From Enterobacteriaceae bacterium UBA5654 (GTDB lineage Bacteria > Pseudomonadota > Gammaproteobacteria > Enterobacterales > Enterobacteriaceae), in assembly GCA_002421005.1 (NCBI GenBank), contig DIJC01000023.1, forward strand, positions 37,735 to 69,734: DNA of 32,000 bases. Direction: 5' to 3'. Below, in pieces: positions 1 to 32,000 of the stretch; the first letter of the stretch is position 1, and each line of letters starts with the position of its first letter. The notes under the pieces were generated by a model. That model searched no databases. It was not told the origin of the DNA and was given only the letters and a program-made list of their open reading frames with translations. Both the position numbers and the translations under genes were made by a program.

Positions 1-1232
1 GGGATAAACCGTGCCGTTAATATAGTTGTAGGTTAGGGCGCGCGTGTTCCCCGCGCGAGCGGGGATAAACCGGCGTCGGAAATGCTTCGTGATATGACTT
101 ATCGGTGTTCCCCGCGCGAGCGGGGATAAACCGCTCTCCAGCCTCAAGGGCGACCCGCTACAGGCGTGTTCCCCGCGCGAGCGGGGATAAACCGAGTCGG
201 GGTCTCGGGATGCTCAACGTTCCGATGTGTTCCCCGCGCGAGCGGGGATAAACCGGCGTATTATTGTGCGTTTTACGATTCTGATAAGTGTTCCCCGCGC
301 GAGCGGGGATAAACCGACATTATGAGTTTTTCTATATTCTCATCCTCAGTGTTCCCCGCGCGAGCGGGGATAAACCGTTAATCAAAAAGATTTACTCGAT
401 AACGGTTATGTGTTCCCCGCGCGAGCGGGGATAAACCGAAGGTTTATTCCGGTAGTTTTAATCGTATCCCGTGTTCCCCGCGCGAGCGGGGATAAACCGA
501 ATTTCACTCTCACCCCCTGATACGTGCCTGAGTGTTCCCCGCGCGAGCGTGGATAAACCTTTTATTTTTGATGTTAAGAATAAAATTGTTTCGTGTTCCC
601 CGCGCGAGCGGGGATAAACCGGAACATTTTGACCCACGGATATGTAACCACGTGTGTTCCCCGCACGAGCGGGGATAAACCGCCTGCTGTTAGTGCAACG
701 ACTAACGGCCACGCCGTGTTCCCCGCACGAGCGGGGATAAACCGGCTCCTGAACCCACGTTACCGCGTCCGCGTTCGTGTTCCCCGCACGAGCGGGGATA
801 AACCGCCCCCTGGCTAAATGGGTTGGTGAAAAGGCCGGTGTTCCCCGCACGAGCGGGGATAAACCGCTGACGGGAGTTCAATTGCCGGGAAAATGGGTGT
901 GTTCCCCGCACGAGCGGGGATAAACCGTTGGTGTCGCTGGCTGTAAACGATCCGAATTCGTGTTCCCCGCGCGAGCGGGGATAAACCGAGTGGCGCGTGA
1001 TCAGCTTCCCGATGGAAGCCGTGTTCCCCGCGCGAGCGGGGATAAACCGTGTGGGCCATCTTTCAGCGTCTTCCAGCCACCGTGTTCCCCGCGCGAGCGG
1101 GGATAAACCGAAAGACAAGGCGAAAAGCGACAGCGAGTGGGGTTGTTCCCCGCGCAAGCGGGAGTAAACCTGGCAAGAAAAGAAGGACGGGGCGAAACAA
1201 TACGTGTTCCCCCGCTGAGGCAAAAATAAACC
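1..1232 (+). CRISPR. Type I-E CRISPR array, trailer-proximal part (continues upstream of the window)
   Basis: Partial repeat at 1-11, then 20 repeats starting at 44,105,166,227,288,349,410,471,532,593,654,716,777,838,899,960,1021,1082,1143,1204. Consensus GTGTTCCCCGCGCGAGCGGGGATAAACCG (29 nt, stem CCCCGC/GCGGGG). Twenty spacers of 32 nt, one of 33 nt (683-715). The last two repeats (1143, 1204) are progressively degenerate, marking the trailer end, so the leader lies left of the window. Confidence 0.97.
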
Positions 1233-1346
1233 CAACCAACCCCGTTAAGCCCGACTTCTGGCACGAACATTTCGATCCATACCCGGCCGTGGTTTACCAC
1301 AGATGCCTTACATCTGTAGCAGGATTATAAGCAAGCAGCCCCGCCA

Positions 1347-1715
1347 TTACTCGCCGCGATAAATACACCCTGCCGTACAGGTTTCTTTCACCATCACCGC
1401 GCTTAGCAACGGTACGACGGGCTTAACCTGATCCCAGATCCACTTTGCCAGCACTTCGCTGGTGGGATTGGAAAGACCTGGAATATCATTCAGATAGTAG
1501 TGATCCAGGCGATCGTAAGTCGGCTTAAACGCCGCTTTCAGTTCAGCAAAATCGATAATCCAGCCGGTATGCGGATCGACTTCACCGGTAATTTCAAGGC
1601 GCACCATAAAGGAGTGTCCGTGCAGACGACCGCATTTGTGGCCTTCCGGGACGTGCGGCAGATGGTGGGCGGCTTCAAAGGTGAAATCTTTAAACAACGT
1701 GGTGGACATGATCAA
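1347..1715 (-). CDS. queD: 6-carboxy-5,6,7,8-tetrahydropterin synthase (queuosine biosynthesis)
   Basis: 122-aa [39 protein letters not shown]...[10 protein letters not shown], near-identical to E. coli QueD/YgcM as I recall it. The true start may be the ATG at 1709. Confidence 0.9.
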
Positions 1716-2011
1716 CTCTCAGGCTTACGAAAAACCGCCGCATAGTACCGGAAAGTACATTTTTTAGCATTAACTAAAATGGCCGCCGTGTGCAGGCCAC
1801 AAAAATCATCGCGCGAATGCAATTTTTTACTTTATAAATCAAGTGGTTATTCAATCGTTTTTATTGTTAATAACTATCTGTAAATAAGGTTAGTCCTTTT
1901 GGTTATTTATTATTTCCATCCCGTCTTTAATTGTTATTATCCAGGTCGTTAACCTTACATTCTCTTCTGTTTTTCGTTGAAAACAGCTTTGCTACTGGAA
2001 CATAACGACGC
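1716..2011. promoter_or_regulatory. Divergent queD/cysJ intergenic region; expected cysJIH (CysB-dependent) promoter region
   Basis: 296-bp non-coding, strongly AT-rich stretch (about 1840-1980) directly upstream of cysJ. The promoter assignment comes from knowledge of the cysJIH operon; no hexamers were mapped. Confidence 0.3.
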
Positions 2012-3817
2012 ATGACGACTCAGGCCCCACCTTCCGCTTTGCTTCCGCTGACCCCGGAGCAGATGGCGCGCCTTCAGGCGGCCACCACCGATCTAACACC
2101 GACCCAGCTTGCGTGGGTATCCGGCTATTTTTGGGGCGTGCTGAATCAGCAACCCGGTGCCGCAGTAGCCACGCCTGCGCCGGTTGCTGAAACCACCACC
2201 ATTACCCTGCTGTCGGCTTCGCAAACCGGCAACGCGCGCCGGGTAGCGGAAGCGCTGCGTGACGATCTGCTGGCGGCAAAACTTAACGTGAACCTGGTCA
2301 ACGCGGGCGACTATAAATTCAAACAAATCGCCAGTGAAAAACTGCTCGTCGTTATCGCCTCCACGCAAGGGGAAGGGGAGCCGCCGGAAGAAGCGGTTGC
2401 CCTGCATAAATTCCTCACCTCTAAAAAAGCACCTAAGCTCAACAATACCGCCTTTGCCGTCTTTGGCCTTGGCGACACCTCCTACGAATTTTTCTGCCAG
2501 TGCGGGAAAGATTTTGATAGCAAACTGGCGGAGCTGGGCGGTGAACGCTTGCTGGACCGCGTCGATGCCGACGTTGAATACCAGAATGCCGCCGCCGAAT
2601 GGCGTGCGCGCGTGGTCGATGTCCTCAAATCCCGCGTGCCGAAAGAGACGCCTGCACAGGCGGCCGTCACTGCGACCGGCGCGGTGAACGACGTCCACTC
2701 CAGCCCCTATACGAAAGAAGAACCGCTGACCGCGACGCTGGCTGTGAATCAGAAAATCACCGGCCGCGACTCACAAAAAGATGTGCGCCATATTGAAATC
2801 GACCTCGGTGACGCCGGGCTGCGCTATCAGCCGGGCGACGCGCTGGGCGTGTGGTATCAGAACGATCCGGCACTGGTCAAAGAGCTGGTCGAGCTGCTGT
2901 GGTTGAAAGGCGATGAACCGGTGACGGTCGACGGGAAAACTCTGCCGCTGGCAGAAGCGCTGGAGTGGCATTTTGAGCTGACGGTTAACACCGCCAACAT
3001 CGTCGAGAACTACGCCACGCTGTCTCGCAGTGAAACGCTGCTGCCGCTGGCGGGCGATAAAACCCAGCTTCAGCACTATGCGGCGACTACCCCGATTGTC
3101 GATATGGTGCGCTTTTCCCCCGCGCAGCTGGATGCCGACACCTTAATTGGCCTGCTGCGTCCGCTGACGCCGCGCCTCTACTCCATCGCCTCGTCGCAGG
3201 CGGAAGTGGAGAACGAGGTGCATATCACCGTCGGCGCAGTGCGTTATGACATCGAAGGCCGTGCCCGTGCGGGTGGCGCATCCAGCTTCCTCGCCGATCG
3301 CGTCGAAGAAGACGGCGAAATCCGCGTGTTCATTGAACATAACGATAACTTCCGTCTGCCCGCCAACCCGGAAACCCCGGTCATTATGATTGGCCCTGGT
3401 ACGGGCATCGCACCGTTCCGCGCCTTTATGCAGCAGCGTGCGGCGGATGAAGCGCCGGGCAAAAACTGGTTGTTCTTCGGCAACCCTCATTTCACCGAAG
3501 ATTTTCTCTATCAGGTGGAATGGCAGCGCTATGTTAAAGAGGGGGTACTAAGCCGTATCGATCTGGCCTGGTCCCGCGATCAAAAAGAAAAAGTCTATGT
3601 ACAGGACAAACTGCGCGAACAGGGCGCAGAACTGTGGCGCTGGATCAATGACGGCGCGCACATTTATGTCTGCGGCGACGCCAATCGCATGGCGAAAGAC
3701 GTTGAGCAGGCGTTGCTGGAAGTGATTGCTGAATTCGGCGGTATGGATGTCGAATCGGCGGATGAATTTTTAAGTGAGCTGCGCGTAGAGCGCCGTTATC
3801 AGCGAGATGTCTACTAA
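2012..3817 (+). CDS. cysJ: Sulfite reductase [NADPH] flavoprotein alpha component
   Basis: 601-aa ORF with a flavodoxin-like N-terminal half and an FAD/NADPH reductase C-terminus ([18 protein letters not shown], ...RYQRDVY). The stop overlaps the cysI ATG (TAATG). Confidence 0.96.
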
Positions 3818-5529
3818 TGAGCGAAAAACATCCAGGCCCACTGGTGGTCGAAGGCAAACTGGTCGATGCCGAGCGCATGAAGCTGGAAAGCAACTACCTG
3901 CGTGGCACCATTGCCGAAGATTTAAATGACGGTCTGACCGGCGGCTTCAAAGGCGATAACTTCCTGCTGATCCGCTTTCACGGGATGTATCAGCAGGATG
4001 ACCGCGATATCCGCGCCGAACGCGCCGAGCAGAAACTGGAACCGCGCCATGCGATGATGCTGCGCTGCCGTCTGCCAGGTGGGGTGATCACCACCAAACA
4101 GTGGCAGGCGATGGATACATTCGCCGACGACAACACCCTTTACGGCAGTATTCGCCTGACTAACCGTCAGACGTTTCAGTTCCACGGCATTCTGAAGAAG
4201 CACGTCAAACCGGTACACCAGTTGCTGCATTCGGTCGGGCTGGATGCGCTGGCGACCGCCAACGACGTAAACCGTAACGTGCTGTGTACGTCCAACCCGT
4301 ATGAGTCTGAGTTACACGCGCAAGCCTACGAGTGGGCGAAAAAAATCTCCGAGCATCTGCTGCCGCGCACCCGCGCCTATGCGGAGATCTGGCTCGATCA
4401 GGAAAAAGTCGCCACGACCGATGAAGAGCCGATCCTCGGTCAGACCTATCTGCCGCGTAAGTTTAAAACCACGGTGGTGATCCCGCCGCAGAACGATATC
4501 GATCTGCACGCCAACGACATGAACTTTGTCGCGGTGGCGGAGAACGGCAAACTGGTCGGCTTCAACCTGCTGGTGGGCGGCGGTCTTTCCATTGAGCACG
4601 GCAACAAAAAAACCTACGCCCGTACCGCAAGCGAGTTTGGTTATCTGCCGCTGGAGCACACGCTGGCGGTGGCGGAAGCGGTGGTCACCACCCAGCGCGA
4701 CTGGGGCAACCGTACCGACCGTAAAAACGCCAAAACCAAATACACGCTGGAACGCGTGGGCGTTGAGACATTTAAAGCGGAAGTGGAACGCCGCGCGGGC
4801 ATTACGTTCGAACCGATCCGCCCGTATGAGTTCACCGGGCGCGGGGATCGCATTGGCTGGGTAAAAGGCATCGACAATAAATGGCACCTGACGCTGTTTA
4901 TCGAGAACGGTCGTATTCTGGATTATCCGGGTCGTCCGCTGAAAACCGGGCTGCTGGAGATCGCCAAAGTCCACAAAGGCGAGTTCCGCATTACCGCTAA
5001 CCAGAACCTGATTGTTGCTGGCGTCCCCGACAGCCAGAAGAACAAAATCGAAAAGCTGGCCCGCGAGCATGGCCTGATGAACGCAGTGACGCCGCAGCGT
5101 GAAAACTCTATGGCCTGCGTGTCGTTCCCCACCTGCCCGCTGGCGATGGCGGAAGCGGAACGTTTTCTGCCGTCGTTCACCGATAAAGTGGAAACGATTC
5201 TGGAAAAACACGGTATTCCTGACGAGCATATTGTGATGCGCGTCACCGGCTGCCCGAACGGCTGCGGACGCGCGATGCTGGCCGAGCTGGGGCTGATCGG
5301 CAAAGCGCCGGGTCGCTACAATGTGCATCTTGGCGGCAACCGCATCGGTACGCGCATTCCGCGCATGTACCGGGAAAATATTACCGAACCCGAAATTCTC
5401 GACACTATCGACGAGTTAGTCGGGCGCTGGGCAAAAGAGCGCGAAGCGGGTGAAGGCTTCGGCGATTTTACGGTGCGTGCGGGCATCGTGCGCCCGGTGC
5501 TCGATCCCGCCAGGGATTTATGGGACTAA
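3817..5529 (+). CDS. cysI: Sulfite reductase [NADPH] hemoprotein beta component
   Basis: 570-aa [18 protein letters not shown]... with the siroheme/4Fe-4S cysteine motifs ([25 protein letters not shown]). Confidence 0.96.
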
Positions 5530-5534
5530 CCCTT

Positions 5535-5558
5535 TTCCCTCTCCTGCGGGAGAGGGAA
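5535..5558 (+). other. Perfect 10-bp hairpin in the cysI-cysH spacer
   Basis: TTCCCTCTCC-TGCG-GGAGAGGGAA, 6 nt after the cysI stop. No U-tract follows, so it is more likely an intra-operon RNA structure than a terminator. Confidence 0.6.
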
Positions 5559-5577
5559 CCCGACTAAAGAGGTCACT

Positions 5578-6312
5578 ATGTCCGTACTTAATCTGAATGC
5601 GCTGAACGAGTTAGCCAAAGACGAGCGCGCGCAGGCGCTGGCCGACACCAACGCCCAACTGGAGCAGCGCAGTGCTGAAGAGCGCGTGGCGTGGGCGCTG
5701 GAAAATTTGCCCGGTGAATATGTGCTCTCATCGAGCTTCGGCATCCAGGCAGCGGTCAGCCTGCATCTGGTAAATCAGGTAAGCCCGAATATCCCGGTGA
5801 TCCTTACCGATACCGGCTATCTGTTCCCGGAAACCTACCGTTTTATTGATGAGTTAACGGATAAACTCAACCTCAATCTGAAAGTGTATCGCGCCCGGGA
5901 AAGCGCGGCCTGGCAGGAAGCGCGCTACGGCAAACTGTGGGAGCAGGGTGTCGAAGGGATCGAGAAGTACAACGACATCAATAAAGTTGAGCCGATGAAC
6001 CGCGCGCTTGCCGATCTCAACGCGCAAACCTGGTTTGCGGGCCTGCGCCGCGAGCAGTCCGGCAGCCGCGCCAGCCTGCCGGTGCTGGGCATTCAGCGCG
6101 GCGTATTTAAAGTCCTGCCCATCATCGACTGGGATAACCGCACGGTATATCAGTACCTGCAAAAACATGGTCTGAAGTACCATCCGCTATGGGATGAAGG
6201 CTATTTGTCGGTGGGCGACACGCATACCACCCGCAAATGGGAGCCGGGCATGGCAGAGGAAGACACGCGCTTCTTTGGCCTGAAGCGCGAGTGCGGGCTG
6301 CACGAGGGGTGA
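5578..6312 (+). CDS. cysH: Phosphoadenosine phosphosulfate (PAPS) reductase
   Basis: 244-aa ORF ending ...[14 protein letters not shown] (conserved ECGLH motif). An AGAGG Shine-Dalgarno (SD) sequence lies upstream. Confidence 0.95.
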
Positions 6313-6362
6313 CCGGACGGTATCAGGGCACAGCAATGCGCCCTTGAGTCATTTTAAATCGG

Positions 6363-9062
6363 TTATCCCGTTAAGCCCGCGCGTTTACTGTAATAGCGGG
6401 CTTCTCCGCTATTTGATACCAGCACAATCTGTCCTTTCGGGCGATGATACTTTTGTCGGAACTGCTCCAGTTTTTCTTCATCGGGGAGGTTGAATTCCCC
6501 GGCATTTTTTCGCCACCACGAGATCCGCACCGACAACCGGCTCATTTCCCAACGGAAATCGCCCTCTGTGACCGCAGGATGCAGTGTGCCTTCTTCATCC
6601 TGCCAGGCGAGATAGAGATCCACGCTCTCTTCGCCCAGACGAGTAGAAAACTCCCTGTCGTTACTCCATAAAAAGTCGCTGGCTTCCCGATCGTAGCCTT
6701 TATCATGACGCAGCAGATTCTGCGCGGCGACGGAGCGTTGGCTAAGCACTTTGCCGAATGCTAAATCGGAAAGCGTTTGCAGCCCAGCGGGGGCGGGCAG
6801 GGTTTGCTCATAAACGCCGTCTACCAGGTGGCGGGCATTTTCCGGCATCCGAATTTCACCGTATTGTCGCAGCAGAGCCTGCGTCCGCCACAGACAGGCA
6901 TGATCGGCATACACATAGCCAGTGCCGCGAAGCTCCTGGCCCAGCCATCCCGGTTTCGCCTGCGCCTGCCACTCTGGGGCTAAAATGTGCAATACTGGCG
7001 GCTGGCGCTCATCAGGCAGCGCCGTTTTACGCTCACCGTGAGCATCGCGAATATGCCGCTGTAATCTCCCGGCGCGCTGGATCAGTAAATCAATCGGGGC
7101 CAGATCGGAGATCATCCAGTCAAAATCGAGATCGAGACTTTGTTCAACAACCTGCGTGGCGATAAGTACCTTTCCCTTACGCCCTGAAGCGGGCGCGTGA
7201 TGACCGAACCACTCCAGCGTTTTATTCTCAATCGCCAGTCGGTCGGCGAAGGCAAACCGGCTATGAAACAACAAAAGATCCTGTTCAGGAATGAGGCCTT
7301 CCTCCAGTAGTTGCTGAAATATTTCCCGCGCATCATCCACGGTATTACGGATCCAACACACGCATTGCCCGGCTTCCACCACGCGGTAAATAGTGTCGAT
7401 CGCCTCGCTTCGCTGCTGAAGCCAGTTAATCGCAACGCTGCGCCGTACTTCAGGGCGCGTTGCCAGCGGCTGTTCTGCCAGTCCTGCGGCGGACAGATGG
7501 GTCAGCCACGGATAATCTGCCTCACTGCTGGCATCCGTGCTGGAAAATCCTGCGCCCTCATTGAATGCAATGAGCAATCTTTCCCGCAGCGTGGCGGGGA
7601 GGGTGGCGCTCAGAATAATCGCGCTGCCGCCCTGCGAGGCATGAAAGCGCAACAGTCCCTCCAGCAATTTCACCATATAGCCGTCGTAAGCGTGGACTTC
7701 GTCCAGCAACAGAATTTTGCCGCACATGCCTAACAGCCGGAGCGACTGATGGCGAAAAGGCATGACCGCCATCAGTAGCTGGTCGAGCGTGCCGACCCCC
7801 ACTTCTGCCAGCAGCGCTTTTTTACGTGAGTCGGCAAACCAGGCGTGGCATTCACTGGTCGCGCTGTCGTCATCGCGCGCGTAGTTATCACCCATCGTCT
7901 CTGACGGCTGCCAGATCGAGTGACGAAAAGCGTCCGACATTTCCCGTCCGCCGTGCGCCAGAAGCAATGAAGGTCGGGCACCATCGGCAAACAGTGCGTG
8001 GTAAGCCTCTGCCAGCCGTTTATACATGGCATTGGCAGTGGCCATTGTCGGCAACCCCACATAAAGCCCATGCCCTTTGTCAGCGGACATCAGGCGATGA
8101 GCAAGGATCAGCGCGGCTTCTGTTTTTCCTGCTCCTGTGACGTCTTCCAGTATCACGAGCTGCGGTCCGGGCGCAGAAATATCAAGCGTACTCGCCCGCT
8201 GCTGAAGGGGCGTCAGCGTCTGGATAAAAGGGAAAAGCGCATGGTGATCGATATACTGGCTGCGGGGCGATACCGGCGGCAGGCTGGCAAGCGCCCGTCG
8301 GGCTTTTTCGCAGGCCAGCGGCCAGTAATCCTTAAGCGGCATTGGCGTGCTAACCAGCGGAAACATTTCCTGATCCGAACCCATCCAGTCTGCCAGCGTC
8401 ATTATTCCGGCGAAAATCCAGCTTTGCTGTTTTAATTTCTTTTTGGCTGCTTTTGTTTTCCATGATTCAGGAAGCTGGAAAGGAAATAGCTTTATTAAGT
8501 CCTCAATGTAATGACCGGCTGCGACAATATCCTCATCAGTGAAAGCGAGTGAACTACCGTTTTTAAGTGTGTTGGGGGGGATGCCATGATGTCCGGTGCT
8601 CATTAACATCCAGGTATTTAATGCGCTCTTGAATTTTTCACGATTTTCTGGAGCGGGATAAGGGAGGATATTATTTTCGCCGTCGATCCATGCTTCTAAT
8701 AATAATTCCCATAAATAGAACCCCAGTGAATCATGTCTCTCAAGGGCTGCCACGCCGCTGACAGGCGGTACCAGCGGTGAATCCGGGAACGCAGCGTATT
8801 GCTGAAATCCTCTGGCAAATTTGCCGATGTCATGGCATGCAAAAAGCCAGGCGATATAATTTCCGACATCCTCACTGCTAATGTCACATTCAATCAATGT
8901 ATTTCTACAATTAAAAATATTGGCTTCGGTTATATAATATCCACAAGCGGCGACATCAAGGCAATGATATGGCAGTAAATGATAGGGATCATTGTTCTCG
9001 CTGGTTTCTTTATTTGTTTTACCCCAGTAACGGAGATAGTCAGGGATTATTATTGGTGCCAT
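6363..9062 (-). CDS. cas3: Type I-E Cas3 nuclease/helicase
   Basis: 899-aa ORF. The N-terminus has the HD nuclease signature (YWGK..., HCLDVAA, HDIGKF, TGHHG). It also has a DEAD/DEAH helicase core (GAGKTEA, LLDEVHAYD). Divergent from cas8e. Confidence 0.96.
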   Translation of the reverse strand: MAPIIIPDYLRYWGKTNKETSENNDPYHLLPYHCLDVAACGYYITEANIFNCRNTLIECDISSEDVGNYIAWLFACHDIGKFARGFQQYAAFPDSPLVPPVSGVAALERHDSLGFYLWELLLEAWIDGENNILPYPAPENREKFKSALNTWMLMSTGHHGIPPNTLKNGSSLAFTDEDIVAAGHYIEDLIKLFPFQLPESWKTKAAKKKLKQQSWIFAGIMTLADWMGSDQEMFPLVSTPMPLKDYWPLACEKARRALASLPPVSPRSQYIDHHALFPFIQTLTPLQQRASTLDISAPGPQLVILEDVTGAGKTEAALILAHRLMSADKGHGLYVGLPTMATANAMYKRLAEAYHALFADGARPSLLLAHGGREMSDAFRHSIWQPSETMGDNYARDDDSATSECHAWFADSRKKALLAEVGVGTLDQLLMAVMPFRHQSLRLLGMCGKILLLDEVHAYDGYMVKLLEGLLRFHASQGGSAIILSATLPATLRERLLIAFNEGAGFSSTDASSEADYPWLTHLSAAGLAEQPLATRPEVRRSVAINWLQQRSEAIDTIYRVVEAGQCVCWIRNTVDDAREIFQQLLEEGLIPEQDLLLFHSRFAFADRLAIENKTLEWFGHHAPASGRKGKVLIATQVVEQSLDLDFDWMISDLAPIDLLIQRAGRLQRHIRDAHGERKTALPDERQPPVLHILAPEWQAQAKPGWLGQELRGTGYVYADHACLWRTQALLRQYGEIRMPENARHLVDGVYEQTLPAPAGLQTLSDLAFGKVLSQRSVAAQNLLRHDKGYDREASDFLWSNDREFSTRLGEESVDLYLAWQDEEGTLHPAVTEGDFRWEMSRLSVRISWWRKNAGEFNLPDEEKLEQFRQKYHRPKGQIVLVSNSGEARYYSKRAGLTG

Positions 9063-9150
9063 ATTTTAATTCTCTGAAAAGGGGATATAGTAGAAGGGAT
9101 TTTAAAGCGAGAAAGGAAAAGTGGGCAGAGATTTTTGCAACCCAATCGAA

Positions 9151-9229
9151 AGAATTATCCCCGCTGACGCGGGGAACGTCGTATGAGGCGACCAGGTAGC
9201 CGGTTCATCCCCGCCGATGCAAGGAACAT
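9151..9229 (-). CRISPR. Degenerate two-repeat mini-array (psiR1 - 21-nt psiS - psiR2), candidate regulatory crRNA-like gene
   Basis: Minus strand: ATGTTCCTTGCATCGGCGGGGATGAACCG | GCTACCTGGTCGCCTCATACG | ACGTTCCCCGCGTCAGCGGGGATAATTCT. The repeats are 21/29 and 22/29 identical to the array repeat. The hairpin is kept in both (via G-U wobbles in psiR1) and the 5' handle is 7/8. Confidence 0.75.
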
Positions 9230-9279
9230 ACAGGCAAGAGAATAGCATAAGTCGTTAAATACTGTGTTCTGATTATTTT

Positions 9280-9303
9280 ACTATGAGGTATCCATGTAGC
9301 CTT
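9280..9303 (-). promoter_or_regulatory. Putative Cascade/psi-crRNA binding site 1 (AAG PAM + 15/21 match to psiS)
   Basis: Minus strand AAG|GCTACATGGATACCTCATAGT. Identical to psiS at positions 1-5, 7-9 and 13-19. Confidence 0.55.
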
Positions 9304-9327
9304 GTTTGATGGAGAGCATGTAGCCTT
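9304..9327 (-). promoter_or_regulatory. Putative Cascade/psi-crRNA binding site 2 (AAG PAM + seed match)
   Basis: Minus strand AAG|GCTACATGCTCTCCATCAAAC. Identical to psiS at positions 1-5, 7-8, 10-11, 13-14 and 19. It directly abuts site 1 (24-nt units). Confidence 0.45.
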
Positions 9328-9336
9328 AAATATACT
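9306..9336 (+). promoter_or_regulatory. Candidate sigma70-like promoter reading toward cas8e
   Basis: TTGATG (9306-9311), 19-nt spacer, TATACT (9331-9336). The spacer length is suboptimal. Hexamer inspection only. Confidence 0.25.
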
Positions 9337-9456
9337 GCTTTACACCACAAAAATGATGCTGCTATCATCGCCTTCAACAGAAAAACCCCAAGGTTAGGGT
9401 GGTTTCTGGATAAGGAACGTCCAACCCTGGGGCAGCCTGAAGAACTGCATCTTACT

Positions 9457-9579
9457 ATGGAATGGGCGTCCGGGTCACCGGTTACAAGGGCAAGGTTTCT
9501 TATGTTAATTAATCTCGCGCTTAGCCACACAGAAATAGTGCTGCTTTTGGCTTTTTTCTGTTCTGGACTGAAGCGGTAA
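9457..9579 (+). CDS. Hypothetical small hydrophobic peptide (40 aa; 25 aa if started at ATG 9502)
   Basis: MEWASGSPVTRARFLMLINLALSHTEIVLLLAFFCSGLKR. The internal ATG at 9502 has AAGG 6 nt upstream. Too short for statistical support; found by hand, not in the ORF track. Confidence 0.15.
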   Translation: MEWASGSPVTRARFLMLINLALSHTEIVLLLAFFCSGLKR

Positions 9580-9584
9580 CGTCC

Positions 9585-9608
9585 AGTTGGCTCCTTCGGG
9601 AGCCAACT
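9585..9608 (+). other. Perfect 10-bp hairpin with TTCG loop in the cas8e 5' leader
   Basis: AGTTGGCTCC-TTCG-GGAGCCAACT. No T-tract on either side. Confidence 0.6.
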
Positions 9609-9673
9609 TCCTGGGTGTAGTTCCAGCCCTCACTAACTGATTTTGCTGCACTCCCCTATACAGGAGTAACTCT

Positions 9674-11239
9674 ATGGATTTAACCAGGGAAAAATGGTTA
9701 CCTGTTTTCCTCTCAGACGGCAAGAAAACCAAAATCTCGCTCTACGATCTGTTCGATGAGTCGGTGCGGGATGTCGCCTGGCCCCGGCCCGACTTTCAGG
9801 GGGACGGATGGAAAATGTTAATTGGCCTTCTGCAATGCTCTATAGCCCCAGAGGACGAAGACGACTGGGAGGAGGTTTGGCAAGAGGGCATTGAGCCAAA
9901 ACGTTGGACAGAGGCTTTGCAGACTCTTTCGCCTGCCCTACAGTTCGGCGAACAAAAACCCGCCTTTTTGCAAAGCTTTGATCCTCTTGATAGTGAATAC
10001 ATCTCTGTCGCCAGCCTGCTCATTGATGCGCCTGGTGGTAACACGCTCAAACTGAATAAAGATCATTTTATTAAAAGGGGATGCGTTGAGCGCATTTGTC
10101 CTCATTGTGCGGTTATTGCACTGTTCTCCGTTCAGACCAACTCGCCCGCAGGCGGAGCCGGGTATCGCGTCGGAATGCGCGGCGGTGGACCACTTACTAC
10201 GCTGGTGGTGCCTGAAGATGAAGCCAGGTTTCCGCTGTGGAAAAAACTGTGGCTGAACGTTCTGCCACAGGACAATCTCCCCGGCGTCGCACAGTTTCCG
10301 CTTATCTTCCCGTGGCTTGCGCCCACGAAAACCAGTGAAAAACCGGGTAACGTTGTCACCCCGGAAAATGCCCACCCGTTGCAGGCGTACTGGGGAATGC
10401 CCCGGCGTATTGAACTGGATTTCACCCATACCGAAGCCGGAAAGTGCGATTTATGCGGCGAGCTCAATGATTCACTGCTGAGCCAAATGCGCACGAAAAA
10501 TTATGGCGTGCAGTATGAGGGCTGGCGACATCCGTTTTCTCCGTATCGGCAGGCATTAAAAGATGCCTCCGCGCCATGGCTTGCCCTAAAAGGGCAACCG
10601 GGCGGCCTGAGCTATAAAGACTGGCTGGGACTGATCATGGAGCGCGAAGACAAATTTAACAAAATGCAGCCCGCGAAGGTGGTGCAGGCAGCCGGGCGGC
10701 GGAAAAATCTGGGGCTGTGGTGTTTTGCCTGGGATATGGATAATGCCAAAGCGCGCTGCTGGTATCAGCATCGTATACCGCTGTTCAACCTTCCGCGCTC
10801 CACACAGTTTATCGATACGGTTTCTCTGATGGTTTTGCTGGCTTCCGAAGCGCTGTCGCTCCTGCGAAATGCGCTGAAAAGCGCCAGATTTGAAGCGCCA
10901 AAAGAGGCTAAGGTCGATTTTAGCATGGTAGATATTGCCTTCTGGCAGGAGACCGAACCTTCTTTCCGCACATTACTGAATATCCTGGCTAACGATCCGC
11001 AGCGTAAAGAGGTGTTTACCCGCAAGGCATTACGCCAGTGGGAACGCGAGTTACATAGCTATCTGTTTCGCGTTTTTGACCGTGAAGAGCTGACCGATCC
11101 AGATTGCCCCGACTCTATCCTGTTACGCCAAATGAATGCCCGACGTGGGCTGGAAAATAGCTATCGTAAAAATAAAGCGCTTAAGGATGTACTGGCGCTG
11201 GCTGAAGAACAGAAGGAAGCTAAACATGCAGAATCTTGA
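9674..11239 (+). CDS. cas8e: Cascade large subunit Cas8e (Cse1/CasA)
   Basis: 521-aa ORF MDLTREKWLPV..., first gene of the Cascade operon with I-E gene order. SD GGAG lies 8 nt upstream. Confidence 0.92.
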   Translation: MDLTREKWLPVFLSDGKKTKISLYDLFDESVRDVAWPRPDFQGDGWKMLIGLLQCSIAPEDEDDWEEVWQEGIEPKRWTEALQTLSPALQFGEQKPAFLQSFDPLDSEYISVASLLIDAPGGNTLKLNKDHFIKRGCVERICPHCAVIALFSVQTNSPAGGAGYRVGMRGGGPLTTLVVPEDEARFPLWKKLWLNVLPQDNLPGVAQFPLIFPWLAPTKTSEKPGNVVTPENAHPLQAYWGMPRRIELDFTHTEAGKCDLCGELNDSLLSQMRTKNYGVQYEGWRHPFSPYRQALKDASAPWLALKGQPGGLSYKDWLGLIMEREDKFNKMQPAKVVQAAGRRKNLGLWCFAWDMDNAKARCWYQHRIPLFNLPRSTQFIDTVSLMVLLASEALSLLRNALKSARFEAPKEAKVDFSMVDIAFWQETEPSFRTLLNILANDPQRKEVFTRKALRQWERELHSYLFRVFDREELTDPDCPDSILLRQMNARRGLENSYRKNKALKDVLALAEEQKEAKHAES

Positions 11240-11828
11240 TACTGCTACGCTGCGCAGAATCACCCATCCGCAGGCGCAAAAAGCGCTGGTTGACTGGTTT
11301 GCCGTATTGTCCGAGCGCTATGCCGACGAAGAGGGCAAACGCATTAACGGGCGGGCCTGGCGGGCAGAGCTAAAAAGAATGGAGCCGCCTTACGGCGTGA
11401 TGATGTGCGAGGGTTTTCACGCGCTGTACCAGCAACTGAAAGGCCCTATGTCATTGCGTCCGCTGGATAAAATGGCGCTGGCGCTGTTTGTCAGCGTCGC
11501 CGCTCATATTAAGAGCAATAAAGAAAAGCTTAGCTTTGCGGCACAGCTGGGGGAAAAACTCAACGGATCAACATCCTGCGTTTCTTCCCTGCGCTTTGAA
11601 CGGCTGCAAAAAGCGAGCGATCCAGACACGTTTTGCCAGTTACTGATTCAGGCAGTGAAAATCCGTGGTAGCGAGGGAGTGAACGTCCTGTCGCTGGCTG
11701 ACAGCATTTTCCTGTGGATGGAAGAGTGGCAAAGACGGGAGAACCATGAACCAGAAACCAGCCACCCTTTTGATCGCAACCGCATTCGTTGGGCAAGTGA
11801 ATATATTTCCACGTCTCATGGCAACTAA
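11226..11828 (+). CDS. cse2: Cascade small subunit Cse2 (Cas11/CasB)
   Basis: The track ORF begins at 11136. The ATG at 11226 (MQNLDTATLRR...) is preceded by AAGGAAG and overlaps the cas8e stop by 14 nt, which is typical coupling. 200 aa from that start. Confidence 0.85.
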   Translation: MQNLDTATLRRITHPQAQKALVDWFAVLSERYADEEGKRINGRAWRAELKRMEPPYGVMMCEGFHALYQQLKGPMSLRPLDKMALALFVSVAAHIKSNKEKLSFAAQLGEKLNGSTSCVSSLRFERLQKASDPDTFCQLLIQAVKIRGSEGVNVLSLADSIFLWMEEWQRRENHEPETSHPFDRNRIRWASEYISTSHGN

Positions 11829-11849
11829 TTATTTTAGAGGGATTTAATA

Positions 11850-12908
11850 ATGACTACCTTTATTCAACTGCATTTATTGACCGCTTACGCTCCCGCCAAC
11901 CTTAACCGCGATGATTCTGGCAGACCCAAAACGGCCTATATGGGCGGCGTTGAACGCTTGCGCGTTTCGTCGCAAAGCCTGAAGCGTGCCTGGCGTGTGT
12001 CTGAAACATTTGAATATGCGATGGATGGCTACATTGGCAAGCGCACCCGCCGAATCGGTGTAGATTATGTCTTTCGCCCGATGACCAGCGCAGGCATTGC
12101 CGAAAAAACGGCGAAGGCAGCAGCGGAGAAAATTGCCGCTCAGTTCGGCAAAGTAAAAAATGACAAAAACGCGCCAGTCGAGAAAAACCTGGAAATTGAA
12201 CAGATTGTTCATGTCAGCCAGCATGAAATCGATCTGATTAAAAGCCTTGTGGCGACGCTGATTGCTGAAAATCGCGAGCCAACGGACAACGAAGTAAAAC
12301 TGCTACGCAAAGAGAAACGCAGCGTCGACATGGCGATGTTTGGTCGGATGCTGGCGTCATCGCCGGAGTTCAATGTAGAGGCCGCCTGCCAGGTTTCCCA
12401 TGCGCTGGGCGTGAGCGCCGTCACCATCGAAAGTGATTTCTTCACGGCTGTAGACGATCTGAATAACAAAGAGGAGGATGCCGGTTCTGGTCATCTGGGC
12501 GAGCAGGGCTTTGCTTCCGCACTCTTCTATACCTATATCTGCATCAGTCGCGATCTGCTGGTGGAAAATCTGGGCGGCGATGAAGAGCTGGCTAAACGCG
12601 CGATTGCGGCGTTGACCGAAACGGCGCTGACCGTATCGCCGACCGGTAAACAAAATAGCTTCGCCTCCCGCGCCTATGCCACCTACGCGCTGGCGGAAAG
12701 GGGTAACAGACAACCGCGCTCGCTGGCAGCGGCATTCTTCCAGCCGATACGCGATCCCGACCAGATTGCGGCGGCCATCGCCTGTTTAAAACAGCAGCGT
12801 GACAGCTTCGATCGCGTCTACGGGGACTGTACTGACGATCATAATGAATTGAACGTTCAGAAAGGTGAAGGATCACTGGCGGAATTACTGGCCTTTGTCA
12901 GCCAGTAA
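11850..12908 (+). CDS. cas7: Cascade backbone subunit Cas7 (Cse4/CasC)
   Basis: 352-aa ORF MTTFIQLHLLTAYAPANLNRDDSGRPK..., the characteristic Cas7e N-terminus. Confidence 0.93.
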   Translation: MTTFIQLHLLTAYAPANLNRDDSGRPKTAYMGGVERLRVSSQSLKRAWRVSETFEYAMDGYIGKRTRRIGVDYVFRPMTSAGIAEKTAKAAAEKIAAQFGKVKNDKNAPVEKNLEIEQIVHVSQHEIDLIKSLVATLIAENREPTDNEVKLLRKEKRSVDMAMFGRMLASSPEFNVEAACQVSHALGVSAVTIESDFFTAVDDLNNKEEDAGSGHLGEQGFASALFYTYICISRDLLVENLGGDEELAKRAIAALTETALTVSPTGKQNSFASRAYATYALAERGNRQPRSLAAAFFQPIRDPDQIAAAIACLKQQRDSFDRVYGDCTDDHNELNVQKGEGSLAELLAFVSQ

Positions 12909-12917
12909 GGATGAACA

Positions 12918-13643
12918 ATGAAGCAATATCTGGTTTTTCAGCTGTACGCGCCGCTGGCGTCGTGGGGGGAGGAAGCGCCCGGCGAGATGCGCCACTCTGC
13001 CACGGTACCGACGCGTTCAGCGTTGCTGGGGCTGCTCGCCGCTGCGCTGGGCGTCCGTCGGGATGAAGAAGAGCGGTTGAATAACATCAACCAGCACTAC
13101 CACCTGGCGGTGCACGCGCTGTCTGCGCAGGATCGCTGGCTGCGGGATTATCACACCGTCAGCGCTCCGCGTGAGAATAAAAAATATCGCTATTACACCC
13201 GGCGTGATGAGCTATGCCATGCGCCGGATGAGGTCAGTACGCTGATCTCACAGCGTGAATATCGCTGCGATGGTTACTGGCACGTGGCCATCAGTGCTAT
13301 GCCGGGAGCACCATATTCACCTGAAGAACTGCGTGATGCGCTGTTAGCGCCGCATTTCCCGCTCTATCTGGGACGAAAATCCTGCCCGTTGGCGCTGCCG
13401 CTGGCACCGCGTTTAATCACCGGTACGTTAAAAGAGGTACTGGTACAGGCGTCGCAGGAAATCACTGCCACAGAGCTGACCGGTTTTACGCTCAACGAAG
13501 GAATGTGCTACTGGGACGATCCTGCTGAAACTAGCCTGGCCTGGCAGCAGCAACAGCGCAGCAATAATCAGCCGTTAAGCCGCCAGCGCTGGCAGTTTGG
13601 CAGTTATACCCGTTTCAGCGGTCCGCTACAGGGGGAAGCATGA
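12918..13643 (+). CDS. cas5: Cascade subunit Cas5e (CasD)
   Basis: 241-aa ORF MKQYLVFQLYAPLASWGE..., the Cas5e N-terminal motif. Its end overlaps the cas6e start (ATGA). Confidence 0.92.
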   Translation: MKQYLVFQLYAPLASWGEEAPGEMRHSATVPTRSALLGLLAAALGVRRDEEERLNNINQHYHLAVHALSAQDRWLRDYHTVSAPRENKKYRYYTRRDELCHAPDEVSTLISQREYRCDGYWHVAISAMPGAPYSPEELRDALLAPHFPLYLGRKSCPLALPLAPRLITGTLKEVLVQASQEITATELTGFTLNEGMCYWDDPAETSLAWQQQQRSNNQPLSRQRWQFGSYTRFSGPLQGEA

Positions 13644-14347
13644 TGTACCTGTCTCGCATTCAACTCCTGTTCAATAAACTGCAACCGGAGATGTTAGAAA
13701 AATGGGACTTGGCACAACCTTACGCCAGTCACCAGTGGTTATGGCAACTCTTCCCCGAACAGGAAAAGCGCCATTTTCTGTTCCGTCAGGAGGAACGTGG
13801 AGGCTTTTTTGTACTGTCGGCGACGCCGCCGCTAACGCAACATGCGCTGTTTAATGTTGCGACAAAACCGTTTCAACCGCAGTTAGTCGATGGTATGGCG
13901 CTTGATTTCCAGCTACGCGCTAATCCGGTCATCACCCGTAACGATAAGCGCAGTGATGTGATGATGAATGCAAAGCATCAGGCGAAGATGGACGGCGTAC
14001 CAAAGAGTCAGTGGTGGGAGCTACAGCAGCAGGCGGCGCAGTCATGGCTGGAAAGGCAGGGGGCGCAGCATGGTTTTCGTCTCCTCGTGCCAGACACTGA
14101 TGTTTTTGCCGAGTGGGCGGGTGAAGAGTCTACCCAGACGCAGGCGACGGGTAGATGTGTAACAGCCTACCAGCAGCATCGTTTTGTCCGTAAAACAGGC
14201 GAAGCGCCGATCGTATTCAGCAGCGTCGATTTTGCAGGAAGTTTATGTATCACCGATGCTTCGTTGTTTGAACAGGCGCTGTTTTCAGGGCTGGGTAAAA
14301 GCAAAGCACTAGGCTGCGGTATGCTGATGGTGAAAAGGAGGCGCTAA
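13640..14347 (+). CDS. cas6e: CRISPR repeat endoribonuclease Cas6e (Cse3/CasE)
   Basis: 235-aa ORF MMYLSRIQL... ending ...GLGKSKALGCGMLMV (glycine-rich C-terminal loop). Position matches the I-E operon order. Confidence 0.92.
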   Translation: MMYLSRIQLLFNKLQPEMLEKWDLAQPYASHQWLWQLFPEQEKRHFLFRQEERGGFFVLSATPPLTQHALFNVATKPFQPQLVDGMALDFQLRANPVITRNDKRSDVMMNAKHQAKMDGVPKSQWWELQQQAAQSWLERQGAQHGFRLLVPDTDVFAEWAGEESTQTQATGRCVTAYQQHRFVRKTGEAPIVFSSVDFAGSLCITDASLFEQALFSGLGKSKALGCGMLMVKRRR

Positions 14348-15552
<1,205 letters not shown>

Positions 15553-15657
15553 GATCAACGGATTACGAGTTCTTTAATAATAAGGAAATGTTTGAAATAA
15601 GTTGGTAGATTGTTGTGGTTGAAGTATGTGATTGATATTTAGGTATAATTTTTTAGA
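15553..15657 (+). promoter_or_regulatory. CRISPR leader of array 2
   Basis: 105-bp AT-rich non-coding segment between the cas2 stop and the first repeat. Contains a perfect TATAAT (15644-15649) and TTGAAG (15619-15624). Promoter and IHF roles are inferred from the E. coli I-E leader. Confidence 0.8.
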
Positions 15658-18600
15658 GTGTTCCCCGCGCGAGCGGGGATAAACCGCTCATCCTCTGCCA
15701 GCGAAGATGCTCGGGCCAGTGTTCCCCGCGCGAGCGGGGATAAACCGAACTTCCCCCACATCCCCGCCGATAGGGTTGGGTGTTCCCCGCGCGAGCGGGG
15801 ATAAACCGCGCTTTCGAATAACTAACATTCCCGCTTGGCGGTGTTCCCCGCGCGAGCGGGGATAAACCGGGACAATATTATCTGAATTATTATTTAATTG
15901 TGTGTTCCCCGCGCGAGCGGGGATAAACCCATATGCCGTCGGCAGCGGCTGTTCGTGCCTACGTGTTCCCCGCGCGAGCGGGGATAAACCGCCCACTGTG
16001 TTTTCTCCATATAGCTGGCGCTCGTGTTCCCCGCGCGAGCGGGGATAAACCGGTAATCCCGGCCCTGGCGTCGCTGTTATCAGACGTGTTCCCCGCGCGA
16101 GCGGGGATAAACCGGAATCACGGTGGATGAGATAGCCCGGCTGGTGGTGTTCCCCGCGCGAGCGGGGATAAACCGCAACATGGCCTCAACGTCAGTTAGT
16201 GGCAGCAGTGTTCCCCGCGCGAGCGGAGATAAACCGGTGGCGATGCTACTGGCGGTGCTGGAGTGGGGGTGTTCCCCGCGCGAGCGGGGATAAACCGACG
16301 ACACAGCGAATTCTGTGCGGACGTATCGAGTGTTCCCCGCGCGAGCGGGGATAAACCGCACAGGCGGACGCGGTTAAACGTGGCGAGCTGGTGTTCCCCG
16401 CGCGAGCGGGGATAAACCGCGTTCCGTGGGTCACTAACTCAATTTTTGGGAGTGTTCCCCGCGCGAGCGGGGATAAACCGTACAGTGAGATTGCCACCAA
16501 CATGGTTTTTGAGTGTTCCCCGCGCGAGCGGGGATAAACCGCTGGGCAGCATTGAAACCAGCCTGACCGTTAAGTGTTCCCCGCGCGAGCGGGGATAAAC
16601 CGCTGGTACTTTCTTTGAATCTATTATGGGAGATGTGTTCCCCGCGCGAGCGGGGATAAACCGGATTATTTATGAAACGTATTATTATTGGTTCTGTGTT
16701 CCCCGCGCGAGCGGGGATAAACCGTTATCAATCCCGTTCAAATCATCAGAACTGATGTGTTCCCCGCGCGAGCGGGGATAAACCTCGCAACCGTTGCGCC
16801 CGTCATTACGACTCTGGGTGTTCCCCGCGCGAGCGGGGATAAACCGCAGGCCCTTCAGATGGTGCCAGGGCTTTCATTGTGTTCCCCGCGCGAGCGGGGA
16901 TAAACCGAAAACGGACTCGTCCTGAGTTGCGCTATAAAAGTGTTCCCCGCGCGAGCGGGGATAAACCGCGAACAATTCAGCGCGGGCAGCGCATCAGAGA
17001 GTGTTCCCCGCGCGAGCGGGGATAAACCGTGTTGCAGAACACGTTCCCGCACCTCAATGCAGTGTTCCCCGCGCGAGCGGGGATAAACCGGGAGCCGGGA
17101 AAACTGGCTTGCTGCATGGGCTGTGTTCCCCGCGTGAGCGGGGATAAACCGATTGGCAGGACGTAACCGGAACACCACCAACGGTGTTCCCCGCGCGAGC
17201 GGGGATAAACCGGATTATTTTCAATATTCAAAGTCGGCTTGTCAGTGTTCCCCGCGCGAGCGGGGATAAACCGTAATGTAAAAAATAAGTTAATTTTCTA
17301 TATTTGTGTTCCCCGCGCGAGCGGGGATAAACCGCCGGATAAACCGCCAACTATAAACATTAAAACGTGTTCCCCGCGCGAGCGGGGATAAACCGGATAT
17401 TGATTATTGAAATCAACTTGAATCACCGTGTTCCCCGCGCGAGCGGGGATAAACCGTTTTACGGCCAGGCGAAGAAACGCACTGGCGAGTGTTCCCCGCG
17501 CGAGCGGGGATAAACCGCCCAGATCGAGCTGGTAGAGTTCGCGCCACACGTGTTCCCCGCGCGAGCGGGGATAAACCGTAAATCCGGTACGTTTTTAGGC
17601 TGGCCTGAGCGTGTTCCCCGCGCGAGCGGGGATAAACCGTCCCTTTGGTACGACAGTTGTAGGTGTTGACAGTGTTCCCCGCGCGAGCGGGGATAAACCG
17701 CCGTTGTAGATGTAGTCAACGTAACGACGCTGGTGTTCCCCGCGCGAGCGGGGATAAACCGTTCCTTCACGGAGTTAGCAAGCTTATTACTTAGTGTTCC
17801 CCGCGCGAGCGGGGATAAACCGCGCAGGCGGTTACGGCTACTGCGCCTTCGACTGTGTTCCCCGCGCGAGCGGGGATAAACCGTTTTTGAGGCTGACACG
17901 GCTGACACAGCTGACGTGTTCCCCGCGTGAGCGGGGATAAACCGAGATGGTGTACCAGCTGGCGCTGGATACGTTCGTGTTCCCCGCGCGAGCGGGGATA
18001 AACCGTTCGTTTAATTGATCAATCATAAAAACCTCTGGTGTTCCCCGCGCGAGCGGGGATAAACCGGAACAATATTATCTGAATTATTATTTAATTGTGT
18101 GTTCCCCGCGCGAGCGGGGATAAACCGCGCTTTCGAATAACTAACATTCCCGCTTGGCGGTGTTCCCCGCGCGAGCGGGGATAAACCGCCGGTAGCAAAA
18201 TCAATGCGACGACGGGTAAGGTGTTCCCCGCGCGAGCGGGGATAAACCGCGGATGAATGTCATCATCATCAGGGTAGATACGTGTTCCCCGCGCGAGCGG
18301 GGATAAACCGATCATCCATCATCCACTGGAGCGCCTCACGGGGTGTTCCCCGCGCGAGCGGGGATAAACCGCCACCGAAAACAATCCCCGCTAATGCGGG
18401 GAAGTGTTCCCCGCGCGAGCGGGGATAAACCGATATGGAGGTTAAACACTGGGAGCCTGTTTTTGTGTTCCCCGCGCGAGCGGGGATAAACCGCAGCCTG
18501 TGCGCGATTGGTATCCCACCCGTATGTGTTCCCCGCGCGAGCGGGGATAAACCGTTCATCCAGCACCTGCTGCTGGCGAGTGGTGAGTGTTCCCCGCGCC

Positions 18601-18676
18601 AACGGGGATAAACCGGCCAGTACCTGTGGCAATGGAGTTTTTCACAAGTGTTCCCCGCCTCAGCAGGAACAACCCA
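15658..18676 (+). CRISPR. Type I-E CRISPR array, 50 repeats / 49 spacers
   Basis: Repeats start at 15658 with a 61-nt period, shifted +1 after the 33-nt spacer 16053-16085, and the last starts at 18648. Same 29-nt repeat as array 1. The penultimate (18587) and last (18648) repeats are degenerate. The leader-proximal end is next to cas2. Confidence 0.98.
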
Positions 18677-18741
18677 TCACCCACACCCTCAACCCCGCGC
18701 TTTTCCTCCCTCCACGAGAAAATCCCCATTCCCCATCGCAA

Positions 18742-19785
18742 CTATTTACCCCCTGCCTTCGCCAGTTCTTTCACCAGCGGTAGCATAATCTTCACCACTT
18801 CCCGGCTGCGGCGTTCGATGCGTCCTGGCAGCGCTTTATCAATATATTGTTGGTTATCCAGCCGCACGTTGTGCCAGCTGGTCCCCGTCGGGAAACTGGC
18901 TGACTTTGCCCGCTGTTGATAGCCGTCTTTCTTGCCAAGCGACCAGTTGGTGGCTTCGACCGAAAGCACCGGTATGCCAGCTTTATCAAACGGCTCGGCA
19001 TCGTTGCAACAGCTGGTGCCTTGCGGATAATCCGGGTTCAGGCCGGGGTTCATGGTGGCGTTGATACCCTGGCGTTTAGCGAGCGCCAGCGCGCGGTCGC
19101 GGGTGATTTTACGCACCGTCGCCGGGGTGTTTTTGCCGCTGTTAAAATAAAGCTTGTCGCCGACGATCAGGTTATCAAGGTTGATCACCAGCAGCGTATT
19201 TTTCTTCTCGGCGTCGCTCATCCGCTGTAATAAATTCTCAGCGCCCAGCTTGCCTTCTTCTTCGCCGCTGGTGGCAACAAAGCGAATGCCGTACTCGGTG
19301 GGAATATTTTTAAGCTGCGAGGCCAGCTCCAGCATTACGCCCAGCCCGGCGGCGTTGTCGTCGATACCCTGGAGCGTCAGGCCGCCCAGGTTTTGGGCGG
19401 TGTCGGCATCGCTGCGCGGCGCGTAGGTGTCGAGATGCGCCATAATCACAATCTGTTGCCTGGCGCGTCCTTCGTGCGCGGCAATCACCGTGCTGCCGGT
19501 GACGTTGTGCCAGTTCTGCTGTTTATCCGCAGAGGTATAAAGGTAGCGACTGTGAAAGGTGCGGATGTCGCTTTGATAACCCATCGCGGCAAACTGCTGA
19601 CGCAGATAATCCGCTGCCAGCATCTCGGCGGGGGAGCCGGTCATGCGGCCGGGAAAATAGGTCGCAATGTAACGCGCCTGAGTGGTCGCAAACGTGCCCG
19701 GGGGAGTTGATTTCGCCAGTACGGGGAGGGCAAAGCCTACGCTGAACGCCAGGGCAGCTAAACTGCGGCGCGATGCGGACAACAT
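18742..19785 (-). CDS. iap: Alkaline phosphatase isozyme conversion aminopeptidase
   Basis: 347-aa ORF with a signal peptide (MLSASRRSLAALAFSVGFALPVLA) and an M28-type peptidase body. Classical neighbour of the I-E array. Confidence 0.9.
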   Translation of the reverse strand: MLSASRRSLAALAFSVGFALPVLAKSTPPGTFATTQARYIATYFPGRMTGSPAEMLAADYLRQQFAAMGYQSDIRTFHSRYLYTSADKQQNWHNVTGSTVIAAHEGRARQQIVIMAHLDTYAPRSDADTAQNLGGLTLQGIDDNAAGLGVMLELASQLKNIPTEYGIRFVATSGEEEGKLGAENLLQRMSDAEKKNTLLVINLDNLIVGDKLYFNSGKNTPATVRKITRDRALALAKRQGINATMNPGLNPDYPQGTSCCNDAEPFDKAGIPVLSVEATNWSLGKKDGYQQRAKSASFPTGTSWHNVRLDNQQYIDKALPGRIERRSREVVKIMLPLVKELAKAGGK

Positions 19786-20009
19786 ACAATATCCTTAAAA
19801 AATCCAAAAAAAATCGCCGCCTACAGTATGAAACTGTGACCTGGGTTACACAATTCGAATCACACGTAACACGCCGAAAACGCGCGGGTTAAGCACTTTT
19901 TGATATTAGCTTTTTCGGGATGTTATTCCTTTGAGGAACTACTCATTCCATTTCGTAATTTCATTTGAACTAAGCCGCACCCTATAGTCCCTCTCATTAT
20001 TAAAAATAA

Positions 20010-21437
20010 GTGAGTTGTCGTGCTGTGGAATACCTGCCTCTTTTTGCTGCCCTGAAAGATCGCCCGGTACTGGTCATCGGCGGCGGTGAAATTGCCGCCC
20101 GTAAAATCGTGTTCCTGCGCCGGGCCGGAGCAAAGATACAGGTTGTGGCAACGCGCCTCGACCCGGAGGTCCACGAGCTGGCAGAGCAGGGGCAGATCCA
20201 CTGGCTGGCGACAGAATTTACCGAAGAGCAGATCGATAACGTTTTTCTGGTGATCGCCGCGACCAATAACCGTGAGCTGAACCAGCGCGTTTTCGCGGCG
20301 GCAGATGCCCGCCACCGGCTGGTCAACGTCGTTGATAACCAGCCGCTGTGCTCGTTTATTTTTCCTTCTATTGTCGATCGCTCGCCGCTGCTGATTGCCA
20401 TTTCTTCCGGCGGAAATGCGCCAGTCCTGGCGCGGCTACTGCGCGAAAAAATCGAAGCGCTGCTGCCAAAAGAGTTAGGGCGCATGGCGGAAGTGGCAGG
20501 CCGCTGGCGCGAGCGCATCAAAGACACGCTGAAAACCACCGCCGAGCGCCGTCGATTCTGGGAACGTGCCTTTCGCGGGCGCTTTGCCAGCCTGATGGCG
20601 GCCGGTAATCAGCAGGCGGCGGAGCAGGTTCTGGCGCAGACGTTACAGCAGCCGGAGCGCGCGCAGGGCGAAATTATCCTCGTCGGTGCGGGGCCAGGCG
20701 ATGCGGGACTGCTGACCCTGCGTGGTTTACAGGTGCTCCAGCAGGCCGACGTGGTGTTTTACGACCATCTGGTCACGGATGAGATCCGCGAACTGGTGCG
20801 CCGCGATGCGGATCTGATCTGCGTCGGCAAACGTGCCGGGAAACACGCGGTGCCGCAGCATGAAACCAACCGGATGCTGACAGACGCCGCGCGGGAAGGC
20901 AAAACGGTGGTGCGACTTAAGGGCGGCGATCCGTTTATTTTTGGGCGCGGCGGCGAAGAACTTCAGGCGGCAGCAGCGGCAGGCATCCCGTTTCAGGTGG
21001 TGCCGGGCGTGACGGCGGCCTCTGGCGCGACGGCTTACGCGGGCATCCCGCTGACCCATCGCGAACACGCCCAGAGCGTCACCTTTGTGACCGGACATTA
21101 CAAGCCCGACAGCGCGCCGTTCGACTGGGCGCAGCTGGCGCAGAGCCGCCAGACGCTGGCGATTTACATGGGCACCATGAAAGCGGCGGAAATCAGCGCC
21201 CAGCTTATTAAGCATGGTCGTGACGGAACGACGCCCGTGGCGGTGATATCGCGCGGCACCCGTGCCGATCAGCAGGTCAGCACCGGCACATTACAACAAC
21301 TCGAAAACCTGGCGAAAGATGCGCCGATGCCCGCGCTGCTGGTCATCGGTGAGGTGGTAAACCTGCATCACGAACTGGCCTGGTTTCAACACACTACAGG
21401 TGCGGAAGGCTTTGCCTCCGTGGTTAATCTGGCTTAA
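20010..21437 (+). CDS. cysG: Siroheme synthase (uroporphyrinogen-III methyltransferase / precorrin-2 dehydrogenase / ferrochelatase)
   Basis: ORF with an N-terminal Rossmann motif ([13 protein letters not shown]) and a C-terminal SUMT domain ([29 protein letters not shown]). The start is uncertain: GTG at 20010 or GTG at 20025 (MEYLPLF..., a better fit to the CysG N-terminus). Confidence 0.9.
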
Positions 21438-21446
21438 GGAATGGTT

Positions 21447-22355
21447 ATGGATCAAAAACGACTGACTCACCTGCGGCAACTGGAGGCGGAAAGCATCCAT
21501 ATCATCCGTGAAGTTGCCGCCGAGTTTGCTAATCCGGTGATGCTTTACTCTATCGGTAAAGACTCCAGCGTGATGCTGCATCTGGCGCGTAAGGCGTTCT
21601 ATCCGGGGACGCTGCCGTTCCCGCTGCTGCATGTTGATACCGGCTGGAAATTCCGTGAGATGTATGAGTTCCGTGACCGTACCGCCAAAGCCTACGGCTG
21701 CGAACTGCTGGTGCATAAAAACCCGGAAGGCGTGGCGATGGGCATCAACCCGTTTGTTCACGGCAGCGCCAAACATACCGACATCATGAAAACCGAAGGG
21801 CTGAAGCAGGCGCTGAATAAATACGGCTTCGACGCCGCGTTTGGCGGCGCGCGTCGTGACGAAGAGAAATCGCGCGCCAAAGAGCGCATCTACTCCTTCC
21901 GCGATCGCTTCCACCGCTGGGACCCGAAAAATCAGCGCCCGGAACTGTGGCACAACTATAACGGCCAGATTAACAAGGGCGAAAGCATCCGCGTATTCCC
22001 GCTCTCCAACTGGACTGAACAGGACATCTGGCAGTACATCTGGCTGGAAAATATCGACATTGTTCCCCTGTATCTGGCCGCTGAGCGCCCGGTGCTGGAG
22101 CGTGACGGAATGCTGATGATGATTGACGACGATCGCATCGACCTGCAACCGGGCGAGGTCATTGAGCAGCGGATGGTACGCTTCCGTACTCTCGGCTGCT
22201 GGCCGCTGACCGGCGCGGTGGAATCGAACGCGCAGACATTACCGGAAATCATCGAGGAAATGCTGGTCTCCACCACCAGCGAGCGCCAGGGCCGCGTGAT
22301 TGACCGCGATCAGGCTGGCTCGATGGAACTGAAGAAACGTCAGGGATACTTCTAA
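21447..22355 (+). CDS. cysD: Sulfate adenylyltransferase subunit 2
   Basis: [27 protein letters not shown]... 302 aa, near-identical to E. coli CysD. The track ORF starts two codons earlier (21441). Confidence 0.96.
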
Positions 22356-22364
22356 GGAGCCGCC

Positions 22365-23792
22365 ATGAATACGACACTTGCACAACAAATTGCTAACGAA
22401 GGCGGCGTAGAAGCCTGGATGCACGCTCAGCAGCACAAAAGCCTGTTGCGCTTTCTGACCTGCGGCAGCGTGGACGACGGTAAAAGTACCCTGATTGGTC
22501 GCCTGTTGCACGATACCCGGCAGATCTACGAAGATCAGCTCTCTTCGCTGCATAACGACAGCAAGCGCCACGGTACTCAGGGCGAAAGGCTGGATCTGGC
22601 GCTGCTGGTGGACGGCCTGCAAGCGGAGCGCGAGCAGGGCATTACCATTGACGTTGCCTATCGTTATTTTTCGACTGAAAAACGCAAATTTATCATCGCC
22701 GACACGCCGGGGCACGAGCAGTACACCCGTAATATGGCGACCGGGGCATCCACCTGCGATCTGGCGATCCTGCTGATCGACGCACGCAAAGGCGTGCTGG
22801 ATCAAACCCGTCGTCACAGCTTTATCTCCACGCTGCTGGGCATTAAGCATCTGGTGGTGGCGATCAACAAAATGGATCTGGTGAACTTCAGCGAAGAAAC
22901 GTTCAACAGCATTCGTGAAGACTATCTGACCTTTGCCGCTCAGTTGCCGGGCGATCTGGACATCCGCTTTGTGCCGCTGTCCGCGCTGGAGGGCGACAAC
23001 GTGGCGAGCGGCAGCGCGAATCTGCCGTGGTACAGCGGCCCGACGCTGCTGGAAGTGCTGGAAACCGTTGAGATCCAGCGGGTGGTCGATCAGCAACCGA
23101 TGCGCTTCCCGGTACAGTATGTGAACCGTCCGAACCTCGATTTTCGCGGCTATTCCGGCACGCTGGCATCTGGCGTGGTGAAAGTCGGCCAGCGGATCAA
23201 AGTGCTGCCGTCCGGCGTGGAATCTGCCGTAGCGCGGATCGTCACCTTCGACGGTGACCTGGAACAGGCGGCGGCAGGCGAAGCCATTACCCTGGTACTG
23301 AAAGATGAAATCGACATCAGCCGTGGCGATTTGTTGCTGGATGCGCAGGAATCGCTGCCTGCGGTGCAAAGCGCGTCGGTCAACGTGGTCTGGATGACCG
23401 AGCAGCCGCTGACGGCAGGGCAAACGCTGGATATTAAAATTGCCGGAAAGAAAACCCGCGCCCGCGTGGATGCTATCCGACATCAGTTTGATATCAACAA
23501 CCTGACCCGCCACGACGCGGAAAACCTGCCGCTGAACGGCATCGGGCTGGTCGAGCTGACGTTTGATGAGCCGCTGGTGCTCGACAACTATCAGGCTAAT
23601 CCGGTCACCGGCGGGATGATTTTCATCGATCGCCTCTCTAACGTGACCGTTGGGGCGGGACTGGTGGAAGAAGCGCATGCGCAGGCGAGCGCCGCGCCGT
23701 CGGAGTTCAGCGCTTTTGAACTGGAACTGAACGCGCTGGTCCGCAAGCACTTCCCGCACTGGGGCGCGCGCGATCTGCTGGGAGGCAAGTAA
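22365..23792 (+). CDS. cysN: Sulfate adenylyltransferase subunit 1 (GTPase)
   Basis: 475-aa ORF with GTPase motifs ([21 protein letters not shown]). Confidence 0.96.
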
Positions 23793-24397
23793 TGGCGCAG
23801 CATGACGAAAACGTCGTCTGGCACGCCCATCCGGTCACGGCGGAACAGCGCGAGCAGCTCCACGGGCATCGCGGCGTGGTGCTGTGGTTTACCGGGCTTT
23901 CCGGCTCCGGGAAATCCACCGTTGCCGGGGCGCTGGAAGAAGCGCTGCACCGTCTGGGCGTCAGCACCTATCTGCTGGATGGCGATAACGTGCGCCACGG
24001 CCTGTGTAGCGATCTCGGCTTCAGCGATGCCGATCGCAAGGAAAATATCCGCCGCGTCGGGGAAGTCTCCCGGCTGATGGTGGATGCAGGACTGGTGGTG
24101 CTGACCGCCTTTATCTCTCCGCACCGCGCCGAACGGCACATGGTGCGCGAGCGGGTAGGGGAAGGGCGCTTTTTTGAAGTGTTTGTTGATACGCCGCTGG
24201 CCATCTGCGAAACCCGCGATCCTAAAGGGCTGTACAAAAAGGCGCGCGCGGGCGAACTGCGGAACTTCACCGGTATTGATTCGGTTTATGAAGCCCCGGA
24301 AGCAGCGGAAGTGCATCTGGATGGTGAACAATTAGTAACAAATTTGGTGAACCGTTTATTAGACCTGTTAAGACAGAGCGATATTATCAGATCCTGA
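23792..24397 (+). CDS. cysC: Adenylylsulfate (APS) kinase
   Basis: 201-aa ORF with a P-loop (GLSGSGKST). Its ATG overlaps the cysN stop. Confidence 0.96.
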
Positions 24398-24448
24398 CAT
24401 GCTGGCGGACGAGGCAACCGTCCGCTAAGCCAGGTAACAGGATGAGAT

Positions 24449-24772
24449 ATGCGCGATAGCCAGAACTTAAGTATCACCACCACAGAGCCGCTAATGGCAG
24501 AGGAAGAGGCCAGTTGGTCTTTTCCGGGAGCCGTGGTGGGCTTTATCTCGTGGTTGCTGGCGGCGGGTATCCCGTTTTTAATTTATGGTCCCAACACGCT
24601 TTTTTTCTTTCTTTATACCTGGCCTTTCTTCCTCGCATTAATGCCCGTCGCCGTGGTGGTGGGCATTGCGCTGCACTCTCTTCTCGGTGGCAAATTTCTC
24701 TATACCATTCTGGCGACCGCACTGACGGTCATAGCGATGTTTGGCATTCTGTTTATGTGGCTGATGGGGTAG
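24449..24772 (+). CDS. ygbE: Inner-membrane protein YgbE (DUF3561)
   Basis: 107-aa hydrophobic ORF (...TLFFFLYTWPFFLALMPVAVVVGIALHSL...), matching E. coli YgbE and its synteny. Confidence 0.85.
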   Translation: MRDSQNLSITTTEPLMAEEEASWSFPGAVVGFISWLLAAGIPFLIYGPNTLFFFLYTWPFFLALMPVAVVVGIALHSLLGGKFLYTILATALTVIAMFGILFMWLMG

Positions 24773-24947
24773 ATTCTTCCCAAAGCTGAATTATTATTGA
24801 TGGGGGCTATTTCCCTCACCGTGACGTGACATACTGATCCGCAGATAAAATGTGGTACATTTGGCGCGGTTACGCGGCATCGCCCGCGGCCGGGGTAGTG
24901 TCCTCGGGCGAGTTATGGGATGATGATGCCGTTTTTCAGGGGGCAGG

Positions 24948-25259
24948 ATGGGTAAACTAACGCTGATATTGCTGGCTTTGCTGGTCTGGCTCCAGTATTC
25001 GCTGTGGTTTGGCAAAAACGGATTACATGACTACAGCCGTGTCAGCGATGATGTCCAGGCACAGCAAACAACGAACGCCAAATTAAAAACGCGTAACGAT
25101 CAGCTTTTTGCTGAAATTGACGATCTTAACGGTGGTCAGGAAGCGATTGAAGAACGTGCACGCAACGAACTCAGTATGACCCGACCGGGCGAAACCTTTT
25201 ATCGTCTGGTGCCGGATGCGTCTAAACGCAATCTGAGTGCAGGGCAAAATAACCGATAA
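24948..25259 (+). CDS. ftsB: Cell division protein FtsB
   Basis: 103-aa [28 protein letters not shown]... followed by a coiled coil. Confidence 0.95.
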
Positions 25260-25277
25260 CAGGCCCAGGAACGCAAG

Positions 25278-25988
25278 ATGGCAGCAACTTTTCCGGGCGT
25301 TTGCGCCGTGGTTCCGGCAGCCGGTTTTGGCCGCCGTATGCAAACGGAGTGTCCGAAACAATACCTCTCAATTGGTAACAAAACGATTCTTGAACACGCG
25401 GTGGCCGCGCTTCTGGCGCACCCTCGCGTGCAAAACGTGATTATCGCCATTACACCCGGCGACACGCGTTTTCAGCAATTACCGCTGGCAAATCATCCGC
25501 ACATCACCGTGGTAGACGGCGGCAGCGAGCGCGCCGATTCCGTCCTTGCTGGGCTTAAAGCCGCAGGCGACGTTGAATGGGTGCTGGTGCATGACGCCGC
25601 GCGTCCCTGCTTGTGTCAGGATGATTTAGACCGTCTGCTGCGTCTGAGTGAAACCAGCCGCGTGGGCGGCATTCTGGCCGCGCCGGTGCGCGACACCATG
25701 AAGCGCGGCGAGCCGGGTAAATCTGCGATCGCCCATACGGTGGACCGCAACGATCTCTGGCACGCCCTGACGCCGCAATTTTTCCCGCGAGAGCTTCTCA
25801 CTGCCTGCCTGACGCGCGCGCTCCACGAAGGCGCGACGATCACCGACGAAGCCTCCGCGCTGGAATACTGCGGTTTTCATCCCGAACTGATCCCCGGCCG
25901 CGCGGATAATATCAAAGTCACCCGCCCGGAAGATCTGGCGCTCGCCGAATTTTATCTCACCCGCTTTCATCCTCAGGAGCAGACCTAA
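25278..25988 (+). CDS. ispD: 2-C-methyl-D-erythritol 4-phosphate cytidylyltransferase
   Basis: 236-aa ORF ([12 protein letters not shown]..., [10 protein letters not shown]). Confidence 0.95.
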
Positions 25989-26467
25989 TGCGAATTGGAC
26001 ACGGTTTTGACGTACATGCCTTTGGCGGCCCAGGCCCGATTATCATTGGCGGCGTGCGCGTCCCTTACGAACAGGGGCTGCTGGCCCACTCCGACGGCGA
26101 CGTGGCGCTGCACGCGCTGACCGATGCGCTGCTCGGTGCGGCGGCGCTGGGCGACATCGGCAAACTGTTCCCCGATACCGATCCGGCGTTTAAAGGTGCG
26201 GACAGCCGCGAACTGCTGCGTGAGGCGTGGCGGCGTATCCAGGCGAAAGGTTATACGCTCGGCAATGTCGACGTCACCATTATCGCCCAGGCCCCAAAAA
26301 TGCTGCCGCACATCCCACAAATGCGCATCTTTATCGCCGAAGATCTCGGTTGTCATATGGATGACGTCAACGTTAAAGCCACCACCACAGAAAAACTCGG
26401 CTTTACCGGGCGCGGCGAAGGCATTGCCTGCGAAGCGGTAGCGCTGCTGCACAAGGCGGCGAAATGA
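25988..26467 (+). CDS. ispF: 2-C-methyl-D-erythritol 2,4-cyclodiphosphate synthase
   Basis: 159-aa [16 protein letters not shown]...[10 protein letters not shown]... Confidence 0.96.
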
Positions 26468-27513
26468 TTGCGTTTGACGACCTGACGTACCTGCACGGCA
26501 AACCGCCGGGGCAGGGGCTGTTAAAAGCCAGCCCGGAAGATTTTCTGGTGGTGGAAGATCTTGGTTTTGCGCCGGACGGTGAAGGCGAGCATCTGCTGGT
26601 CAGGATCCTGAAAAACGGCTGCAATACCCGCTTCGTGGCCGACGCGCTGGCGAAGTTCCTGAAAATTCCGGCGCGGGAAGTCAGCTTCGCCGGGCAAAAA
26701 GACAAGCACGCGGTCACTGAACAGTGGCTTTGCGCGCGGTTGCCGGGCAAAGCGATGCCCGATCTGAGCGCCTTTCAGCTTGAAGGCTGCCAGGTGCTGG
26801 AGTATGCCCGCCATCAGCGTAAGCTGCGCACCGGTGCGCTGAAAGGCAACGACTTCACCCTGATCCTGCGGGAAGTGTCCGATCGCGATGACGTCGAATC
26901 CCGGCTTCAGGCGATCCAGGCGGCAGGCGTGCCGAATTACTTTGGCGCACAGCGTTTTGGCATCGGCGGCAGCAATTTGCAGGGCGCGCTGCGCTGGGCA
27001 GAAAGTGCGGTTCCGGTTCGCGATCGGAATAAACGCAGTTTTTGGTTGTCGGCAGCCCGCAGCGCGTTGTTTAATCAGATAGTCAGTGACCGCCTGAAAA
27101 AACCAGACTTTAATCAAGTTGTTGACGGCGATGCGCTACAATTAGCGGGGCGCGGCAGCTGGTTTGTCGCCACGGAAGACGAGCTGAACGCGCTTCAGTC
27201 CCGCGTCAATAATCATGAACTGATGATCACTGCGTCCCTGCCCGGTAGCGGCGACTGGGGCACGCAGCGTAATGCGCTGGCGTTTGAACAGGCCGCTATT
27301 GGCGAAGAAACGCTGTTACAGCAGTTGCTGCTGCGCGAAAAGGTCGAGGCGGCACGCCGCGCCATGCTGCTCTGTCCGCAAAATATGCGCTGGAGCTGGT
27401 GGGATGACGTCACCGTTGAATTACGCTTCTGGCTTCCGGCAGGCAGTTTTGCCACCAGCGTCGTCAGGGAACTTATTAACACAGCAGGTGATTATGCGAA
27501 TATTGCTGAGTAA
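26464..27513 (+). CDS. truD: tRNA pseudouridine13 synthase
   Basis: 349-aa ORF with the TruD motifs ([21 protein letters not shown]). Overlaps ispF by 4 nt. Confidence 0.94.
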
Positions 27514-28252
27514 TGATGACGGCATCCATGCGCCCGGCATTCAGACGCTGGCGAAAGCCCTGCGCGAATTTGCCGAGGTTCAGGTGGTCGCGCCCGATCG
27601 TAACCGCAGCGGCGCATCCAACTCATTGACGCTGGAATCTTCCCTGCGCACCTTCAGTTATGAAAATGGCGATATTGCCGTTCAGATGGGCACGCCCACT
27701 GACTGCGTGTATCTCGGCGTGAATGCCCTGATGCGTCCGCGTCCGGACGTGGTGGTTTCTGGTATTAATGCCGGGCCAAATCTTGGCGACGACGTCATTT
27801 ACTCCGGCACTGTCGCTGCCGCGATGGAAGGGCGACATCTTGGTTTCCCTGCGCTGGCGGTATCGCTGAACGGCCACAAGCATTACGACACTGCTGCAGC
27901 GGTCACCTGCACCATTTTGCGGGCGTTAAGCCGCGAACCGCTGCGCACCGGGCGGATCCTCAACATTAACGTGCCGGACCTGCCGCTTAACGAAATCAAA
28001 GGTTTTCGCGTTACCCGCTGTGGCAGCCGTCATCCTGCCGATCAGGTGATCCCGCAGGAAGACCCGCGCGGTAACACGCTGTACTGGATCGGCCCGCCGG
28101 GTGAGAAATTTGATGCTGGCCCGGACACGGACTTTGCCGCCATTGACGACGGCTACGTTTCCGTCACGCCGCTGCACGTAGACCTCACGGCGCACGGCGC
28201 GCATGATGTTGTTTCTGACTGGTTAAAACGCGTGGGAGCAAACACGCAATGA
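27494..28252 (+). CDS. surE: 5'/3'-nucleotidase SurE
   Basis: [20 protein letters not shown]... starts at ATG 27494. The track ORF from 27272 is a frame extension overlapping truD. Confidence 0.94.
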
Positions 28253-28875
28253 TTAGCAAACGCGTACAGAGCCTCCTCGATCAACTGCGTACTCAGGGAA
28301 TCAAAGATGAGCATGTGCTTGAGGCAATTGCTCTGGTTCCGCGTGAAAAATTTATTGATGAGGCGTTTGAACACCAGGCGTGGGAGAACGTGGCGTTGCC
28401 CATCGGGCAAGGGCAAACCATTTCGCAGCCCTATATGGTGGCGCGAATGACCGAACTGCTGGAGCTGACGCCGGAATGCCGGGTGCTGGAAGTGGGGACC
28501 GGATCAGGCTATCAAACCGCCATCCTCGCGCACCTTGTGCATCACGTCTGCTCGGTCGAGCGGATCAAAAGCCTGCAATGGCACGCAAGGCGTCGCCTGA
28601 AACAGCTCGATCTGCATAATGTGTCTACTCGTCACGGCGATGGCTGGCAGGGATGGCACGCGCGTGCGCCCTTCGACGCCATCATCGTAACGGCGGCTCC
28701 CCCGGAAATACCAGCGGCCCTGATGTCCCAACTGGCAGAGGGCGGCGTGATGGTATTGCCCGTGGGGGATGAGCACCAGTATCTGAAACGGGTGTATCGC
28801 CGCAAAGACGAATTTATTATCGATACCGTCGAGGCAGTGCGCTTCGTTCCTCTGGTCAAAGGGGAACTGGCCTGA
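28249..28875 (+). CDS. pcm: Protein-L-isoaspartate O-methyltransferase
   Basis: 208-aa ORF with a SAM-binding motif ([13 protein letters not shown]). Confidence 0.95.
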
Positions 28876-28998
28876 GACCCGGATTTATCCTGGTTATTTC
28901 ATGGATTTTCAGCGTATGGTGAACGCATTTGTCAGTGTTCACGCCGCTGCCTTGCACGGTTCTAAATCACTGGTAGTTAACCTTTTCCTGGGGGATAA

Positions 28999-30138
28999 AT
29001 GAGCGCGGGAAGCCCAAAATTCACCGTAAGTCGCGTAGCGACATTATCACTGATTTCACTTTGCCTCGCCGGTTGCGGTAATTCGGACAATACCCCGGCG
29101 CCGGTCAGCTCGGTTAACGGCTCGACGCCCGCCAGTGCTGATTCCGGGATGCTCATCACGCCGCCGCCCAAAATGGGAACGGCCCCGCAGACGGCGAACG
29201 TGCCTGTTCAGCCGATACAACCGATGCAGCCACAGCCAACGCAGATCCAGCCGCAGACCCAGCCCGTCGCGCAGCAGTCTGTGCAAACGGAAAACGGGCG
29301 CATTGTCTACAACCGCAAATACGGCAATATTCCGAAGGGCAGCTACACCGGCGGCAGCACCTATACGGTGAAAAAAGGCGATACGCTGTTCTACATCGCC
29401 TGGATAACCGGGAACGATTTCCGTGACTTAGCGCAGCGCAACAACGTTGCCGCGCCGTATGGCCTGAACGTCGGACAGACCCTGCAGGTAGGTAACGCAT
29501 CCGGTACGCCAATCACTGGCGGCAACGCCGTTACCCAGGCTGATGCAAATGCACAAGGAATAATCTTAAAACCTGCACAGAATTCAACCGTAGCTGTTGC
29601 GTCGCAGCCGACAATTACGTATTCTGAAACCTCAGGTGAACAAAGTGCTAACAAAATGTTGCCTAACAACCGACCGACGAGTACACCCGTCACGGCACCG
29701 GTTACGGCTCCATCAACCGTTAGCGTTACTGAACCCACTGCCAGCAGTACCAACACCAGCTCGCCGATTTCGGCATGGCGTTGGCCAACTGAAGGCAATG
29801 TTATCGAAAACTTCTCTGCCACTGATAACGGCAATAAAGGGATCGATATCGCAGGTAGCAAAGGTCAGGCTATCGTAGCGACCGCTGATGGTCGCGTCGT
29901 ATATGCCGGGAGTGCGCTGCGCGGTTACGGTAATCTTATTATCATCAAACATAATGATGATTACCTGAGTGCCTACGCCCATAACGATACAATGCTGGTT
30001 CGGGAGCAACAAGAAATTAAGGCGGGGCAGAAAATAGCTACCATGGGTAGCACCGGAACCAGTTCAACACGTTTACATTTTGAAATTCGTTACAAGGGGA
30101 AATCCGTCAACCCGCTGCGTTACTTGCCGCAGCGATAA
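28999..30138 (+). CDS. nlpD: Murein hydrolase activator lipoprotein NlpD (LysM + M23 domain)
   Basis: 379-aa ORF with a lipobox ([11 protein letters not shown]), a Q/P-rich linker, LysM ([14 protein letters not shown]) and a degenerate M23 C-terminus. The rpoS promoter is known to lie inside nlpD in E. coli; it was not mapped here. Confidence 0.94.
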
Positions 30139-30198
30139 TCAGGCGGGATACACGGCAAACGTGTATGTCGTTCAGGGATCACGGGTAGGAGCCACCTT

Positions 30199-31191
30199 AT
30201 GAGTCAGAATACGCTGAAAGTTCATGATTTAAATGAAGACGCGCAATTTGATGAGAATGGAGTAGAGGCTTTTGATGAAAAAGCCTTAGTCGTTGAGGAA
30301 CCTGGTGATAGTGACCTGGCAGAGGAAGAGCTGTTAGCGCAGGGCGCGACACAACGCGTACTGGATGCCACCCAGCTTTACCTCGGAGAGATCGGTTATT
30401 CTCCATTATTAACTGCGGAAGAAGAAGTTTACTTCGCCCGTCGCGCTCTGCGCGGAGATGTTGCCTCACGCCGTCGCATGATTGAAAGTAACCTGCGTCT
30501 GGTGGTGAAAATTGCCCGTCGTTACGGCAATCGTGGTCTGGCACTGCTGGATCTGATTGAAGAGGGCAACCTGGGGCTGATCCGTGCCGTTGAGAAGTTT
30601 GACCCGGAACGTGGTTTCCGTTTCTCAACCTACGCGACGTGGTGGATCCGTCAGACCATTGAACGGGCGATCATGAATCAAACCCGTACTATTCGTCTGC
30701 CGATTCATATTGTTAAAGAGCTGAACGTGTATCTGCGTACCGCGCGTGAACTGTCCCATAAGCTGGACCACGAGCCGAGTGCGGAAGAAATTGCCGAACA
30801 GCTGGATAAACCGGTTGATGACGTAAGCCGTATGCTGCGTCTCAACGAGCGCATCACCTCGGTAGACACCCCTCTGGGTGGCGATTCCGAAAAAGCGCTG
30901 CTGGACATCCTGGCCGATGAAAAAGACAACGGTCCGGAAGACACCACGCAAGACGATGATATGAAACAAAGCATCGTTAAATGGCTGTTCGAACTGAACG
31001 CCAAACAGCGTGAAGTGCTGGCACGTCGTTTCGGTCTGCTGGGTTATGAAGCGGCTACGCTCGAAGATGTGGGTCGTGAAATCGGCCTGACACGCGAACG
31101 CGTTCGTCAGATCCAGGTTGAAGGTCTGCGTCGCCTGCGTGAAATCCTTCAGGCGCAAGGGCTGAATATCGAAGCGCTGTTCCGCGAGTAA
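30199..31191 (+). CDS. rpoS: RNA polymerase sigma factor sigma-S (sigma-38)
   Basis: 330-aa intact [24 protein letters not shown]...EALFRE. No premature stop. Confidence 0.98.
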
Positions 31192-31210
31192 TAAACAGTT
31201 CCATCAAAAA

Positions 31211-31240
31211 AGGCCACTCTTACGGAGTGGCCTTTTTCTT
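31211..31240 (+). terminator. Rho-independent terminator of rpoS
   Basis: AGGCCACTC-TTACG-GAGTGGCCT followed by TTTTTCTTT. An A-run upstream means it could also act bidirectionally. Confidence 0.85.
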
Positions 31241-31382
31241 TGCGTGGCGATCGCGCTTTAGCCTGTTGGCTGATGGATACCCGCGCCCGAAGGATAAGTG
31301 ACTCCTGGCGGAAACGACATGCATCCTGTAAATGTCGATGCAGGAGAAAGCCGTTCTCGTATCCAAAAATCAACTGGCCTGT

Positions 31383-32000
31383 TTACTGAAGTTGGTAAAA
31401 CGATAATTTACCCGATTTTGCCGAGCCGGTATCAATATAAACCTGGTTGGCAAAAGTTTGCTGGTGAGTAAATATCATATGACCAAAAATAAACACCTCG
31501 GCACCGTCAACAGGGCGGGTATTTCCTTCCAGCGATTGTAATACGCGATCGACTGACCATAATACGCCATTCAGATCGACCTGTTTATTGAAGCGGTAAC
31601 GGTTATCAGGATAATCTGCGTGAGCAATAACATGCTTACCTTTAGCGGTATCAATTTCAATAATATGTGGCAACCGGTGAAAGCGTAGCAGCAGATCGAT
31701 AGCCTCCTGTTGTTCCGCCGCATTCAGGTCAAAGAACCAGCCGCCGCCGCTGTTCAGCCACATATTGCCATCCTGCGTGGCGAACGCTTCCAGCGCCATC
31801 GCTTCATGGTTACCCATCACCGACACAAACCACGGCCGATCCAGCAGGCGTAGCACTTCCAGGTTTTCCGGGCCACGATCAATATTATCGCCAACGGAAA
31901 TTAATAAATCTTTTTCAGGAGAGAAATCCAGATCGGCGAGGCGTGATTGCAGTAAAGAATAACAACCGTGAATATCCCCGACGGCCCAAATATGGCGGCA
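31383..32000 (-). CDS. pphB: Serine/threonine protein phosphatase (PphB-like, lambda-phosphatase family), 5' end outside the window
   Basis: The frame stays open to position 32000: ...RHIWAVGDIHGCYSLLQ...ISVGDNIDRGPENLEVLRLLDRPWFVSVMGNHEA... (GDxHG, GDxxDRG, GNHE motifs). The track ORF starting at 31856 is only the part after an internal GTG. Confidence 0.8.
   Translation of the reverse strand, partial: CRHIWAVGDIHGCYSLLQSRLADLDFSPEKDLLISVGDNIDRGPENLEVLRLLDRPWFVSVMGNHEAMALEAFATQDGNMWLNSGGGWFFDLNAAEQQEAIDLLLRFHRLPHIIEIDTAKGKHVIAHADYPDNRYRFNKQVDLNGVLWSVDRVLQSLEGNTRPVDGAEVFIFGHMIFTHQQTFANQVYIDTGSAKSGKLSFYQLQ

Follow-up and report, generated by a model that had tools for sequence, protein, structure and literature searches.

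Next to the cas3 gene of a type I-E CRISPR-Cas locus, the 32-kb stretch of DNA analysed here (the window) carries two repeat-like sequences around a single spacer-like sequence of 21 nt. The question raised by this arrangement is whether it is the remnant of an array or an element with a function of its own and, in the latter case, what its short guide-like sequence could recognise. An earlier note on this DNA had proposed a CreA/CreR-type regulatory mini-array, selectively maintained and expressed from the minus strand. Its proposal is supported by relatives, in which the handle and the second hairpin described below are conserved, and a scan for guide-like sites located what the element might regulate.

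Results

The type I-E locus and the anatomy of the mini-array

The window contains a complete type I-E gene set, including Cas6e, as judged by Pfam domains. The Cascade operon (cas8e, cse2, cas7, cas5e and cas6e; 9674 to 14347, plus strand; Pfam Cse1, Cse2, Cas7 (CT1975), Cas5 and Cse3/Cas6e) starts with cas8e at 9674 and is followed by cas1 and cas2, also on the plus strand, and then by a long array; CRISPR arrays are found at 44-1171 and 15658-18676, both on the plus strand. The cas3 gene (6363 to 9062, minus strand, ATG at 9062; Pfam Cas3_HD and Cas3 C-terminal domain) is inverted with respect to the Cascade operon, whereas in E. coli K-12 the two are co-directional. In a Cas7-based scan of species-representative genomes, the closest relative of the window Cas7 was that of Citrobacter portucalensis (88% identical). 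An exact-protein look-up of the window Cas8e found no match on record, and a CysH look-up led to two near-identical contigs (L113, with 609 of 611 intergenic bases identical, and L114, with 100%).

The mini-array is read on the minus strand and has three parts. The first, psiR1 (9229 to 9201, ATGTTCCTTGCATCGGCGGGGATGAACCG), is a degenerate repeat identical to the array repeat GTGTTCCCCGCGCGAGCGGGGATAAACCG at 21 of 29 positions; it is followed by the 21-nt guide-like sequence psiS (9200 to 9180, GCTACCTGGTCGCCTCATACG) and by psiR2 (9179 to 9151, ACGTTCCCCGCGTCAGCGGGGATAATTCT), which matches the array repeat at 22/29 positions and has an intact stem, CCCCGCG/CGCGGGG. The last 8 nt of psiR1 (9208-9201, minus strand; ATGAACCG) would become a 5′ handle and agree with the array repeat at 7/8 positions, and the first 21 nt of psiR2 (9179-9159, minus strand), which form a hairpin, would become the 3′ handle. 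The tail of psiR2 on this strand, ATAATTCT, is diverged (5/8) and T-rich. These sequences, coordinates and match counts had all been given in the earlier note and were reproduced, and the cas3 ATG, which had been placed about 90 nt downstream, lies 88 nt beyond psiR2. Because the position of Cas6e cleavage in I-E repeats is known, a mature Cas-regulating, crRNA-like RNA (CreR) of 50 nt can be predicted (9208 to 9159, minus strand), consisting of the 8-nt handle, the 21-nt psiS and the 21-nt 3′ hairpin.

Both repeat hairpins are present in the minimum-energy fold of the putative transcript from 9234 to 9130, the psiR1 hairpin being weaker (-9.2 kcal/mol versus -15.2 kcal/mol for the array repeat). 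The psiR1 stem, CCUUGC/GCGGGG, includes two G-U pairs and forms in minus-strand RNA only, as had been pointed out before. A scan flagged the psiR2 hairpin and its tail as terminator-like, and the corresponding tail in the E. coli locus L001 is likewise T-rich.

The resemblance of psiR1 and psiR2 to the array repeat is not a matter of chance. The best other repeat-like match outside the two arrays, on both strands of the 32-kb window, was 18/29, and the expectation for matches of at least 21/29 in 64,000 positions is 0.007. The 18/29 match, at 25912-25884, was set aside as a chance match. An adaptive array has near-identical 29-nt repeats and 32-nt spacers, whereas the element found here is a single unit with 7-8 differences per 29-nt repeat and a 21-nt spacer. 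Its composition is that of a CreR element: two repeat-like sequences surround one spacer-like sequence in the cas3-cas8e intergenic region, apart from the arrays, with an 8-nt handle and a hairpin kept in psiR1 and a hairpin kept in psiR2.

Two AAG-flanked sites match psiS

When the window was searched for sites resembling psiS, two such sites, designated operators A and B, were found side by side, 50-98 nt upstream of the mini-array and on the same strand. Operator A (9327-9304, minus strand) consists of the canonical I-E PAM, AAG, at 9327-9325 and the protospacer GCTACATGCTCTCCATCAAAC, and operator B (9303-9280, minus strand) of an AAG at 9303-9301 and the protospacer GCTACATGGATACCTCATAGT. 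It was found that operator A matches psiS at 12 of 21 positions (1-5, 7, 8, 10, 11, 13, 14 and 19) and operator B at 15 of 21 (1-5, 7-9 and 13-19). Both mismatch psiS at position 6, with seed positions 1-5 and 7-8 fully matched. In I-E Cascade, guide position 6 is flipped out and unpaired. The seed scores were 9 and 8 of 10, the effective contiguous pairing being 8-9 nt, and none of 2000 shuffles reached the seed score of operator A, the better site. Besides these operators, no psiS match with a valid PAM was found elsewhere in the window. The AAG-flanked targets, which were absent from the earlier note, are the decisive feature of the element and the key evidence for its interpretation: psiS is partly complementary, seed included, to AAG sites adjacent to a predicted cas promoter.

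The psiS-operator pairing in the window is the weakest of the set compared, the value being 15 consecutive nt for S. enterica and 11-12 for most relatives, and the duplication of the operator may compensate for this weakness. Operator A aligns with the single target of E. coli L001 and operator B with the single target of the metagenome locus L101, so that among these three aligned loci both operators are present in the window only.

Promoter-like sequences on either side of the operators

The operators are located between an extended -10 sequence that abuts psiR1 and a promoter-like site facing cas8e. The former, TGcTATTCT (9247-9239, minus strand), belongs to a motif, TGnTAnnnT, whose first base lies 12-21 nt upstream of psiR1 in 12 of the 16 loci; the chance of finding it is 0.022 per locus, which gives a binomial P of 2e-17 against uniform composition for lineages that are not all independent. 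On the strength of this conservation, the start of creR is predicted at about 9231-9233, just before psiR1.

The site facing cas8e, candidate Pcas8e (9339-9368, plus strand), is a consensus prediction made up of TTTACA, a spacing of 18 nt and TGcTATCAT (10 of 12 matches plus the TG). Its -35 lies 11 nt beyond the PAM of operator A, and the same geometry, with a -35 a few nt beyond the PAM, was seen in L012, L061, L073 and L083. The candidate is absent from L101, which is without the 79-nt segment that bears it together with operator A, and in E. coli L001 its counterpart is mis-spaced; therefore, the identity of Pcas8e in the window is a prediction only. Another conserved motif, atcttactatgg, was considered as Pcas8e and rejected, having no usable -35 on the plus strand. 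A -10-like hexamer, TA(A/C)AAT, located between psiR2 and the cas3 ATG, is kept in the window, L101 and E. coli L001, and its conservation suggests that cas3 may have its own promoter. Both operators are upstream of the two predicted -35 boxes and not over a core promoter, a placement that counts against the explanation favoured in the Discussion.

The layout is shared by other enterobacterial loci and follows cas8e

Relatives were drawn from one Cas7-based scan of species-representative genomes, an E. coli search, K-12, an S. houtenae contig and one metagenome pattern scan, a modest sample into which the search pattern brings some bias. The same layout of AAG target, promoter, psiR1, short psiS and psiR2, always antisense to cas8e, was found in 13 other type I-E loci. 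Loci that share it are those of E. coli (L001 and K-12), C. portucalensis (L002), L075, Scandinavium (L004), L008, Pseudescherichia (L012) and S. houtenae (L121), and the metagenome loci L061, L073, L083, L098, L100 and L101. The gap between target and psiR1 ranges from 27 to 125 nt across loci, and psiS is 15-34 nt long, with lengths clustering at 19-22. The corresponding element of Raoultella (L003) looks decayed, and therefore the element can be lost. Three human gut loci (L058, L071 and L096) have a similar mini-array with no AAG target and with no cas3 or cas8e homologue within reach.

The earlier note had tied the mini-array to cas3, a link that turned out to be incidental. The cas3 gene is inverted in the window, L001, L002, L003, L101 and the S. 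houtenae locus and co-directional with the Cascade operon in L004, L008, L012, L061 and K-12, whereas the orientation of the mini-array relative to cas8e and to its target is constant whichever way cas3 runs. Therefore, the position upstream of cas3 is a consequence of the inversion of cas3 and not the organising principle of the element.

The handle and the hairpins are conserved

In an alignment of the window, L101 and E. coli L001, 93% of the columns in the psiR1 3′ stem and handle were invariant, compared to 14-30% in the neighbouring intergenic DNA, and the psiR2 hairpin was near-invariant. Across 15 mini-arrays, conservation was 93% for the handle, 90-97% for the psiR2 stem and 52% for the psiR2 tail; the metagenome loci bias any statistic in which they are counted, as the pattern used to find them prescribed part of both repeats, and the homology-derived subset gives the same picture. 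The patterned decay that had been described for the window alone thus recurs in relatives, the handle and the psiR2 hairpin being the parts that are kept and the psiR2 tail the part that diverges.

The letters of the psiR1 stem vary freely among 16 loci, with pairing kept by compensatory and G-U changes. In this helix 92% of cells were paired, compared to 81.7% in column shuffles, and the covariation score of 0.456 (versus 0.255) was reached by none of 500 shuffles. Double changes account for 17 cells, and U-G pairs, which form on the minus-strand RNA only, for 11.

Guide and target co-vary between lineages

Different lineages have unrelated psiS sequences (for example, GCTGTCTGACC..., TAGATACAGTCT..., TAGGAAAGTGC..., TTAGTTTATTT..., TTAGTAAGGCC..., TAAGCAATCGA... 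and TTATTGGTCTT...), and the psiS of each lineage has its own cognate AAG-flanked target. In a 6x6 cross-test, the seed scores were 9-10 of 10 for cognate pairs and did not exceed 7 for non-cognate ones, and none of 2000 shuffles reached the observed score in any locus. In the loci compared, mismatches recur at guide position 6 and often at position 12 too. In K-12, psiR1 is ACCTTCCCTACTTAAGTAGGGATAAACCG and the target is AAG followed by TTATTcGTtTTATTAT.

Within the lineage of the window, psiS is homologous to that of L101 (18/21) and, by alignment, to that of E. coli L001, and guide and target have changed together, being GCTGT../GCTGT.. in E. coli versus GCTAC../GCTAC.. in the window and L101. 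The E. coli L001 psiS reads GCTGTcTGACC and its target GCTGTaTGACC, the window psiS reads GCTACcTGGTC and its target GCTACaTG..., and psiS and target of L101 are both GCTACATGGTA. The cross-test, the co-variation within this lineage and the further loci indicate that the guide-target relation is kept in evolution. The earlier note had held that a psiS of variable length with no matching target would point to a randomly decaying remnant; the length does vary, and an AAG target co-varies with psiS in every intact locus with cas genes.

A prophage carries a near-copy of the guide

A pattern scan of viral contigs identified a prophage end (L117) with an excisionase gene (xis), an integrase gene (int) and a tRNA-Arg gene. 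At 8320-8441 this contig carries an array of I-E-like repeats with two guides, 23 and 21 nt long, and a strong terminator behind them. Guide 2 reads GCTACATGGCCGCCTCATACG and agrees with the window psiS at 19 of 21 positions. Guide 1, TAGATACAGTCGTATATCAAATT, shares its first 11 nt with the Citrobacter-type CreR psiS and matches the operator of that lineage at 18/22 positions. A BLAST search of the phage collection with the mini-array region returned one Salmonella genomic contig filed there and nothing else, and for the prophage array, the matches were confined to the terminator and attachment region that P22-like phages share and to ordinary E. coli CRISPR arrays.

Phage 'Cracr' arrays that copy host CreR guides and silence PcasA have been described (bioRxiv 10.1101/2024.10.29.618823). 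The L117 array is an instance of this strategy and provides independent evidence that the guide/operator pair of the window matters biologically. As in the mini-array, the repeats are I-E-like, and the guides mimic host CreR, including the window psiS; unlike the mini-array, the prophage array resides on a mobile element beside xis and int and has multiple guides, and its presumed purpose is the silencing of host cas genes rather than balance.

Discussion

The element as a probable creR gene, and its published counterparts

On the anatomy, the targets and the co-variation observed in the window and its relatives, we consider it quite probable that the element is a creR gene, which is to say that it encodes a Cas-regulating crRNA-like RNA from a degenerate two-repeat mini-CRISPR of the type I-E system. 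The concept was published in 2023 for the S. enterica and E. coli I-E systems, and the earlier note, whose author knew of no such element at this position in enterobacterial I-E loci, was mistaken on this point. Liu et al. (2023, bioRxiv 10.1101/2023.03.10.532045) reported that, in E. coli, the CreR of the S. enterica I-E system gives an 8.6-fold repression of PcasA that depends on the seed and is lifted by either excess crRNA or AcrIE8, and their plasmid list includes a K-12 construct; further S. enterica variants are given in 10.1101/2024.10.29.618823. According to Shmakov et al. (2023, 10.1101/2023.03.03.530964), about 19% of bacterial I-E loci have mini-arrays, whose transcription runs against that of cas3 and whose AAG-flanked targets are found at the promoter of cas8; in E. 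coli, the mini-array between cas3 and cas8 has such a target beside Pcas and no IHF site. What is particular to the window is the inverted cas3, the tandem double operator, the demonstrable co-variation and the phage mimic.

The S. enterica creR is, like the element of the window, a stand-alone degenerate two-repeat mini-CRISPR in the cas3-casA intergenic region with no obvious toxin, in which the psiR1 handle and the psiR2 hairpin are kept and psiS partly matches an AAG site upstream of casA; the S. houtenae locus examined here has the layout of the window, including the inverted cas3. The psiS sequences of the window and S. enterica are unrelated, the window has two tandem operators with 8-9 nt of pairing versus one site with 15 consecutive nt, and the distance from the operators to the cas8e ATG is about 350 nt versus about 140 nt. 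Of the two, the Salmonella element is the one with an experimentally established function. The K-12 mini-array is like that of the window in its position and orientation relative to cas8e, in the AAG target before cas8e and in the tolerated position-6 mismatch. It differs in that cas3 is co-directional, so that its RNA would be antisense to the 3′ end of cas3, in a psiS of about 34 nt and in a psiR2 that is much more decayed; the window region is not AT-rich like that of K-12 and has an extra conserved hairpin element. A 150-200-nt 'anti-Pcas' transcript that starts just downstream of cas3 and overlaps the cas3 transcript was mapped in K-12 (Pul et al. 2010, as relayed in PMC7074321), and it lies at the place that corresponds to creR.

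More distant systems share the logic. As outlined by Li et al. (2021), CreA of the CreTA modules (Haloarcula hispanica I-B, with I-F analogues) is a crRNA-like RNA from a degenerate mini-CRISPR that guides Cascade, without cleavage, to a partly matching PAM-flanked promoter site; unlike in the window, where no conserved toxin candidate was found, the promoter repressed is that of a partner toxin gene, creT. The autorepression of Cas9 by tracr-L, in the outline given by Workman et al. (2021), likewise involves a natural non-canonical guide that brings the effector to the effector's own promoter by a short partial match, so that the feedback senses effector availability, but the effector is a class 2 single protein, the guide comes from the tracrRNA and not from a mini-array, and there is no homology between them.

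A model of autorepression

Transcription, processing, binding and repression would proceed in the window as in the orthologous systems tested by others. The conserved extended -10 at 9247-9239 would start creR a few nt ahead of psiR1 and antisense to cas8e. Cas6e, the processing activity of which is independent of spacer length (PMC5159557), would cut after the psiR1 and psiR2 hairpins and release an RNA of about 50 nt with the ATGAACCG handle, psiS and the 3′ hairpin. Following the published CreR model, this RNA would assemble into a shortened Cascade, competing with array crRNAs for Cas proteins, and both the Cas6e and the Cascade that it needs would come from the operon presumed to be regulated (cas8e-cas6e). 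The CreR-Cascade complex would then recognise the two AAG sites at 9327-9304 and 9303-9280, which psiS matches in sequence. With a guide this short and a match this incomplete, the R-loop is not expected to lock, nor Cas3 to cut. Cascade may instead be a roadblock between divergent promoters, candidate Pcas8e and PcreR, and the predicted outcome is negative feedback on the synthesis of Cascade and possibly on creR and cas3, which would relax once crRNAs or anti-CRISPRs titrate Cascade, as in the experiments of Liu et al. with S. enterica CreR.

The earlier note had described psiS as a binding-only guide on the grounds of its 21 nt. The short guide remains part of the argument, but its length alone does not suffice: E. 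coli spacers of 20 nt give no protection against phage or transformation and still allow a trace of plasmid loss and priming (PMC5159557). Non-cleavage probably rests on the short guide and the partial match together, and the partial match matters at least as much as guide length.

Alternative explanations

Given that cas3 follows the mini-array on the same strand after 88 nt, and that the terminator-like psiR2 hairpin has a tail that is T-rich in E. coli L001 as well, the element might be a cas3 leader that acts in cis. Read-through from PcreR would be attenuated at the psiR2 hairpin and its tail, or Cas6e cleavage would set the 5′ end and the stability of the cas3 mRNA, so that Cas3 dosage is tied to Cas6e/Cascade levels with no DNA targeting. 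This we regard as unlikely. In half of the lineages the same element is antisense to the 3′ end of a co-directional cas3, and therefore a leader role cannot explain its conservation; the co-varying AAG targets would be left unexplained, and the conserved TA(A/C)AAT hexamer suggests a separate promoter for cas3. Such a role could be an add-on in lineages with an inverted cas3, and creR and cas3 may or may not be co-transcribed in the window.

An addiction function like that of CreTA, in which Cascade-CreR would repress an RNA or peptide toxin encoded between the operators and cas8e, the loss of Cascade would be lethal and cas regulation would be secondary, is in our judgement quite unlikely. 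The interval of about 300 nt does hold a strongly conserved structured element (9480-9377) and a 40-aa hydrophobic ORF (9457-9579), toxin-antitoxin genes are enriched between mini-arrays and cas genes according to Shmakov et al., and RelE/Xre pairs adjoin the mini-array in S. houtenae and Raoultella. However, the 40-aa ORF is broken in E. coli L001 (7 codons) and its sequence is unconserved in L101, and no conserved ORF was found. A T-run and G-U pairs place the hairpin of 9480-9377 on the minus strand, with promoter-like boxes of its own that are far from the operators; therefore, Cascade at the operators would not repress the hairpin RNA. Two lncRNA matches, both attributed to chance, were all that Rfam returned for 8900-9800 (E≤10), and the S. 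enterica element repressed PcasA directly (Liu et al., cited above).

That the element is a relic drifting neutrally in a long intergenic region, left by an old or inverted array whose end is decaying or by a spacer integration that failed, would agree with repeats only 72-76% identical to the array repeat, with the Raoultella counterpart decayed beyond recognition and with the view of Shmakov et al. that some stand-alone repeats are sporadic and, where they occur in type III loci, degraded, but it is highly improbable in view of a patterned decay (handle and stems 90-100% conserved versus 14-30% in the flanks), a psiR1 hairpin kept through compensatory changes, an AAG target that co-varies with psiS in every lineage, a conserved promoter abutting psiR1 and a phage that copies the guide.

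Implications of the proposed CreR feedback for enterobacterial type I-E systems

Under CreR autorepression, the explanation that we prefer, two extensions can be considered. The minus-strand hairpin RNA of 9480-9377 could be a further, undescribed component of the control region. In lineages with an inverted cas3 (the window, some E. coli, Citrobacter and S. houtenae), creR and cas3 might form one transcription unit divergent from the Cascade operon, so that the operator, tandem in the window, throttles Cascade, guide and Cas3 alike; we put this forward tentatively, as a doubtful proposal. The Cas3 nuclease is limiting in E. coli, and the unit, if real, would extend CreR feedback to it.

Since the concept was published in 2023, the gain of the present analysis is in detail and breadth. 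One specific host operator is now linked to a prophage-encoded mimic guide, and the roughly dozen natural guide/operator pairs with compensatory changes would help to define the minimal pairing by which Cascade represses without cutting. Taken together, the results point to CreR feedback, with its circuit of mini-CRISPR, AAG operator, promoter abutting psiR1 and antisense orientation to cas8e, as a conserved and vertically maintained part of enterobacterial type I-E loci that extends beyond one Salmonella strain.

Orientation of cas3 and flanking arrays

In the window, cas3 (6363-9062, minus strand) is inverted with respect to the Cascade operon (compared at 9674-11239, plus strand). The same inversion was found in E. 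coli (L001), C. portucalensis (L002), Raoultella terrigena (L003), S. enterica subsp. houtenae (L121), and one metagenome relative (L101), and among complete E. coli genomes the inverted layout was present in 25 of 5426. The usual layout, with cas3 co-directional with the Cascade operon, was found in K-12 and several other relatives.

The cas locus, together with cysJIH, is bracketed by two I-E arrays (44-1171 and 15658-18676), both of which are on the plus strand and have a common repeat. The terminal repeats are degenerate, with 24/29 identical positions in the first array (1143-1171) and 21/29 in the second (18648-18676). Five consecutive repeats of the first array (654-927) have the G12A variant in common.

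Region upstream of cas8e

A conserved sRNA-like element was observed on the minus strand at about 9480-9377. Two promoter-like boxes, a -35-like GTGACC (9478-9473) and a -10-like TAAGAT (9454-9449), are followed by a long hairpin at 9432-9386 and then by a T-run at 9385-9381. When L101 and E. coli L001 were set against the window, 59% of the element was invariant, and counterparts with compensatory and G-U pairs were found in Pseudescherichia (L012), Scandinavium (L004), and the metagenome relative L061. A scan of 8900-9800 gave no Rfam match to the element, nor was a conserved ORF found in it. The plus strand has a 40-aa ORF at 9457-9579 whose C-terminal half is hydrophobic (MEWASGSPVTRARFLMLINLALSHTEIVLLLAFFCSGLKR); the start of this ORF overlaps a conserved motif, and its frame is not kept in L001 or L101.

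We also observed a plus-strand hairpin, GTTGGCTCC-TTCG-GGAGCCAAC, at 9586-9607, about 65 nt upstream of the cas8e ATG. Because hairpins of different sequence are located at the equivalent place in E. coli L001, L004, L005, and L012, this site suggests a conserved structure, which may belong to the cas8e leader or the cas3 end. In Enterobacteriaceae bacterium LSJC7 (L008, about 4700-4760), a 9-nt tandem repeat, (CCCATATTG)n, lies directly upstream of cas8e.

Mini-arrays in other loci and a prophage array

In S. houtenae (L121, 3365-3804) and Raoultella (L003, about 4130-4480), an inserted gene pair, a RelE/HigB-type toxin with an Xre antitoxin, separates the mini-array from the inverted cas3, and the Raoultella mini-array adjoining this pair looks decayed. 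Three loci from human gut and other metagenomes (L058, L071, and L096) contain a mini-array in which psiR1 reads ATATTCCTTGTAAAAACAGGGATAAACCG and the psiS guide is 20-21 nt long; in the flanks at hand, there was neither an AAG-flanked target nor a cas3 or cas8e homologue.

A further array is located at the prophage end of contig L117 (IMGVR_UViG_2563367009_000004, 8320-8441), near an excisionase, an integrase, and tRNA-Arg. It has the order psiR, 23-nt guide, psiR, 21-nt guide, psiR, and terminator. The second guide is identical to the window psiS at 19/21 positions, and the first guide has in common with Citrobacter-type CreR, the Cas-regulating crRNA-like RNA, the first 11 nt of the CreR psiS. 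The array probably represents an anti-CRISPR RNA array of the phage 'Cracr' type, a published kind that copies host CreR guides.

Follow-up and report, generated by a model that had tools for sequence, protein, structure and literature searches.

We provide evidence that the DNA between the divergent cas3 and cas8e genes of this locus carries a module through which the CRISPR effector Cascade could regulate its own surroundings. We put at about 75% the probability that positions 9151-9612 form a type I-E module of the CreTA/CreR type, in which Cascade loaded with a crRNA-like RNA (the psi-crRNA) would repress a promoter. An earlier note had proposed a Cascade-repression or addiction circuit at this place. 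Its core is strongly supported by the comparisons described here and fits the published type I-E systems; its choice of promoter and of regulated gene, and its reasoning about Cas3, needed correction. The evidence consists of the anatomy of the module, a strand-specific hairpin in its first repeat (psiR1), covariation between pseudo-spacers and their sites, a 6-nt periodicity in the pairing, the conservation of the pseudo-spacer (psiS) and of site 1, and the coding signature of a small open reading frame (ORF), and from these we infer the remaining steps.

Genomic setting

The window, by which we mean the whole 32,000-nucleotide stretch that was analyzed, holds a complete type I-E CRISPR-Cas locus as read from its ORFs, and its Cascade genes are intact. 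The genes and arrays are arranged as follows.

2012-6312: cysJIH
6363-9062, minus strand: cas3, an ORF of 899 aa, divergent from cas8e
9674-11239, plus strand: cas8e, an ORF of 521 aa, with PF09481 in all homologues
downstream with cas8e, plus strand: the other Cascade genes, cas1 and cas2
both sides of the locus, plus strand: CRISPR arrays with the repeat GTGTTCCCCGCGCGAGCGGGGATAAACCG

The cas3-cas8e spacer is 611 bp long. A second genome with an identical arrangement (L082) has Pfam matches to Cas3_HD and to the Cas3 C-terminal domain. The Cas8e of the window clusters with a Superficieibacter sp. protein, and its nearest relative with genomic context (80% identity) has a spacer of 141 bp that lacks the module, so the module behaves as a cassette. 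A megablast comparison of positions 9000-9750 with E. coli genomes returned no match, so this is not an E. coli locus, and a search of the same interval against Rfam at E<=1 returned no family.

A mini-array and two abutting matches to its pseudo-spacer

The cas3 side of the spacer carries a degenerate mini-array, followed by two sites that resemble its pseudo-spacer.

9201-9229, minus strand: psiR1, the 5' repeat-like 29-mer, which supplies the 8-nt 5' handle AUGAACCG
9180-9200, minus strand (read 9200->9180): psiS, the 21-nt pseudo-spacer GCTACCTGGTCGCCTCATACG
9151-9179, minus strand: psiR2, the 3' repeat-like 29-mer, with an intact Cas6e-type hairpin and a tail degenerated to a T-rich tract
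9280-9303, minus strand: site 1, putative distal operator, protospacer 9300->9280 with AAG PAM 9303->9301, 15/21 matches to psiS
9304-9327, minus strand: site 2, putative promoter-proximal operator, protospacer 9324->9304 with AAG PAM 9327->9325, 12/21 matches to psiS

Counted against the consensus of the locus's own arrays, psiR1 matches at 21/29 positions and psiR2 at 22/29; against the generic I-E repeat consensus the counts are 22/29 and 23/29. The handle reads AUGAACCG in psiR1 and AUAAACCG in the array repeat. As DNA psiR1 is degenerate, and its canonical 7-bp hairpin forms, via G.U pairs, in minus-sense RNA only (-9.2 kcal/mol, against -3.9 kcal/mol for a different fold on the plus strand), which fixes the direction of the functional transcript. 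The minus-sense reading also puts the seed end of psiS beside the conserved handle. The psiR2 hairpin is perfect (-15.1 kcal/mol, z -4.1); a terminator-like match covers 9175-9158 of the minus strand and is followed by TAATTCTTTC, and the mini-array probably ends at this hairpin and its T-rich tail. Both repeat hairpins thus fold in minus-sense RNA, with the handle kept in psiR1 and the hairpin kept in psiR2, as in the mini-CRISPRs of CreTA systems.

On the minus strand, site 1 (9303->9280) reads AAG followed by GCTACATGGATACCTCATAGT and matches psiS at positions 1-5, 7-9, and 13-19; site 2 (9327->9304) reads AAG followed by GCTACATGCTCTCCATCAAAC and matches at positions 1-5, 7-8, 10-11, 13-14, and 19. 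The two units are 24 nt each and abut exactly. The coordinates, PAMs, match positions, and abutment reported in the earlier note came out identical when re-read from the sequence, and its binomial estimate of 1.6e-7 per position is arithmetically right on recalculation. AAG together with all seven seed positions (1-5, 7, 8) occurs at only these two places among the 64,000 positions scanned in the 32-kb window. The string AAGGCTACNTG occurs twice in the window against 0.04 expected, and none of 100 shuffles contained two copies. The two abutting matches to psiS are therefore confirmed as real, and they give this locus what CreTA systems have, namely a PAM-flanked partial match with an intact seed near a predicted promoter in the same locus.

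Two other readings that involve the pseudo-spacer were considered and rejected. One was that psiS is a functional self-targeting spacer of a canonical array; the repeats match at only 21/29 and 22/29, the spacer is 21 nt long, and the matches are 15/21 and 12/21. The other was a phage mimic of the pseudo-spacer (Cracr type): TGAACCGGCTACNTGG had 21 matches in IMG/VR, of which 0 were flanked by repeat-like hairpins, and we took these matches as chance.

Pseudo-spacers and their sites covary across type I-E loci

We compared 80 loci with Cas8e relatives from species-representative genomes. About 30 of them have a minus-sense mini-array upstream of cas8e, with pseudo-spacers of either 20-22 nt or 32-33 nt, and these mini-arrays go with cas3-cas8e gaps of roughly at least 400 bp. 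Pseudo-spacers are unrelated between lineages. In 20 of 27 loci, a site with AAG and the full seed for the locus's own pseudo-spacer lies in the interval from the mini-array to cas8e, with few exceptions on the same strand, whereas foreign pseudo-spacers had such a site in 1 of 688 mismatched pairs. When one seed mismatch or an ATG PAM is allowed, almost all loci have a site.

The search itself imposes positions 1-5, 7, and 8, and the informative positions are 6 and 9-21 only. Over 26 pairs, the match frequency is 0.27 at position 6, 0.38 at position 12, and 0.31 at position 18. Positions 9-11 and 13-14 match at frequencies of 0.85-0.96, and beyond about position 16 the frequency drops to the chance level. 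This profile is the 5+1 periodicity of Cascade pairing. The earlier note had named covariation of psiS with its sites, AAG being kept, as a check on the circuit, and both the own-versus-foreign counts and the 6-nt periodicity bear it out.

Measured against this family, the sites of the window pair less well. Each carries 1-2 mismatches in the segment 7-11, which is nearly always fully paired in other loci, so affinity may be low; each pairs at 11/13 of the positions read within the first 15, where most relatives pair at 12-13/13.

The two sites can also be viewed as a direct repeat, AAGGCTACATG-N13-AAGGCTACATG. Operators commonly consist of direct repeats that lie upstream of a -35 element at a distance of about 2.3 helical turns, and the spacing of this pair fits that layout. 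The repeat could accordingly be the site of a protein regulator (LysR/LeuO-type or H-NS-associated), its likeness to psiS being incidental, and E. coli cas promoters are under H-NS, LeuO, and CRP according to work cited in bioRxiv 10.1101/2023.03.03.530964. Such a protein site, however, would leave unexplained the match to psiS, the AAG, and the mismatches at 6-nt intervals, as well as the fact that unrelated pseudo-spacers each have their own matching site, and we regard it as very improbable.

The predicted promoter beside the sites

Two predicted promoter elements frame the sites.

9339-9368, plus strand: predicted sigma-70 promoter (P_creT, possibly also P_cas), TTTACA-18-TGcTATCAT, with a predicted transcription start near 9375
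9239-9247, minus strand (read 9247-9239): candidate extended -10 of the mini-array promoter, TGcTATTCT, from AACACA-18-TATTCT with an upstream TG

Of the two, the first is most likely the regulated promoter. It combines TTTACA (9339-9344), an 18-nt spacer, and a TG-extended TATCAT (9363-9368), with 10/12 consensus matches; it is the sole plus-strand promoter consensus match in the spacer, and hence upstream of cas8e, and it came out on top in a second scan too. In an eight-module alignment its hexamers align with the -35 and -10 elements of the seven homologous modules. The target PAM lies 6-12 nt upstream of the -35 element in L003, L008, L009, L012, L013, L018, and Citrobacter rodentium, and the PAM of site 2, at 11 nt upstream of TTTACA, takes this family-typical position. 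Together, sites 1 and 2 span about -48 to -95 of the predicted promoter.

The hexamers to which the earlier note had pointed are all present, namely TTGATG (9306-9311), N19, and TATACT (9331-9336) on the plus strand and TAAAAT (9280-9275) on the minus strand, but none of them is the best promoter candidate. We rejected TTGATG-N19-TATACT as the regulated promoter (score 7.5, against 10.5 for the alternative) and TAAAAT 9280-9275 as the mini-array promoter (poor -35). For the mini-array, TGCTATYCT is conserved with the two closest module relatives, L110 and L123, within a gap that is otherwise 50% identical, and relatives have -10-like hexamers 3-22 nt upstream of psiR1.

The same note had treated the mini-array plus cas3 as one possible target of repression. 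A joint transcription unit of the two is not supported, since the mini-array probably terminates at the psiR2 hairpin and T-rich tail. Both the window and L123 also have a conserved TAAAAT -10, with a weak -35, in the stretch that separates the mini-array from cas3.

Conservation in the closest module relatives

Two contigs, L110 and L123, emerged when metagenomes were scanned for mini-arrays with short spacers; they have the same cysH-cas3(-)-module-cas8e(+) synteny and a spacer homologous to that of the window over its whole length. Identity between the window and L123 is distributed unevenly.

site 1 with its PAM: 91%
psiS: 86%
psiR2: 86%
gap between psiR1 and site 1: 50%
cas3-side flank: 46%

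The pseudo-spacer of both contigs, GCTACATGGTAGCCTCACACG, is 86% identical to psiS and differs at positions 6, 11, and 18 only. Two of these three differences (6 and 18) fall on the "unread" sixth positions, and at position 11 the local site of each lineage carries the matching base, A in L110 and C in site 2 of the window. The contigs have a single AAG site, the homologue of site 1, with AAG retained. Site 1 is therefore read as being under clear constraint.

L110 and L123 lack a 75-nt block corresponding to window positions 9304-9378, that is, site 2 and the promoter, and a scan of their spacers revealed no good plus-strand promoter. They keep psiS, site 1, and the ORF, which implies that another promoter exists or that these modules are disarmed. 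An exact search with the window's own Cas8e (P0001) matched no contig. A near-identical second genome, L082, was found via the Cas8e cluster mate P0121; its spacer has two substitutions and both sites are unchanged, and it is too close to the window for covariation analysis.

One feature of L110 and L123 invites a more modest reading of the sites. There, psiS and site 1 remain similar at their PAM-distal ends although a 1-nt indel puts the two out of register, which suggests shared ancestry and not selection on pairing beyond position 12. The sites might then be without function today, either resembling psiS by chance or surviving as a neutral remnant of a self-targeting spacer. Against this stand the 0.04 occurrences expected in the window, the fact that psiS and site 1 are islands of conservation, and the cross-locus control of 1/688; we find the notion scarcely credible.

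A doubled putative operator

Only two of the 27 loci have two sites with AAG and the full seed: the window and L025 (Pectobacterium versatile). In both, the two sites abut at 24 nt. The units of L025 are 17/24 identical by our own count and are an evident duplication; a search for a relic of the second site in a Brenneria relative of L025 found none. L067 has a 6/7-seed match 24 nt from its own site, which we rejected as a second site and treated as chance, the PAM being ATA and the sequence T-rich.

It is possible, though we think it clearly the lesser likelihood, that only one site of the window works and that the other is the product of a decaying 24-nt tandem duplication or of an 11-nt micro-duplication. 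One site suffices in 25 of the 27 loci, L110 and L123 have the homologue of site 1 only, and the units of L025 are plainly duplicated. The pattern of identity between the two sites of the window argues otherwise: they share 11/11 PAM and seed bases and only 3/13 elsewhere, and if a duplicate had drifted, the chance that all 10 changes would avoid the 11 positions is about 1.5e-4 (hypergeometric). Each site also has support independent of the other, site 2 through its canonical promoter-proximal position and site 1 through its constraint, and both are intact in the second strain, L082.

If both sites work, two sub-optimal sites may compensate for each other, or one may serve the divergent mini-array promoter. 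A stronger proposal, which we advance only tentatively and consider rather doubtful, is that they are functional tandem operators, arranged head to tail. The 24-nt pitch (3+21 = 4 x 6 nt) is in register with the 6-nt periodicity of Cascade and matched to the 21-nt psiS, and the doubled AAG-plus-21 arrangement is independent in L025. Were the proposal true, two compact Cascades, or one in two registers, would occupy the region upstream of the promoter; two weak sites would make a cooperative, more switch-like sensor of Cascade availability; and the tandem operator could act to both sides, on the toxin/cas promoter and on that of the mini-array.

The leader, a 25-aa ORF, and the hairpin behind it

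Three further features lie between the predicted promoter and cas8e.

9375-9501, plus strand: structured 5' untranslated region (UTR) of a small ORF, with a block (9446-9472) identical in L123
9502-9579, plus strand: creT-like candidate toxin ORF, MLINLALSHTEIVLLLAFFCSGLKR, 25 aa, hydrophobic with a basic C-terminus
9585-9608, plus strand: conserved GC-rich hairpin after the ORF, a perfect 10-bp inverted repeat without a U-tract

The ORF is the first gene behind the promoter; the earlier note had missed it. Homologues 25-26 aa long lie at a fixed distance from cas8e in Mixta, Scandinavium, Erwinia, Enterobacter, Pluralibacter, Pseudescherichia, Tenebrionibacter, and Rosenbergiella, and an alignment of nine homologues has no gaps. 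Identity by codon position is 0.43/0.71/0.35 in this family, in-frame stops number 0 against 32 and 9 in the other frames, and GRAVY values of the peptide and its family are about 1.1-1.28. Pfam searches with seven small peptides gave nothing meaningful, and the 25-aa family had no match there. Judged only by its composition and context, the peptide is a probable membrane toxin candidate. It has no evident similarity to the CreT of C. rodentium, which is 32 aa long and falls into one family with the L035 and L066 ORFs; in Pectobacterium/Brenneria and in Methylococcales, still other ORF families take this position.

The 5' UTR folds with z -2.8, and its 5' end (9376-9390) pairs with 9547-9562. 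It is 71% identical to that of L123, above the identity of the ORF, and its AACTGCATTCTAA motif is conserved across the module family. A hydrophobic peptide and a folded mRNA with 5'-3' closure recall type I toxins. We found no antisense RNA gene of the hok/sok kind and no Rfam family around the spacer; the mini-array is the sole RNA gene close by, and its match is to promoter DNA and not to the mRNA of the candidate toxin ORF. The post-ORF hairpin shows compensatory changes in the consensus of eight modules and is not called as a terminator. It lacks a U-tract, which makes read-through from the promoter into cas8e plausible.

This possible read-through matters for a simpler account, pure cas autoregulation of the CreR type, in which the sites would repress the promoter of the cas8e operon only and the small ORF would be a leader or regulatory feature. 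No terminator separates promoter and cas8e; the Salmonella I-E CreR works in this way (bioRxiv 10.1101/2023.03.10.532045); in L014, which lacks a comparable ORF, the mini-array and site lie just 141 bp away from cas8e; and L110 and L123 have the ORF without the promoter. The ORF is nevertheless preserved at 25-26 aa in nine lineages, with its coding signature and fixed distance to cas8e. Its composition is like that of small membrane toxins, and the equivalent position in C. rodentium holds a proven translated toxin (PMC12055562). We therefore judge pure autoregulation unlikely and favor a toxin-bearing module.

Proposed mechanism

In the CreTA/CreR-type module that we favor, the mini-array (9151-9229) would be transcribed on the minus strand and cut by Cas6e to a crRNA-like RNA in which the handle AUGAACCG is followed by the 21-nt psiS and the hairpin of psiR2. 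A Cascade that carries this RNA would recognize the AAG PAMs at 9301-9303 and 9325-9327 and pair with the seed and a further 3-10 bases. Mismatches at positions 9-11 and beyond 14-19 would leave the R-loop incomplete, and Cas3 would not be licensed. The bound complex, at about -48 to -95 with its PAM-binding end abutting the -35/UP region, would block RNA polymerase. The promoter is predicted to drive a structured mRNA for the 25-aa hydrophobic peptide, the probable membrane toxin, and, with no terminator following, probably also cas8e. Loss of Cascade, its titration by crRNAs, or its inhibition by an anti-CRISPR would open the promoter, and more Cascade would be made; if Cascade stayed inactive, the toxin would arrest growth.

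The earlier note had held that a short and incomplete R-loop keeps Cas3 from being licensed. Length is insufficient as a safeguard, for interference in E. coli still occurs with spacers longer than 20 nt, and priming with spacers of 14 nt (PMC5159557). Safety from self-targeting must then come from the mismatches. Since matched 21-nt spacers can support interference and priming (PMC5159557), self-priming is possible.

Relation to known systems

The circuit of the window is most likely a known mechanism in a new organism, a safeguard circuit of a kind already described. The closest precedent is the type I-E system of C. rodentium, in which a translated toxin in the cas3-casA spacer is repressed by Cascade (Nat Microbiol 2025, PMC12055562). 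There, as in the window, the module lies in the cas3-cas8e spacer, the mini-array is on the strand opposite cas8e, the target is partial with mismatches at 6 and 12, the I-E PAM lies 8-11 nt upstream of the -35 element (the UP-element region), and a small translated ORF lies between promoter and cas8e. We read the sequence of the C. rodentium locus itself, where an ATG PAM is followed by 8 nt and then TTGAAC-17-TATTAT. It differs in having one site, an ATG PAM, and a 33-nt pseudo-spacer, where the window has two abutting AAG sites and a 21-nt pseudo-spacer. Its toxin, of the L035/L066 family, has 32 aa (MQEESTRFKCLFLRMMVRLGKKLSISFQLSLH) against 25 aa in the window, and its cas3 is co-directional with cas8e whereas that of the window is divergent.

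The CreR of Salmonella enterica I-E, for which experiments in E. coli showed repression that depends on Cascade (Liu et al., bioRxiv 10.1101/2023.03.10.532045), likewise has a degenerate mini-CRISPR upstream of casA, a psiS that matches an AAG-flanked site in the casA promoter region, a psiR1 that keeps the 5' handle, and a psiR2 that keeps the hairpin. No toxin gene is recognized in it, and its single site lies about 140 bp from casA with 15 consecutive matches, whereas in the window there are two sites, both weaker, and the 350-bp leader contains an ORF. Mini-arrays occur in the cas3-cas8 spacer of about 19% of bacterial I-E loci (Shmakov et al. 2023, bioRxiv 10.1101/2023.03.03.530964). The I-E and I-F mini-arrays of that survey have AAG-flanked partial targets beside the cas8 promoter, with the position-6 mismatch noted; the cases detailed there have no additional targets with PAM and seed, while the window has a second, abutting one.

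More distant parallels exist. In the I-B CreTA of Haloarcula hispanica, a crRNA-like antitoxin guides Cascade onto the toxin promoter, which is thereby repressed, and the cell is addicted to Cascade (Li et al., Science 2021, as cited in PMC12055562 and PMC8501985). That system is archaeal, and its CreT, by the same citations, is an RNA that sequesters a rare tRNA and not a hydrophobic peptide. In the tracr-L/Cas9 system a non-canonical, partially complementary guide makes the effector repress its own promoter (bioRxiv 10.1101/2020.05.21.102756); that system is class 2, with a single protein and no toxin.

Our literature search found no doubled operator, no such family of 25-26 aa peptides, and no natural promoter-less variants. 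Few I-E systems are known in which a decoy guide directs Cascade against its own locus, and the present one adds an enterobacterial case, probably of Superficieibacter. The pairing profile, at chance at positions 6, 12, and 18 and constrained to about position 15, defines a regulatory Cascade site, and the doubled operators amount to two independent cases. Behind such operators stands an apparently undescribed family of 25-26 aa hydrophobic peptides, distinct from C. rodentium CreT and present in at least nine enterobacterial genera. The module raises the questions of what extent of pairing is enough to repress a promoter and yet provokes neither interference nor priming, and of whether anti-CRISPRs may trigger such toxins.

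Gain, loss, and decay of the module

In L081 (Logan SRR9264616), whose Cas8e, at 80% identity to that of the window, is the closest relative with available context, cas3 is divergent and the spacer measures only 141 bp (2860-3000), with no mini-array in it. The comparison shows that the cassette between cas3 and cas8e (the module, 9151-9612) comes or goes as one unit. In the window, 3' of the GC-rich hairpin (9585-9608), approximately 50 additional nt (9609-9662) that are absent in relatives begin with CTTCCTGGGTGTAG. This beginning looks like a decayed copy of CTTACAGGAGTAA, the cas8e ribosome-binding region that lies immediately 3' of the hairpin in other modules; the extra stretch is probably a scar left by insertion of the cassette.

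Two further loci, L004 (Rosenbergiella) and L005 (Mixta theicola), have relic modules 45 to 190 nt upstream of cas8e. Both contain the small ORF family; all that is left of the mini-array in L004 is a single repeat directly adjoining the small ORF, and L005 has a degenerate repeat in place of the mini-array and has lost the start codon of its small ORF.

The closest homologous modules, on the metagenome contigs OKQK01000011.1 (L110) and ERZ1035001 NODE-1148 (L123), retain the mini-array, a homologue of site 1 (the AAG-flanked partial match to the pseudo-spacer at 9280-9303), and an intact small ORF. When aligned against 9304-9378 of the window, both lack this 75-nt block, which holds site 2 and the strong predicted promoter. 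These modules may be naturally disarmed, or they may be driven by an unrecognized promoter that overlaps the site.

Elements within the module and flanking arrays

In the window (9151-9175), and likewise in the comparison loci L008 and L009, the 3' part of psiR2, the last repeat-like element of the mini-array, has degenerated to a T-rich tract directly after the repeat hairpin, so that this repeat probably also acts as an intrinsic terminator of the mini-array transcript. A 27-nt leader block (9446-9472), identical in L123, contains an ATG at 9457 that starts MEWA... In the window, this ATG is in frame with the small ORF and yields a 40-aa version of it; in L123, it lies in another frame and its reading frame overlaps the small ORF start. 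A coupling uORF is one possible role for the block with its ATG; an RNA element is another.

Two canonical arrays with a common 29-nt repeat flank the locus:
227-1111, + strand, canonical CRISPR array upstream of cysJ
16391-17700, + strand, canonical CRISPR array downstream of cas2

Related architectures in other lineages

Pectobacterium versatile (L025) is a second doubled-site case, independent of that in the window: two abutting AAG-plus-21-nt sites on the minus strand, 416 to 463 nt upstream of cas8e, match the local pseudo-spacer. The stronger of the two is promoter proximal, and a promoter-like TTGATT-17-TAAAAT begins 1 nt past the PAM.

The mini-array and AAG-target architecture also occurs in Methylococcales and relatives (L046, L053, L057, L064, L065, L067, and L077), where it is followed by a conserved 36-aa hydrophobic ORF (e.g., MGQIKDLIDAINAFAPNPLAVICLALVLAIIVALKM); several of these seven loci have a HicB/HicA-like pair between this ORF and cas8e. 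In Enterobacteriaceae bacterium LSJC7 (L021), the interval from the mini-array to cas8e contains six tandem copies of GGGCAATAT, ~50 to 110 nt upstream of cas8e, whose translation is (GQY)n or (MGN)n. These copies may represent another type of cargo or toxin element.
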